A stretch of 64,000 nucleotides of DNA, taken from the NCBI GenBank assembly GCA_963774665.1, contig CAVZGB010000023.1, forward strand, positions 76,277 to 140,276, in the 5' to 3' direction. How positions within the stretch are numbered: position 1 is the stretch's first letter; every line of letters starts with the position of its first letter. Below the pieces are notes generated by a model, which was not told the origin of the DNA, searched no databases, and was given only the letters and a program-made list of their open reading frames with translations. This stretch comes from an uncultured delta proteobacterium. GTDB taxonomy: Bacteria > Desulfobacterota > Binatia > Binatales > Binataceae. Position numbers and translations under genes: made by a program. Positions 1 through 64,000 of this stretch are shown here, piece after piece.

Positions 1-40
1 CTTTGAACTTGTTGCGGATGGCGGGTTGGTCGGATTCCAC
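1..40 (-). CDS. 5' end of an unidentified gene running off the window (MESDQPAIRNKFK...)
   Basis: GTG at 40 with AGGAGG (45-50) 4 nt upstream on the minus strand; open to the window edge. Confidence 0.5.
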   Translation of the reverse strand, partial: MESDQPAIRNKFK

Positions 41-185
41 GGTTCCTCCTGCAGCGAACTCAATCCCGGATGTATCGGCTAGTCGTCGAAATCCTTCGCT
101 AAGTCCTTTCGATCTAACGAATCCTTAAGTCCGATGTCAACGGAGCTCTGACTTAGACTACGAGCGCGGCTCGCTCCGGTTACGG

Positions 186-215
186 TTGACATCGACAATT
201 TTGTTTCAGTAGGAT
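186..215 (+). promoter_or_regulatory. putative sigma-70 promoter for 281..925
   Basis: TTGACA (186-191), 18 nt spacer, TAGGAT (210-215). Confidence 0.4.
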
Positions 216-280
216 TTCTGCATATCGCGGCTTACTTCTATCGCCTTCCACCTACTGTTCCTTCAGGAGGTTCCCACACC

Positions 281-925
281 ATGAGGTTACGGCCCACACT
301 TTCCGCGGCAATCCTGACTTCCAGTCTACTGTGCGCAAGTCTCTTTCTTATGGCCGCGGACGATTCGCATCCACCGCCGCCGGCTAATCCGGAGTACGCG
401 CAATGGGCTCACTTCAAGCCCGGCACTTACGTCACCCTGGAGCGGAGAGTTTTTGAACACGGCGAGAACAACGTCGGCGTCGTAGAAGCGATGGCACATC
501 CGCCTGGCGCTTCGGTCATGCGTATCAACACCAAGATGGTCGATCTCGACAAGGACAAAGCCGTCCTCGAGGAGACCAGGATAGATCTCGGCGACGGCAG
601 CGAAACCCAGATGCCGGCCGACAAGGTGACGCTTTTCGCCAATGGCCAGGTCAGCAACGCGAGCGATTCAATGTGGGAGCCTTCAAAGCCGCAAACCGTC
701 AAGGAAACGGAGGGCGACGAGGAATTGACCGTAATGGGCAACAAGCTCAAGACTCATTGGGTCGAGACCTCAATCAAGACCGGCAACGAAGTATCCACCG
801 CGAAGGACTGGCTGTCGGATGACGTCCCGGGCGGCTTGGTCAAGGAAGAAACCAGGAAGACCTGGAATGGGAAACTGCTGGTGGAATCAGCGACCAGGGT
901 GATCGATTACAAATTGGGTGGCTGA
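281..925 (+). CDS. exported hypothetical protein
   Basis: AGGAGG RBS, hydrophobic signal peptide followed by a Pro-rich linker, downstream terminator; no family recognised. Confidence 0.8.
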   Translation: MRLRPTLSAAILTSSLLCASLFLMAADDSHPPPPANPEYAQWAHFKPGTYVTLERRVFEHGENNVGVVEAMAHPPGASVMRINTKMVDLDKDKAVLEETRIDLGDGSETQMPADKVTLFANGQVSNASDSMWEPSKPQTVKETEGDEELTVMGNKLKTHWVETSIKTGNEVSTAKDWLSDDVPGGLVKEETRKTWNGKLLVESATRVIDYKLGG

Positions 926-956
926 ATCGTTCGCCAAGGGTATTCGATCCAAATCC

Positions 957-991
957 AAGCCGGCGACGACGCAGTCATCGCCGGCTTTTTT
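957..991 (+). terminator. rho-independent terminator
   Basis: AGCCGGCGACGAC-GCA-GTCATCGCCGGCT stem followed by a T tract, 30 nt after the stop. Confidence 0.85.
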
Positions 992-1034
992 CGCCTACTG
1001 TTCCTCGATGCCGTGGGATGCTACTTCCTAGGTC

Positions 1035-1313
1035 GTGGGTGACGATTTCGATAGCGAGCGCTTTCCGGGGAATTTCTACCAGGGGATGATTCTCAAGCTA
1101 GACCGCGCGCGTGGCCGCGGCGTGGTCCGCTCGCATAGCGGCAAGGAGATCCCGTTCGAGTTTCCATTCGTGGCTATAGCTGGTGCGCGAATCGGCGGCA
1201 CGATGCCGGGAATCGATCTGATTCGCGAAGGCGATATCATCGGCTTCGACGTCGGATGGACATCCAAAGGACTGCGAGTCACAACAATACATCCGCGCGA
1301 CGCGTCGAGTTGA
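1035..1313 (+). CDS. small OB-fold/cold-shock-domain-like protein
   Basis: GMILKLDRARGRGVVRSHSGKEIPF and GDIIGFDVGWTSKGLRVTTI follow the CSD strand pattern but lack the RNP aromatic residues. Confidence 0.55.
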   Translation: MGDDFDSERFPGNFYQGMILKLDRARGRGVVRSHSGKEIPFEFPFVAIAGARIGGTMPGIDLIREGDIIGFDVGWTSKGLRVTTIHPRDASS

Positions 1314-1355
1314 AAAGAAGCTATCTAGACAAGAAGGTAGTGCTCGATGCGAAGA

Positions 1356-1390
1356 ACCTAACCCCCAACCCCTTCCCGAGCGGGAAGGGG
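1356..1390 (-). repeat. REP-like palindrome, family A
   Basis: reverse complement reads CCCCTTCCC-GCTC-GGGAAGGGGTTGGGGGTTAGGT; similar copies at 38436, 44540 and 46376. Confidence 0.85.
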
Positions 1391-1466
1391 AACCGGATTT
1401 TTATTGGTCAATGTGAACCGAGAGCAAAGTAGTGCGCCGCGCGCAACTTTGCGATTGATACCGGGA

Positions 1467-1523
1467 GCAGGGGTCACCCTGCCGAAGGAAGCGTGAAACC
1501 CACCGCGGGTTTCACATTCAATT
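1467..1523. repeat. 57-bp double-hairpin dispersed repeat, copy 1
   Basis: GCAGGG-GTCA-CCCTGC CGAAGGAAGC GTGAAACCC-ACCGC-GGGTTTCAC; near-identical copy at 54876-54933. Confidence 0.85.
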
Positions 1524-1536
1524 CGCTCCGCTACTC

Positions 1537-2175
1537 TCACCTCTTGCGCTGGTACATCCGCCACGTCCTGACGCCTAGCGGGAACAACTCCCCCAGGATT
1601 TCGTACCCCCTGGAGCTGTAGAACGCGACGTTGGCTTCGGTCATTGTCTCGAGGTAGACGCCGGCTATTTCAGGACGTGCCTTTGCTTCGAGCGCGATCC
1701 TGTCGACCAGAGCCTTGCCGTAGCCTTTGCCCTGGAACGGCGGATCGCATCCGAGCACCTGCAAGTACAGATGCGGCTCCTTGGGATGATTATCGGACAG
1801 CACACTGACCAGATTGAGCCCGCGCCACAGGCCGCCCATCCCGATCGCGCGAATCATCCGAGGCATCTGTCCGAGGCCGGTGGCGACCATATTGAGCGCG
1901 CCTGCATGCCCGATACCTTCAGTCATCGCGGCTGCAACGACGCGTCCGTTGTCGTCGACGATGCCGAACACCGGCTGTCCCGAACGGCGCTCTATCGCCA
2001 GCATCCCGCGGAACAGATCCGCGAGATGGGTGGCGCGCTCGACCGGGTCGGTTATATCCGGAATGATCGCCTTGAAGGTCGGATCGTTGATGAAGGCGCG
2101 GCCAAGCGAGTCGGCGGCCTGGTCGTGCTGCTCGGGGTAGAGAGCGGTGACGTATGGTTTTCCGTTTTCAGGCAT
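1537..2175 (-). CDS. GNAT family N-acetyltransferase
   Basis: acetyl-CoA motif YLQVLGCDPPFQGKGYGKAL; YLET...NVAFYSSRGY. Confidence 0.9.
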   Translation of the reverse strand: MPENGKPYVTALYPEQHDQAADSLGRAFINDPTFKAIIPDITDPVERATHLADLFRGMLAIERRSGQPVFGIVDDNGRVVAAAMTEGIGHAGALNMVATGLGQMPRMIRAIGMGGLWRGLNLVSVLSDNHPKEPHLYLQVLGCDPPFQGKGYGKALVDRIALEAKARPEIAGVYLETMTEANVAFYSSRGYEILGELFPLGVRTWRMYQRKR

Positions 2176-2193
2176 TGGTTTCGATACCTCGAT

Positions 2194-3696
2194 TCAATTC
2201 GATCGCCGCGTGAGCGTGTGCGAGACCGCGTCATGCCATCCGGCGAGCAATCGTTCGCGCTCGGCACTTTGCATCATCGGCTTGAACACGTCCGCACCTT
2301 TCACGAGCCCGAGCATTTCATCCGGCGACTTCCAGATTCCCATGGCGAGGCCCGCGAGCATTGCCGCGCCCATCGCGGTTGTCTCCGCAACCTTCGCGCG
2401 CCGCACCGACTTGCCAAGGATATCCGCCTGGAACTGCATCAGGTAGCGGTTCGCGGTGGCGCCGCCGTCGGCCCTCAGCTCGTTCATTTGATTGCCGGTG
2501 TCGGATTCCATCGCAACGATTACGTCGCGCACCTGGTAGGCGATACTGTCGAGCGTGGCGCGCACGATGTCGGCGCGAGTCGTGCCGCGCGTGATCCCCA
2601 TGATTGCGCCGCGCGCGTTCGCATCCCAATACGGCGCGCCTAGTCCGACGAACGCAGGCACGACGTAGGGCTGCGTGCGATCTTTATTTTTCGCAACGCT
2701 GGCGCGCGCCTCGGCATAGGTGTCCTCTGCCTTGCGCACCAGCTTGAGGCCGTCGCGAAGCCATTGCACGGCAGCGCCCGCGATAAACACCGAGCCCTCA
2801 AGCGCATACGCAGGCTCACCGGCGGGACCGAGCGCGGAGGTCGTGAGCAATCGATTTTTCGACGGCACCATCTTGTCGCCGGTATTCATCAGAAGGAACG
2901 CTCCCGTGCCATACGTAGCCTTCGAGTCTCCTGCCGCGACCGCGCCCTGCCCGTACAGCGCGGATTGCTGATCGCCGATCACTGCCGCAACTGGAATCGC
3001 GTGCGGCGCAAGCGTTCCCGGCGCCGTCTCGGCCAGCGGACCACGCGAACTGACCGCGCGCGGCAGCATCTCGCGCGGAACGTCGAGCATTGCGAGCATC
3101 TCGTCGTCCCATTCGCGGCGCGCCAGGTTGAACATCATCGTGCGCGACGCATTGGTGTAATCGGTCACGAACTCTGCGCCGCGCGATAGTTTGTATAGGA
3201 GCCATGTCTCGATCGTGCCGAAGCACAGCTCGCCGCGTGCGCCGCGCTCGCGCAGTCCGGGTTTATTGTCGAGCAGCCATTTCAGCTTGGTGCCGGAGAA
3301 ATAAGGATCGATGAGCAGTCCCGTGTGCTGCGCAACTTCGGGCTCGCGATCCCGCAAGGCGTCGCAGATATCGGCACTGCGCCGGCATTGCCAGACGATA
3401 GCGCGATAGACAGGCCGTCCGCTGCGCCGCTCCCACACGACGAAAGTCTCGCGCTGATTGGTAATCCCGATTGCTGCGATCGCGGATGCCGACGCCTTCG
3501 CGGCCGCGATAGCTTTCTTCGAAAGCGTGATCACCGATCGGTAGATCTCCTCGGGATCATGCTCGACCCATCCCGGCTTAGGATAGAACTGCCGTATCTC
3601 GGCATAAGCGCGCCCGCGAATCCGCCCGCGCCCATCGACGACGAAAACCGTCGTGCCTGTGGTTCCCTGGTCGATGGCTAGTATCAGCTGAGGCAT
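2194..3696 (-). CDS. glpK: glycerol kinase
   Basis: IDQGTTGTT, GITNQRET, VWQCRRS, GDQQSAL, YGTGAF and DGGATAN motifs; start at ATG 3696 with GGAG RBS, so the longer ORF extension was discarded. Confidence 0.97.
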   Translation of the reverse strand: MPQLILAIDQGTTGTTVFVVDGRGRIRGRAYAEIRQFYPKPGWVEHDPEEIYRSVITLSKKAIAAAKASASAIAAIGITNQRETFVVWERRSGRPVYRAIVWQCRRSADICDALRDREPEVAQHTGLLIDPYFSGTKLKWLLDNKPGLRERGARGELCFGTIETWLLYKLSRGAEFVTDYTNASRTMMFNLARREWDDEMLAMLDVPREMLPRAVSSRGPLAETAPGTLAPHAIPVAAVIGDQQSALYGQGAVAAGDSKATYGTGAFLLMNTGDKMVPSKNRLLTTSALGPAGEPAYALEGSVFIAGAAVQWLRDGLKLVRKAEDTYAEARASVAKNKDRTQPYVVPAFVGLGAPYWDANARGAIMGITRGTTRADIVRATLDSIAYQVRDVIVAMESDTGNQMNELRADGGATANRYLMQFQADILGKSVRRAKVAETTAMGAAMLAGLAMGIWKSPDEMLGLVKGADVFKPMMQSAERERLLAGWHDAVSHTLTRRSN

Positions 3697-3982
3697 CGCA
3701 GAATTTTCTCCCGCGCCAATGTTGCTCACACGCAAGGGTCTCCTGACAAGGCGCATGATGAAGGAGCAATTGCGGCCATTGCCGGGAAAAGGCTGTGCTT
3801 CTGGTAGGTTTTTATAGGTATTCATAGGCTCTCTGAAGCAGCTTTTGCGCGCCGCTTGACTTGACACAATTATTTGAAACCTATCAAAAAGCGTAAAACT
3901 ATTGATTATCTTTCGATGACTGAAAACCGATAGGTGTGACCCGCAGAAACATCGCGCAAATTCATTTGACGTTAGCAATCGT

Positions 3983-4036
3983 GACAACTTTGGTTGCAGC
4001 TGAGTCAACTTTGTCGTAGCAGTGAAGTCAACTTGT
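3983..4036 (+). promoter_or_regulatory. three direct repeats, possible enhancer (UAS) sites
   Basis: GACAACTTTG (3983), GTCAACTTTG (4004) and GTCAACTTGT (4027), spaced 21 and 23 bp, in AT-rich DNA upstream of a sigma-54 motif. Confidence 0.5.
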
Positions 4037-4081
4037 ATTTATTTCAATCATAAAGTATAGTCGAGCGACGAACTTTTTGAA

Positions 4082-4097
4082 TTGGCACGGTCGATGC
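4082..4097 (+). promoter_or_regulatory. sigma-54 (-24/-12) promoter of the tad minor-pilin operon
   Basis: TTGGCACGGTCGATGC matches TGGCACG-N4-TTGC with exact GG-N10-GC spacing, 74 nt before the first gene. Confidence 0.75.
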
Positions 4098-4170
4098 GTT
4101 GCCACCCGATGTCCGGGGTAGAACTTGGGCAACTCTTAACTATCGCAGACTCGATGAGGTGAGTCCGATT

Positions 4171-4680
4171 TTGCCACGCAAATCCGATACCTCAAGATCA
4201 AAATTCGCCAAGGGTTTCACCGCCGTCGAATTCGCCGCGGTCTCGTCCGTGTTCTTCCTCTTGCTTTTTGGGGTCATGGACTACGCATGGATGTTCTTCG
4301 CGCAAATGAACGTGCAACAGGCCGTTGATGACGGAGGGCGATTTGCTTCCACCGGGAATCATACGACCGTTGTGAGTAATGGTACGCCGACCACTCTCTC
4401 CCGCTTACAGTCGATCATCACGCAGATTCAAAACCAGATTAGCGTGCCGGGCGTGAACGTTCAGTCAAACCTGGTGGTCTGCAGCACTAACGGTGGTTGC
4501 AGCAACGCAGGTGGTTCTGCGCCAGCTGGTGGTCCAGGAGATACAGTTACGTTGACTCTCACGACCAGCCTGCCGGTATTTACGCCTGCGCTCAAAGCGC
4601 TTTTCAGCGGGGGAGCTTACACCTTCACCGCGAGTACTAGTTTCAAGAATGAGCCGTTTAATCCAAGCCAGACCAACTAG
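4171..4680 (+). CDS. TadE/TadG-like minor pilin
   Basis: prepilin motif KG-FTAVEFA plus a hydrophobic helix, QQAVDDGGRFA; TTG start with GAGGTG RBS. Confidence 0.88.
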   Translation: MPRKSDTSRSKFAKGFTAVEFAAVSSVFFLLLFGVMDYAWMFFAQMNVQQAVDDGGRFASTGNHTTVVSNGTPTTLSRLQSIITQIQNQISVPGVNVQSNLVVCSTNGGCSNAGGSAPAGGPGDTVTLTLTTSLPVFTPALKALFSGGAYTFTASTSFKNEPFNPSQTN

Positions 4681-4693
4681 GGATTTCCGAAAC

Positions 4694-5236
4694 ATGCAAC
4701 AGTTTTATCGGTCAGGCCGCGCGATGCTCACAGCACGCAGCCCTGGGCAGGCAGCTGTCGAGCTCGCCTTTACGGTAACCCTACTGCTCGTTCTCATGTG
4801 CGGATCGATCGATTTTGGTCGCGCCCTGAACGATTTGCAGACAATGGCCGATCTAACCCGGCAAGGTTCGAACCTGGCATCACGCGGCACAACTCTGCCC
4901 GAGGCAGCCGCAGCGGTGATTTCGGGACAATCCGGTTTGGATCTGGCCAACAACGGGGTGGTAATCATCACCTCAGTCACCAACAACAGCAGTGTTTTTA
5001 CGATTACCGGCCAAGCTTCACAGGGGAAGCTTTCGCAAACCAGCAAGTTAGGGACCGGAGTCGGAACCAACGTAACCGGCACTTTACCCACCGCGGCGCA
5101 GAACTCGCTTCAGAACGGACAGACGATTTTCGTTACCGAGATATTTTACTCGTTTGCTCCTATCACTCCGATAGGAAATATCACGAAAAATGCCATCAGC
5201 TTGCCGTCAACGTTGTACAACGCCGCGTACTTTTAA
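4694..5236 (+). CDS. TadE-like minor pilin
   Basis: GQAAVELA prepilin motif, hydrophobic helix, DFGRAL...LTRQGSNLASR. Confidence 0.88.
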   Translation: MQQFYRSGRAMLTARSPGQAAVELAFTVTLLLVLMCGSIDFGRALNDLQTMADLTRQGSNLASRGTTLPEAAAAVISGQSGLDLANNGVVIITSVTNNSSVFTITGQASQGKLSQTSKLGTGVGTNVTGTLPTAAQNSLQNGQTIFVTEIFYSFAPITPIGNITKNAISLPSTLYNAAYF

Positions 5237-5258
5237 CGCCACGGACGAGGTCGGTCTC

Positions 5259-6568
5259 TTGGATCAGAAAAAAATTGACAGAAACGAGCATGGCCAGATC
5301 CTGGTGTTGCTTTCGGTCCTTATACCGCTACTGATCATATTCGTCGGTCTGGCGATCGACCTGGGTCTTGCCTATGTAACCAAGACTACCCTTTCCAAAT
5401 CAGTAGACGCCGCCGCGCTGGCCGCTATGCGTAACCTCAACCGGGGCCAGTCGGTTGCTGCAGCTGACGCCACGAATGCGTTCACCGTCAACTATCAGTC
5501 AGTACCCGGCCTCGGTACTACTCCGGTACCTACAGTGAATTGGTTTACCAGCTCACCGTGCACATCGGGTAACACTTGCGTTACGATATCTGCTACCGCC
5601 ACCATTAACACCTACTTTCTCCGAGCATTATCGGTGCTGCCGGGAGTCGGGAGCTCGCTGAATTCAACGAGCATCACTGTTAGTGCTACCGCTCAACGCA
5701 ACCCGCTGGTTATGTCGCTGGTACTGGACAAATCCGGCTCCATGAAGCTCAACGGCGGATCGACGGCGCTTCCCCCCGCGGTGACCAACTTCATAGCTTA
5801 TTTCGACGAAGGCATCGACAACGTTGCCGACATCAGTTTCTCGTCGGTCGATTCAGTCGATGTGCCAATGACAACGTCGTTCACGACTGCAGTAAATAGC
5901 GCAGTCGAGGGCATGGCTTTCGGCGGCGCTACTTTCGCGCAAGCCGGCTTGCAGGATGGATTTGCTCAGATACTGACTCAGCCTGCATCGCCAAACATAA
6001 TCAGAGTCGTAGTCTTTTTCACCGACGGATGGGCCAACACCAACGGACTTCCAACCAACGTTACTACTTCAACCGCTTCTACCACTCACGACGTTCTGAA
6101 TTGCACTGGCACTGCTTCGAAACCGTCTAACACTCCTATGAACTATGGCGGCTGTGCACCATTGGAAGCTGCGGCAGGCTGGTGTAGCGGACTCTTTTTT
6201 ATGAATCCGACCAATGGCAATACGACGAGTTGTCCTAATGCGACAACCTTTCCTGCACTGGGCCCGGAGGAAACGCGCTCTCTCCGGTAAGCACCGCGCA
6301 ACAGAATATTGCCAACGATGCGACCTATCGCACCGAACAACTGGCAAATAACATGCGCAATAGCCCGAACAATATAACGATTTACGCGATAGGACTGGGC
6401 GACAAGATTAACCAAGCCTACTTGCAGGATATCGCCAACGATCCTGCTGCTCCCACCTACAACGCAAACCAGCCCTCGGGCCAGGCGGTCTTCGCGCCCA
6501 GCGCGAACCAGCTGAATGCGGTGTTCCAGACGATCGCCTCAAAGGTCCTACTGCGCCTCTCGCAATAG
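5259..6568 (+). CDS. TadG-like pilus tip adhesin with vWA domain (single-base frameshift near 6260)
   Basis: GQILVL prepilin, DAAALAA, MIDAS motif DKSGS, VFFTDG; reading continues in another frame as GPGGNALSP...ITIYAIGLG...LRLSQ to the stop at 6568. Confidence 0.85.
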
Positions 6569-6639
6569 CAGGCTACCAGCGATGAGCGAATAAGTGCGGC
6601 TTCAGCTCGACAATTCCTAGTCGCTGGTTTTGAGCTTCG

Positions 6640-7552
6640 TCACTCGAGGATGTTGCCCTTGATCAGCTTGGGGATGACTGGGGTGATCGCAACCTGAATG
6701 TTCCACCGCTGGCCGAAGACTGAGGGGTTGACCGGCATGTATTGCCCCTGGACCTGCGAACTTCACGGGGAGCGGACCGATCTTTTGCACTTTCGATACG
6801 TTGAGGCCGATTGGAAAGGTCACCTTGTTCCCCTCGCTCGCATACCAGTTGATCAGCACGTTCGGCGAAGTGCCGACGGACCATCCGTGAGGCAGAAAGT
6901 ACGACGCGAAGTATTGCACATTCATCTGACTGGTCTGTTTGGAGCCGTTGCCACCGACCGAGAACCACTGCTGAGGGAATACGCCGACGATGTAGTGCTC
7001 ACCCAGGTAGCCGAAAACTCCGCCGGGCCCGAGCTGCCACTTTTTCTGGCCGACATTGGTCGTGGTTCCAGTGGGAAAGATGAAGGTAGGACCGGCGCCA
7101 AGGAGCCACGGTCCCGCCAGTTTCGGGCTCGGCGAAAGAAGAGTCGCCAGGATGGTGTCTCCAAAACCGGTCGCTTGATAGATACGACCCGTCCGCGTCG
7201 GCACGGGAACTGAGTTGACGACCTGAAGTACCGGCCGGGTGATCAAGTTCCAATCGTCAGTAAGAGCCAGCGGCAGCACCGGCTGGAACTGGACGTTTAC
7301 CGAGTTGCGGCTCGACTTGTCCTCGATACCGGGATGGATGAAGAAGGTGTTCTCCTGAATTTGGAGCGCCCAGATGCTGGAGATTGGATTTGAGAGTTCC
7401 TTGTTGACCTCGGTCTCAGATTTCTGGTTGTCGGGTAGTTTTGACTCATCGACCGGCGGCGGGTTCGGCGGCGTTTGCGCGGAGGCATTCGCGACGACAA
7501 GGACGCCAAGGACACCTATAAGGGCAATCATCCGCGTGCATTGAAGTTTCAA
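6640..7552 (-). CDS. putative outer-membrane beta-barrel/transporter protein of the sulfatase-associated type (frameshift near 6760)
   Basis: signal peptide, LSNPISS, QFQPVLP, WNLITRPVL, GPTFIFPT, KWQLGPGG; the corrected C-terminus VQGQYMP...KGNILE ends at TGA 6640; GGAGG plus TTG start. Confidence 0.75.
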
Positions 7553-7679
7553 AGTTGCGCCTCCCCAGCTAACCTCGCACTGCTAATAGCATGGGCTTGT
7601 ACGTCAGTACGTTTGCACCTTGCCCGACACGATAGTTCAGGTGCTGATGGGCGACCCTTTCGGGCCGCCCGTTCACGCG

Positions 7680-9402
7680 CTAGTCGCCGGCTGCACTGAC
7701 CGCCCGGGTCTGCCTGACCTGCTCCATGACTTGACTCAGGTTGTACGACGCGGGGTCCTGCAGCGGAGGGAACTTGACGTAGGTCTCAAGCTCCTTAAGC
7801 CACAACTGCTGGCCTATGGGCAGTACGTTCCAGTCGTAGACATAAGCAGTAACTGGACCAGCAAGCGCACCGCCTAGGCCGAACATGGTTCCCTGCGTCT
7901 CCCCTGTTGCCATTTCGAAAGGATCCCGCTTGATGTTGTCAACCAAGCTCCAGTGATAAGTCACCGGTCCAATCAACGCACTGGCGGGATTGGCTGTGGG
8001 AACCATAGTGTAATAGAACTTCCAATTCTTGTAGCGTACCGCCGAAGGTTGGGGGCCGGTATAGTAGAAGAAGGTATCGCGCGCCGACTTGTCTGACGTA
8101 CCTTCGAGATAGGCGCGCTGGTCGACACCATCGAGCGTCGTCTTGACTATACCCGGGTAATCACCGCCCTCGATCTGTTTCTTCAGCCCGTCTCCCTTGG
8201 GGCCGCCAGCGATGTCCACAAAGGTCGGCACCCAGTCCAAGGACGCGAAGATTTGGTCAAAGACCGTGTCCGGCTTGATGTGTCCCGGCCAGCGGATAAC
8301 ACATGGAGCGCGCATGCCGCCTTCCCAGGTCGTAAGTTTTCCACCCCGGAACGGGGTGATGCCACCGTCGGGATAGGTTATGTTCTCGGCGCCGTTGTCG
8401 GTGGAGAAGACGACAATGGTGTTATCCAGTTGGCCCATGTCTTCCAGCTTCTTGAGTACAACGCCGATGTTGTCGTCCATCTGCTTCATGCCAGCTTCGT
8501 TGACGCCCCAGTCTTTGCCGCCTGGCTCACCCACCATTGCCATGTACTTCGGCGACAGCATTGTCGTAATGTGCATGCGCGCGGGGTTGTACCAGACGAA
8601 GAACGGCTTGTTGGTTGTTTTGGGGTCATTGCGGTCGAGAAAATCGACCACCTTGGCGGAGATCTCCTCGTCCACCGTCTTTGACCGCTCCAACGTCAGC
8701 GGGCCCTGATCCTTGCACGACTGATTTGCCTCCGTCCCATCTGATGAATGACACCACAGGACGGGCCGCGGGGGTGTCAGGCAGGTTGTGGTTCTTGGGT
8801 CCACCGCGCCGGGGACCTCAGGCAGTCCGGGAATTGGCGTGTTCTTGCATGGCGGCGCGATGCCCTGCTGGGTCGGGGTCTTGTTGATGTCGGGGAAGCT
8901 GACTCCCTGCATCGCATCGAGGTGGTAGAGATAGCCCCAAAATTCTTGGAAGCCGTGCGCCGTCGGCAGCGCCTGCGTGTGGTCTCCCAAATGGTTCTTG
9001 CCAAACTCGCCGGTGGTATATCCGAGATCGTGCAAAAACTTGGCGAGCGCTGGCGTACCGGGCCGCAAATAGCTCGGGCTGCCAGGCAATTGCGGTGGGA
9101 TCATGCCGGTACGCAGCGGATGCATTCCTGTGAAGAAGGAGTTCCGCCCGGCAGTGCAGCTCTGCTCGGCGTAGTAGGTCATGAAGATCCCACCCTCTTT
9201 GCCGATGCGGTCGATGTTGGGAGTTTCTCCTACCATCAACCCGCGATGATAAATGCTCGGCTGCATCCAACCGATGTCGTCGCCCATAATGAACAAAATG
9301 TTCGGTTTGTCAGCGGCCCATGCCGCGCGCCCGCATGACAAGCCTTATGATTGAGCCGAGCAACAACGCAATCGCGAAACGCCTTCGACTCCAATTGAGC
9401 AT
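7680..9402 (-). CDS. arylsulfatase A (Cys-type; one extra base in the signal peptide region near 9340)
   Basis: KPNILFIMGDDIG, SCTAGR formylglycine motif, GKNHLGD, STDNGAE; ATG 9402 with GGAGG RBS gives a signal peptide MLNWSRRRFAIALL. Confidence 0.92.
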
Positions 9403-9468
9403 AAAACAAGATCCTCCATTGTTGGCATCCTGACTTGCCAGTTGATTGGAGATTCGTTGATTTTCAGC

Positions 9469-9503
9469 GGGAGCGATATTGCACCTTGGTACCATATCGC
9501 TCC
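9469..9503. promoter_or_regulatory. palindromic putative operator/promoter upstream of sulfatase A
   Basis: GGAGCGATAT-TGCACCTTGGTACC-ATATCGCTCC; shared with 11382-11410. Confidence 0.6.
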
Positions 9504-9579
9504 GATCACCGCGGCCTTCCGCCGCAAGCGCTTTGCGCGGCAGCGGGGCCGATTCCGTGCCATCGTGAAGTTTCGGTAG

Positions 9580-9671
9580 GTCTGGGTGGGACATGGACGG
9601 GGAGCAGGAGGCCAAGGAGTCCTATCAGAGTAATCATCCGCATTATATGGGAGTTTCAAAGTTGCGCCTCC
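9580..9671 (-). pseudogene. 5' remnant of a second copy of the outer-membrane protein gene
   Basis: same GGAGGCGCAACTTTGAAACT start context as at 7552; a shifted frame reads MRMITLIGLLGLL versus TRMIALIGVLGVL. Confidence 0.75.
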
Positions 9672-9711
9672 ACTTCCCTATTACGGTCTCGCGCGGCCTG
9701 ATCGCGGTGCG

Positions 9712-11312
<1,601 letters not shown>

Positions 11313-11381
11313 TCGAAATTCCTCCTACAGCACTGATATTTTCATTCAGCGAGTCATTTGCAGATTCGCGCATCTTCAGGA

Positions 11382-11410
11382 GGGAGCGATATTGTACCTT
11401 GGTACAACAT
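11382..11410. promoter_or_regulatory. putative operator/promoter upstream of sulfatase B
   Basis: GGGAGCGATAT followed by the perfect palindrome TGTACC-TT-GGTACA (11393-11406); the minus strand contains TACAAT. Confidence 0.6.
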
Positions 11411-11439
11411 CACGCAGAGCTGGATTCCGAGAAGAAGCA

Positions 11440-11516
11440 GAATCGTAAATCGCGCGCAAAAGAGCGCGCTGTATAAGGACCCTCACCTTCGATCCTCTCC
11501 CTCACAGGGAGAGGGG
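11440..11516. repeat. extended REP-like element, family B
   Basis: ...GCGCGCTGTATAAGGACCCTCACCTTCGATCCTCTCCC-TCACA-GGGAGAGGGG; inverted copy at 15448-15527. Confidence 0.85.
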
Positions 11517-11571
11517 AAGAAATCCGAGCGAGGTTTCGCAAGGTCGCTCTGATATGGAGAGGCTGGGAATG

Positions 11572-12870
11572 CTATGCGGCGGGGTCGATTGGTTCGCCGT
11601 CGCGGGTTGCTGTGAGGTGAGGCGGGACTGCTCGGAGCAGCGGGACGATCAGCGCGGTTGCCAACGTCGTGATTATCACAGCCGAGGCGAAGCCGCCTTT
11701 GGAATAGATCCAGCTTCCCAGCAGGTTGCCGGCGTTGCCGGCGAGGGCGAACATCGAGGTGTTTGCCATCATCATCGCGGTCCCTTCCAGGCCCTTGGGG
11801 CATGAACGCATGATGAGATCGATATACGCCGCGGTGGCGAAGCCGCCGAATAGGCCGTAGAGGATTGCGACCGTGATCGTGCTCGCGGGTCCCGTCGCGA
11901 GGAACATGATCGGTCCTTGAAGGATCGCGACGATCGTCCCCCACCACAGCAGTCGCGAGAGCGGCTCGCGCGTGCACAAGAAGCCGTACAACAACGTCGT
12001 CGGCAGGAAGAACAACGACTGCAGCGCGGTGAAGGTGCCGAACAGTTCGCTCGAGATCCCGACGTGCTCGGTCAGGTGATAGAACATCGGCGTGCCCCAT
12101 CCAGGGCCGAAGTTCCACAGGAAGTAGATTGCGGCCGCCGGCCATAGCGGTCGATGGCGAAGCAGGCGCTTGATCGCAGCGAAGCCTTTTTCATGGGGGC
12201 CGAGGTCGCTCTCGAATTCGCTCGCAGCCTTGAGTCGCCAGAATGCCTGCATCGCGATCACGATTGTCACGCCGCCCGCTATCAGAAAGGTGCCGCTCAC
12301 GGATGCATGCGCGACCAGCCATCCTCCCGCCAGCGCCGATATCACCGCAGGCGTGAAGTAGCCGAATCCGAAGACGACGCTCAGCCGTCCGGTCATCCCA
12401 TACGCCTGTGCCACTCCCGTCATCAGGGCCTGCGCCGATGAGAAGATCATCACGTACGCGATGACGACGACGAACACGAGCGCGAGCAATTTGAAATAGT
12501 CGATGGTCGATGTGGCCAACCACAGGTACCCACCCGCCGCGACTGCCGCGCATGCGAACAGATATTGGCGATCGCCCCAGCTTGCGCTGCGCCATCGATC
12601 GCGGATGAAGCCGAACAGAAATCCGGCGCATACGGGAATCGAGGCGATTGCGAGGAAGAGCGCGAGCCGCAGGGGCGAGAGATGAAGCCGATCTTTCAGA
12701 AAATAGTTGATCGGGATCGCGGCGATACCCAGCGGCGAGCCCAATCCGACTGCGATGTTGAGAATCGCGAAGTACGCAAGGACTTCCCATTGCATCGCGG
12801 AGCCACCGGCGCTCGGCGGGTCGGGCAGGCTCGCACTCTCGTCGCGTGCGGAGAGGTCTTCAACTTCCAT
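11572..12870 (-). CDS. MFS transporter, folate-biopterin (BT1)-like
   Basis: about 12 hydrophobic segments; YFLKDRLHLSP, FGFIRD, CPKGLEGT motifs. Confidence 0.8.
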   Translation of the reverse strand: MEVEDLSARDESASLPDPPSAGGSAMQWEVLAYFAILNIAVGLGSPLGIAAIPINYFLKDRLHLSPLRLALFLAIASIPVCAGFLFGFIRDRWRSASWGDRQYLFACAAVAAGGYLWLATSTIDYFKLLALVFVVVIAYVMIFSSAQALMTGVAQAYGMTGRLSVVFGFGYFTPAVISALAGGWLVAHASVSGTFLIAGGVTIVIAMQAFWRLKAASEFESDLGPHEKGFAAIKRLLRHRPLWPAAAIYFLWNFGPGWGTPMFYHLTEHVGISSELFGTFTALQSLFFLPTTLLYGFLCTREPLSRLLWWGTIVAILQGPIMFLATGPASTITVAILYGLFGGFATAAYIDLIMRSCPKGLEGTAMMMANTSMFALAGNAGNLLGSWIYSKGGFASAVIITTLATALIVPLLRAVPPHLTATRDGEPIDPAA

Positions 12871-13068
12871 CGGTTACTCGACGCATCACTATATGTAATT
12901 TTTCCGGTGGTTCCGAATGTGCGGCGGATTGGGAAATTGGAGCAGAGTACAATTGAGTCGATGGTGCTGGGGTCTATTGCCAGATTTGCTTGCCTCGTAT
13001 CTTGGCTGAGGCCATTATAAGCGCGCTTGCCCCACCTCTTTTTCAGGGAGTCTCGATTGGTTTGATTG

Positions 13069-14433
13069 ATGAGTGATTTGCTAGAAAAGAAGGAGGACCT
13101 GATTCGCTACTTCGAGGAAGGCGGCAAGCCTCGTGCGCAATGGCGCGTCGGCTCCGAGTACGAAAAGGTTCTTGTCCGCACGTCCGACGGTACCGCTATC
13201 CCCTACTCCGGCGCCGGCGGCGTCGAGGATCTCCTGCGCCGGATGGCCGCCGACTACGGCTTCGAGCCCGAAGACGAGCACGGGCATATCCTCGCGCTCA
13301 AGGGCGAGCGCGACGCAATCACGCTCGAGCCCGGCGGCCAGGTCGAGCTGTCCGGAGAGCAGTGCGAGAGCATCCACTGTGCCTACGACGAGTTCTCGAG
13401 GCACGTAGAGCAACTGATCGAGGAGACCGGCAAAATCGGCGCGACCGTGCTCGGCCTCGCCATGCAACCTGTCAGCCGCATCGATCAGATCGAGCTGCTG
13501 CCGAAAGCCCGTTACCACATCATGTACCCGTACATGGCGCGCAAGGGAAAACTCGGCCAGCGCATGATGAAACAGACTGCAGGCGTGCAGGCCAACCTCG
13601 ACTACATCGACGAGGCGGACGCGATGCGCAAGCTGCGCGTCAGCATGGGTATCGTGCCCCTGCTGTACGCGATTTTCGCGAACTCTCCCCTGAGCGACGG
13701 CGGCCTGAACGGCTATCACAGCTTCCGCGGCCACATCTGGACCGACACTGACAACGAACGAAGCGGGGTTCCGGAGTTCGTCTTCCGCCCCGATTGTTCC
13801 TTCGAGGATTACGCCGAGTTCGCGCTCGACGTGCCGATGTACTTCCTGATTCGCAACCATGAGTATATCGATCTCACGCAACCGCCCGGCCTGACGTTCC
13901 GCCAATATCTCGAACGCGGTTACGGACGCGAGCGCGCTACCATCGACGACTGGACCAATCATCTGACTACGATTTTCACCGAGGTCCGCCTCAAGCGGTA
14001 CGTCGAGATCCGCACCGCCGACAGCCAGCCGCCTCAGACCATGCTCGCGCTGCCCGCGCTGCTCAAGGGGATTCTGTACGACGACGATTGCATCGCGGGG
14101 GCATGGGACCTGGTCAAGCGCTGGAGCTATCGTGAGCGGTTCGAAATCACCGACGCCGCGCATAAGCTCGGGCTTGACGCCCGCGCGGGAAAAATTAAAC
14201 TTCAGGAGCTCGGCTACGAGCTGATGCAAATAGCGGCCAGCGGGCTGGAGCGCCAGCGGGCGTTGAACAAAAGCGGCCAGGATGAGAGCATCTACCTGCT
14301 TCGCCTGATGGACCTGGTGCGCAGCGGCCACTGCCAGGCGAGTCTTGTGATCAGCCGATGGAAGGGTGAATGGAATTACGACGTTGGCCGTCTAGTGAAG
14401 GGATGCGCGTACGGGGCTGAGCCGATCCTGTAA
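13069..14433 (+). CDS. gshA: glutamate--cysteine ligase (GCS2, plant-like type)
   Basis: GSEYEK, ITLEPGGQVELSG, MMKQTAGVQANLD, FANSP, TIFTEVRLKRYVEIRTAD. Confidence 0.92.
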   Translation: MSDLLEKKEDLIRYFEEGGKPRAQWRVGSEYEKVLVRTSDGTAIPYSGAGGVEDLLRRMAADYGFEPEDEHGHILALKGERDAITLEPGGQVELSGEQCESIHCAYDEFSRHVEQLIEETGKIGATVLGLAMQPVSRIDQIELLPKARYHIMYPYMARKGKLGQRMMKQTAGVQANLDYIDEADAMRKLRVSMGIVPLLYAIFANSPLSDGGLNGYHSFRGHIWTDTDNERSGVPEFVFRPDCSFEDYAEFALDVPMYFLIRNHEYIDLTQPPGLTFRQYLERGYGRERATIDDWTNHLTTIFTEVRLKRYVEIRTADSQPPQTMLALPALLKGILYDDDCIAGAWDLVKRWSYRERFEITDAAHKLGLDARAGKIKLQELGYELMQIAASGLERQRALNKSGQDESIYLLRLMDLVRSGHCQASLVISRWKGEWNYDVGRLVKGCAYGAEPIL

Positions 14434-15420
14434 ATGCAACTGAGATTTTCACAGATTCACGTCACGATTCTGAATTTCGTTTTGATCGCGATGCTGGCGA
14501 TCGTTTCGGCGATGTGCGTGCGCGACGTTATCGTGCGCAGCGTTTCGAACGAACCCGACGTGACGACGGCTCCCTCCGCGCGGCTAGCTCCTGACGGGAC
14601 GCGGGCCCGGCCCTACTACGACCTGATCGTCAAGCGCGACATCTTCAACGAGACTCCGCAGGAGAGCGGACCGGCGCCGGTGGTCGAGGCCGATCTGACT
14701 ATCAAGCTGATCGGCACCTCGCTGCTGAGCAAGTCGAAGCCGTACGCGATAATCGAAGATCCGACTGGAAACGAATCGCTCTACCAGGTGGGAGAGGACA
14801 TCCCTGACGCGGGCAAGCTGGTCGCCGTCGAGACCAACCGCGCGATCATCGACCGCGGCGGGCATCGCGTCGCAATCGAGATTCCGACGTCGGATCTGCC
14901 TCAAGTACCACCGTCGCAGTTGGGCGCCCCTGTCGGCTTGGGTGCTATCCGCGGACCGATGCTCAGAGGGCTGCCGGCTGCGATGCGGCGCAAACTGCAA
15001 AGGCTCCAGCGTGCACCTGCCGCAACGACCGATGACAACAGCGACGACAACGACGATAGCGACGACAACAGCAGCAAACTCGAGCTGAAGAAACTCGGTC
15101 CCGGAAAATTCGCAGTGAGTCGCTCCGAAGTTCAGCAGACGATGGAAAATCCCGCGCAGTTTTTCTCGCAGATGCGCGCGCTACCGCATTTCGTCAACGG
15201 CAAGACCGACGGCTTCTCGATCTCGCAGGTCGCGCCGGGTTCAGTCTTCGAGCAACTCGGCCTGCAGAACGGCGACCTCCTGACCTCGATCGACGGCCAG
15301 CCCGTCACCAACCCCATGCAGGCGATGGGCCTGATCCAGGCAGTGAAGACAGCGTCAGCGATCGACCTAACAGTAAATCGCGGCGGCACCCCCACTATCG
15401 TTCATTTAGATTTGCGATAA
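14434..15420 (+). CDS. gspC: type II secretion system protein C with PDZ domain
   Basis: N-terminal TM, HR domain KLIGT...AIIED...YQVGEDI, C-terminal PDZ GFSISQVAPGSVFEQLGLQNGD. Confidence 0.88.
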   Translation: MQLRFSQIHVTILNFVLIAMLAIVSAMCVRDVIVRSVSNEPDVTTAPSARLAPDGTRARPYYDLIVKRDIFNETPQESGPAPVVEADLTIKLIGTSLLSKSKPYAIIEDPTGNESLYQVGEDIPDAGKLVAVETNRAIIDRGGHRVAIEIPTSDLPQVPPSQLGAPVGLGAIRGPMLRGLPAAMRRKLQRLQRAPAATTDDNSDDNDDSDDNSSKLELKKLGPGKFAVSRSEVQQTMENPAQFFSQMRALPHFVNGKTDGFSISQVAPGSVFEQLGLQNGDLLTSIDGQPVTNPMQAMGLIQAVKTASAIDLTVNRGGTPTIVHLDLR

Positions 15421-15447
15421 CCTAAGCAAGGTGCTCCGACTCCGCAT

Positions 15448-15527
15448 CCCCTCGCCCTGGAAGGGAGAGGATGAAGGTGAGGGTCCTTATACAGCGCGCG
15501 ATTCCTTCCGCGCGCGATTCAAGATTC
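15448..15527. repeat. extended REP-like element, family B (inverted copy)
   Basis: reverse-complement match to 11440-11516. Confidence 0.85.
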
Positions 15528-15602
15528 AGCCTCTGGTTCTTAGCTATCCCATATAGCAGCGCCTACTGAAGTCGGTCACAAAATCTGAGACACCTAAGGA
15601 AA

Positions 15603-16721
15603 TTGAAAAGATCGCGTTCGATCGCGGCGCCTGCAGTTTTGACGCTCCTATTGTTTTCGTGCAGCAGCCAATTGGTATCGGATCGAAGCGATCAATTCAG
15701 CGCTCCCGAAGCAATTTTCGTCAGCATGGGCCTTCGCAACTCCGTAAATGTCTACCCCTTGAACGCGGACGGCGATTTGAGGCCCAGCGCAACGATCAAA
15801 GGGGCTGCCACGGGACTCGACTGGGCGAAGAGCATCAGGGTCGATTCGAGTGGGAAAATCTATGTCCTGAATGGGGAGGGAGGAGCCGAATACACGGGCA
15901 CGGTGGAGGTTTTCGCACCTGGCAGCACGGGCAACGTTACGCCCATAGCCCGCATCGCTGGCGCCAATACGGGTCTCCGTTCGGTCAATGATATCGCCGT
16001 GGACTCGGCGGGAAACATTTATGTAGCGATCGAGGGAATCGGGGTCGGCAACATCCCTCCCAACATCCCTCCCGGTATTCTGGTCTATCCTCCCGGCAGC
16101 AACGGCAACGTAAGACCTAGCGTCACGATCGGCGGCCATGACACTGAAATTCAAAACCCATATGGCTTAGCGATCGATTCGAAGGGAAGACTCTTTGTGG
16201 CAGAAGCCTTCACACTGGATATGGGCAGAGTTGTGATTTTTCCACCCGGCAGCAAGCGTAACGTGAAGCCCGTCGCCACTATAAAAGGTCTTCATACTGA
16301 GCTGTATGCTCCCAATGCTATCGCGTTGGACTCGGACGACAACCTCTACGTAGCGAACGGCGAAGGACGTAACCGACGTAACCGAGGCGCTGGCAACAGC
16401 ATCACCGTCTTCAAAGTAGATCTAAACGGTAGACTGCTATCGGCCGCTGACCCAGACGGCCCAATTCCCGCGGCTAGAATCAGCGGTCCGAAGACAGGCC
16501 TCATGGATGACTCCTGTTCAATTGCGGGGATAGCGGTGGATTCCAGCAAAAACATTTACGTCACGCTTCAGGGCGGGCGGTACAATGAGATCAACAAAAT
16601 CGTTGTCTTCGCAGCTGGCAGCAATGGCGATGTGGCACCCCGCGCGGTTATCGCCGGAGACCATACGAAACTGTCCGGTCCGGGCGGGATAGCCATCGGC
16701 CCTTATAGCAGCGCTCGCTGA
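15603..16721 (+). CDS. NHL-repeat beta-propeller lipoprotein
   Basis: lipobox LLFSC; about six repeats of P.ATI.G..TGL....IAVDS.GNIYV. Confidence 0.85.
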   Translation: MKRSRSIAAPAVLTLLLFSCSSQLVSDRSDQFSAPEAIFVSMGLRNSVNVYPLNADGDLRPSATIKGAATGLDWAKSIRVDSSGKIYVLNGEGGAEYTGTVEVFAPGSTGNVTPIARIAGANTGLRSVNDIAVDSAGNIYVAIEGIGVGNIPPNIPPGILVYPPGSNGNVRPSVTIGGHDTEIQNPYGLAIDSKGRLFVAEAFTLDMGRVVIFPPGSKRNVKPVATIKGLHTELYAPNAIALDSDDNLYVANGEGRNRRNRGAGNSITVFKVDLNGRLLSAADPDGPIPAARISGPKTGLMDDSCSIAGIAVDSSKNIYVTLQGGRYNEINKIVVFAAGSNGDVAPRAVIAGDHTKLSGPGGIAIGPYSSAR

Positions 16722-16741
16722 ACTAAGTTACAAACCAAATT

Positions 16742-17816
16742 ATGGAAGTTCGATCGGCGCATCATAGCGAGCGGGACGAGGTGCTCGAGCTGCTTGGGCA
16801 CTGGTACGACGATCGCGGCGAGTTTTTCGCGCGTTACAACCAAAACGATCCCACCTTTCGCGATGCGCTTTGTCTGGTTGCGCGCGATGGCGGGCGGCTG
16901 GTTTCGACGGTTCAAATTTTCGATCGCGCCGTGAATCTCGACGGGCAATCGGTGCCGATGGGCGGTATCGGCTCCGTTTTCACGCTCAAGGAGTATCGGC
17001 ACAAGGGCGTTGCGATGGCGCTGATGCGCCTCAGTGTCGACACCATGATTCGCGAGGGCTTCGAAGTGTCGCTGCTGTTTGCGGAACGGCTCACCTTCTA
17101 CAACCAGTTCGGATGGCGCGAGCTCGATCGCAAATTCAGCATCCTGGCGGCCGCCGCAGGGCTCAATGTGCCCGATCGTTTCGTCATCGATTCATTCGAA
17201 ACTGAGCGCGACCTCGCCGAGGTTGCCGCGATTCATCGGGCATACAGTGGCCGCTTCAATGTCACCGCGGTTCGCGACGACTCCGCGTGGCGCGCGAATC
17301 TCAAATTCGCGGGCAATCAGCCGCTGCATCCGGGAGAGGGCTCCGAGGAATATTTCGTATGTGTGCCGCGAGGGCTCGCGAATCGCGGCGTACGCGCGGG
17401 TCACGCGCTTTCACGGCGTCTCGATGGTGATGGAGTACGGCTACGTTCCCGACGGCATCGGAATTGAGGCGATGCTCGCGACGTTCAAATACCTCGGCCA
17501 GTCGGCGGCTGGCCTGCCCGTCACTGTTCGACGAACCGGCGACCATCGGCGGGCTGCCCTGCTCCACGGCGCATCGAAGCCGGACGAGCCGAGTGTGCTC
17601 GTGACGCATACTGCGCACGATCCCGCGCTGGAAAAGGCGCTGGGCGACGCGGGCTGCCCCGTCGCGCACCACATCGACAACAACTACATGTGGCGAGTTC
17701 TGGCGCCGGACAAGCTCGCGCGCCGGTTCGGGATGACGCCGGAAGCCGCCTCGGCGCACGCCCTCGAAATCTTTGCCGATTCGCGATCCGTGTTCTGGAC
17801 TGCCGATCGCTTCTAG
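16742..17816 (+). CDS. Eis-like GNAT acetyltransferase (frameshift near 17360)
   Basis: MGGIGSVFTLKEYRHKGVA, FYNQFGW; the second frame continues CREGSRIAAYARV...VMEYG...FWTADRF. Confidence 0.8.
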
Positions 17817-17922
17817 ATTTTTTAACCAAAATTAACGCCGCGTATGGCGTCAGCGCTCGCCGCGAAGCGAGTTGTTGGGTAATATCCATCCGTTGTTTCG
17901 ATGTGTTGGGGAGGGGTACGCG

Positions 17923-19176
17923 ATGAAAATTTTTTCACGGTCCGGCGAATCCGTCGCCGGAATTTCCGCCAGCCGAAAATTTGGATTTGTCGCTTTGACC
18001 GTCGCGCTCGCCGCGTTGACGTCGACGCACACCGCTCTCGCCGCGCGGCGCCATCATGCTGCCGCCCAGGCTGAAGCCCCTGATGAGGAGAGCGGCGCCA
18101 GCACCTCGAGCACTGCGCTAGGCGCCTACTCCGAGGCGTGCGTGCTCGAACCGGTCACCGGCACCGTCATCTTCGAGTCGAACAGTCATGCGCCGTGGCC
18201 GACCGCGTCGCTGGCCAAGATGATGCTGATGCTGATCGTCGCCGAGAAAATACACGACGGATCGCTGAAGCTGACCGACAACATCACCACCTCGCGCAAG
18301 GCGGCCGAGATGGGCGGTTCGCAGGTCTATCTCAAGGAGAACGAGACGTTCTCGCTCGACGACATGATGAAAGCCGTCGTCGTGCATTCGGCCAACGATG
18401 CGTCGGTGGCGGTCGCGGAGTATATCGCGGGCTCGACCGAATCGTTCGTGGTGATGATGAACCAACAGGCGGCCGCGCTTGGGATGAAGGACTCGCACTA
18501 CTACTCGGCCAACGGTCTGCCGCCAGCTAAGGGCGAACCGCCCGACGTCGCGAGCGCCTACGACCAGGCGATTCTCGCGCGCGAGCTGCTGAAATATCCC
18601 GACGTAATTCGATGGGCATCGATCGACACCGCGCCGTTTCGCGCGGGGACTTTCATCCTGCGCAACACCAATCACATGGTGCGCACCTATCCGGGATGCG
18701 ACGGACTCAAGACCGGCTTCTACGACAAGGCCGGGTTCAACGTGGTCGCCACTGCAAAACGCAATGATTTGAGACTGATCGCAGTCGTGCTCGGGAGTCA
18801 GCACAAGCTCACGAATTTCAAGGAAGCATCCGAGATGCTGTCGCAGGGATTTCTCAACTACGAGATGCATCCGATCGCAAAGAAGGGAGCACCAATCTCG
18901 CAATCCGTTCCGGTGACGGACGCCGATACCAACAGTATCAAGCCGATTTGGGGCCGCGACGCTGGAGTCTTCGTGAAGCGCGGCGACGAGAAAAACGCGA
19001 TCAAAGTCGATTACAATCTGCCGCCGTCGATCGCAGCGCCGCTGAAAGCGGGACAGCAGATAGGAACCGCCAACGTGACAGAAGGCGGCAAACCAGTCGC
19101 CACGATCGCATTGCTCGCGCCGTCCGACGTCGCCAGGAGCGCATCGTTAACTAAACGTTTATTAAGTATTTTCTGA
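17923..19176 (+). CDS. D-alanyl-D-alanine carboxypeptidase (PBP5-like)
   Basis: SLAK (SxxK), SAN (SxN) and KTG motifs, signal peptide, PBP5 C-terminal domain. Confidence 0.93.
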   Translation: MKIFSRSGESVAGISASRKFGFVALTVALAALTSTHTALAARRHHAAAQAEAPDEESGASTSSTALGAYSEACVLEPVTGTVIFESNSHAPWPTASLAKMMLMLIVAEKIHDGSLKLTDNITTSRKAAEMGGSQVYLKENETFSLDDMMKAVVVHSANDASVAVAEYIAGSTESFVVMMNQQAAALGMKDSHYYSANGLPPAKGEPPDVASAYDQAILARELLKYPDVIRWASIDTAPFRAGTFILRNTNHMVRTYPGCDGLKTGFYDKAGFNVVATAKRNDLRLIAVVLGSQHKLTNFKEASEMLSQGFLNYEMHPIAKKGAPISQSVPVTDADTNSIKPIWGRDAGVFVKRGDEKNAIKVDYNLPPSIAAPLKAGQQIGTANVTEGGKPVATIALLAPSDVARSASLTKRLLSIF

Positions 19177-19279
19177 GCGATTTTTTTTCGATTTGTAGCA
19201 CAAAGAACATTTTTAATTAGGCTTCGACCGACGGGCGTGTTACTCTGTGCGCTGAACTCGCCAGAGACTGCACGCCTGA

Positions 19280-20077
19280 ATGACTGCAAAAGATAAATTC
19301 TACCGCGCGTACATGGAATTCTTCGAAGTTGCGGAGCGAAAGCGCCGCTGGAATCTCTTCGAAGATGTGCCGTGGGACAAGCTCTCGCCTCTTGCGATCA
19401 ACTCGGAGGAACGCGCGATTCGCATCGAGACGTATTGTGCCGAGGAGATGTTCCTGCCGGATTACACTGACGTCGGTAACGAGTTGTTACGCGGCGTGTT
19501 CGGACTCGCGTGGTTTCAGAGCGCATGGAGCTACGAGGAATCGCGCCACGGCCTGGTGTTTCGCGAGTATCTGATTCGCTCCGGGCTGCGCACGCAGGAG
19601 CAATTCGACAAGCTCGAGTCCGACGTATTCTCGCGGAGATGGAAAGCTCCGTTTGCAACGCGCCGCCAGATGAGCTGCTACGGAGCGTTGCAGGAATCTG
19701 TCACCTATCTCGCCTACCGCGCGCAGAAGGATCGCGCCGAGGTCGAGAAGGATCCGACACTCGAGGCGATTTTCTTTTTAGTGAGCCGCGACGAGGCCGC
19801 GCACGCGGGCTTCTACCGCGCGATGATCGAGATCGATATGGCTGAAGACCGCGTCGGCACGCTGTCGGATCTCGCGTACGTGATCGCGAACTTCAAGATG
19901 CCTGGCGACGGCTTGATTCCGAACTATCATGAGCACCTTCGTATCGGCGGCGGGGGAATCACTCCGCGCGCGTTCCTGACCCGAGCAGTGTTTCCATTGC
20001 TCAAGCAATTGGGCACCAACCGGATCGAGCTCGAGAGCGCCAGCGCCGCAGTACTTCCACTGCGCGCGGCTTCGTAG
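19280..20077 (+). CDS. acyl-ACP desaturase-like ferritin-fold di-iron protein
   Basis: AEE, YEESRH, LQE, RDEAAH di-iron ligand pattern; FKMPG. Confidence 0.82.
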   Translation: MTAKDKFYRAYMEFFEVAERKRRWNLFEDVPWDKLSPLAINSEERAIRIETYCAEEMFLPDYTDVGNELLRGVFGLAWFQSAWSYEESRHGLVFREYLIRSGLRTQEQFDKLESDVFSRRWKAPFATRRQMSCYGALQESVTYLAYRAQKDRAEVEKDPTLEAIFFLVSRDEAAHAGFYRAMIEIDMAEDRVGTLSDLAYVIANFKMPGDGLIPNYHEHLRIGGGGITPRAFLTRAVFPLLKQLGTNRIELESASAAVLPLRAAS

Positions 20078-20133
20078 CGATCGTGTTATAGTCGCGTCCG
20101 GCAGAATCGCCGCTTGATACCTGCTCCTTTGCG

Positions 20134-21057
20134 ATGAACCGGAACCGACTTCTAATTGGGGCCGCGGCCCTTCTGCTAATCTGGATCGGCGGCAACCTCG
20201 CGATTCATTTCGGCCTGAAGCATCACGATCAACTGGGTTACGATATCAACGCGGTCTTCCCTCCCGACAAGCCGATAGTGCCCGGCGAGATCTACGCCTC
20301 GACGCTCGCCGCGATCATGGACCATGAGCTGCACACCGGCTTCGGATGGCGTCCCAACGATTTCTTTCTGTGGGGTCCGAAAGTCGGGGCCGACAATAAC
20401 TCCGATCGCCAGCTCGGCATCATCATGGCGGTCCGCGAGACCACCCGCATCTTCAAGGATCACCTGACCAAGGTTTCGTCGAATCAGTATGATCCGAACC
20501 TGGTGATCGCCGACACCGACTTCCGCAACGACGCCGAGAAGTGGATCCTGCCGTCAGCTGAAAGCAAATACGACGACGGCGTGAAGCATCTGCGGATGTA
20601 CGTCGCGGGGCTGCACACTACGCCGCCGGATTCGCGCGAGCTGAATACGCGAGCCGTCGAGCTGATTCGACTGATTCAGACGTGGACCGACTTGCTCGGC
20701 GACGCGCATGCGAACCTGTACCGCACGACCAAGGACGACGGCAGCCCGGTTCATAGCTGGGACTGCGACCACTATTTCTATCATTCGCAGGGCTACGCGC
20801 ACGTGATGTATCACATGATGATCGCGCTCGAACGCGAGTACGCCGGCCAGATCAAGGACGACCCGGTGCTGAAGACGCTGTTCGAGGATTCGATAGACGC
20901 GCTCGGCAAGGCCGCCGTCATGAAGCCGCTAATCGTGATGAACGGATCGCCCGACGGACTGTTCGCAAATCATCGCCGCAATCTCGACGCCTACATCAGC
21001 GAAGCGCGCCAGAAGATGTACTCGATCCGCGAAGAGCTGCAGCGCTCCCCGCTCTAA
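20134..21057 (+). CDS. DUF2333-like exported protein
   Basis: N-terminal TM, WRPND, FYHSQGYA, VMNGSPDGLFANH pattern recalled for this family. Confidence 0.65.
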   Translation: MNRNRLLIGAAALLLIWIGGNLAIHFGLKHHDQLGYDINAVFPPDKPIVPGEIYASTLAAIMDHELHTGFGWRPNDFFLWGPKVGADNNSDRQLGIIMAVRETTRIFKDHLTKVSSNQYDPNLVIADTDFRNDAEKWILPSAESKYDDGVKHLRMYVAGLHTTPPDSRELNTRAVELIRLIQTWTDLLGDAHANLYRTTKDDGSPVHSWDCDHYFYHSQGYAHVMYHMMIALEREYAGQIKDDPVLKTLFEDSIDALGKAAVMKPLIVMNGSPDGLFANHRRNLDAYISEARQKMYSIREELQRSPL

Positions 21058-21065
21058 TCGCGGCG

Positions 21066-22883
21066 CTACAGCTCGATAAACGGACACAGCAGCATCACGC
21101 CGCCGCGGATGAGCAGCTCGAGCATCGCGGGCGCCCATCGGCTTGGGATGCCAAGCGCGCTAGCGGCTGCGCGAATCGTCCACGGCGTCGAGACATCGGC
21201 GCTGCTGCCGCGAAAATCCAGCCATCGACGCTCCGCGCGATAGGTCACGAGCTGATGGCGGCGATCCTTGGCGATGTGCGCGCGGTCTCGCGCGATTGCG
21301 ATCGCCGTCGACAGTCCGCCGATTTCGTCGACCAGGCCGCGTTCCTTGGCCGCGAGGCCGCTCCAGATGCGCCCCTTCGCGACAGCTTCCGCCTGCTCGG
21401 GGCTCAGGTGCCGGCCTTCTGCGACCTTCGCGGTGAACGCAGCGTAGAGATGGCCGACGGTTTCGTTGAGCTGCGCGAGCTCCGCATCGGTCATCGCGCG
21501 CGCCATCGACATCGCATCGCTGATGGGCGCGCTCTTCACGAAATCGAAATGGACGCCCAGCTCGTTCATCAGATTGCCGAGATTGAACTTCGCGTACACG
21601 ACCCCGATGGAACCGGTGATGGTGGCTGGCTCCGCGACGATCGCATCGGCGCCCGCAGCGACGTAGTAGCCGCCCGAGCCCGCCACGTCGCCCATCGAGA
21701 CGACGACAGGCTTGCCGCGCCCCTGTGCCTCGCGGACGGCGCGCCACACCAGATCGGATCCGACCGCGGAGCCGCCCGGTGAATTCACGCGGAACACGAT
21801 TGCGCTGACTCGTTCGTCGCGCGATGCGCGATCGAGTTGCGCCGCGGTCGCGACGCCGCTGATGAACTCGCCGGTCGCGGGCGCCTCTCCTGAGACGACC
21901 GGGCCGCTGGCGTGTACGAGCGCGATTCGCGCGCGGCGCCCGCGCTCGCGGGTGAAGATTGCATGACGCCGGTATCGCGCCAGGCTGATGAACACTTTGC
22001 GCTTCCCCTGCGGATCGAATTCAGCGCGGATGTCTTCGATGTATCCTTCGCGATCGATCAATTTATTTTCGACCGCGAACTTTGCGCTGACGAATCCCGC
22101 CGCGATCAGCTCTCGCGCTTTTTCAGGAGAGAGTTTGCGAGCCGACGCGATCGATTCGACCAGGATTTTCTCCCAGTCCGCGACGATCGCCTCCATGCTC
22201 TCGCGCACCGCTGGCGACATCGTATCGCGGTTGAGTGTCTCGGCCGCGCCCTTGTATTCCTTCCATTGCAGGGTCTGCGCCTGGATCTTCAGCTTGTCGA
22301 GCGCGTTCTTCAGAAAAACGCCGCCGGTCGCCACGCCAAGCATCGTGAGCATCGTGTCCGGATTGGCGACAATCTCGCCCGCTCCTGCCGCGACCAGGTA
22401 TTCGCGCAGTCCGGCGTCATCGCCTCGCAGCAGCGCGATCACCCGCTTACCGCCCGCCTGCGCAGCGCGCATCAGGCGATGGATTTCATGCGCGGTGGCG
22501 AGCCCGGCGCCGAAGCTCGCGATCTCGACGACGATCGCGCGAACCTCGTTGTCGATAGCCGCCGACTCGAACGCATAGCGCAGATGGTCGAGGCTTTGTG
22601 CGCCGCGTCGCATGATTTGATCGAGCGGCGAGCGCGTCACATCCTCTTCGATCGGCCCCGACAGCCGAACCACCAGCACCGCGTCATGCGGGATTTGCGC
22701 AGGCCTGACGATCGCGAAATAGAAGGCCGCCACTAGCGCCAAGCCGATTCCGATGGCGGTGATTCCCACACCCCAATGGCCGAACGCCAGGCCAATCGCG
22801 CCGACGACATATAAAATCAGAACAACAATCGCGAGTCGGACCTCGCGACTTATCCACAGTCTTTCGGTGATCGGGTTCTTCAT
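21066..22883 (-). CDS. sppA: signal peptide peptidase (protease IV)
   Basis: two S49 domains; RVNSPGGS, VVSMGDVAGSGGYY, TITGSIGV, KGRIWSG. Confidence 0.93.
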   Translation of the reverse strand: MKNPITERLWISREVRLAIVVLILYVVGAIGLAFGHWGVGITAIGIGLALVAAFYFAIVRPAQIPHDAVLVVRLSGPIEEDVTRSPLDQIMRRGAQSLDHLRYAFESAAIDNEVRAIVVEIASFGAGLATAHEIHRLMRAAQAGGKRVIALLRGDDAGLREYLVAAGAGEIVANPDTMLTMLGVATGGVFLKNALDKLKIQAQTLQWKEYKGAAETLNRDTMSPAVRESMEAIVADWEKILVESIASARKLSPEKARELIAAGFVSAKFAVENKLIDREGYIEDIRAEFDPQGKRKVFISLARYRRHAIFTRERGRRARIALVHASGPVVSGEAPATGEFISGVATAAQLDRASRDERVSAIVFRVNSPGGSAVGSDLVWRAVREAQGRGKPVVVSMGDVAGSGGYYVAAGADAIVAEPATITGSIGVVYAKFNLGNLMNELGVHFDFVKSAPISDAMSMARAMTDAELAQLNETVGHLYAAFTAKVAEGRHLSPEQAEAVAKGRIWSGLAAKERGLVDEIGGLSTAIAIARDRAHIAKDRRHQLVTYRAERRWLDFRGSSADVSTPWTIRAAASALGIPSRWAPAMLELLIRGGVMLLCPFIEL

Positions 22884-22935
22884 TGTGTAAATTGGTCGCC
22901 TTTTTTGGTCGGTCCAAATAGACTACCGCTTTCCG

Positions 22936-24327
22936 ATGCCCAGGTCTGTCCTCATCCTGATTCTCGCCTTCACCGTCGTGAGCTTTGCGTCATGTTCGAC
23001 AGGTGAGCCCGCCAAACCCGGGCCGCCGCCATTTGTTGCCCGCTCGACGACGCTTGCGGTCACCAACGGCATCAAGGTCCTGACCAATGTTGCGCTGCCG
23101 CAGGGGTTCTCGCCGATTCCGTCGCGTCCACCGATGTGGATGCAAAACGGCGAGGAGATTGGTGTGGTTGGAACCCAACGGGGCCACACGATTATGTACG
23201 GCCTCGGAGGCGCCGCGTGGCGGACTGGCAGGATACTCGCAGCGGAGACGGGGCCGGGCGCCGCCGAGGAGGGAACGATCGCCGACGTGGGTGTGAGTCC
23301 CAACGGGCTGACCCTCGCGACCGCGATGGTCGCGCCGGGCGGCGATCGAGTCGACGTGATTATCCGCGACCTGATCGCGACCGGGCCCGGCAACGTGATC
23401 GCGAACTTCAATGGCCGGTTCGATTCAATTTCGATGAGCTGGCTGAACGACGCGACGATCGCGCTCGCGCTGAGGCAGCATCCGGAGCCGCCGGACGAAT
23501 CCGGCGTCAGCCAGGAAGTTCCGAAGTCCGATCCGGACCAGGCAGACGCCCAGCCGCCGCCCACTCGCGCTGACGGATTGCAGTTGATCGTCATCACCGG
23601 CGCTGGCTCGGTCGCGCCACTGAAGTTGTCGTGCCCGATGTCGACGCTCAGTTGGAGCGCGCACGGCGTCTATGCGGTCGGCCAGGGCGACGCGAGCGCT
23701 CCGCCCGTCATAATCGACCGGCGCGCCTCCACCTGCACCAGGTTTCACGTACGCAAGCCGATCCACGTGCTCGATTGGGACAAGAACGACGAAGGCTCAT
23801 TTCTTTACGTCGGCCCCGACCCAACGGGCCACACGATCGGAGTATTCAAGTACAACATTGCGACCGGCGCCGAACATCTGATGGGCGTATCGACCGGTGC
23901 GGCGGCGTTCGCCAACAGTAGCGATACTGTCACGCTGGGTAATCGAGGACTCTCGTTCAAGCAGGCGATCGAGCGTCCGCGAGAACCAGTTACCGCGCAG
24001 GTCGCGGTAGCGCACGCTGACCTGACCGAGATTAATGTGAAATCGCTGGGCTTCGACACATGGCCGGAAATGCTCGCGCAGAGCACGATGGCGTATTCGA
24101 AGGGCGCCGACGAAGCCGCGATGCAAATCTACGCGCCGAGCAAGCCAGTGCCGTGGCGAAAAATCGTCACGTACTCGGTGCACTACGACAGTGCGTTCCT
24201 GTTAGCCGAAGGTCCGGCTCAGGGCATCGTCACGATGAGCTGGTCGCTGAGGGGACGATGGCTCGCGTTCCTGGACGGCGACGCAACGATAGGCACGGTG
24301 ATGACAGTGCTCGAACCACCGCGGTAG
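22936..24327 (+). CDS. hypothetical lipoprotein, possibly a beta-propeller
   Basis: lipobox FASC; repeated short beta motifs (VSPNG, SWLND, SWSAHG, SWSLRG). Confidence 0.7.
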   Translation: MPRSVLILILAFTVVSFASCSTGEPAKPGPPPFVARSTTLAVTNGIKVLTNVALPQGFSPIPSRPPMWMQNGEEIGVVGTQRGHTIMYGLGGAAWRTGRILAAETGPGAAEEGTIADVGVSPNGLTLATAMVAPGGDRVDVIIRDLIATGPGNVIANFNGRFDSISMSWLNDATIALALRQHPEPPDESGVSQEVPKSDPDQADAQPPPTRADGLQLIVITGAGSVAPLKLSCPMSTLSWSAHGVYAVGQGDASAPPVIIDRRASTCTRFHVRKPIHVLDWDKNDEGSFLYVGPDPTGHTIGVFKYNIATGAEHLMGVSTGAAAFANSSDTVTLGNRGLSFKQAIERPREPVTAQVAVAHADLTEINVKSLGFDTWPEMLAQSTMAYSKGADEAAMQIYAPSKPVPWRKIVTYSVHYDSAFLLAEGPAQGIVTMSWSLRGRWLAFLDGDATIGTVMTVLEPPR

Positions 24328-24330
24328 GAG

Positions 24331-24588
24331 TCATCTGTAGACGTCGCGACGATGGGCTACTCGAACCACTAAGACTACCAGAATTCGGTTCCGGATCTCG
24401 TAAATTATTCGATAATCACCGACTCGAATGCGCCACAGGTCTTCGCTTGCTTTGAGCTTCTTTGCACCCGCAGGTCGTGGGTAGTCAGCTAGCGCGTCGA
24501 TGCGCGGGCGCAGTCTGCGCTGGATCTCTCGCGCGAGCTTGCTGAACTCGCGCGCTGCACCCGGCGAGAACTCGACCGCATAGGCCAT
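24331..24588 (-). CDS. RelE/ParE family toxin
   Basis: YAVEFSPGAAREF...LWRIRVGDYRIIYEI...VAHRRDVYR. Confidence 0.92.
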   Translation of the reverse strand: MAYAVEFSPGAAREFSKLAREIQRRLRPRIDALADYPRPAGAKKLKASEDLWRIRVGDYRIIYEIRNRILVVLVVRVAHRRDVYR

Positions 24589-24595
24589 CCTGACG

Positions 24596-24877
24596 TCAGG
24601 TGAGACCTAGCTCCTTCTTTATCCGCGTCCAAGGTATAGTTCCCTTGCGTTTGGCCTCACGGATTGCCGTACGGGCGGCCTTCAAATCTTCGCGGTCCTC
24701 AATCTCTTCCATAAGCGCGATATCTTCGAACGGTACTACTGCCGCCAGTGGTTTGTTGCGGCGAGTCAGAACGACGCGGTCTTTTCCGTAGGCAACACGA
24801 TTGATCAGATCGGAGAAGTTCTTGCGTGCGGCGGCTGTAGTGACCGCCTCATTTGTGGATTTTCGCGTCGTCCGCAT
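24596..24877 (-). CDS. Phd/YefM family antitoxin
   Basis: AARKNFSDLINRV...VVLTRRNKPLAAVV plus an acidic tail; ATG 24877 with GGGAG RBS. Confidence 0.9.
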   Translation of the reverse strand: MRTTRKSTNEAVTTAAARKNFSDLINRVAYGKDRVVLTRRNKPLAAVVPFEDIALMEEIEDREDLKAARTAIREAKRKGTIPWTRIKKELGLT

Positions 24878-24910
24878 GATTGTGAACTCCCGAGTTGAAC
24901 TCTTGCCCAA

Positions 24911-24935
24911 TTGTACATCTCGGGCCTTTTGTACA
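24911..24935. promoter_or_regulatory. toxin-antitoxin operator, two TGTACA palindromes
   Basis: TTGTACA at 24911 and 24929, the first overlapping TACAAT on the minus strand. Confidence 0.65.
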
Positions 24936-24945
24936 CTAGATGCTT

Positions 24946-26124
24946 TTAGATAACCGGGGAGCCTGGGTCCAACCCGAACAGCACTCGTCCAACTACTTCG
25001 AAGCGGGAAGTGTTCATCAACACGTGTTGCGTTGCGGTATGCACGTCACGCCAGCATCGCTCGATAGGACAGGAGGTCTGCGCGGAGTTCATCCCGGCCG
25101 CATCCGCGACCAGATCGACCGCCTGCACCGCCAGCTTCGCCGCCGTTACTACGGCGAGCCGCGCATGCGCGCGATCCTGGATGCTGAAGCTCTCGCCCGC
25201 CTCGCCCTTCCGCCAGATCTCATCGTTGCAACCGTAGAAGTAGGCACGCGCCGCGTGCAGCAGGCCTTCCGCCTGCGCGTACTGGATCTGCGCGAGGGGA
25301 CGCTCGCGCAGCGTGGCCCGAGTAGCAGCCGGCACTTTGGCTTGCGCGATCTCGTTGAGCGAATCGAGGGCATGGCGCGCGGTGCCGAGCACCACCGATA
25401 CCAGGCCGCCGACAAATTGCAGTTGCAGCGGAATATTCTTGAATGGACCGCGCTGCCATGGCGACTTCGCGTTCAGCCAGTCGAAGGTGAATTCATCGGG
25501 AACAAAAACGTTATCGAACTCGCAATCGTTGCTGCCGGTGCCGCGCATCCCGGCGGTCGACCAGGTATTGAGAATTTTGGCGTGCTTGATCGGAAACAGG
25601 CCCGCACGCATCATCGGGAACCCATCGACCATTTCCGGAGCACCGTCGCGCAGGACCATCCCCGCCGCCATCAGGTAGGTCGCATGACCCGAGGCGCTCG
25701 CGTAGGTAGCCTTCCCGCTGAAACGCCATCCGCCATCGGCCGGCACCACCCGGGTGGTGGCGGGATTGAGCGATCCGGCGCTGACGCCGAGAGGATCGCC
25801 GTAGATCTTTTCGAATGCCGCGCGCGAAAGGTTGTAGCCAAACATCGGGCCGCCCGCGCAAATCGCGAGATTCCATCCGGCCGACCCGTCGATGCGCGCA
25901 ACTTCCTCGCACAGCCGTAGCGAATCGGGAATCGTCAGTTCGCCGCCGCCCATGTTGCGCGGAACGTGAATCCGCAACAGCCCGGCGTCGTGGAACGCAT
26001 CGATGACCTCGCGCGGCATCTGCGCATCGCGTTCGGCGCGATCGGCATGCTCGCGAATTATCGGCGCGAGCTTTTGTGCCTTTTCGAAATAAGGCCGAGC
26101 GCGTTCGGATAGAAGACGATCCAT
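24946..26124 (-). CDS. acyl-CoA dehydrogenase-like flavin-dependent hydroxylase (HsaA-like)
   Basis: PRNMGG, DGSAGWNL, WRFSGKATYASASGHA, GMRGTGSND, IERCWRDVH. Confidence 0.88.
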   Translation of the reverse strand: MDRLLSERARPYFEKAQKLAPIIREHADRAERDAQMPREVIDAFHDAGLLRIHVPRNMGGGELTIPDSLRLCEEVARIDGSAGWNLAICAGGPMFGYNLSRAAFEKIYGDPLGVSAGSLNPATTRVVPADGGWRFSGKATYASASGHATYLMAAGMVLRDGAPEMVDGFPMMRAGLFPIKHAKILNTWSTAGMRGTGSNDCEFDNVFVPDEFTFDWLNAKSPWQRGPFKNIPLQLQFVGGLVSVVLGTARHALDSLNEIAQAKVPAATRATLRERPLAQIQYAQAEGLLHAARAYFYGCNDEIWRKGEAGESFSIQDRAHARLAVVTAAKLAVQAVDLVADAAGMNSAQTSCPIERCWRDVHTATQHVLMNTSRFEVVGRVLFGLDPGSPVI

Positions 26125-26151
26125 ATCAGCACCTCTGGCGCCCAGTTGAGT

Positions 26152-28323
26152 CTAACTGCCCTGACGCGCGCGGTTCGCCCAGTAGTCCGACGCCGTGCGA
26201 AAGGCGGCTGCGGCGCGCTCGAAACTGTCGAACGCTACGAGGCCACGCGCGCGCGCAAGCTCCTTGCCGCGTGCGACGATCGACTCAACGTGAGCGGGAT
26301 GCATCACGATAGCGAACGGTTTGGTCGAGCGCCCGGCAAAGTCCGCCAGCTTATCGAGCAGGCCGGTAATTTCGTCCTCATGCGTGGCCCATCGCGCCGC
26401 ACGCAGTCCGGTGCCGACTTCCAGCACGATAGCGTCGATCACAGGGTCGCGTTCGAGAATCTCGAGGATGCGATCAAGATTCCCTTGATGGTGCCCCGCG
26501 CCAATGGTGCCGCCCGCATCGAGCGGATTGCGGTAGCTGCCGCCGATTATGTTGAAGAACGTTTTCAGTTCATCGTACGAGGAGTCCGACAGCGCGGGAA
26601 TCTCGAGGCCCGCGGTCGCGAACGTGTCGGTGATCACGACGGACTGCCCACCGGTCATCGCGACCAGGCCCATCCTGCGGCCCGCGAGACGCTTGGCTCG
26701 CGCGAATAGCTCGACCGCGTCCAGCATCGCGTCGAGGCTCGCCACTTCGACCGCGCCACTTTGCCGCACTACTGTGCGCCAGGTCGCCTCGGCAGTTGCG
26801 AGCGAGCCTGTGTGCGAGAACGTCGCGCGCGCGCCCGCTTCGGTCACCCCGCCCTTCCAGATGACGACAGGATGACGCTCGGCCGCATGCCGGACGCTGT
26901 CGAAGAAGCGCCGCCCATCGCGCACGCCCTCGATATACATCCCAATCACGCGCGTGGCCGGGTCGGCCGCCATCAGGTCGATATAGTCAGCGGCCTCGAG
27001 TACCAGCACGTTGCCGATTGACGCCGCCTTGTTCACCTTGATGCCGTGAGTCGGAGCCTGCAGGCAGAAGTTGATCGTGTGCGTCCCGCTCTGGGAGATG
27101 AAGCAGACGTCGCCCGCCTCGCCGACTTTTTCCTCGGGAAAATTGCGGAGGCCCGCCGCTGGACTGTACAGCCCCATGCAATTGGGGCCGACCAGCGCGA
27201 TTTCCGAGTTGATCGCGATGTCGCGCAGCTCGGCTTCCAGCCGGATTCCCAGCTCCTCCGACGTCTCCGAAAATCCCGACGTAAAAAATCCGATTGAACC
27301 GACGTGGTTGGCGACGCAATCTTTCAAAATTCGCGGCGCTATTTGCCGCGGAACGGCGCTGACTGCGTAATCGATTGGCTCCGTGATTTCGGCCAGGCTC
27401 TTGCGGTTCTCTACACCCATCGCTTCGATTCCTGGAATCTCGTTGGGATCGATCTGGATCGAGTAGAGCTTGCCCTTGAGATGCGCCATCGCGCGCAGCC
27501 ACATGTACCCGCCCATCCGCTTGTCGCCGATGACTGCAACTGTGCGAGGATTGAACGCGCGCTCGAGATTTTTCAGCCGTGCCGCGCGATTCCCGTCCGG
27601 TTGCGGCGTCGCCGCTTTGGCGTCGGCGAGCACGATTCGCGCATCGAGGATCGCGAGGCCGTCCTCATAGGCGACTACCGGGTTGAGATCCATCTCGGCG
27701 ATCTCCGGATGCGTCCAGGCGATTCCCGAGACGGTTTCCAGCAGCAACGCGATCGCGTCGATGTCAACGCCGGGCTGACCGCGGACGCCGCGGAGAATCT
27801 GAGCGCCTCGAAGCTGCGCGAGCATCGCAGACGCCTCACGGCCGCCAATCGGCGCCAGCGCAAGCGCGGTGTCCTTCATCACTTCGACGAACACTCCGCC
27901 GAGCCCCACCATCACCATCGGGCCGAATCGTTCGTCGCGGAACGTCCCCGCAATCAGCTCGACGCCCTGCCTGGCCATCGGCTGAACGGCGACGCCCTCG
28001 AAGCGCGCGTCGCGCGCCTTGGCGGCCAGGCTGCGGCGAATTCGCTCGAACGCGTCACGCACTGCGGCCTCGTCGGCGAGATTAAGCTCGACGCCGCCGA
28101 CATCGCTCTTGTGGCTCACATCCGGCGACAGCACTTTCAGCACTACCGGGAATCCGATCCGCGACGCCGCCTGCACCGCATCGTCGGCCGAAGCCGCAAC
28201 CTCCGGCACCACCACTGGCAGGCCGAGCGAATGCAGGATTCGCTTGCTTTCGATTTCCGTGAGAACCGACCGTCCGCTGGAACGAGCCGACGATATTACC
28301 GATGAAACAATAGAGTCAGTCAC
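26152..28323 (-). CDS. ADP-forming acyl-CoA synthetase with beta-alpha domain order
   Basis: N-terminal ATP-grasp (LKVLSPDVSHKSDVGGV, DLNPV), then CoA-binding (VGPNCMG, SQSG) and phospho-His SHTGS. Confidence 0.88.
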   Translation of the reverse strand: MTDSIVSSVISSARSSGRSVLTEIESKRILHSLGLPVVVPEVAASADDAVQAASRIGFPVVLKVLSPDVSHKSDVGGVELNLADEAAVRDAFERIRRSLAAKARDARFEGVAVQPMARQGVELIAGTFRDERFGPMVMVGLGGVFVEVMKDTALALAPIGGREASAMLAQLRGAQILRGVRGQPGVDIDAIALLLETVSGIAWTHPEIAEMDLNPVVAYEDGLAILDARIVLADAKAATPQPDGNRAARLKNLERAFNPRTVAVIGDKRMGGYMWLRAMAHLKGKLYSIQIDPNEIPGIEAMGVENRKSLAEITEPIDYAVSAVPRQIAPRILKDCVANHVGSIGFFTSGFSETSEELGIRLEAELRDIAINSEIALVGPNCMGLYSPAAGLRNFPEEKVGEAGDVCFISQSGTHTINFCLQAPTHGIKVNKAASIGNVLVLEAADYIDLMAADPATRVIGMYIEGVRDGRRFFDSVRHAAERHPVVIWKGGVTEAGARATFSHTGSLATAEATWRTVVRQSGAVEVASLDAMLDAVELFARAKRLAGRRMGLVAMTGGQSVVITDTFATAGLEIPALSDSSYDELKTFFNIIGGSYRNPLDAGGTIGAGHHQGNLDRILEILERDPVIDAIVLEVGTGLRAARWATHEDEITGLLDKLADFAGRSTKPFAIVMHPAHVESIVARGKELARARGLVAFDSFERAAAAFRTASDYWANRARQGS

Positions 28324-28515
28324 GCTTGTCGCGTATAGCAGAGCCCGCGAACTATTTGAACCACCAGGGAGTTATGCCGCGAGGCCGCGCGCCGAGAGCA
28401 GCGCCAATGCCGTGGGCATCGCTGGGTTACTGTCGCGGAAAATGGGCAAATAATCGGTTCAGGCCGCGTCCACGCGACCTGACCGAGTTACAATTCGACG
28501 ATGTCCGTGGCCGGT

Positions 28516-28686
28516 CTAGAGGCTGGTGTCCACGGTGGTCAGCATGGTCGTGAGCGTCGACCCCATAGTCTGGTAGCCGACATACACCACGATCGCGACC
28601 GCCGCGAGAATCAGCGCGTACTCAGCCATCGTCTGGCCGCGTGCAAAACTATCAGCCCGCACATAGAATTTCCTGAGCGTATTCAT
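28516..28686 (-). CDS. flp: Flp type IVb pilin, copy 3 in transcription order
   Basis: MNTLRK...RG-QTMAEYALI Flp motif, 56 aa, GGGAG RBS. Confidence 0.93.
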   Translation of the reverse strand: MNTLRKFYVRADSFARGQTMAEYALILAAVAIVVYVGYQTMGSTLTTMLTTVDTSL

Positions 28687-28730
28687 CAGAACTCCCATAA
28701 CCACACCTGAGTTTGCTCTCAAGCGAGTTG

Positions 28731-28760
28731 CGCGGAAGGGTGAAAATGACCCCCCCGCCG
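28731..28760 (-). other. intergenic hairpin between flp copies (imperfect)
   Basis: GCGGAAGGG...CCCCCCGC, homologous to the 29013-29040 hairpin. Confidence 0.5.
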
Positions 28761-28801
28761 ATTAATTTGCTTGGCCCCCGTGCGAAAAGATCGGCGCTCG
28801 A

Positions 28802-28975
28802 TTAGAGCTTGCCGTCGACCGTGGTCAGCAAGGTTGTGATCGTCGATCCCATAGTCTGGTAGCCGACATAAACGATAACCGCGACCGCCGCGAGAATCAG
28901 CGCGTACTCAGCCATCGTTTGGCCGCGCGCAAAACTATCGGCACGCACATACAATTTCCTGATCGAATTCGTCAT
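28802..28975 (-). CDS. flp: Flp type IVb pilin, copy 2 (not in the ORF track)
   Basis: hand translation MTNSIRKLYVRADSFARGQTMAEYALILAAVAVIVYVGYQTMGSTITTLLTTVDGKL; AGGA RBS. Confidence 0.93.
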   Translation of the reverse strand: MTNSIRKLYVRADSFARGQTMAEYALILAAVAVIVYVGYQTMGSTITTLLTTVDGKL

Positions 28976-29012
28976 AGCTTCCTGTTGCTTGAGCCTTCTC
29001 GAGCGGGTTGCG

Positions 29013-29040
29013 CCGGCGGGAGCAAGCTGACTCCCGCCGG
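29013..29040 (-). other. intergenic hairpin between flp copies (perfect 10-bp stem)
   Basis: CCGGCGGGAG-N8-CTCCCGCCGG with no U tract. Confidence 0.6.
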
Positions 29041-29079
29041 GTCTGATTACTTAGCCCTTTGCCAAAGACCGGCTCACGA

Positions 29080-29250
29080 TTAGAGCTTGCCGTCGACCGT
29101 GGTCAGCAACGTGGTGAGCGTCGAGCCCATCGTCTGGTAGCCGACAAAGACCACGACCGCGACCGCTGCAAGAATCAACGCGTACTCAGCCATCGTCTGG
29201 CCGCGCGTGAACCCATCCGCCTTCACGTACAGTTTCCTGATCTGATCCAT
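29080..29250 (-). CDS. flp: Flp type IVb pilin, copy 1 (not in the ORF track)
   Basis: hand translation MDQIRKLYVKADGFTRGQTMAEYALILAAVAVVVFVGYQTMGSTLTTLLTTVDGKL; GGAGG RBS. Confidence 0.93.
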   Translation of the reverse strand: MDQIRKLYVKADGFTRGQTMAEYALILAAVAVVVFVGYQTMGSTLTTLLTTVDGKL

Positions 29251-29699
29251 TTCCGTGTCCCTCCGTCCGTTTGTGTGTTTCGACCAACCGTTACGCGGGG
29301 ATCCGTTATTCCCGCGTCTTGCGACGACTTTACTTCTTGTACTGATATCTCTACTTCTAGTTATAAACGCCTACTACTAGCTAATCCCAGATTTCACCCA
29401 GTAACCCATTCAAACAGCGTCGGTAATTGCTCTTGATTGGTTACGCTTGGTTCAGACTATGCAAACATGTCTTTACCCAGCTTCGGCATTCTCTACAGGC
29501 GGCGTATTTAAGTCAAGCGCGTTTTGCGCTCGTGAATCCACTTAATGACACGCGAAGGCGCTTGTTGTCGTGCTATGGAGCATGAGACTGAGGTAATGCA
29601 GTGCCCAATGATAGACATAAGGCGTCCAGAAGATTAAAAGAAGTGCAAAGGTAGGACGTGTAGCTATAAGGTGGCTATAGCGACTAGCGTTGGATATTC

Positions 29700-30437
29700 C
29701 TAGCGGAACGCCGCAGCCAAAGCGTCACTCATACCGAAATTTCCTTCGTACAGGGCACGTCCGACGACTACGCCCACGACGCCGGCTCCGAAACGCGTCC
29801 CAAGTGCGCGAATGTCCTCGAGAGTCGCGACGCCGCCTGACGCGATCACAGGGATTCGCACCGCCTTGGCGATTTCTTCCATGCGTGCCGCATCGACGCC
29901 GACCTGCGCGCCGTCGCGAGCAATGTCGGTAACGATCAAGGCCGCGACATCCGCGGCCCGGAAACGGTCTGCCGCTTCGGCAACTGTCAGTTGGCTGGTC
30001 TCGACCCATCCTTTGACAGCAAGCCTGCCGTCGCGAATATCGATCGATCCGAAAACTCGTGCCGGGAACTCGACGCAAGCCTGGCGGAGCAGCTCGGGAT
30101 TGAGCAGCGCGGCCGAACCGATCGAGACGCGGTCGGCGCCGCTTGAGAACGTCGCGCGTACCGCCTCGATTGTGCGCAGTCCGCCGCTAACGTCGATTGC
30201 ACATTTTACCGACGCTCGAATTCGCGCGATCGCATCGACATTTCGCGGCGTTCCGGCAATTGCGCCATCGAGATCGACTATGTGGATAACTTCCGCTCCG
30301 GCTTCCTCGAAGCGACGCGCCGTCTCACCCGGGTCTGCCCCATAGACGGTGGCCTTGCTCATGTCGCCGTGCAGCAGGCGAACGACCTCGCCGCCCTTCA
30401 GGTCAATTGCGGGAATGACGGTGAACTTCTCGAACAA
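29700..30437 (-). CDS. hisA: ProFAR isomerase
   Basis: VIPAIDLKGGEVVRL, HIVDLDGA, TDIARDG, IASGGV; TTG start inferred. Confidence 0.95.
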   Translation of the reverse strand: MFEKFTVIPAIDLKGGEVVRLLHGDMSKATVYGADPGETARRFEEAGAEVIHIVDLDGAIAGTPRNVDAIARIRASVKCAIDVSGGLRTIEAVRATFSSGADRVSIGSAALLNPELLRQACVEFPARVFGSIDIRDGRLAVKGWVETSQLTVAEAADRFRAADVAALIVTDIARDGAQVGVDAARMEEIAKAVRIPVIASGGVATLEDIRALGTRFGAGVVGVVVGRALYEGNFGMSDALAAAFR

Positions 30438-30459
30438 GCGGACTATTCTAACCAGCGAT

Positions 30460-31125
30460 TCAACTGAGCGTGCCCTTGGTCGAAAGCACGCCTGAGAGCC
30501 GCGGCTCGCGTGCCGTCGCATGGTCCATCGCGCGCGCCAACGCCTTGAAAGTCGCCTCGATGATGTGATGCGGGTTCCGGCCGCTCACCAGGTTGAGATG
30601 CAGGTTCATGCCGACCTCGTCGGTCAGCGCTTTCATGAAGTCGTGCACCAGCTCGGTCTGGAAGTTACCGACCCGCTCCTGGCTGATAGGCACGTTGTAG
30701 CCGAGATACGCGCGACCGCTGATATCGACGATCGCGGTGCAGACGGCCTCGTCCAGCGGCACGGTCGCCTCGCCGAAGCGCTTGATTCCGGCGCGGTCGC
30801 CGAGAGCCTGCCGAAACGCCCGACCCACGACCATCCCGACGTCTTCGACCGTATGATGATCATCTATATGCAAATCGCCGGTTGCCTCGACTTTCAGGTC
30901 GAAGAATCCGTGGCGAGCGAAGCTCTCCAGCATGTGATCGAGGAACGGAACCCCGGTCTTGGCCTCGCCGCGCCCACTCCCATCGAGCTTCAGCGCGACA
31001 GTCACCGAAGTCTCTCGCGTCTTGCGCTCGACCTCCGCAGTACGCTTCGCCTCAGTCGGCGCCAACCGCGCGACCGGACTCGCGGCCTTCTCTTTATTTT
31101 GCGCGCTGATTCTGTGCTTTTGCAT
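30460..31125 (-). CDS. hisB: imidazoleglycerol-phosphate dehydratase
   Basis: RKTRET, FLDHML, DDHHTVED, NPHHIIEATFKA. Confidence 0.97.
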   Translation of the reverse strand: MQKHRISAQNKEKAASPVARLAPTEAKRTAEVERKTRETSVTVALKLDGSGRGEAKTGVPFLDHMLESFARHGFFDLKVEATGDLHIDDHHTVEDVGMVVGRAFRQALGDRAGIKRFGEATVPLDEAVCTAIVDISGRAYLGYNVPISQERVGNFQTELVHDFMKALTDEVGMNLHLNLVSGRNPHHIIEATFKALARAMDHATAREPRLSGVLSTKGTLS

Positions 31126-32455
31126 TTCGATTCTCTGCCCGCTTTACCTTTCCATCAGGCGTGCCACTCCGAAGTTCCATTGCGCGTGCGTGGCCCTCGA
31201 ACCCTTCCATCCGCGCCAGGTGCGCGACCGTAGGCCCTAGCTCCGCAATCGCGCCCTTCGACGCCTCGATTATACTGGTTCGTTTCAGGAAATCGTATGC
31301 ACCTAAAGGCGACGCGAAACGGGCAGCTCCCCCCGTCGGCAGAACGTGATTTGGTCCTGCCAGATAGTCGCCCAGCGGCGCGGGCGTGAGCGAGCCCAGA
31401 AAAACGGCGCCCGCAGCTTTGACCTTCGGCAGCCATCGCGACGGATTGCGCAGGTCGAGCTCGAGATGCTCAGGGCCGATCTGATTGGCGAGATCGAAGG
31501 CCTCGTTGAGGTCGCTGACTACGACCATGGCGCCGCGCTTGACCAACGCCGCCTCGACCTGCCGTGCGCGCGGCAGAGTCTTGAGCGCGGTTTCTATTGC
31601 CTCTGCGACACGATTTGCGATGCTCTCCGACGGAGTCAGGAGCACTGCCGCCTCGTCGCCGGAACCATGCTCGGCCTGCGCGATCAGGTCGGCGGCAATC
31701 CATTCGGGATTCGCGCGCTCGTCGGCTATCACCAGCACCTCGCTCGGCCCGGCCATCTTGTCGATGTCCGCGACGCCGTAGACCATCCGCTTGGCAGCCT
31801 GCACGTATGCGTTCCCAGGCCCGACAATCTTATCCACCGGCTTGATGGTTTCCGTGCCGTACGCGAGAGCCGCGACCGCATGCGCTCCGCCGACGCGGTA
31901 GAATTCGTCGACGCCGGCAATTTCCGCAGCGGCCAGCACCGCGAGCCGCTCGCCCTCCGACGACGGCGGCGAGACCATCACGATTTCGGCGACGCCCGCG
32001 ACCTTGGCGGGAATCGCATTCATCAGCACCGACGACGGATACGCGCCGAGCCCGCCCGGCACGTAAATTCCGACACGGCGCATCGGCTGCACCATCTGCC
32101 CGAGCCGCATCCCGGACTTGTCGCGATAGATGAACGACTTCTCCATCGTGCGGCGATGAAATTCCGCGATTCGCTCGGCAGCCAATTCGAGCGCGCGCCG
32201 ATCCTCAGGCGGGATGTGATTGATCGCCGACTGGCGTTCTGCCGGCGTCACGCGAAGCGTCTTCGAGGTCAGCTTCACGCGGTCAAATTTGGCCGTCAGA
32301 TCGATCAGCGCGCGATCGCCGCGGTTTCGCACGTCGGCGATTATCTTCGATACTGCGGCGTCGATACCGGCGCTATCGCTTCCCCGGCGCGCGAGTATCG
32401 CAGCCAGGAATTTTTTGAACTCCGGCGCCTGAGACTTAAGGACGCGGGGCTTCAT
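31094..32455 (-). CDS. hisD: histidinol dehydrogenase
   Basis: GIYVPGG, KIVGPGNAYV, AGPSEV, AQAEH, PEHLE, GPNHVLPT. Confidence 0.97.
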   Translation of the reverse strand: MKPRVLKSQAPEFKKFLAAILARRGSDSAGIDAAVSKIIADVRNRGDRALIDLTAKFDRVKLTSKTLRVTPAERQSAINHIPPEDRRALELAAERIAEFHRRTMEKSFIYRDKSGMRLGQMVQPMRRVGIYVPGGLGAYPSSVLMNAIPAKVAGVAEIVMVSPPSSEGERLAVLAAAEIAGVDEFYRVGGAHAVAALAYGTETIKPVDKIVGPGNAYVQAAKRMVYGVADIDKMAGPSEVLVIADERANPEWIAADLIAQAEHGSGDEAAVLLTPSESIANRVAEAIETALKTLPRARQVEAALVKRGAMVVVSDLNEAFDLANQIGPEHLELDLRNPSRWLPKVKAAGAVFLGSLTPAPLGDYLAGPNHVLPTGGAARFASPLGAYDFLKRTSIIEASKGAIAELGPTVAHLARMEGFEGHARAMELRSGTPDGKVKRAENRNAKAQNQRAK

Positions 32456-33711
32456 TATTCTTGAGCACGCTCGATTCGCGCGCCGAGGCTCGAGAGCTTC
32501 GCGTCGAGCGCTTCATACCCGCGGTCCAGATGGTAGATGCGGCTAAGCTCGGTCGTGTGTTCCGCGGCAAGGCCCGCGATTATCAACCCCATGCTGGCGC
32601 GCAGGTCGGTCGCCATGACCGGCGCGCCGCTCAGCTTCGACGGCCCGCGTACGACGGCGGTGGGACCTTTCATCAGGATGTCGGCGCCCATCCGCGCCAG
32701 TTCCTGCGCATGCATGAAGCGGTTCTCGAAAATCGTCTCCGTAATGACGGAGCTGCCGTCGGCCTGCGTCAGCATCGCCATCATCTGCGCCTGGAGGTCG
32801 GTCGGGAAGCCGGGATACGGCAGCGTGCGCAGCTCGACCGGCTTGAGTCCGTTGTTGCGCGCGACGCGAACGCCCTTCCCGTTCGCCTCGACCGTGACGC
32901 CCGCCTCGCGCAGCTTGGTCGCGACGGCGTCGAGATGCTCGATCGGCGCATTGGTAATCGTAACGTCGCCGCCGGTGATTGCCGCCGCCGCCATCATCGA
33001 GCCGGCCTCGATTCGGTCGGGAATCACCTCGTGCTCCGCGCCATGCAGCCGATCGACGCCTTCGATTTCGATCACGTGAGTGCCGGCGCCATTGATCTTC
33101 GCGCCCATCGCGACCAGCAAACGCGCGAGATCCTGCACCTCGGGTTCACGCGCGGCATTTTCGATCACGGTGCGGCCGCGCGCTGTCACCGCCGCCATCA
33201 GAATATTTTCGGTTGCGCCGACTGACGGCGAATCAAGCCAGATGCGCCCGCCCGTCAGCTTTTCGGCATGAGCTTCAACATAGCCGTGACGAAACTGGAT
33301 CTTGCTGCCTAGCGCGCGAATCCCGGCGATATGCAGATTTACCGGCCGCGCACCAATCGCGCACCCTCCCGGAGTCGAAACTCGCGCGCGCCCCGTCCGC
33401 GCCAGCAGCGGGCCTAGCACGACGAACGACGCGCGCATCGTCTTGACCAGCTCGTACGACGCCTCATGCGAGGTGACGTTGGCCGCACGCAGCTCGACGC
33501 TATGATCGTCGGTCCATCGCGCCTCGACCCCGAGCCCATTCAGGAGCTCCATCGCAGTTTTCACATCGCGCAGGCGCGGAACATTACTCAGTTGGAGCGG
33601 CTCCGACGTCAGCAACGAAGCCATCATGATCGGCAGCGCCGCGTTCTTGCTCCCGCTCAGCGTGACAGTCCCGCGCAGCGGAGCGCCGCCATGAATGATC
33701 ATTTTTTCCAT
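32455..33711 (-). CDS. murA: UDP-N-acetylglucosamine 1-carboxyvinyltransferase
   Basis: GSKNAALP, PGGCAIGARP, PDRIEAG, PGFPTDLQ, TDLRA. Confidence 0.98.
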   Translation of the reverse strand: MEKMIIHGGAPLRGTVTLSGSKNAALPIMMASLLTSEPLQLSNVPRLRDVKTAMELLNGLGVEARWTDDHSVELRAANVTSHEASYELVKTMRASFVVLGPLLARTGRARVSTPGGCAIGARPVNLHIAGIRALGSKIQFRHGYVEAHAEKLTGGRIWLDSPSVGATENILMAAVTARGRTVIENAAREPEVQDLARLLVAMGAKINGAGTHVIEIEGVDRLHGAEHEVIPDRIEAGSMMAAAAITGGDVTITNAPIEHLDAVATKLREAGVTVEANGKGVRVARNNGLKPVELRTLPYPGFPTDLQAQMMAMLTQADGSSVITETIFENRFMHAQELARMGADILMKGPTAVVRGPSKLSGAPVMATDLRASMGLIIAGLAAEHTTELSRIYHLDRGYEALDAKLSSLGARIERAQE

Positions 33712-33717
33712 GCTGAA

Positions 33718-34587
33718 TTACCTGACCCGCGCCCTCGCGACTCGCATTTGTCCAGCGAAATCGTTTATCACATCGAGAACGAACAAACCCGCGTGCGTCA
33801 TGATTCCTACAACGTCGCCGGCGTGGCCCAAGCCCATTTCCATGATTAACTCGCCGTCGGTTTCTAGATGTGCACCAACCCCGTTGGCTATCCTGCGGAT
33901 TATGCGCAGGCCTCCTACCCCTCCGCTTAGCGCAACCCGCGGCTCGTAGCGACGTACATCGGGCTCCAGAGCTGTGATCTCCGCATCATCCAGGTAAGGC
34001 GGATTTGAGACTATCGCGTCGAACTTTCCGAGCGCCGCGCCGCCATCGAGAACATTGAAACAATCGGCACGCCGGAGCGTGACTCGATCCTCGACTCGAT
34101 GCCGCCGGGCGTTGCGCGAAGCTACCGCGAGCGCGTCGGTGGAGATATCGAGCGCCGTGATCTGCGCGCTCGGTGCGTTGACGGCAATCGCTATCGCAAT
34201 CGCGCCGGAACCGGTGCCGATATCGAGCACGCGCGCATTGGCTTTCCCTGCAATACACTCCAGCGCCGCGCCGACGACGAACTCCGTCTCCGGCCGCGGA
34301 ATCAGTACCGCGGGCGTCACTTCGAAATCGAGCGAGTAAAATTCCTTGTGCCCGAGGATGTACGCGATTGGCTCGCGCATTTCGCGACGCGCGATCAACG
34401 TTTCGAATTTGTACAGTATCTCATTTGACAGCTCGATCGAGCCGGTAATCGCTTCCTCGCGCGTGACGCCCGCCGCTGCCGCCATCAGCAATTCAGCGTC
34501 GAGTAGCGACGACTCAATTCCGACCTTCGCGAGCTTGCGCGATGCGGTGCCAATCGTTGCCAATACGACGCGCGCGAGGTCTCTCAT
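33718..34587 (-). CDS. prmC: release factor glutamine methyltransferase
   Basis: LIPRPETE, DIGTGSGAIA, NPPY. Confidence 0.96.
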   Translation of the reverse strand: MRDLARVVLATIGTASRKLAKVGIESSLLDAELLMAAAAGVTREEAITGSIELSNEILYKFETLIARREMREPIAYILGHKEFYSLDFEVTPAVLIPRPETEFVVGAALECIAGKANARVLDIGTGSGAIAIAIAVNAPSAQITALDISTDALAVASRNARRHRVEDRVTLRRADCFNVLDGGAALGKFDAIVSNPPYLDDAEITALEPDVRRYEPRVALSGGVGGLRIIRRIANGVGAHLETDGELIMEMGLGHAGDVVGIMTHAGLFVLDVINDFAGQMRVARARVR

Positions 34588-34593
34588 GACCTC

Positions 34594-35655
34594 TTACGCG
34601 TTGAGCGACTGCTCGCGATCGTATGCCGCCAGCGCATCGATTACCGGATCGATTGCGCCGTCGAGAAAATTGTCGAGCTGATGAATCGTCACGTTGACGC
34701 GATGGTCGGTCACCCGTGATTGTGGAAAATTGTAAGTGCGGATGCGCTCCGAGCGGTCACCCGTCCCCACCATCGATTTGCGCGTCTGCGCGATTTTCGC
34801 CTGCTGCTCCGACTGCGCCTGCTCGAGCAGCCGCGCCCGCAGGATCTTCAACGCCTTCGCCTTGTTCTTGTGCTGCGATTTCTCGTCGCGCTGGATTATC
34901 ACCATCCCGCTCGGGATGTGCGTGATTCGCACCGCCGAGTCTGTGGTGTTGACGCTCTGCCCGCCCGGCCCCGACGCGCGCATCACGTCAATGCGCAGGT
35001 CCTTCGCCTCATTTATATTGACTTCGACTTCGTCCGCCTCGGGCATCACCGCGACCGTAACCGCCGATGTGTGGATTCGCCCCGAGCCTTCGGTCTCCGG
35101 CACCCGCTGCACGCGATGCACCCCGCCTTCGTACTTGAGCCGCGAGTATGCGCCGCGTCCTGTCACCAGCGCGATCACTTCCTTGATTCCGCCCAGGCCG
35201 GTGTCGCTGAGGCTCAGCGATTCGATCTTGAATCCATGGCGTTCGGCGTAGCGCGTGTACATCCGATACAGGTCGCCGGCGAAGAGCGATGCCTCTTCAC
35301 CACCAGTGCCCGCACGAATTTCTAAGATAACGTTCTTCTCGTCGTTGGGATCGCGCGGCGTCAGCAGCTCTTTGAGCTTCTCTTCGACCGCTTCGAGATT
35401 TTTCTGCAGCGTCGGCATCTCGGCCTTCGCGAGCTCGCGCAGGTCGGCGTCGTTGCCGTCGAGGATCGATTTGTGACCCGCGATTTCGTCCGCAATACGG
35501 ATATATTCGCGCGCGCATTGCGCCGCCTCGGAAAGCTGCGATCGCTCCTTGGCCAGCCGCGCGTACTCGCGCTGATTGCCGAGCGTGGCCGGATCGCTGA
35601 GCTTACGCTCGAGTTCCGCGACCCGCTCTTCTATTGCGCTTGCTTTGTCGAGCAT
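34594..35655 (-). CDS. prfA: peptide chain release factor 1
   Basis: GGQ motif, PET anticodon-mimic in RVPETE, IRTYNFPQ. Confidence 0.97.
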   Translation of the reverse strand: MLDKASAIEERVAELERKLSDPATLGNQREYARLAKERSQLSEAAQCAREYIRIADEIAGHKSILDGNDADLRELAKAEMPTLQKNLEAVEEKLKELLTPRDPNDEKNVILEIRAGTGGEEASLFAGDLYRMYTRYAERHGFKIESLSLSDTGLGGIKEVIALVTGRGAYSRLKYEGGVHRVQRVPETEGSGRIHTSAVTVAVMPEADEVEVNINEAKDLRIDVMRASGPGGQSVNTTDSAVRITHIPSGMVIIQRDEKSQHKNKAKALKILRARLLEQAQSEQQAKIAQTRKSMVGTGDRSERIRTYNFPQSRVTDHRVNVTIHQLDNFLDGAIDPVIDALAAYDREQSLNA

Positions 35656-35805
35656 CGCCCCACACAATCATCGTCACTTCACGATCGCCGAGAAGCACTT
35701 TCCTGAAAAAGAAAAAAGAACGGCGCGGCCGATTTGGCCGTGCCGATGGATTCTCCCCCGCGCACCCGGGTGCTTCGAGCACCGCAGGCGGCGGGAGCTG
35801 CTATG

Positions 35806-36045
35806 CTACTTTTCGGCAGCGGTTTCCGCCGCCTTTTCAGCCGGCTTCTTGATGCCGTACTTGCGATTGAACCGCTCGACGCGTCCTGCGGTATCGACCA
35901 GGCGCTGTGTGCCAGTGTAGAAAGGATGGCACTTCGAGCAGACCTCGACATGAAGCTCTTTGAGCGTCGAGCGCGTTTCGAAGGTGTTGCCGCACGCACA
36001 AACTACAGTGCAGCGGCGGTATTCGGGATGGATTCCGGGTTTCAT
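35806..36045 (-). CDS. rpmE: 50S ribosomal protein L31, Zn-binding (C+) type
   Basis: [21 protein letters not shown]. Confidence 0.97.
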
Positions 36046-36096
36046 TTTAATCTCTCAAGCCCTTTTGACTATTGTATTGCAGGATACCATCGCAAG

Positions 36097-37682
36097 GTAT
36101 CGCAAACAATTCGCCCGTCTCTACTGCGATTTCGCCTTTTCCGTATCGTTTTCGCCTCCTCATCCGCAGCAATAATAATCACGATTTGCGCGATTGCGAG
36201 CTACGCCGCATCTTCGCCACCGAAGCCCCCATCAGCGCCGACGGCCGCAAGTGCCGGCTTCGCCCCCGATGCTCAAACCCTGTTCGCGCCCATCGTTTGT
36301 CTCGCGCCGCCCGGTCCCGCGCGGGCCTCGCGAGCGATCGCGATTTTCGATCGCCAGCTCGCCTTCCAGCGCAAACTGTCGTTCCATCCCAAAATTGGCC
36401 CGTCGCTTCAGAAAGTCATCGACCAGCTTCCGCCACGGCAATCGACGATAATTCGAGCGGCCGCGCTCTACTCGAAGCCGGAAATTCCATGGCACGAGGA
36501 ACTCGATGGCACGCATCAGATTTGCGTCACCGGACAGCCCGACAACTCCGACTATCTCTACTCGCTGGTCCACCAATGGCGCAGTCCCGAGGAGCCTTCG
36601 CGATTCTCCGGCGTGTTTGGTCTGAAGCCTTCCGCTGATTCCACTTCCGGCAACGTTTCGAGCGTGACCGGCACGCTCGCGGGCGAGCTGATGATGGACA
36701 CCTACGGTCTCGGCGCGCTGGTCGATCTGTTGTCCGGCACGCTGCGCGAGCTTCACGGCGACCTGAAGCCGCCCTGGGATTCTGCGTCCGGCAAGTTCAA
36801 CCACCATGACCGCGCCGGGCTCGACCGGTTCCATCGCCAGATGCCGCATCTCGCGGCGAAGTTCGATCACTATTTCAAATTCAGCAATCTGCTCGACGAA
36901 TTCAATTCGCCCGCCGGTCCAATCGTGCTGTTCAACGTCGATATGGAAGTTCGCCTGGACGCGCTGAAAAAGTATCCTCTGCTTTATGATTTCTATCGCA
37001 AGATCGTGCCGGCGGTGGTGGCGAAATCCGACATACTCGATACGCACGGCAACTACTGGATGCGCGAGGCGTTCGACCACGGCCACATCCACTTTACGAT
37101 AATGATCCGCAACGGTCTGCTGACACCGTTCAACGCCGCGCTGCAGCCCGCCGGCGGCAGTATCGCGCTCAGCGAAATTACGCAAGGTACCTACCGCACG
37201 CTCGCGTCAGGGCAGGTGACCAGCCTCGCGATGAATTTCGGCCTCGCCAACATTGGATTCACGACGGACTATCGACGCGATCCAGGCACCTGTACCTTCG
37301 TCAACCGGATGAACGCGGTCCCGCAACTGGTCGCGCCGCCCGGCGTTCATCAGGTGATGGACTTGGTTGCCGGCGACTTTCTGCGCGCGCTGGCGACTGG
37401 CGATGGAGGCCTGAATTCAAAACTCACTTCACGCCTGCTCCCCAATGGCACCTATGATTTCTCCGGCGGCTTCACCGCCCAGTTGGACTACTCGCCCACG
37501 CTTGAATTGCTCGCGCGTGTTGGCGACGCGATCGCGAAGGAACACAACGACAAGGTCCGCGTCGAGGAACGCGCATTCGGCGAAGAACTTTTCGATGCGT
37601 TCGTCGCCGACTACAATGACGCGCGTCCGGCGATAGCCGCATTGGATTCGGACAAGATCAACAGCAGGAAAAATCCAGATGA
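36097..37682 (+). CDS. large exported hypothetical protein (start uncertain; probable indel in the A-run near 37670)
   Basis: about 530 codons of open frame with a signal-peptide-like segment; an off-frame TGA overlaps the next ATG (ATGA 37679-37682). Confidence 0.65.
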
Positions 37683-38386
37683 GCCGCGCACGATGGAGAC
37701 CCTTTTTCACAGCGACGCTTTTTGCAGTCGCAGTCTTCGCCGCCGGATGCGCCGCGGAAGACAAACCACCACCCCCTGCTCCCGACTCCGGCTCGCAGCC
37801 GAAATTGCTCAGCGATCTATCCAGCGTCTCCGACGTTCACATCAACCCGTTGGCCTCCCATACGGCTCCCGCCCGCGGCGACGCAATGCTGCATGATTCC
37901 AGCTCCGATGCGGTCACCGCGGGGCCCCGCACGTTTCAGACGGACCCCGGCATCTCGCGCGTAGTTGGCAACGAAGCAAACCCAGGCACAGTGCGCCTGC
38001 TCAACGCCAAGGCTGCACAGTTCGGCGATTTTTCCGCACTGATTCTCGATCGCATATACGCGCGGCTCATCGAGGCCGAGCGAACCGAGGAAATCTCAAG
38101 AACGAAACTGCCTACCGACATCCGCCCCGTTGTCATCACCGCGATCTTGAACAAAAAGGGCACGCTCACCGAACTCATTCTCGAGCAACACTCCGGCAAG
38201 GCCAGGATCGATCAGATGATGCTCGATGTCTGCAAGAAGAGCATCTGGTACGAGAATCCCCCCGTCGCAGCGCTGTCCACCGACGGCACATACCAGCTGA
38301 CCATCAAGCTGAAAATGCAAAACTACGCCTCCAGCGACGAACATCACTGGAGCTTCATCACCGACCTGAGCCTCGGCATCAGCTAA
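37679..38386 (+). CDS. lipoprotein with a TonB-C-like C-terminal domain
   Basis: lipobox AAGC, Pro-rich linker, ILNKKGTLTELILEQHSGKARIDQMMLDVC...ENPP. Confidence 0.7.
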   Translation: MSRARWRPFFTATLFAVAVFAAGCAAEDKPPPPAPDSGSQPKLLSDLSSVSDVHINPLASHTAPARGDAMLHDSSSDAVTAGPRTFQTDPGISRVVGNEANPGTVRLLNAKAAQFGDFSALILDRIYARLIEAERTEEISRTKLPTDIRPVVITAILNKKGTLTELILEQHSGKARIDQMMLDVCKKSIWYENPPVAALSTDGTYQLTIKLKMQNYASSDEHHWSFITDLSLGIS

Positions 38387-38435
38387 TCGCAATTTTTTTT
38401 CGCCTTCCCGCTCAAGAAGGGCATTTTCTTCCGGT

Positions 38436-38471
38436 CCCCCTGCCCACTATGGGAAGGGTTAGGGGTTAGGT
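38436..38471 (+). repeat. REP-like palindrome, family A
   Basis: CCCCCTGCCC-ACTAT-GGGAAGGGTTAGGGGTTAGGT. Confidence 0.8.
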
Positions 38472-38543
38472 CGCCGCACACGTCGGAATACCCCTCTCTT
38501 GACCCTCGGACAGCACTACCCCGCTTCTGCTAGAATCGCGCGC

Positions 38544-39686
38544 GTGCAATCGCTCGACGACTACATTCCGCGCCCCGGCCTCTCCGTGCCCATCGTCACG
38601 ATTCTCGACGCTCGCGGACGCATCCTCGAAGACCAGCAGCGCGCTGTCATTCGCTTCGCGCTGCAAAACGGCGCCGGCGCCGACATCATTTTTGCTGCAG
38701 GCACCACTGGCGAATGGGATCGCATCGACAACTCCCGTCGCCAGGCGGTTGCGCGAATCGCGATCGAAGAATGCCGCCGCGTGCGCGCGTCTGCCGCCAA
38801 GAAAATCGAAGCATGGGCCGGCATCACCGCGCACACTCGAGCCGACACGCTCGATAACCTCACCCACGCGATCCACGCCGGCGCTGACGCAGTCGTAGTC
38901 GCGCCGCTCTCAATCAACGACGTCAAGAATCCCGCTGAATTCGTCGAACGCGACATCGGTGCGGTGTTCAGTCGCGCCGGCCGGATGCTCCCGCTGTTTC
39001 TCTACGACAACGCTGACATCGCGGCGGCCGGCAAGGCGCCGCATCTGCATACGCGCGACGTCAAGGCGATGGCGCGGTTGCCGTATGTGCGCGGAATAAA
39101 AGTCACCGCGAGCAAAACTGTCATCGGCAACTACACTCGCGCCGCCTCGCACTTCAAAGCCGGTCACGAGTTCGCCATCTACGCCGGCAATGCCTACCTC
39201 ATGTTCGATTTGTTTGCGCCGCCCGAAGGCGTCGGTGACCGCATGCGCCATTACTGGAATCGCTACCTGACTCAACGCACGCGGCCGTATGGCGTCGTCG
39301 CGGGGCCTGCCAATGCGATGCCGCGCGAATGGCAGCGTGCATGGCAGGTCTGCCGCTCGGGCGACGTCGAGCTGATGCGCTTGTATGCCGACGCGATCGA
39401 GGAATTCCGCATCACGTGCACGTTCAAGCGCGGCGCCAAGGCGTATCGCCCGACGATCGCAACGATCAAAGCGTCGCTCAAGGAAATGGGTGTCATCGAC
39501 AGCGACGCGGTCGGCACGGGTACGCCAACGATGAGCGAGAGTGAGCGCCGCGAATTCTCGACGCGCTTCGCCGCACTCCGCGAGCGTAACGCCGAGATGC
39601 TTGAGCGCGGATGGGTCAGCGAATACGATTCGCCCGCCGGCCACGCGCCGGCATCGGAACGAAAATCGGCGGGGCGCAATGGCTGA
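38544..39686 (+). CDS. DapA/NAL-family class I aldolase
   Basis: GTTGE, LYDN (Tyr) and GIKVT (Schiff-base Lys) motifs; GTG 7 nt after TGCTAGAAT. Confidence 0.85.
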   Translation: MQSLDDYIPRPGLSVPIVTILDARGRILEDQQRAVIRFALQNGAGADIIFAAGTTGEWDRIDNSRRQAVARIAIEECRRVRASAAKKIEAWAGITAHTRADTLDNLTHAIHAGADAVVVAPLSINDVKNPAEFVERDIGAVFSRAGRMLPLFLYDNADIAAAGKAPHLHTRDVKAMARLPYVRGIKVTASKTVIGNYTRAASHFKAGHEFAIYAGNAYLMFDLFAPPEGVGDRMRHYWNRYLTQRTRPYGVVAGPANAMPREWQRAWQVCRSGDVELMRLYADAIEEFRITCTFKRGAKAYRPTIATIKASLKEMGVIDSDAVGTGTPTMSESERREFSTRFAALRERNAEMLERGWVSEYDSPAGHAPASERKSAGRNG

Positions 39687-41334
39687 AGAAAAACTCGACG
39701 TCGTCGGTTGCGGCAGCATGGTCGTCGACCTGTTCTACCGCACGCCGCGGATTATCCGCGCCGACGAAAAAATCCTGCTCCGCGCGCATACCGCCAGCGC
39801 GGCGATCGAACGCACTCAAGTCGGCGGTCTCGTTCTTAATCACCTCGGGTGGGGCCGAATCCTCGGCCTCAAAACCGGCATCTTCGGCAAGATGGGCGAC
39901 GACCGCAACGGCGAGTTTTTGCGCGACGGCATGGATCGCCTCGGGATTCGCCACCACCTGACTTTCGACGGCACCGCGACCGCGTTCGCGACGATCTTCG
40001 TTGACGCCGCCGGCGATCGCGCTATCTACATGGCGCGCGGCGCGACCGGCGAGCTGAGTCCTGCCGAGGTTCGCAATCGTCACGGCGCTTTCATCCGGCG
40101 TGCGAATCTCGTTTCGACTGAAATCTCGCAGCTTCCGCTCCGCACCGTGATCGCGATTCTGCTTTTCGCGCGGACGCATTCCATTCCCACGATTCTCGAC
40201 GTCGACGTGCCGCCCTCCGACGCGATCGGATCGATCGGCACTCGCGCAGAACTCGAGCGCGCATTGAAACTCGCGACCTGGCTCAAGCCCTCGAAGGCGG
40301 CAGCGCGCGAAATTGCCGGCAATGGCCGCGATCCTCTCAAGATTGCCGACGCAATCCGCGCGAAGTACGGAAATCGCGCCGTCATCATCACCGAGGGCGA
40401 CAAGGGATGCTCGATCGCAGCGCGCGATACCTCCGTTCGCGTGCCCGCCTTCAAGGTTAAGCAGGTCGACTCGACCGGCGCCGGCGACGCATTCCTCGCC
40501 GGAGTTTTCGCCGGCCTTCGCCTCGGCCTGCCGTGGGAAAAGATCGGACGCCTCGCAAATGCGGCCGGCGCCGTCGCCGTCACGCGGCTGGGCGCGTTTC
40601 CTTCGGGCTTCGAAGTCCGCGAGGAAATTCTCGATATCTATGCCGAGCCGCTCGCGCTGCCGACGCCGCGCCTCGACGCCGAGCCGCGCGAGGCCGCTAT
40701 CGGCGACTCGACTGGCGAAGTCGAAACGTTTTTCGACCTGGCACTCGCCGAGCTCGCCGCTCTGCGCGGCAGCTTGAACATCGCCGCCATCTCGCGCACC
40801 GTCGAGATAATTCGCACCGCGCTTGGCCGTGGCGGCCGCGTCCACGTGACCGGAGTCGGCAAGCCCGAGCACGTCGCGCGCTACGCCGCCAGCGTGTTCT
40901 GCTCGGTCGGCACACCCGCGACTTTTCTGCACGCGACCGAAACCCTGCACGGCAGCCTCGGCCAGGTGCATCCGCGCGACATCGTCATCGCGATTTCCAA
41001 CAGCGGCAGCACCGACGAATTGCTCTCGACTGCGACCGCCATCCGCGAGCAAGGCGCGCAACTGATCGCAATCACCGGCAACAAGGATTCGAGCCTCGCC
41101 CAACTTGCCGACCTCGTCATCCACGTCCCCGTCCCCAACGAAGGTGGCGGCCTCGGACTCGCCCCGCGCATCAGCGTCCTCGGCGAAGTCTTCGTCCTCG
41201 CAGGACTGTCCGTTGCTCTCGAACTAGCGCACGGCCTGACAGTCGAGGAATACTCCCGATGGCATCGCGCAGGCGCAATCGGCGAAGCCGCCCGCCGCCT
41301 GGCCGAAACCCGCACCTCGAGTCGACGCGCGTAG
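39679..41334 (+). CDS. PfkB carbohydrate kinase fused to a KpsF/GutQ-like SIS isomerase
   Basis: DSTGAGDAF PfkB signature; C-terminal TGVGKPEH, LHGSLG, AISNSGST, GLAP, WHRAG. Confidence 0.9.
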   Translation: MAEEKLDVVGCGSMVVDLFYRTPRIIRADEKILLRAHTASAAIERTQVGGLVLNHLGWGRILGLKTGIFGKMGDDRNGEFLRDGMDRLGIRHHLTFDGTATAFATIFVDAAGDRAIYMARGATGELSPAEVRNRHGAFIRRANLVSTEISQLPLRTVIAILLFARTHSIPTILDVDVPPSDAIGSIGTRAELERALKLATWLKPSKAAAREIAGNGRDPLKIADAIRAKYGNRAVIITEGDKGCSIAARDTSVRVPAFKVKQVDSTGAGDAFLAGVFAGLRLGLPWEKIGRLANAAGAVAVTRLGAFPSGFEVREEILDIYAEPLALPTPRLDAEPREAAIGDSTGEVETFFDLALAELAALRGSLNIAAISRTVEIIRTALGRGGRVHVTGVGKPEHVARYAASVFCSVGTPATFLHATETLHGSLGQVHPRDIVIAISNSGSTDELLSTATAIREQGAQLIAITGNKDSSLAQLADLVIHVPVPNEGGGLGLAPRISVLGEVFVLAGLSVALELAHGLTVEEYSRWHRAGAIGEAARRLAETRTSSRRA

Positions 41335-41354
41335 CACAGCAGGCCGGCGCGGAG

Positions 41355-42164
41355 CTATCTCCGCGATGCGGGTTTGAGCGCGACCGAGGCTTCCGAGGTC
41401 AGCAACAGAAAGGTCATCGATTCCTGCAGGTACAGGCTCACGTTCTTATCGTCGTGGCTCAAATATCCAATCGAGACGTCCTGGCCGAGATGAAGTTCGA
41501 AGTCGCCGCCGCGTGTCGTCAACACGAACGCTCCGGCAATCGCGGGAGCGAAAATGATTTCCTCATTGACCAGCCGCTGGATGTGCTGGATTACGGGATA
41601 GCCGTGATCGCTGGCCTCGCTCAGCGCCGTGTACGCATCGGCGCCCATCACCACCGAATACGGCCCGTTAACGCCGGCGAGGCGCAGCTGGCTGAGCGCT
41701 TCGGCGATCGCGTCGGGATAATGAGCCGGGTCGCTGGGCAGCGCCGCGATTTTGTTGCTGGTCCCTTGCCGAATGCCTTCGATTCCGGCGGCGGCATATC
41801 CTTCGAAGATCGCGCGGTCTTCGGCAAACGCGATTCGCTTCGCCGCATCTTTGAGGGGCTGCCAGTCCGAATCATTTGCGCCGCGATCCACGTCGTCGAT
41901 CGCCTGCCGATCCAGTTGGAATGGAGAACGCAGTTCGACCAGCGCTTTAACCTGACGTTGCCGCGCAATGATACCGTCGCCGGGAGCCGCTAGATCGCTC
42001 AGATGGCCGGTGCCGACCGCGGAAAGCATGAGGCCGCCCGGACCTTTGACATCAACCACACGCCGCCCTGCCAGGTAACGTTTCAGGGTTCGCTGCGCTT
42101 CTTCTTCGATTTGAGCCCACGCGCCATCCGAGATTGGGGCAAGCTCGCGGTGCAGATTATTCAT
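41355..42164 (-). CDS. family 1 encapsulin shell protein (linocin M18-like)
   Basis: MNNLHRELAPIS..AWAQIEEEA..TLKRYLAGRRVVDV; GGDFEL.LGQDVSIGY. Confidence 0.96.
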   Translation of the reverse strand: MNNLHRELAPISDGAWAQIEEEAQRTLKRYLAGRRVVDVKGPGGLMLSAVGTGHLSDLAAPGDGIIARQRQVKALVELRSPFQLDRQAIDDVDRGANDSDWQPLKDAAKRIAFAEDRAIFEGYAAAGIEGIRQGTSNKIAALPSDPAHYPDAIAEALSQLRLAGVNGPYSVVMGADAYTALSEASDHGYPVIQHIQRLVNEEIIFAPAIAGAFVLTTRGGDFELHLGQDVSIGYLSHDDKNVSLYLQESMTFLLLTSEASVALKPASRR

Positions 42165-43254
42165 CGCGCGATTCTCCTTTCAATGAGCCGATACCGAGCG
42201 AGCCATCGATTGCGCGCGGGGCATCTGGCGAAGAGCCGGTCTGACTGGAACCGGGTGCGGGTGCGGACGCAGTCGCCGCGGTGCCGGTGGGGGTGACACT
42301 ATCGAGGAACGAAGCCGGCGGCGCGAAGAACAAACTGCCGGTGACGGCGCGGCTGAAGTCCAGTATTCGATCGTAGTTGCCCGGCGGCAGTCCGACGAAC
42401 ATGTTCTGCAGCATCTGCTCAATCGTGCGCGGCGAGCGCGCATAGCCGATGAAGTAGGTGCCGAACTCGGTCTGTCCCGGCCGGCCGAAGATCCCGTTGG
42501 CGCGGAAGATCTTCTTCTCGACTCCGTCTTCAACGATGGTGGTGAGCGCATTGTGCGCGGAGGTCGGTTTGACGGTGTCGTCCAATTCGATATCCGCAAC
42601 CTTGGTGCGGCCGATGATACGCTCCTGCGCTTCCGTCTGCAGCGCGTTCCATCCCGTCAGATCGTGCAGATACTTCTGAACGATCACGTAACTGCCGCCC
42701 GCGAAGGCCGGATCGTTGTCGCCGACCAGCGCTGCCTCGAGTGCCTCGTTGTCAACCGGGTTCTCGGTGCCGTCCACGAAGCCGAGCAGATCGCGGTTGT
42801 CAAAATAGCGGAAGGCGTGAACTTCGTCTTCGACGGTAATCGAGTCGCCTAGCGCGGACATGATCTGCGTCGCGAGTTCGAAGCATAGATCCGTCCGCTC
42901 GGCGCGGATGTGGAAAAGCACGTCGCCCGGCGTGGATACGGCGTGGCGCGACCCAGCGCTGATTTCGTGGAACGGGTGGAGTTCCGCCGGCCGTGGCTCT
43001 CCGAACAGCCGGTCCCATGCCGCGGAGCCAAAGCTCATCACGCAGGTAAGCTTCGCCGCGGTATCGCGGAACCCAACTGCGCGCAGCAGGTTGGCCAGGT
43101 CGGGGCATAGCGAGCGGACTGCAGTCGCGCTTTCAGGGCGCGGATCAATCGTAACGACCAGGAAGAGCGACGCCGCCGTCGGTCCCATTACGACCGCTTG
43201 CGGGGTGGAAGGTTGCGGGTAGGTCGCGGTCCTGGTCGCGTCGGCGTTAGGCAC
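42157..43254 (-). CDS. dye-decolorising peroxidase with encapsulin cargo-loading peptide
   Basis: GFVDGTEN (GxxDG), proximal SAH, FIGYARSP, low-complexity linker, then DGSLGIGSLKGE; start approximate. Confidence 0.95.
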   Translation of the reverse strand: MPNADATRTATYPQPSTPQAVVMGPTAASLFLVVTIDPRPESATAVRSLCPDLANLLRAVGFRDTAAKLTCVMSFGSAAWDRLFGEPRPAELHPFHEISAGSRHAVSTPGDVLFHIRAERTDLCFELATQIMSALGDSITVEDEVHAFRYFDNRDLLGFVDGTENPVDNEALEAALVGDNDPAFAGGSYVIVQKYLHDLTGWNALQTEAQERIIGRTKVADIELDDTVKPTSAHNALTTIVEDGVEKKIFRANGIFGRPGQTEFGTYFIGYARSPRTIEQMLQNMFVGLPPGNYDRILDFSRAVTGSLFFAPPASFLDSVTPTGTAATASAPAPGSSQTGSSPDAPRAIDGSLGIGSLKGESRDE

Positions 43255-43402
43255 AGCGCAGCATTTGAGCATGATCGCAAGGTTGGAAAAAGCCGATCGT
43301 CACGCCCTCGCACCGTTTAAAATAGGAGAAATCCTGTACTTCCGTACTTGGCCGATCTATGACTGTTAATAAGCTCGGCGATTCCGCCAGGAGGCTTTTA
43401 TC

Positions 43403-44518
43403 ATGCACGTTGGATATGGCGCAGTATTCCAGAATCCCAACAACGCACTTCCCGATGCCGAGGTTTATCGCAACGAGCTGCGCCTCGCCGAGATGGTCGA
43501 GCAGCTTGGCTTCGATTCCATCTGGGGCGTCGAGCATCACTTCGACGACTACACGATGTGCCCCGACGTGCTGCAATTCCTCTCCTACATGGCTGGCCGC
43601 ACCTCGCACATAAAGCTCGGATCTGGCGTGGTCGTGCTGCCGTGGCACGATCCGATCCGCGTGGCAGAGCAGGTCGCGCTGCTCGATCACGTTTCCAACG
43701 GCCGCGTGATTCTCGGCCTCGGACGCGGTCTCGCGCGCATCGAGTACGACGGTTTTCGCCTCGACCAGAACGAAGGCCGCAACTTGTTCGTCGAATACGC
43801 TGAGCTGGTTTTGAACGCGCTCGAAAACGGCTACATGGAAGGCGGCAAATTCACCCGCCAGCCGCGCCGCGAGATCCGTCCGCGCCCTGCGCGCTCGTTC
43901 AAGGGCCGCACTTACGCTGCCGCCGTCTCGCCCGAGTCGATGCCGATAATGGCGAAGCTCGGAGTCGGCCTGCTGGTCATTCCGCAAAAGCCGTGGGATG
44001 CGGTAAAAAAAGACTTCGAGGTTTACCACAAGGTCTGGCGCGAGGTTAACGGTGACCAGCCCGCGCCCAAGCCTCTCTCAGGCGGCTTCTGCGTCGTCGA
44101 CGAAAACAAGGATCGCGCCGAAGAGCTCGCGATGAAATGGATCGCCGCCAACTACCACACCGTCATGAAGCACTACGAGATGACGTCGCCGGAGTTCGGC
44201 ACCAAGAAGAGCTACGAGTTCTACAGCAACGTCAGCAAGTTCATCAAAAAGACCGGACCCGACGTTGCCGCCCGCGACTTCGCGATGCTGATGCCGTGGG
44301 GCACGCCCGACCAGGTGATCGAGAAGTGCGCCTTCGTCCGCGACACGATCGACGCCAACGGTGTGTTTTTCAATTTCAGTTTCGGCGGGATGCCTTACGA
44401 AGATGCGGAGCGCAGCATCAAGTGCTTCGCGAAGTATGTATTGCCCGAACTGAAAAAATGGAACACGGAGCCGCTCAAAGATCCGGCTCCGATCCCATCT
44501 TCAGCCGCCGCCCGCTGA
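43403..44518 (+). CDS. luciferase-like (LLM) flavin-dependent monooxygenase
   Basis: GFDSIWGVEHHF, PWHDPIRVAEQ, GLGRG. Confidence 0.92.
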   Translation: MHVGYGAVFQNPNNALPDAEVYRNELRLAEMVEQLGFDSIWGVEHHFDDYTMCPDVLQFLSYMAGRTSHIKLGSGVVVLPWHDPIRVAEQVALLDHVSNGRVILGLGRGLARIEYDGFRLDQNEGRNLFVEYAELVLNALENGYMEGGKFTRQPRREIRPRPARSFKGRTYAAAVSPESMPIMAKLGVGLLVIPQKPWDAVKKDFEVYHKVWREVNGDQPAPKPLSGGFCVVDENKDRAEELAMKWIAANYHTVMKHYEMTSPEFGTKKSYEFYSNVSKFIKKTGPDVAARDFAMLMPWGTPDQVIEKCAFVRDTIDANGVFFNFSFGGMPYEDAERSIKCFAKYVLPELKKWNTEPLKDPAPIPSSAAAR

Positions 44519-44539
44519 ATCTGCTCCGTCCGCGATTGT

Positions 44540-44574
44540 CCCCCTTCCCACCTGGGAAGGGTCAGGGGTTAGGT
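44540..44574 (+). repeat. REP-like palindrome, family A
   Basis: CCCCCTTCCC-ACCT-GGGAAGGGTCAGGGGTTAGGT. Confidence 0.85.
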
Positions 44575-44641
44575 TTCCGCGTTCCTCAACCATGCGCCGA
44601 CCCTAAACTAGACTTCAAATCTAAACATAGGAGACGGGCCA

Positions 44642-46045
44642 ATGCCGGACGTCGATAAGTACGAAATCCTGGTTCTAGGAAGCGGAGAAGCCGGTAAGTG
44701 GACCGCCTGGACGATGGCCGATGAGGGTCATCGCACTGCCATGGTTGAGCGGAAATGGCTCGGCGGTTCGTGCCCGAACATCGCGTGCCTGCCGAGCAAG
44801 AACGTGATCTATTCCGCGAGAGTGGCATCGCTGGCGCGGCGCGGCGCTGAATTCGGACTGGAAATGGATCAACTCCGAATCAACATGGCCGGCGTTCAGC
44901 AGCGCAAGCGTAAGATGGTCGAAGCGGAACATCAGTTCCACGCCAAGCGTACGGCAGACGCCGGAGTAGAATTGATCATGGGTGAAGGCCGCTTCGTCGC
45001 TCCGAGAACGATTGAAGTCGCGCTCAACGGTGGTGGCACTCGACGGATTGTCGGCGAACGTGTGTTCCTCGACCTGGGTTCGCACTCGACGATGCCCAAT
45101 GTTCCCGGGCTCGCTGCAGTGAATCCAATGACCCATATCGAGGCGCTCGATCTCGATCGTCTACCACGTCATCTCATAGTGATTGGCGGCGGCTATATAG
45201 GGCTTGAACTTGCGCAGGCGGTACGGCGGTTCGGATCGGAGCTGACCGTGATCGAACAAGGCGCGCAGCTCGCCGAGCGGGAAGATCCTGATGTCGGCGC
45301 TGCTCTCCTCGATTTGTTTCACGACGAAGGAATCGAGGTATTGCTCGGCACTCAGGTGTCTCGGGTTGAGGGACATTCAGGCAATGAGGTTCGGGTCTGC
45401 GCAAAAGATGGTCCCGGTGAACGGATCATCGAAGGGACCGATCTTCTCGTGTCCGTCGGTCGGACGCCGAATACGAAAGGAATCGGACTGGAGCAAGTCG
45501 GCGTCGAGCTCGACGAGCGTGGCTATATCAAGGTCAACGACCGCCTCGAGACGACCGCATCCAACGTGTGGGCGATGGGCGATTGCGCCGGCAGTCCGCA
45601 ATTCACACACGTCGCGTACCACGACTTCCGCGTCGTGCGTGATAACTTGAAGGGCGGCAATCGAACCACGAAGAATCGCCTGGTGCCGTTCTGCATGTTC
45701 ACCGATCCGGAACTGGCGCGTGTCGGCCGCAACGAGATCGAGGCGAAGCGCGACAAAATCGAATATCGCGTTGCGAAACTGCCGATGGCGAATGTGCTCC
45801 GCACCCACACGATCGCCGAACCGCGTGGCTTCATGAAAATGCTGATCGGTGCGAGCAGCGACGAAATCCTGGGGTTTACCGCGTTTGGTGTCGAAGCAAG
45901 TGAACTGATGGCCGCCGTCCAGACCGCGATGTTAGCTCGAATGCCTTACACGCTGTTGCGCGACGCGATCTTCAGCCATCCCACAATCTCGGAAGGACTC
46001 GTGTTTCTCTTATCGCAGGTCTCGCCTGCAGGTGGTGCACGCTAG
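44642..46045 (+). CDS. pyridine nucleotide-disulfide oxidoreductase (RclA/YkgC, mercuric-reductase-like)
   Basis: GSGEAG, CPNIAC redox disulfide, GGGYIGLE, GDC, HPTISE; no C-terminal Cys pair. Confidence 0.9.
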   Translation: MPDVDKYEILVLGSGEAGKWTAWTMADEGHRTAMVERKWLGGSCPNIACLPSKNVIYSARVASLARRGAEFGLEMDQLRINMAGVQQRKRKMVEAEHQFHAKRTADAGVELIMGEGRFVAPRTIEVALNGGGTRRIVGERVFLDLGSHSTMPNVPGLAAVNPMTHIEALDLDRLPRHLIVIGGGYIGLELAQAVRRFGSELTVIEQGAQLAEREDPDVGAALLDLFHDEGIEVLLGTQVSRVEGHSGNEVRVCAKDGPGERIIEGTDLLVSVGRTPNTKGIGLEQVGVELDERGYIKVNDRLETTASNVWAMGDCAGSPQFTHVAYHDFRVVRDNLKGGNRTTKNRLVPFCMFTDPELARVGRNEIEAKRDKIEYRVAKLPMANVLRTHTIAEPRGFMKMLIGASSDEILGFTAFGVEASELMAAVQTAMLARMPYTLLRDAIFSHPTISEGLVFLLSQVSPAGGAR

Positions 46046-46190
46046 GCGCCGGGCTTTTCACTATCGTGCGCATGTCCGATCGCGTTCCGCAGCTTGCGAT
46101 CGAGCTTGGCGCAGTTGAGCACGACCTTCTCCGAATGCACCGCTTCGACAGCGCTGATCGGCACGGTGAAGTCGCCCGCATTTTCGACCA
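46042..46190 (-). pseudogene. 3' fragment of a small conserved hypothetical gene
   Basis: reads VENAGDFTVPISAVEAVHSEKVVLNCAKLDRKLRNAIGHAHDSEKPGA-stop and is cut exactly at the repeat junction 46188. Confidence 0.55.
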
Positions 46191-46351
46191 ACGGTGTGTT
46201 TTTCAATTTCAGTTTCGGCGGGATGCCCTACGAGGACGCGGAACGCAGCATCAAGTGTTTCGCGAAGTACGTGCTGCCCGAGCTGAAGAAGTGGAACACC
46301 GAGCCACTGATCGATCCTGCGCCGATTCCGTCATCAGCCGCCGCACGCTGA
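46188..46351 (+). pseudogene. displaced duplicate of the 3' end of the LLM gene
   Basis: direct repeat of 44355-44518; first 40 bp identical, then 20 synonymous and 1 non-synonymous codon differences. Confidence 0.92.
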
Positions 46352-46375
46352 CCCGTCTGCAATTCCGCGATTGTG

Positions 46376-46410
46376 CCCCTTCCCTCGAGGGAAGGGGTTA
46401 GGGGTTAGGT
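46376..46410 (+). repeat. REP-like palindrome, family A
   Basis: CCCCTTCCC-TCGA-GGGAAGGGGTTAGGGGTTAGGT. Confidence 0.85.
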
Positions 46411-46496
46411 TTCTGATTTCCACAACTGTGCCTTGCGCCTAAGCTGTCCCTCATCTGGCACGACCGCCGAAGTTCAGAGATCGCTGGAGGACTTGG

Positions 46497-47388
46497 ATGA
46501 CGACTCCCGACCAAACGATTCCCGTCACTCATCACCGCACGACCAAGGTCGATGGCGTGAACATCTTCTACCGCGAAGCCGGCCCGATGGACGCACCGGT
46601 CGTCTTGCTCCTGCACGGCTTCCCGACGTCGTCGCACATGTTCCGCAACCTGATTCCCGAGACTGGCGGATCTTTATCACGTGATCGCGCCCGACTATCC
46701 GGGATACGGCCAGAGCGACATGCCGGACCACACAAAGTTCGCCTACACCTTCGACCGCTTCGGCGAATTGGTTGACGGCCTTCTCGACCAGCTAAAGATC
46801 ACGCGCTATGCGATGTACGTCATGGACTACGGCGCTCCCGTCGGATGGCGGCTTGCACTGAAGCATCCCGATCGCGTGTCCGGACTCATCGTGCAGAACG
46901 GCAATGCCTACGAAGAAGGACTGAAAGAGTTCTGGGATCCGATCAAGGCATATTGGAGCGATCATTCCGAGGTTCATCGCAAAGCACTGAACGTGCTCGT
47001 CACTCCCGACATCACAAAGTTCCAGTACATTGACGGCGTCGCCGACGTAAGCCGCATCGCTCCCGATAACTGGGTTCACGATCAGGCCCTGCTCGATCGC
47101 CCGGGCAATCTCGACATCCAGATGGATCTCTTTTACGACTACCGGACCAACCTTCCGCTTTATCCCGCCGTCCAGGCCTGGCTCCGCGAGCGCAAACCGC
47201 CGACGCTGATCGTATGGGGCAAGAACGACAAGATCTTCCCTGCCGACGGCGCGCATCCGTACAAGCGAGACCTGCCCGACGTCGAGTTTCATCTGATCGA
47301 CACCGGCCACTTCGCGCTCGAGGACAAGGCCGATGAAATGGTCCCGCTGATCCGCGATTTCCTGAAACGAAAGATCGCGCGGCAGTAA
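46497..47388 (+). CDS. alpha/beta hydrolase, epoxide hydrolase/haloalkane dehalogenase-like (frameshift near 46660)
   Basis: LLHGFPTSS, APDYPGYG, nucleophile motif MDYGAPVG, DTGHFALE. Confidence 0.88.
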
Positions 47389-47400
47389 CGAAGGAGCACA

Positions 47401-47897
47401 ATGAACTTCGACAAGAACGACACGGCGGTCGTCTTCATCGATCCTCAAAATGAAGTGCTGAGTGAGAAAGGCCTGGCGTGGCCGCTGGTCCACGAGAGCC
47501 TCAAGGAAAACAACACGATCGAGAACATGGAGCGCATCTTCAAGGCTGCGAAGGCGCACGGCTTCGAGGTCTTCATATCGCCGCACTACTTCTATCCAAT
47601 TGACAAGGGATGGAAATTCAACGGGCCGCTCGAAACCGATGAAGCCGTGAACGGCTACTTCGCTCGGAAGGGTCTGTATACAGCCGACGGGCTTGAAGGC
47701 TCGGGCGCGGACTGGTTAAGTCGCTTCAAGCCTTACATCAACGATGGCAAGACCGTCGTCGTCGCGCCGCATCGCGTCTGGGGACCGTAGATCACGAGCT
47801 CGGGCTCCGGCTTCGCAAACGCCGGAGCGACAAGATCATCCTGGGCGGGATGCTGGCGAACATGTGCGCCGAATCTCACCTGCGCGAACTGCTGGAG
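47401..47897 (+). pseudogene. truncated isochorismatase/cysteine hydrolase
   Basis: FIDPQNE, premature stop at 47790, continuation GGMLANMCAESHLRELLE cut at the 47898 repeat boundary. Confidence 0.82.
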
Positions 47898-47920
47898 GTT
47901 GAGCATTTTATCTGACAGCG

Positions 47921-47963
47921 AAAAAGTTACGGGGAGGTAAATCCATCAAGGATTCACCTCCCC
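47921..47963 (-). terminator. putative terminator of 47989..49614 (duplicated at about 49724-49766)
   Basis: GGGGAGGTGAATCC...GGATTTACCTCCCC stem followed by GTAAC-TTTTT on the minus strand. Confidence 0.55.
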
Positions 47964-47988
47964 AGCGCATAACGATTAACTCGATCTT

Positions 47989-49614
47989 TTAAAAGAAGTC
48001 GTGGTCGCCTTCGGGCGTCCAGGACACTCCGCGCAGCACCTCGCCGAAGCCCGCGCTGCGCACCGTGTGGAAGCTTTCAGACGCCGGCAGAGTCGTTGCG
48101 GCCAGGCTATCGGTGATCGCAACCAGCTTGTTCGGATCCGCGCCCTGGTCGCCATTTCCGCTGACCGTCGAGGTGATCGCATAGATAGTAGCGGTGCCGT
48201 CCCGGTGCACGATCCCGGTCAGGTTGCGCAGTCCATCAGTCTCCGGCGCCCATGGAAGGCCCGTCGCAGGATTAGTTCCTGTCGGGTAGCCAGGGACGAT
48301 GTACTGCACGCCGAGTCCCAGACCGTTTTGCAAAGTATAAGCGAGATTCCAGCTGCTGGTCGCCGAGTTGAAGACCCACTTCTCAAGGCCCGCGAAGCCA
48401 TCCGTCGCGGCGTCGGCAAGGGTTCCATCGCCCTCATCTGCCACGTAGAGAGTGCTAGCGTTTGCGAACCATATTCCGAAAGGAAAGGAGGTAGTAGAAG
48501 TCTTGGCCAGCGTCGTATTGAAGCCGCTCAGGATGCACATGTTGTTCGGCAGACCCAAGGTTGCAACAGTTGCGGGATTGTAGCTAAGTGGCGTCATCGG
48601 CAAAGTCGCGGATGGCGAAGGGAGACCGACACCATTCGGGCATGCCGAGCGTGTGGTATCGACAAAGTAGACGGTGTCGATGCCGTTACCGCCGCTGCCC
48701 TTGGTGTAATAGACAACGTTGTTGAAAATCGTCAGGCCGCGGAAGTTGTCGTCCTTGCCGACCTTGTCGGGCTTCTTGTTGGCGGGCAGTTCGGTGATAT
48801 TGAAACTGGCTAGAGGCGTGGGCGTTCCCGGATTCTGCGTCAACAGCGGAATATCCTCGGGCGAGATAAACTGAGCGCCAGCTCCCAAAATGATGCCGAC
48901 CGGCTGAGGATTACCGCCGTTACCGGCATTGCCAGCGGTGTAGTAGGCGTCGATGTCGTCATTCAGGATTGCGGCGCGACCATTGTTCCCACTGTAAGCG
49001 TTGGTCGCCGTGAACTGGAAACGGCCCCACTGATCGACCTGCGCTACCGCGCGAAAAACACTTTCGGAAACCGGATTCGTCGGATCGATAACTCCGGGAG
49101 TGTTAGAGTTGGAAACGTCCAGCGCGTCTATTGGGGAAACGTAGCCCATAAAAGTCAGGAACTTTCGATCGGTCGATAGGTTCAGCGCCAGCTCAGATTT
49201 CGAGCTGAAACTGGTAACTACCGGACCTCGCTCAAACGGGGATCCGGAGTTTGAATTAGGCACCTCGAGCGTCCCAAACGAAAGCCTGAAGGGAGTTATC
49301 TGATCGAGGAAGATCTTCGATGTGATCCCGAAACTGCTGTCCACCACGTCATTGTTGAAGACCTGCGGATATGTCCCGTTATTTGTCGCGACGCCGCATC
49401 CGGTGGTGCAGCCAGGGGGCAGAGTCTCGCCCACGCTAACGTTGTTGGGGTTGTTGTCGTAAACGCTGCGGCTGACTACAAGGTTGCCGGGGATAAAGAA
49501 AAAGAAATGCTGATCGAATGCATAGGCCGAGGCGCTCACAAGAGCTATCAGCACGACTGCCACGAAACTGAATGAGCCATGCAGACGCGGCTTCCTTCTC
49601 GAGGTCTTGTCCAA
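47989..49614 (-). CDS. secreted beta-rich hypothetical protein
   Basis: 541-aa ORF with signal peptide; Asn/Gly/Thr-rich repeats (SKSELALNLS, YSGNNGRAA, FPFGIWFAN..TLYVADEG). Confidence 0.82.
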   Translation of the reverse strand: MDKTSRRKPRLHGSFSFVAVVLIALVSASAYAFDQHFFFFIPGNLVVSRSVYDNNPNNVSVGETLPPGCTTGCGVATNNGTYPQVFNNDVVDSSFGITSKIFLDQITPFRLSFGTLEVPNSNSGSPFERGPVVTSFSSKSELALNLSTDRKFLTFMGYVSPIDALDVSNSNTPGVIDPTNPVSESVFRAVAQVDQWGRFQFTATNAYSGNNGRAAILNDDIDAYYTAGNAGNGGNPQPVGIILGAGAQFISPEDIPLLTQNPGTPTPLASFNITELPANKKPDKVGKDDNFRGLTIFNNVVYYTKGSGGNGIDTVYFVDTTRSACPNGVGLPSPSATLPMTPLSYNPATVATLGLPNNMCILSGFNTTLAKTSTTSFPFGIWFANASTLYVADEGDGTLADAATDGFAGLEKWVFNSATSSWNLAYTLQNGLGLGVQYIVPGYPTGTNPATGLPWAPETDGLRNLTGIVHRDGTATIYAITSTVSGNGDQGADPNKLVAITDSLAATTLPASESFHTVRSAGFGEVLRGVSWTPEGDHDFF

Positions 49615-49700
49615 CTTTGATTTTTTCCTGCACGACGTATTTCTCCACTGCGCCAGCGCGATGACGATGTCAGTATCCGCCGAAATCCGCCGCGGGTCGA

Positions 49701-49980
49701 GTTGAGCATTTCATCTGACAGCGAAAAAGTTCCGGGGAGGTAAATCCACCAAGGATTCACCTCCCCAGCGCGAACGATTAACTCGCTCTCTTAAAAGAAT
49801 TCGTGATCGGCTTCAGGCGTCCACGACACTCCGCGCAGCACCTCGCCGAAGCCCGCACTGCGCACCGTGTGGAAGCTTTCAGACGCCGGCAGAGTCGTTG
49901 CGGCCAGGTTATCGGTGATCGCAACCAGTGAAACTGAATGAGCCACGCAGACGCGGCTTTCTACTCGAAGTCTTGTCCAT
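49701..49980 (-). pseudogene. internally deleted tandem copy of 47989..49614 plus its downstream region
   Basis: GGAGGAG-ATG MDKTSSRKPRLRGSFSF joined directly to LVAITDNLAA...DHEFF; 49701-49928 repeats 47898-48126. Confidence 0.9.
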
Positions 49981-50154
49981 TTCACACTCCTCCCAGAGGT
50001 AAAAATTGTCCTCGGGAAAATAGACAAGCCGCGTTACAACTGTTCGATGGATATCTTAAGCGTCGATTGCCTTAAGACAATCTATTGTTAAGGTTCGTTG
50101 CGCGCTAGTCGTCCATTTGGCGGCGGCCGCGTCTTTAGTAGTGAGTACCCTTCC

Positions 50155-50929
50155 CTACTTACCGACGAACTTCGGCGCGCGCTTTTGCTGAAAGGCTGTG
50201 ATGCCTTCCTTGTAGTCCGCGGTCCGTCCCGCGGCGCCTTGCGCTTGCGCTTCAAGCTTCAGAACCGCGAACAGGCCCAACGCCTCTTCATCGATCCTGC
50301 GCACCAGGCGCTTCGACTGCATGAAGGCCGCGGTCGGTCCTTGTGCAACCTGCGCCGCGATCTTCCGAGTCTCCGCGACCAGCGAATCTTTCGGCATGCT
50401 CGCGATTCACCAGTCCCAGTTGCGAGGCTTCGACGCCTGAAAGCAGACGTCCAGTGTAGATCAGCTCGAGCGCGCGATGTGTTCCCAGGCGCGAGACGAA
50501 AAACGAATGGCCACCAGAGTCGAGTACCGCACCGATACGCGCGAATGGCGATCCAATCTTCGCGTCGTCGGCGACATAGACAACGTCGCATCCCAGCGCG
50601 AGGCCGAGGCCTACTCCCAGGCACGCACCATGAACGGCTGCGAAAGTCGGCGCCGGGAACGAGACGATTCGCTTGATCAGCGGATTGAACGTCGTTTCGA
50701 TTATCGCTTCGGCATCTTCGTCGCCCGGATGTGCGTCCGCGAGGTCGCGGCCCGCCGAGAACGCCAGCCCCTCGCCCCGAATCATCATCGCGCGCACGCC
50801 TTGCGACGCCGCGCGCTCGAGGGCACCGTTGAGTTCGGCGACCATCGCGTCGTTCAAGGCGTTCATCTTGTCCGGCCGGTTGAGAACGATTTCCGCAAGC
50901 CCATTTTCGACCGACAAATCGACGCTCAT
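50155..50929 (-). CDS. enoyl-CoA hydratase/isomerase, PaaG-like (frameshift near 50398)
   Basis: LNRPDKMNAL, FSAGRDL, FARIGAVLDSGG, TADYKEGITAFQQKRAPKF. Confidence 0.88.
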
Positions 50930-50949
50930 ATTCGTGGCCTCTGAGTTTG

Positions 50950-51972
50950 TTAGAACACGGGGATGATGTCGTCGGCGGTTATATCGCCGACATCAACTCC
51001 CTCGATATCAAGTTCGGGGATCGCGGGGAACTGGATGTCCCATCGCTCGACCAGCTTGCGCACCCGCGCGATTGCAAGGCGCCAGTTGTCGGCCTGCTGC
51101 TCGTAGGTGAGGATGCCGAGTCCCGCTTCGCGCGCTGTGCGCAACAAGATCCGATGGTTGTGCAGGAAGTAGCCGGGCAAATCCCAGAACTGCGCCGGTG
51201 GCTCCCAGAGCACCATCGAGAGGAACACGAACCCTGCGCGGAGCTGCTTGGTGATGAAAGTCTTGTGCTCCTCGGTGAGACCCGGCCACTCCTTCTCGAG
51301 CAGGTTGATACAAATCTGCAGATGCCGCGCTTCGTCGCGTCCGATTTTGGTGAAGATTTCGCGGAACACCGGATGCGTCGTGGCGTGCGCCATGCCGTGG
51401 AACAGCGTCGATGAAGCCACTTCGCCCATCATGAACGAAGTGAAGATCACTGCCAGCGGATAGCGATCGATCGCGCGATTGTAACCAGTCCAGTAGCGGC
51501 CACCGTTATGATACAGCCAGCCAATATTGTTGAGCGCGACGCGCTGCAGTTCGCTGGTGGGCGTAAAGCCTTGCGGCCCGTTCGGCACCAGGCGCTGGAT
51601 CACGCGCTGGCAAGTTTCCTCGTGATTGGTTTCGTCGCGGGTGATCGAGAAGAAGCATTTGCGGACCGGATCTTCCTCGTGCATCTCCCACGCATGAATC
51701 GTCGCGCGCGCAAACACCGCCGGCCCCGACGAGTCGAAGTTCGAAAGCAGCGCCCACCAGTACATGATCGCGACCTTCTCGTCGTCGCTCCAGGCTTCAG
51801 GCGAAAGCTCGCTCCAGTTGATGTCCGATGGATTGAAACCCTCGCGCTTGGCACGCTCGTAAATCTCAGCGAGCTTCGGAGTCTCGCATCGCCATTCGAT
51901 TGGAAAGATATTCGGCTGGGCAACTGCAGGCGCCTCGACCAGGCCGCCTGCCGGAATCTCGAATTCGCTCAT
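50950..51972 (-). CDS. ferritin-like di-iron protein of unknown family
   Basis: FD...RDETNH...MGE...RDEARH ligand spacing; AGGAG RBS. Confidence 0.82.
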   Translation of the reverse strand: MSEFEIPAGGLVEAPAVAQPNIFPIEWRCETPKLAEIYERAKREGFNPSDINWSELSPEAWSDDEKVAIMYWWALLSNFDSSGPAVFARATIHAWEMHEEDPVRKCFFSITRDETNHEETCQRVIQRLVPNGPQGFTPTSELQRVALNNIGWLYHNGGRYWTGYNRAIDRYPLAVIFTSFMMGEVASSTLFHGMAHATTHPVFREIFTKIGRDEARHLQICINLLEKEWPGLTEEHKTFITKQLRAGFVFLSMVLWEPPAQFWDLPGYFLHNHRILLRTAREAGLGILTYEQQADNWRLAIARVRKLVERWDIQFPAIPELDIEGVDVGDITADDIIPVF

Positions 51973-51991
51973 CGGCTTTATCTCCTGATCT

Positions 51992-52021
51992 AATCTACCT
52001 ACCATTTGGTTGATTTGTCAA
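51992..52021 (-). promoter_or_regulatory. internal sigma-70 promoter with an overlapping palindrome
   Basis: TTGACA-N18-TAGATT on the minus strand; the spacer is ATCAACCA-AA-TGGTAGGT. Confidence 0.65.
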
Positions 52022-52627
52022 AAGCCGTCGTCCGGTGCCTTGATCCATCCCCTCGAACGCAATCCGGAAGACTGCCTCGGCCACCTCAGGCGCATCGAGG
52101 TCGCCGCCCGTCCGGTACCATTCTGTGATCGAATTCAGCATTCCGAACAGCAGCCGCGTTGCGAGCCGCGGCTCGACGTCGTCGCGCAAATCGCCCTGCC
52201 GCTGCGCGTTACGCATCAGACGCGCAATCAGGTGGTCAAACGCGCGGCGCCGCTGCATGATCCGCCGCTCGACGGGAGTGTTGCCGCGTACGCGCAGCAG
52301 GAGAGCCACTTCGGGCAACTGCTCGACCGTGATCTCGATTGTGCGATGCACGATGTACCTGAGACGCGCTTCCGCGCGGCCCCGCTTTGCCGGCCGCTCG
52401 TCGAGCACTGCGAACAGAGCGTCGAGCGCGCGTCCGACGCCGCGCGCCAGCAGTTCTTCCTTGCTGCGAACATGGTAGTAGATGCTGGCCTTGGTGATTC
52501 CCGCTGCGCGGGCGACGTCGTCGAGCGTGCTGCCGTCGTACCCGCGCTCGCGAAATACACGCACTGCCACGTCGAGAATCGCGTCGAGATTGTAAGGCTT
52601 GCGCTGCCTGGCGGGTGGACGGCCCAC
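51995..52627 (-). CDS. TetR family regulator (PaaR-like)
   Basis: FRERGYDGSTLDDVARAAGITKASIYYHVRSKEELL; GGAGG plus GTG start. Confidence 0.92.
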   Translation of the reverse strand: MGRPPARQRKPYNLDAILDVAVRVFRERGYDGSTLDDVARAAGITKASIYYHVRSKEELLARGVGRALDALFAVLDERPAKRGRAEARLRYIVHRTIEITVEQLPEVALLLRVRGNTPVERRIMQRRRAFDHLIARLMRNAQRQGDLRDDVEPRLATRLLFGMLNSITEWYRTGGDLDAPEVAEAVFRIAFEGMDQGTGRRLLTNQPNGR

Positions 52628-52657
52628 GGTTTGTCGCCTCCGATGGCCGAGTAGTTT

Positions 52658-52684
52658 GACTGGATGCGCGCGCGCTTGCCAGTC
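52658..52684. promoter_or_regulatory. inverted repeat between the divergent tetR and LLM genes
   Basis: GACTGG-N15-CCAGTC. Confidence 0.4.
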
Positions 52685-52722
52685 TTTCTTCAGTGTCAGT
52701 GATCTCGCCAGGAGGAATCGTG

Positions 52723-53550
52723 ATGAAATTTGGAATCGCAATCCGCAACATGGGTCCGCAATCCAATCGCACCACGATTCGCGCATGCGCACGAATCGCG
52801 GAGCAAGCCGGTTTCGACGCGCTCTTCTTATCGGATCATTTGTGCATCCCGCCCGACCAGACCGAAGGTTCCGGCGGACGCTACCTCGACGTGCTCGCCA
52901 CATTGGCTTTCATTGCCGGAGCGACCGAGAAAATCCGGCTCGGCGTTTCGGTGCTGGTCGTTCCTTATCGGCCCGCCGTGTTGACTGCGAAGCAGGTCGC
53001 GACGATCCAGGAACTATCGGGCGAACGAATGATTCTCGGCATCGGCGTGGGATGGATGAAGCCTGAGTTCGATGCGCTCGGGGTCGAGTTTCGCCGTCGC
53101 GGAGCAATTACCAATGAAACATTGAACGTGATCTATCATCTGTTCAGCGCTGATGTGCCGGGTGCATACAATGGCAAGCTGGTGAAGTTTCCGTCGTTCG
53201 TTTTCCTGCCGAGACCCAAGCGCCCGACCATCTGGATTGGCGGCAATGGGCCGGCTGCGATGACTCGCGCGGTCAAGTTCGGCGACGGCTGGCATCCGAT
53301 GCTGCCCGCGACGGAACTTAAAGCAAAAGTTGAAGAATTGCATGCCGGCGCTCTCGCAGCCGGACGCGCCGTTTCCGAGATCATCGTCCGTCGAGGACTC
53401 AAGCTCGACGACACGGCCGCGGCGCGCGCAAAAGTCGCAGCCGAGCAGGAAGCCGGCGCGACCTACTTCATTCTGGACTTGGGGCGCTATCCGGATGAGC
53501 AATCATTCGGCAAATCGGTCGAGACATTCATGGCGAAGGTCGCCAACTAG
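52723..53550 (+). CDS. LLM-class flavin/F420-dependent oxidoreductase
   Basis: GFDALFLSDH, VLVVPYRPAVLTAK, GIGVGW, IWIGG, GDGWHP. Confidence 0.9.
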   Translation: MKFGIAIRNMGPQSNRTTIRACARIAEQAGFDALFLSDHLCIPPDQTEGSGGRYLDVLATLAFIAGATEKIRLGVSVLVVPYRPAVLTAKQVATIQELSGERMILGIGVGWMKPEFDALGVEFRRRGAITNETLNVIYHLFSADVPGAYNGKLVKFPSFVFLPRPKRPTIWIGGNGPAAMTRAVKFGDGWHPMLPATELKAKVEELHAGALAAGRAVSEIIVRRGLKLDDTAAARAKVAAEQEAGATYFILDLGRYPDEQSFGKSVETFMAKVAN

Positions 53551-54788
53551 ATCACTTTGTCGCGGCGCAGTGATTCGAGGTCGTCCGCGCTGACTCCCAG
53601 CATCTCGCGATAGACACGATCGTTATCGTGCCCGATGGGCACCGAGCCGCGCACGATTTTCCCCGGCGTCAGTGAGAACTTTGGCGCGACGCCGATGCCT
53701 TTAACTTTGCCCACCTGCTCGTCTTCCCATTCGACGTGCACTCCGCGCGCGCGGTATTGCGGGTCCTCGGCGATGTCCCTGCTCGTCATGATCGGCGAGC
53801 ACGGCACGTTGGCGTTTGTCATCGCCGTCACGACGTCCTTCACCGTGCGCTCGGAGATCCATCCGCGCAGAATCGCGTCGAACTCGATTCCTTCGATCGA
53901 TTCGAGTTGCGTGCGCGCCGTTTCCCATTTCGGGTCGGCAGGATCGAGACCGATCACTCGCAGCAGTCGCGCATAGACGTCGCCGATCGCGCCCATCACG
54001 ACCCATCCGTCGATTGCCTGGAACGAGTCGAGCGGCTGGAATCCCTGCGCGCGATTTCCGGATCGCTCGCGAACGATACCGTTCTGAAAGTACTCGACCA
54101 TCGTGCCGCCGAGCGTTTTGTGAATCGCCTCGTACTGCGCCACGTCGATCGATTGACCCTTGCCTGTAGTGCGCGCGTAGGTCAGCGCCGCGAGCGACGA
54201 CCACATCGTGAACAGCGCGGTAATGTAGTCGCCGGTCCATGGCGCTGCGCGAGTCGGCGGAGTCGGATCGGGAAACCCGGTCTGGCTCATCATGCCGCCG
54301 ACCGCCTGCCCAACCACGTCGTACGACGCGCGATGGACGTAGTCGGGATCGCCGCTTTGCCCGAAGCCCGAGACGTGAGTGATCACCAGCTTCGGATTAA
54401 CCTTCCATATCGTAGTGTCGTCGAGGTTCCATTTTTTGCAGGTGCCCGGCTTGGAGCTTTCCATCCAGATGTCGGCGCGCGCGATCAGCTTCAGGAAGAT
54501 TTCGCGGCCACGCGGCTTTGACAGATCGAGCGAGATGCAAAATACGTTGCGGCGTTCCTGTATCCAGGTAGTAGCGACGGCGGATTTGCCGTCCTTGGTC
54601 GCGAGCCTGATGCCGATATTGCGCCATCCGACGTCGCCAATTCCAGGACGCTCGATCTGGATCACTTCGGCACCCATCTCGGCCGCGAGCTCGGCGGCGA
54701 ATGGCTGCGCGATCAAAGTCCCGGTCGAGACGATTTTCACGCCCTGCAGCGGTCCGAATTTTTCAGTAACGAGATTTTCAATGCCCAT
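53547..54788 (-). CDS. family III CoA-transferase (CaiB/BaiF-like)
   Basis: KFGPLQGVKI, MGAEVIQIE, SGFGQSG, catalytic Asp in PWTGDY. Confidence 0.92.
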   Translation of the reverse strand: MGIENLVTEKFGPLQGVKIVSTGTLIAQPFAAELAAEMGAEVIQIERPGIGDVGWRNIGIRLATKDGKSAVATTWIQERRNVFCISLDLSKPRGREIFLKLIARADIWMESSKPGTCKKWNLDDTTIWKVNPKLVITHVSGFGQSGDPDYVHRASYDVVGQAVGGMMSQTGFPDPTPPTRAAPWTGDYITALFTMWSSLAALTYARTTGKGQSIDVAQYEAIHKTLGGTMVEYFQNGIVRERSGNRAQGFQPLDSFQAIDGWVVMGAIGDVYARLLRVIGLDPADPKWETARTQLESIEGIEFDAILRGWISERTVKDVVTAMTNANVPCSPIMTSRDIAEDPQYRARGVHVEWEDEQVGKVKGIGVAPKFSLTPGKIVRGSVPIGHDNDRVYREMLGVSADDLESLRRDKVI

Positions 54789-54875
54789 GGTTCCGGCGAT
54801 GATGCCTGTTTTTGTCCGGCGGGAGCAACATGTTCTAACAGGGACGAAGTCCCGCATCCTTTCCTATCAATGGGT

Positions 54876-54933
54876 GCAGGGGTCGCCCTTGCCGAAGGAA
54901 GTGTGAAACCCATCGCGGGTTTCACGTCTAATT
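54876..54933. repeat. 57-bp double-hairpin dispersed repeat, copy 2
   Basis: near-identical to 1467-1523. Confidence 0.85.
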
Positions 54934-55044
54934 AAATGAATTTGAACGCCCGCCGCCCGCTGATTGCATGCAGTTCAGGGATAGCGTTTTCCGATGCGAC
55001 GTTGCGGGCTATTATTTAATGAGCATATTGGTTCCAAGGGCGCC

Positions 55045-56376
55045 GTGAATTCACCTCTAGCTCTTCTCAAAAGCGATTCCCTCAACCGACGCGAACTTAC
55101 GTTCAAGGCTCTTGCGGGCCTGTGCGGCGGCGCGATTGGATGGCTGCCGGTCGAGCTCGCCTCGCACAACTCTCATCTCGGCGAGGCCCAGACGACGGGT
55201 GCACTTGTCGCGTACTACGTATCGGCCGCGATTGCTGCAGGCGCGATTGGCGCGTTTATCACCGCAGTAGACACGTCCGAGCTTCGAATAACGCCGGAGA
55301 CCCAGCGGCGCTTCATCCGCGGATTTTTGATCTGCGCGGGGCTGTCGGTGGTCTCGACCTGGCTCGGAAATCTGGTCTTCAACTGGGTCTTGCTAGCCGG
55401 CGGGGTCGGCTTCAGCCCGAATGGCGAGCTGGTTTCGGGGTCGATCGTCACTCTCGTTATCGCGAGATTGATGGGATGGGCGATCGACGGAGCGCTGGTG
55501 GGCGCCGGCGTGGGATTGGCGACGCTCACGATGGACAACGTCCCCAAGGGCGCGGTCGGCGGACTGGTGGGCGGAGCCGTCGGCGGAATCGCCTTCGACT
55601 TGATCGGCGCGATCGCCGGTGGCGGTCTGGCGTCGCGATTCTTTGGCGAAGCGGTCACCGGCCTTGCGATCGGATTGTTCATCGGGCTGGTACAGGAGCT
55701 GACCAAGGCCGCATGGGTCACGGTCGAGCAGGGACGACTGCGCGGGCGCCAGTATCGAATCGAAGGCGCGCGCGCGACGATTGGGCGCGCCGAGGAAAAT
55801 CCGGTCGGCCTGTTCGGCGATCCGTCGGTACAGCAGCGGCATGCGGTGATCGAGCGACGCGGCGCCGACTACGTGATCAGAAATATCGCCGTCCAGGAAG
55901 GCACCTTCGTCAACGGTAAGCGAATCGAAACCGTGGATTTGCACGACGGAGACAGAATCAACATTGGCGGCTACGAAATGATGTTCCATCTGCGCGGGAC
56001 ATCGGCGCCCGCGCGCCAGCAAGCGTCACTCTCGGCAGACGCGGTGAATCCCGCGCACATCGCCACGCGGCTGGCAGGAGCAAACGCGAAAGTCGACGGG
56101 CCGAGCCTGATCGATGCGTCGGGGCAGGCCTACCCTGTCCGCGCCGGGACGGTTACGCGCATCGGCCGCGCACTCGACAATGAGATCGTCGTGAGTCATT
56201 CGTCGATTTCACGGCATCACGCAAGTATCGAAAATTCCAACGGCTCATTCGTGGTGCGAGACCTCAACAGCCAGAACGGAACGTTCGTCGGCAGTCGACG
56301 CGTGACCGAGCCGACCCGGGTGAACGACGGCGAGGCCGTACGCTTCGGCGACGCGCAGTTTACCTTCCGTGGCTGA
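55045..56376 (+). CDS. multi-pass membrane protein with two C-terminal FHA domains
   Basis: Gly-rich TM helices; IGRAEEN...RHAVI...GTFVNG and IGRALDN...SISRHHA...DLNSQNGTFV. Confidence 0.88.
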   Translation: MNSPLALLKSDSLNRRELTFKALAGLCGGAIGWLPVELASHNSHLGEAQTTGALVAYYVSAAIAAGAIGAFITAVDTSELRITPETQRRFIRGFLICAGLSVVSTWLGNLVFNWVLLAGGVGFSPNGELVSGSIVTLVIARLMGWAIDGALVGAGVGLATLTMDNVPKGAVGGLVGGAVGGIAFDLIGAIAGGGLASRFFGEAVTGLAIGLFIGLVQELTKAAWVTVEQGRLRGRQYRIEGARATIGRAEENPVGLFGDPSVQQRHAVIERRGADYVIRNIAVQEGTFVNGKRIETVDLHDGDRINIGGYEMMFHLRGTSAPARQQASLSADAVNPAHIATRLAGANAKVDGPSLIDASGQAYPVRAGTVTRIGRALDNEIVVSHSSISRHHASIENSNGSFVVRDLNSQNGTFVGSRRVTEPTRVNDGEAVRFGDAQFTFRG

Positions 56377-56710
56377 AGCTGATTTCGAAAACCCTCGATT
56401 CTGTTCGCGATGCGGTCAGCCGATCGTCGTCGCCGAGGCGAGCTTCTGCAAATCCTGCGGCGCGCCGGTAACACGTTTCCCGTTGCTGCGCCGAACTCCG
56501 GGTTTCAACCCGGTCCTGGCGCTAATTTTGAGCATCGTCCCCGGCGTCGGACACATCTACCGCGGCAAGCCGTTCAAGGGGATCATGTGGTTTTTTTTCG
56601 TGTCGATAGCTTACGGAATGGGCCCGGCTTTCGGTATCCTGATTCACATCATATGCGCGGCCAATGCCGCCTTCTCGGACGCGATCCGCGAAGACATGCT
56701 GGCGCGATGA
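56369..56710 (+). CDS. zinc-ribbon membrane protein (TM2-like)
   Basis: CSRC...CKSC followed by LILSIVPGVGHIYRG. Confidence 0.78.
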   Translation: MAEADFENPRFCSRCGQPIVVAEASFCKSCGAPVTRFPLLRRTPGFNPVLALILSIVPGVGHIYRGKPFKGIMWFFFVSIAYGMGPAFGILIHIICAANAAFSDAIREDMLAR

Positions 56711-56768
56711 TCCCAGACGCCAGCGGGCTGCTATAAAACTGTGTAATGGTTAGATTCTGACTGCAGGG

Positions 56769-58283
56769 ATGATTGCGTCCAACACAATCGTCGGCGGACG
56801 TTACCGCGTGATGAGGCCGCTGGGCGGAGGCGGCATGAAACTCGTCTATCTCGCCGAGGACCTGCGGCTGGCCTCGCGCGAGTGTGCGCTGGCCGAGATG
56901 GTCGACACTTTCACCAGCCCCGAGACTCAGAAGCAGGCGGTCGCCGCGTTTCAGCGCGAGGCCGACATGCTCGCGCAACTCAGCAATGAACATATCCCGC
57001 GCGTGTTCGATCGCTTCAGCGATCAGAACCATCACTATCTCGTCATGGAGTACATCGACGGGATAACCCTCGAGCAGAAGCTCCAGAACGCCGGCGGCAA
57101 GCTCCCCGAGACCGAGGTTATCGATGTGGCGCTGCAAGTTCTCGACACGCTCGAGTACCTGCACAACCTGGAACCTCCCGTGATTTATCGCGACCTGAAG
57201 CCGTCGAACGTAATGCTGACGCCGTCGGATCAGGTCAAGCTGATCGACTTCGGAATCGCGCGATTGTTCCAGCCGCTGAGCAACGCCACCATGATCGGCA
57301 CGCAGGGCTACGCGCCGCCTGAGCAATATCGCGGCAAGGTCGAGTTCCGATCCGACCTGTATGCGTTGGGCGCCACGATGCATCATGCGTTGTCGGGTCG
57401 CGATCCCGCGGTCGAGCCGCCGTTCAGTTTTCCGCCGTTGCGTTCGCTGTGCCCTGACATTACTCCCGCGCTCTGCGAGCTGATCGATCAAGCGCTCAAG
57501 TACGATGTGGTATTGCGCGTGGCCGACGCGGCGGAATTCCGGCAGCGGCTGATTGCGATCAAGTCGGGCGCGCCGATCGCGATGCCGCAGCGAAATTCGG
57601 TAACCGCGCCGTCCTCGCGTCCGCAACTCAAGCTGCCGCTCAGCGAGCAGCGAGCTTCCGCGCCGACGATGCTGAGCAATCAGATCGAGACGCAATGTCC
57701 GCGATGTGGCCGGAACATCCCGGTGGATTCGAATTACTGCTCGTTTTGCGCGGCCGACGTGACGGGACGATTGTCGGGGCTGGATCGCGGCGCGACGCCT
57801 GAGGCGCAGACGATCATACTCGATGACGTCGCGTCGCCTCGCGAATTTCCGGGTCCGATCTTTCAAGAGCATCGGCGCCGCCGCCGTCCCGCACGAACGC
57901 TGGCGCTGGTGGTTGGTGGATTTTTTCTTTTGGGGTACCTGATTTTCCATTCGTCGCAGCCGCAGCCTTCCGATGGTGACACCGGACCCGGACCCGACTT
58001 CGGTTCCGTGCCTGCGGTGCCGAACCCTGATGCGCCCGTGCCAGGAGAGCCGGCCGAGCCGGCGCATACGGAGCCGCGAGAGATAGCGCTGCGCCGCGCG
58101 CTCGACGCACAGGGCTACAATTCGGTCCGTTTCAAAATGGAAGGAGACACCATCATCTTATGGGGCTCAGTGCCGACTGAAGCCGATCGCCTGATGGTGC
58201 AGACGCAGATCTTCCTGGTGGCGCGAATTTTCTCGATTGAAGACCACCTCCAGGTACGCGATAACTTCTTCGCCGAGCCGTAG
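56769..58283 (+). CDS. Hanks-type Ser/Thr kinase with relocated catalytic lysine, zinc ribbon, TM and BON-like domain
   Basis: GGGGMKLVY, CALAE, READ (alphaC Glu), YRDLKPSN, DFG, APPE; CPRC...CSFC; TM; C-terminal ILWGSVPT...DHLQV. Confidence 0.92.
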   Translation: MIASNTIVGGRYRVMRPLGGGGMKLVYLAEDLRLASRECALAEMVDTFTSPETQKQAVAAFQREADMLAQLSNEHIPRVFDRFSDQNHHYLVMEYIDGITLEQKLQNAGGKLPETEVIDVALQVLDTLEYLHNLEPPVIYRDLKPSNVMLTPSDQVKLIDFGIARLFQPLSNATMIGTQGYAPPEQYRGKVEFRSDLYALGATMHHALSGRDPAVEPPFSFPPLRSLCPDITPALCELIDQALKYDVVLRVADAAEFRQRLIAIKSGAPIAMPQRNSVTAPSSRPQLKLPLSEQRASAPTMLSNQIETQCPRCGRNIPVDSNYCSFCAADVTGRLSGLDRGATPEAQTIILDDVASPREFPGPIFQEHRRRRRPARTLALVVGGFFLLGYLIFHSSQPQPSDGDTGPGPDFGSVPAVPNPDAPVPGEPAEPAHTEPREIALRRALDAQGYNSVRFKMEGDTIILWGSVPTEADRLMVQTQIFLVARIFSIEDHLQVRDNFFAEP

Positions 58284-58293
58284 CATCCACCCG

Positions 58294-58953
58294 ATGATCG
58301 CCGACTTGCACGTCCATACAAAGCTTTCGTCCGACTCCAACGTCGCGCCGGAGCAATATCTCGAATTCGCGAAGACCTCGGTCCGCGGCCTCGGTGCGAT
58401 TTGCTTCACTGAGCACCGGCTGTTCCCGAACGATGCCGAAGTTGAACGGCTGTACGCCGAACTCGCGGAACGATTTCAGATTGCAATCTTCAGAGGAATC
58501 GAAGCCGACACCGACCTCGGCCATTTGCTGCTGTTCGGCGTGAACGACGAGGTGATGCGTCGATTCGATCTGACGGCGCGGATGCTCAAGAGCGACAGCC
58601 TGATCGAAGTGATTCATCATGAGGGCGGCGTCGCGATACCGGCGCATCCGTTTCGTGACTCGGGCTACGGCTCACGGCTGGACGCTCTGCTCAGCCGCCA
58701 TGGCTCGGCGATTGGCGCGGTCGAGGTGCTGAACGGTCAGAATTCGATCGACGAAAATCGGCGCGCGGAGGACGCTGCACTCAAGCTCGGGCTGACGGCG
58801 GTAGGCGGTAGTGACGCTCATTTCGCGACGGCAAAATGGTTCATGACGGTCGCGACGGAATTTGAACGCGAGGTTAAGACGGTCGAGCAGATGTGCACGG
58901 AGATTCGCGCCGGACGCGCGCGTCCTTACGTCTTTCCCGATCCGCTCGATTGA
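58294..58953 (+). CDS. PHP-domain metal-dependent phosphoesterase
   Basis: DLHVHT, FTEH, GIE, GHL, PAHP, GSDAH. Confidence 0.9.
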   Translation: MIADLHVHTKLSSDSNVAPEQYLEFAKTSVRGLGAICFTEHRLFPNDAEVERLYAELAERFQIAIFRGIEADTDLGHLLLFGVNDEVMRRFDLTARMLKSDSLIEVIHHEGGVAIPAHPFRDSGYGSRLDALLSRHGSAIGAVEVLNGQNSIDENRRAEDAALKLGLTAVGGSDAHFATAKWFMTVATEFEREVKTVEQMCTEIRAGRARPYVFPDPLD

Positions 58954-60989
58954 ACCGAAACTCGCGCCGCGCGGTTGGCTCGATGCTCTCCAACTCATGC
59001 GTGAATTGCCGGATATCTTGCGAACGCCCGGCTGCGACTAGCTCGTCGCCCTCCTTGAGTGGACGGTCGGGCGTAATAGGCGCGAATCCACTATCGGGAT
59101 TGTTCGCATCCTGAACCGCCAGCACCGTGATGCTGAATCGTGCGCGAGGGTCGAGCTGACGCAACGTTTTCCCCGCAGCATTGGCAGGGACGCTGATACG
59201 CGTCACGCGATAGCCGGTCGCCCAGTAAATATTGGTGTCGCGCGTGGCGAGCGTCGAGAGCGAAACTGACACGCGATTGAGTGCCTGCGCAATTTGCCGG
59301 CTGGTGACGAGCCCGAGAAAACGGCGCGTGAGGCGCTCGACCACCGGAATCTCGTCGAGACCGTCGTGCTCCATCAGCTGGCTGGCCTCGTCAAGATTCG
59401 CGTCGAGCGGCACGGTCGGACCGTGCGCATTACAGATGTCGAAGGCGTTCACGAGCGGACCTAGCTCTTGCCCGCGGCCGATCACGGTCAACAAATCTCG
59501 CACGACGATTGTACCCGACGAGCTCGCCGTCGCTGGAAATCACTGGCAAGGTGGATTGCGCGGTCTCGCCCGCAGTGCGCAGCACCTCCGCCAGCGAAGT
59601 GTTCTCGGTTACGATGGTGACGTTCTTGGTAACCACCGCGCTGACCGGAATGAGCGCGAGCGCGAGGCGTTCGCGCCCGATTTGCAGCGTCTTGCCCTCG
59701 CGCGCGAGGCGGAACTCGTCGATCGATTCGGTTTCGATCGCGCGCGCCACGACCAGCGCTGTGATTGTCGCGATCATCGAAGGCAGCGCGATGGTGTCGC
59801 TATGTGTCATCTCCCAAAGCAGGAACAGTGCCGTCAGCGGCGCATGCGTAGTCCCGGCCAGAAACGCGCCGAGCCCGATCAGCGCGTACGATCCGCGCGG
59901 CCCCGTCAGATGTGGAATCGCCATCGCCGACACGCGCTGGAACAAGCCGCCCGCCATCGTGCCGATGAAAAACGTCGGACCGAAGGAACCTCCAGGCGCG
60001 CCGCATCCCAGCGACACGCTGCTGGCGAAGATTTTTGCGCAGGTCATCGCGGCCAGCATTCCGATGCCGAACTCGCCCGCCATCGCGCGGTTGATGACCG
60101 GATATCCGTCGGACAAATTTTCCGGAAGCCAGATTGCAATCACGCCAACCACTGCGAGTCCCGCCTCGAGCTTGACCCAGACCGGGAGATTCAGCCGGCG
60201 AAACCACGCCTCGGTTGCGTTGAAAAATCGGATGTAGCCCGCCGCAAGCACGCCGAGCGCCGCGCCCATCAGCGCATAGGTCGCCATCTCCCAGTAACTG
60301 CGCAGCAGGAATTCAGGTGCGGTGAAAACGACAGCGTTACCGATAATCGCGCGCGACGTGATCACCGCGGTGAAGGTGGCGATGATCAGCAGAGTGAGGT
60401 TGGCGATCTCGGTGTGGCCGAGCAGGACGATTTCCTGCGCGAACATCAGGCCGCCGATCGGCGCGTTGAAGGTCGTCGCGATACCCGCGCCCGCGCCCGC
60501 CGCCATCAGCACCTTGGCGCGATCGGGCGACAGATTCCTGAGCTGCGCGATAGTCGAGCCGATCGCGCCTCCCACTTGCGCGATTGGACCTTCGCGTCCG
60601 ACCGACGCTCCGGCTCCCAATGAAAGCGCGGCGCCCGCTGCCTTCACGAAGATCCACTGCCGTTTCACTTTCGCGGTGCCGAGGTTCACCATCTCCAGGA
60701 AATTTGGAAAGCCGTAGCCGAGCACGTCGCCAGGAAAAATGCGGTCGAGCACCAGGATTGCGACGCCACCGCTCATCAGAACGATAGGAATCAGTGCGCG
60801 ATGGAATCCGCCCTTGTCAATTCCGAGCGCGTGCCATTCGAGCCCGCGAAACACCCAGGATGAAAATTCGATAAGTTGGCGGAACCCGAGATTTCCCAGC
60901 GCCGCGAGCACGCCTACAATCACCGCCAGCAGGATCAGCTGTACGTATTCGAACTGATCAACGCGCAGCGAAAGTGTAGGTCGTCGCAT
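58874..60989 (-). CDS. ClC family chloride channel/transporter with two CBS domains and an RCK_C domain (frameshift in a G-run near 59505)
   Basis: GREGP, FNAP, GGSFGP, THAPLT; CBS pair, then GKTLRQL...LKEGDEL. Confidence 0.9.
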
Positions 60990-61027
60990 CAGCAACCCCG
61001 TTCCATGAACGCGCTATCTGCCACGAG

Positions 61028-61900
61028 CTACACGCCGAGAAACCGGTGCGTGACTGCCAGGAATTCGTCGAGGCGATCGTGATGCACCCAGTGACCGGCC
61101 TTGTCGACGGTCACCGACTCTGCGCGCTTGAACGCCTGGATGCGCCCATCCTTGACCCAATCGCCCGCCCACGATTCCGTACCGCGAATCAGCAACGTCG
61201 GGCACGTGATGCGTCCCCAGATTTCGCGCGCGTCGCGGTTGTTGAACATGTACGGCGACGTCGCGTGAACGTAATTGTCGAACTTCCACGAGTAGGTGCC
61301 ATTCTCGTTGCGGCGAACTCCCCAAATTGTGAGATGGAGCGCCTGCGCGCGGCTCAGGTGCGGATTGGCCTCCATCATGCGCGCGAGAGCCTCCTCGATC
61401 GACGGGTACTCGCGCACCTTGCGCCGTGCGAGCGTCTGCATCTGGCCGATCCAGTTGTTCATGCGCTCGTAGGCGGGAGTGTCCTTGATCATTCCCGGCG
61501 GCGGCCCCATTCCCTCGATCGAGACCACGCGCTTGACCGCATCGGGATGCGTGCCAGTGTACTGCAAAACGATTCCCCCACCGAGCGAGTGGCCAATGAG
61601 TGTTGCGGGCTCGGTGGACACGGCGCTCATGAGCTGTGCGAGGTCCAGCACGTAGTCGATCATCGAATAGCCGCTGCCCACAGCCCAGTCGGAGTCGCCG
61701 TGGCCGCGAAGGTCAGGCGCGATGATGTGAAAGTGCTGTCGCAGATCGAGCGCGACCCAATCCCAGTTGCGGCAATGGTCCCGGCCGCCATGCACCAATA
61801 CGAGCAGCGGCTTGTCGGGATTGCCCCAATCGACGTAGTGCAGTTTCAGCCGCTGCGAATAAAAATAATGCGAAGTCGGCCCGATGATGCTATCGGCCAT
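61028..61900 (-). CDS. alpha/beta hydrolase
   Basis: LVHGG, PDLRGHG, GHSLGG, AGHWVH. Confidence 0.9.
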   Translation of the reverse strand: MADSIIGPTSHYFYSQRLKLHYVDWGNPDKPLLVLVHGGRDHCRNWDWVALDLRQHFHIIAPDLRGHGDSDWAVGSGYSMIDYVLDLAQLMSAVSTEPATLIGHSLGGGIVLQYTGTHPDAVKRVVSIEGMGPPPGMIKDTPAYERMNNWIGQMQTLARRKVREYPSIEEALARMMEANPHLSRAQALHLTIWGVRRNENGTYSWKFDNYVHATSPYMFNNRDAREIWGRITCPTLLIRGTESWAGDWVKDGRIQAFKRAESVTVDKAGHWVHHDRLDEFLAVTHRFLGV

Positions 61901-61939
61901 GTGCCGGTCTCTCCACGATTCCTAGACGTGCGTCAAACG

Positions 61940-63262
61940 CTACAGGTTAGGCTGGATCTCGTCGAGTGCCGCGCGCGCCGTGCGAATGATGAACTCGATT
62001 TCCGCGTCACCGATGATGAACGGCGGCGTAATCATCATCGCGTCGCCACCAGCCTTCCCCGCCATCCCGGTCGCCGGATAAAAGAACAACCCTTTTCGAA
62101 CCGCCGCGCCCAGCACGCGATTCGTCACCTTTTTTTCAGGAGAGTATGGCGTGCGGGTCGCCTTCTCCTGAACAAGTTCGATCCCCCAGAACATCCCGGT
62201 GCCGCGAATGTCGCCAACCATCGGATGCCCCGACAGTTCTTCTTTCAAACTCGATCCGAGTCGCGCGCCGACTTCTGCCGAGCGCTCCACCAGTCGCTCG
62301 CGCTCCATGATTGCCAGCACTTCGTCGGCGACCGCGCACGCCACTGGATGCGAGCTGTAGGTGTAGAACATGAACTCGGCCTTGGCGCGCTCGACTTCCT
62401 CGACCAGCGTTTCCTTCACCGCGATCATACCCATCGGCATATAACCGCCGGTAAGTCCTTTGCCGCCGACCAGGATGTCCGGCACGACGTCCCAATGATC
62501 CACGCCGAAACGCCGACCAGTGCGGCCGAAGCCGGTCATCACTTCGTCGGCAATCAGCAACACGTCGTAGCGCGTGCAGATCTCGCGAATCTTCGGCCAG
62601 TACTCCTTGACCGGAGGGACCACGCCGCCGCTCGATCCCATCATCGGCTCCGCGATAAACGCAGCGATCGAGTCGGGACCGTTCTTGAGAATCTCTTTTT
62701 CGAGTGCAGTCGCGCAGTCGAGATCGCATGACGGATACGTTTTGCCCCATGGGCATCGATAGCAGTACGTCGGATCGATCTTCGGCCAGTCCAGCAAAAT
62801 GTGTTCGTAATCAGCGCGTCGGCCGCTCCCACCCGCCGACAACGCCGCAATAGTGTTGCCGTGATATGAGAAGCGGCGCCCAATGATCCTGTTCTTCGAT
62901 TGTTTGCCGCGAGCCTTGTTGTAGAGAATCGCAAACTTCAGCGCAGCTTCGACCGCCTCCGATCCGCCGCTGGTGAAGAAGAAGCGCGACAGCCCCGCCG
63001 GAGTCCATCGCGTTAGACGCTCGACGAGCCGCTCGCGCTCGGCCGAAGTCCAGACCGGCACAATATAGTCGAGCTTCGAGATCGTGCGCGCAGTCGCCTC
63101 CGCGATTTCACGGCGGCCCTGCCCTATGTTCACCACTACGGCGCCGCCGCCCGCGTCGAGAATCTTGTGGCCGTCGGAGGTGTAGAGCCATGGGCCTTCG
63201 GCACGCTCGATTCGAATCGGATCGTGCGGACCGCGCATGAACATAGGAACTGGCTGTGGCAT
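61940..63262 (-). CDS. class III PLP aminotransferase
   Basis: TSGGSEAVE, SYHG, FIAEP, DEVMTGFGRTG, GKGLTGGY. Confidence 0.93.
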   Translation of the reverse strand: MPQPVPMFMRGPHDPIRIERAEGPWLYTSDGHKILDAGGGAVVVNIGQGRREIAEATARTISKLDYIVPVWTSAERERLVERLTRWTPAGLSRFFFTSGGSEAVEAALKFAILYNKARGKQSKNRIIGRRFSYHGNTIAALSAGGSGRRADYEHILLDWPKIDPTYCYRCPWGKTYPSCDLDCATALEKEILKNGPDSIAAFIAEPMMGSSGGVVPPVKEYWPKIREICTRYDVLLIADEVMTGFGRTGRRFGVDHWDVVPDILVGGKGLTGGYMPMGMIAVKETLVEEVERAKAEFMFYTYSSHPVACAVADEVLAIMERERLVERSAEVGARLGSSLKEELSGHPMVGDIRGTGMFWGIELVQEKATRTPYSPEKKVTNRVLGAAVRKGLFFYPATGMAGKAGGDAMMITPPFIIGDAEIEFIIRTARAALDEIQPNL

Positions 63263-63469
63263 AGCCGAATCTTAACTGTGAAAAGCTCTCATGGAAACAG
63301 CGGAGCATTGGGAAGCACAGCGGCGCACAAATATCCGCGCGCGAGTTAGGGTTTTGACTTTGCGTTCAACGGAGAGAGCGGGCGCAAAAAGGCGACTGCG
63401 GTGTAGTTTGTCTGCGGGGTTGTCAGCGATACAGCGCCCGCCACGATCCACGCGCGACCGACTACCACG

Positions 63470-63618
63470 TCAGCGAACGTCGACCGCGAGCACCGCCTCG
63501 CGCTGCTCCTTGTTCAATCCTTGCAGATCTTGTTCAATCCTTGCAGATAGGGTGGGTCACGCTCGGCCGCAGGCGCTTCCCGGCCATCGCCAAAGGCGGC
63601 GTCGAGGGGGGTCGCCAT
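63470..63618 (-). pseudogene. 5' remnant of a UvrD/PcrA-like helicase with a 20-bp tandem duplication
   Basis: MATPLDAAFGDGREAPAAERDPPYLQGLNK-EQREAVLAVD (Q-motif) once the repeat CTTGTTCAATCCTTGCAGAT x2 (63509-63548) is collapsed. Confidence 0.65.
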
Positions 63619-63705
63619 AATTGTGTGGATTCGCGGTCATGTTCACTTATAATGTAGCAGCGGCCGCCGCGCCGTGTCGCGCGCAGATTCCTGGGGAGAA
63701 ATCCC

Positions 63706-64000
63706 ATGAGACGGTTCTTGGCAGCTCTCGGGTCCTTGCTCTTTTTCGTGATCGCACCGGGGACACTTGCAGTTTACGTCCCTTGGTCGATCACGGATTG
63801 GCATTTAAAACCCGCCTTTCTCGGACTTGATGCGTTGCGCGTTGTGGGCGCAGCGCTCGTCTTCCTCGGTCTCATTGTTCTCATTGAATCTTTCGCTCGC
63901 TTCGTATGGAAGGGTTTTGGAACGCCCGCCCCGGTCGCGCCGCCCATAAGGCTTGTGGTGACCGGTTTCTATCGGCGGGTTCGCAATCCCATATATATCG
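63706..64000 (+). CDS. isoprenylcysteine carboxylmethyltransferase/PEMT-like membrane protein (partial)
   Basis: GGAG RBS; GFGTPAP...LVVTGFYRRVRNPIY. Confidence 0.88.
   Translation, partial: MRRFLAALGSLLFFVIAPGTLAVYVPWSITDWHLKPAFLGLDALRVVGAALVFLGLIVLIESFARFVWKGFGTPAPVAPPIRLVVTGFYRRVRNPIYI

Follow-up and report, generated by a model that had tools for sequence, protein, structure and literature searches.

Can a bacterial protein kinase that lacks the beta-3 (VAIK) lysine be active, and does a lysine in its glycine-rich loop make it a relative of the WNKs? In textbooks, the WNKs stand as the caution that lacking this lysine ('with no lysine') does not make a kinase inactive. The question is raised by a gene of a soil bacterium of the family Binataceae (Binatia), found in a window of 64 kb, which is the whole stretch of DNA analysed here. 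A preliminary description of the locus had read the gene product as a bacterial WNK-like Ser/Thr kinase, active rather than a pseudokinase, and had connected it with chloride sensing through a nearby ClC gene.

The open reading frame of the kinase is intact and full length (Table 1). The range first given for it, 56769-57500, corresponds to the kinase domain only, and the gene itself ends at 58283. Pfam Pkinase (PF00069) matched residues 12-213, with an E value of 9e-36 and 124 bits against a cut-off of 31.7 bits. An AF2 model of the kinase domain, built on an alignment of 81 diverse sequences, showed the bilobal kinase fold (pLDDT 89.6, pTM 0.87). The N-lobe of a full-length model, built on 54 close orthologues, had a pLDDT below 50 and was discarded; this model was used as the source of the transmembrane (TM) and BON-like elements. 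The four cysteines of the zinc ribbon were invariant among the 54 orthologues, and an Arg-rich stretch lies just before the TM helix. The BON-like region consisted of helix 436-448, strands 454-458 and 461-468, helix 471-485 and strand 489-496, modelled with a pLDDT of ~90 and in the order expected for a BON fold. Against a cut-off of 27 bits, its match to Pfam BON (PF04972) scored 12 bits, and those of the orthologues P0113 and P0417 scored 25.5-26 bits.

Table 1 Features of the kinase gene and its operon neighbours; coordinates are positions in the window.
Feature	Coordinates	Strand	Basis and details
Polytopic membrane protein with two C-terminal FHA domains	54994..56376	+	Pfam FHA, two stretches, E 6e-36
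Small protein, N-terminal Cys4 zinc ribbon and C-terminal hydrophobic TM2/DUF6677-like part	56369..56710	+	Pfam, just below cut-off
Receptor-type Hanks Ser/Thr kinase	56769..58283	+	504 aa; kinase domain, zinc ribbon, TM helix, BON-like domain
Kinase domain, residues 1-270	56769..57578	+	Pfam Pkinase, AF2 model, Foldseek
Lys24 (AAA), relocated lysine, third position of GxGxxG	56838..56840	+	Codon read; StkP and WNK1 alignments
Ala42 (GCC), at the canonical beta-3 VAIK lysine site	56892..56894	+	Codon read; StkP and WNK1 alignments
Glu64, glutamate of alphaC, presumed to form a salt bridge with Lys24	56958..56960	+	Aligns with WNK1 E268; model helix 51-69
Catalytic loop Y140-R-D142-L-K144-P-S-N147, RD kinase	57186..57209	+	D142 56/57, K144 57/57, N147 57/57
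Activation segment, D160-F161-G162 to P184-E185	57246..57323	+	D160 57/57, F161 56/57, E185 56/57
Cys4 zinc ribbon, C310, C313, C324, C327	57696..57749	+	Pfam zinc-ribbon matches, all below cut-off
Single TM helix, residues ~375-393	57891..57947	+	Hydropathy peak 1.91; AF2 helix 375-394
Extracytoplasmic C-terminal BON-like domain, residues 437-496, alpha-beta-beta-alpha-beta	58077..58256	+	AF2, sub-threshold Pfam
PHP-family metallophosphoesterase	58294..58953	+	Pfam PHP, PHP_C

The exchange of the two residues was read from the codons and placed by alignment. In a HMMER alignment with StkP of S. pneumoniae, GGGGMKLVY paired with GRGGMADVY and CALAE with VAVKV, which puts Lys24 at the third GxGxxG position (PKA G55) and Ala42 at the VAIK lysine (PKA K72). 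BLASTP against WNK1, using a sequence identical to PDB 5w7t_A, aligned K24 with K233, A42 with C250 and E64 with E268, and set D160-F161-G162 opposite D368-L369-G370. The replacement of the beta-3 lysine by Ala42, the lysine in the glycine-rich loop and the identity of this swap with that of WNK1 had all been described correctly from the sequence, and so had the distance of the Ala42 codon from a Lys codon: GCC is three base changes away from AAA or AAG. In the AF2 model, Lys24 is the first residue of beta-2 (24-31), Ala42 lies in beta-3 and Glu64 in alphaC.

Both residues were present without exception in the orthologues (118/118, 58-100% identity) and in all of the 81 sequences of the diverse set, with identities down to 52%. 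A search of 1.84 billion clusters was used to extend the comparison, and the 150 nearest cluster representatives (50% identity) were classified at positions 24 and 42; ~12,800 hits had E <= 1e-30. This gave 62 K/A domains, one K/S domain and ~100 canonical domains, i.e. with K42 and without K24; the sole K/K domain was a degenerate repeat. Position 42 was occupied by Ala in 56 and by Ser in one of the 57 representatives of the swapped clade, and by Lys in all canonical neighbours (69/69). Columns 24 and 42 were the only ones that separated the swapped from the canonical group completely (Jensen-Shannon divergence 1.0). When these two columns were masked, a neighbour-joining tree gathered the swapped sequences into one pure clade (57/57), nested among canonical bacterial kinases, with identities inside the clade as low as 36%. 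A background sample of 88 other metagenome kinase domains, collected with the generic patterns RDLKPxN and DFGIAR, returned mostly canonical kinases and had K24 in only three domains, all of them family members. The named relatives were Binatus or other Binataceae, plus a small number of MAGs bearing the labels Acidoferrum, Acidiferrales or Limnocylindrales. Homologues had been suggested as a check on whether K24 varies together with the loss of the beta-3 lysine, and across this large clade the covariation was perfect. The K24/A42 pattern is not a product of chance. In this tree the lysine swap had a single, bacterial origin, separate from that in the WNKs, and the word 'convergent' in the preliminary description was well chosen.

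Membership in the WNK family itself was not borne out. The best PDB sequence matches were StkP and PknB, with E values of ~1e-35 and 125 bits for StkP, compared with 86 bits and 30% identity for WNK1 (BLASTP). Among the fold matches obtained with Foldseek, Stk1, PknB and PknA came first (TM 0.73-0.79; PknA and PknB 0.75-0.79), and WNK1/3 appeared from rank 23 onwards (ranks 23-34). The best NCBIfam match, PknB_PASTA_kin, scored 196 bits and fell short of its cut-off. All three kinds of search (sequence, profile and fold) favoured PknB, StkP and PknA over WNK homology. WNK accessory regions (autoinhibitory/PF2-CCT-like, coiled coils) were absent, and the Pfam matches were confined to Pkinase-type, zinc-ribbon and sub-threshold BON models. 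The assignment as a PknB-like Hanks-type kinase is based on homology and not on the VAIK lysine, Ala42 being the defining deviation.

The kinase gene stands in a conserved operon. FHA, zinc-ribbon and kinase genes were found together in 80/80 orthologous loci, with the FHA gene upstream of the kinase. The 3' end of the FHA gene overlaps the zinc-ribbon gene by 8 nt. Hydropathy indicated ~5 hydrophobic segments between residues 71 and 234 of the FHA membrane protein, and its NCBIfam match, FhaB/FipA-like, scored 99.9 bits, under the cut-off of 125 bits. The small zinc-ribbon protein scored 22.6 bits against NCBIfam '4Cys_prefix_kin' (cut-off 24 bits); a zinc-ribbon protein is encoded ahead of the swapped kinase P0185 as well. 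The PHP gene starts 10 nt past the kinase stop codon, follows the kinase gene in 70/80 loci and is possibly co-transcribed with it; its match to a CehA/McbA metallohydrolase (NCBIfam) was 76 bits, the cut-off being 80 bits. A scan of the operon for promoters and terminators gave matches at chance level, and there were no tRNA or Rfam matches in the 64-kb window. Beyond the orthologues, FHA genes flank swapped kinases in three other lineages (P0147, P0389 and P0162), and a PP2C phosphatase is also near the P0162 kinase; none was seen among the window genes examined. FHA adjacency was absent in 5/9 swapped-kinase lineages examined. The FHA proteins, not the ClC, are the conserved partners, and the FHA membrane protein encoded here is likely a partner or a substrate of the kinase.

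Against this background the competing explanations can be weighed. The chance that errors of sequencing or assembly, or decay of the gene, lie behind the apparent Lys-to-Ala change is close to nil. The assembly is not error-free, as the neighbouring ClC gene contains two single-base indels, but the kinase reading frame is undamaged, the GCC codon differs from a Lys codon at every base and the finding of K24 and A42 in every orthologue, in independent assemblies, refutes an artefact. A pseudokinase, which would have lost phosphotransfer and would serve as an ATP-binding or conformational scaffold, Lys24 having another role in the G-loop, is unlikely. Absence of the VAIK lysine is the usual sequence definition of pseudokinases, and this lysine is missing from all seven described bacterial pseudokinase families (10.1101/2025.01.12.632604; PMC12599244). 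A few clade members also have further degenerate motifs: P0165 (YSD, Ser42) and P0211 (Gly in place of the RD-Asp) indicate that pseudokinases can arise within the clade. However, the HRD-Asp, Lys144, Asn147, the DFG-Asp, the alphaC-Glu, the APE-Glu and the activation-loop Thr were kept in 52-57 of the 57 clade representatives. This includes E64 (56/57), Thr174, a candidate autophosphorylation site (54/57), and Thr178 (52/57); D196 (56/57) and R250 (57/57) were equally stable, and retention of the catalytic residues was as good as among the canonical neighbours. The preliminary description had called the alphaC Glu, RDLKPxN, DFG and APE motifs intact, which is true of the alphaC Glu, DFG, the catalytic Asp and Asn and the APE Glu; HRD reads YRD and APE reads PPE. 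Retention of catalytic residues at identities down to 36% points to catalysis, since it would otherwise be unexpected. In addition, the replacement pattern is exactly that which preserves activity in WNK1, and the recurrent FHA neighbours, together with the single PP2C neighbour, imply that phospho-Thr is produced. The early preference for an active kinase over a pseudokinase finds support in the covariation of the swap and in the fact that all other catalytic residues are retained.

A bacterial WNK-type chloride sensor, in which Cl- at the start of the activation loop would block autophosphorylation and the kinase would regulate the ClC, is very improbable. The relocation is the same as in WNK1, where it has been proposed to provide space for chloride (PMC7606576), and a ClC-CBS-TrkA_C gene does lie one gene from the kinase, in 68/80 orthologous loci. 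It is, however, on the opposite strand, split by frameshifts in the window, and belongs to a 12-kb block whose entire length is syntenic within Binataceae. Unrelated metabolic genes of the same block (CoA-transferase, luciferase-like oxidoreductase, hydrolase, aminotransferase) were conserved at similar rates, in 50-64 of the 80 loci. In several species the kinase and the ClC are separated by insertions or an inversion, in others the ClC is missing within 6 kb, and none of eight other swapped kinases examined outside the Binataceae block had a ClC neighbour. A functional kinase-ClC link is therefore unsupported. The active site speaks against chloride as well. The chloride pocket of WNK1 is at its DLG motif (Leu369, Leu371, Phe283, Leu299), whereas the kinase described here has DFGIA, with Phe161 opposite Leu369; this difference had been entered as a caveat at the outset, and the alignment upheld it. 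In WNK1, L369F removes chloride binding and regulation (PMC7606576). Phe161 is the equivalent of this chloride-insensitive state, and it was kept in 56/57 representatives. With no family-level tie to the WNKs either, chloride sensing coupled to the ClC, as first proposed, was given up. A broader version, in which the vacated beta-3 site forms a regulatory pocket in the active site for an anion or small ligand, of the sort occupied by chloride in WNK1, and the clade consists of ion- or osmolyte-sensing receptor kinases, is a speculation to which we give only a small chance. If it were true, it would give meaning to the BON-like domain (an OsmY-type fold) and to the ClC-CBS-TrkA_C gene conserved nearby, and the pocket could not be the same as the DLG site of the WNKs.

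An active receptor kinase with a convergently relocated lysine, signalling via FHA partners, is the reading that we consider probable, with activity deduced from sequence. The lysine moved once, in the ancestor of a large bacterial clade and independently of the WNKs, and the swap has since persisted across speciation, gene duplication and domain shuffling. The side chain of Lys24 is expected to extend across the small Ala42 into the cleft, where it would pair with the alphaC Glu64 and position ATP's alpha and beta phosphates, like WNK1 Lys233. There are precedents for a beta-2 lysine that supports catalysis, in WNK1 and POMK (PMC1821047; PMC10211241). The kinase would most likely autophosphorylate its activation loop, putatively at Thr174, and the co-transcribed membrane protein with its two FHA domains may read the phospho-Thr. 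The extracytoplasmic BON-like domain would provide the input.

That the same exchange of two residues arose independently in a monophyletic clade of bacteria, with everything else left canonical, suggests that this is a recurrent, reachable alternative layout of the protein kinase active site. Motif-based pipelines would mislabel such swapped kinases as pseudokinases. The canonical sister kinases, at ~55% identity, offer a simple bacterial system for swap and reversion mutagenesis, which could show what the kinase gains from the moved lysine and whether the move permits ligand control of the active site. The finding also adds signalling content for the little-studied, uncultured Binatia, in which at least three paralogous lineages of swapped kinases adjoin FHA proteins.

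A survey of microbial kinases from 2007 recorded the WNKs as the sole functional ePK family without K72 (PMC1821047), and POMK is the only addition in reviews up to August 2026 (PMC10211241, PMC13519141). The literature searched yielded no Hanks-type kinase of bacteria whose lysine has been relocated; a mention in Kwon 2019, Perez 2008 or Stancik 2018 is possible. The clade may also be part of a family already named in the bacterial STK atlas, such as Proteo1, which has an FGE-sulfatase fusion as well. Independent moves of the positive charge from beta-3 to the G-loop or beta-2 are known from POMK (SGK196) and from CAK-chloro, a choline/aminoglycoside-kinase subfamily (PMC1821047; PMC10211241; PMC13519141). 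POMK has no alphaC Glu, HRD or DFG, its lysine pairs with the Asp of a DLD motif and its substrate is a sugar. CAK-chloro has Arg55 with Met72 and has lost the alphaC Glu. Unlike in these two, the remaining protein-kinase catalytic machinery is canonical in the kinase described here. The bacterial pseudokinase families ActPs1-3, GLW, CP1, DYD and DLHK share the missing VAIK lysine with it, but in them HRD and/or DFG are degraded, or Lys is exchanged for Arg and the alphaC Glu is lost, neither of which is seen here. A G-loop Lys with a beta-3 Ala and otherwise intact motifs was not in the descriptions of these seven families. For DLHK, two beta-2 Arg have been proposed to bind ATP (AlphaFold3 models); its motifs (AVLT/HRDLRPAS/GFG), cytosolic location and fusion to helicase domains are unlike those of the kinase described here.

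With WNK1-4, the kinase shares the exchange of the beta-3 lysine for a small residue (Cys250 and Ala42), a lysine that starts beta-2 (Lys233 and Lys24) and the retained alphaC Glu, catalytic-loop Asp and Asn, and Asp of DxG. It differs in having DFG instead of DLG, in its bacterial, independent origin and in its architecture, with a zinc ribbon, a TM helix, a BON-like domain and an operon with an FHA partner but none of the WNK accessory regions. With PknB, PknA, StkP and Stk1/PrkC it has in common the G-loop Met (M23), an RD catalytic loop, DFGIAR, an activation-loop Thr, a single TM helix that follows the kinase domain and an FHA-protein partner, as with FhaA/FhaB of M. tuberculosis. Those kinases have kept the VAIK lysine, their G-loop position is taken by Gly, Ala or Ser, and where PknB-type kinases have PASTA repeats, the kinase described here has a zinc ribbon and a BON-like domain.

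Direct reading of the DNA confirmed lysine at codon 24 and alanine at codon 42 of the window kinase. Its best solved relative was StkP of S. pneumoniae (HMMER, E 2.5e-35). In this alignment, GGGGMKLVY stood opposite GRGGMADVY and CALAE opposite VAVKV, therefore Lys24 is the third residue of GxGxxG and Ala42 stands where the VAIK lysine would be. For comparison, a WNK1 kinase-domain query was used, confirmed by PDB search to be identical to 5w7t_A. BLASTP paired K24 with K233, A42 with C250, E64 with E268 and D160-F161-G162 with D368-L369-G370, in line with the WNK1-type swap positions of the preliminary description. The AF2 model of the kinase domain was of high confidence (pLDDT 89.6, pTM 0.87), with beta-2 (24-31) starting at K24, A42 within beta-3 (37-45) and E64 within alphaC (51-69). 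The side-chain geometry of Lys24 would follow the WNK1 precedent. Bacterial receptor kinases have this domain layout, in which the kinase domain is cytoplasmic and the sensor extracytoplasmic. Its C-terminal domain scored 12 bits against Pfam BON, and 25.5-26 bits in the orthologues (cut-off 27).

Features of the kinase and of other window genes (window positions, or kinase residues where stated)
Feature	Position	Strand	Remarks
Kinase ORF	56769-58283	+	Intact, 504 codons
Lys24 codon	56838-56840	+	AAA
Ala42 codon	56892-56894	+	GCC
Pkinase domain	residues 12-213	+	Pfam, 124 bits, cut-off 31.7
Cys4 zinc ribbon	C310, C313, C324, C327		3' of kinase domain; all Cys invariant in orthologues
Single hydrophobic helix	residues ~375-393		Arg-rich stretch just before
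C-terminal domain			alpha-beta-beta-alpha-beta, BON-like; Pfam BON sub-threshold
Zn-ribbon membrane protein	56369-56710	+	Near-threshold match to NCBIfam '4-Cys prefix domain'
PHP-family metallophosphoesterase	58294-58953	+	PHP + PHP_C, CehA/McbA-like
ClC TM-domain ORF	59430-60995	-	
CBS/TrkA_C ORF	58874-59503	-	
Encapsulin shell protein / DyP-type peroxidase pair (encapsulin directly downstream)	41355-43269	-	Encapsulin: Linocin_M18, E 1e-98
Putative gene, 351 aa	50950-52005	-	No Pfam match, E <= 1e-5
Putative gene, 541 aa	47989-49614	-	No Pfam match, E <= 1e-5
Putative gene, 264 aa	46792-47586	-	No Pfam match, E <= 1e-5
Putative gene, 720 aa	35734-37896	+	No Pfam match, E <= 1e-5

K24 and A42 were invariant in 118/118 orthologues (58-100% identity) and in 81/81 sequences with identity down to 52%. 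A kinase-domain phmmer search covered 1.84 billion cluster representatives, and domains were scored in the best 150 proteins. These contained 62 K24/A42 domains, one K24/S42 domain, ~100 canonical domains (G/S/A/T at 24, K at 42) and a single K/K domain, within a degenerate repeat. The motif was GGGMKxVY...CALAEM in the swapped clade versus GGGMGxVY...CA[VI]KEM in its nearest canonical neighbours. The preliminary description had looked to a homologue alignment for covariation of K24 with loss of the beta-3 lysine; columns 24 and 42 did covary, and were the only ones among 275 to separate the two groups completely. Chance or sequence error was ruled out by this covariation and the orthologue invariance. 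When these two columns were masked, neighbour joining placed all 57 near-complete swapped domains, with identities as low as 36%, in one pure clade, which points to a single origin of the swap, with no reversions within the sample. In an unrelated background set of 88 kinase domains, taken from metagenomes by generic motifs, K24 was found in the three family members only.

Named organisms with a swapped kinase were Candidatus Binatus or Binataceae (Binatia), apart from a few differently labelled MAGs, and Binataceae assemblies carried at least three paralogous lineages. Distant members (49-67% identity) came from unbinned contigs of soil and peat metagenomes and differed in their C-terminal parts, e.g. 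FGE-sulfatase or TPR; such fusions are named by the source databases for P0128, P0133, P0183 and P0163. Because FGE-sulfatase is also one architecture of the 'Proteo1' family in the bacterial STK atlas, the swapped clade may be hidden inside that family. One distant member, P0126 (66% identity in the kinase domain; L082 711-2156, L083 2091-3536), may be carried by an integrative conjugative element: its neighbours are relaxase, TrbC, VirB3 and T2SSE genes on one of the two contigs, and a phage-type integrase on the other.

The window kinase is probably an active enzyme that uses Lys24, judging from its motifs and gene context. Catalytic residues were kept in the swapped clade as well as in its canonical neighbours: K144, N147, D160, G162 and R250 in 57/57 representatives, E64, D142, E185 and D196 in 56/57, T174 in 54/57 and T178 in 52/57. 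Such retention across this divergence would be hard to explain without phosphotransfer, and it makes a pseudokinase unlikely, although a few members (P0165, P0211) show clear signs of degeneration. Activity is also favoured by the gene neighbourhood. First comes the gene of a polytopic membrane protein that has two FHA domains, next that of a small membrane protein with a Zn ribbon, and then the kinase gene; there is an 8-nt overlap between the first two, and 59 nt lie between the end of the second and the kinase start. This trio was present in 80/80 orthologous loci (GTDB species representatives), and FHA genes flank swapped kinases of three further lineages (P0147, P0389, P0162), with a PP2C phosphatase gene also near P0162. 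Because FHA domains recognize phospho-threonine, their repeated occurrence next to swapped kinases implies that these kinases produce it; on the pseudokinase side, five of the nine swapped-kinase lineages examined had no FHA neighbour. The activity claimed in the preliminary description thus stands as likely, as a prediction.

The module contains a second Cys4 ribbon, in the kinase itself, and the distant swapped kinase P0185 also has a Zn-ribbon protein directly upstream (L081 5354-5974). The PHP metallophosphoesterase gene starts 10 nt past the kinase stop and lies downstream of the kinase in 70/80 orthologous loci. Given no PP2C among the window genes examined, it might, speculatively, be the module's phosphatase. 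Elsewhere in the window, encapsulin and the DyP-type peroxidase are a classical encapsulin nanocompartment pair.

Kinship with WNKs was rejected. By sequence, profile and fold alike, the best matches were bacterial (StkP, PknB, PknA, Stk1), identity to WNK1 was 30% (BLASTP), WNK1/3 first appeared at Foldseek rank 23, and Pfam found no WNK accessory domains. What survives is convergence: in a receptor kinase lineage of the ordinary PknB-like kind, the active site has undergone a WNK-type rearrangement.

The proposed chloride link was likewise rejected as unsupported. In WNK1, chloride is bound by the backbone of Gly370 and Leu371, plus Leu369, Leu371, Phe283 and Leu299, and L369F abolishes chloride control (PMC7606576). 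Whereas WNK1 has Leu369 at this site, the window kinase has Phe161, as in L369F, and 56/57 swapped-clade representatives keep it. The ClC gene does lie one gene from the kinase, but on the opposite strand. It was present in 68/80 orthologous loci; unrelated neighbours (CoA-transferase, luciferase-like oxidoreductase, alpha/beta-hydrolase, aminotransferase) were similarly conserved (50-64 of 80), which makes the ClC neighbourhood a case of ordinary synteny in a single family. In L032, L036, L043, L045 and L072 the two genes are parted by insertions or an inversion, no ClC was found within about 6 kb in L057, L075 and L080, and L044 had a partial CBS/TrkA_C match only. None of eight swapped kinases examined outside the syntenic block had a ClC neighbour. 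In the window, the ClC gene is broken up into two ORFs that overlap but are read in different frames. Relatives have a single ClC-CBS-TrkA_C protein (674 aa in L084; open frame of 695 codons in L002 and L026), and compared with them the window has one G too many near 59516 and lacks one base near 58971. The split is either an assembly indel error or a pseudogene.

The preliminary description knew of no bacterial example, and our full-text literature search, with some relevant subscription literature outside it, found no bacterial Hanks-type kinase with a relocated lysine. Kannan et al. (2007) described a K72-to-K55 shift in Wnk, which they called the only functional ePK family without K72; for one subfamily of small-molecule kinases they described a shift to R55/M72 (PMC1821047). 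Reviews from 2023 and August 2026 list WNK and POMK as migrated-lysine cases (PMC10211241, PMC13519141). A 2025 atlas that covers >300,000 bacterial STKs, and a companion review (10.1101/2025.01.12.632604, PMC12599244), mention WNK as a eukaryotic analogy only, and propose beta-2 arginines as ATP ligands in DLHK. Their seven pseudokinase families have motif patterns unlike those of the swapped clade. The relocated-lysine principle thus already has precedents, and the bacterial Hanks-type case appears to be new, as far as the searched literature goes.
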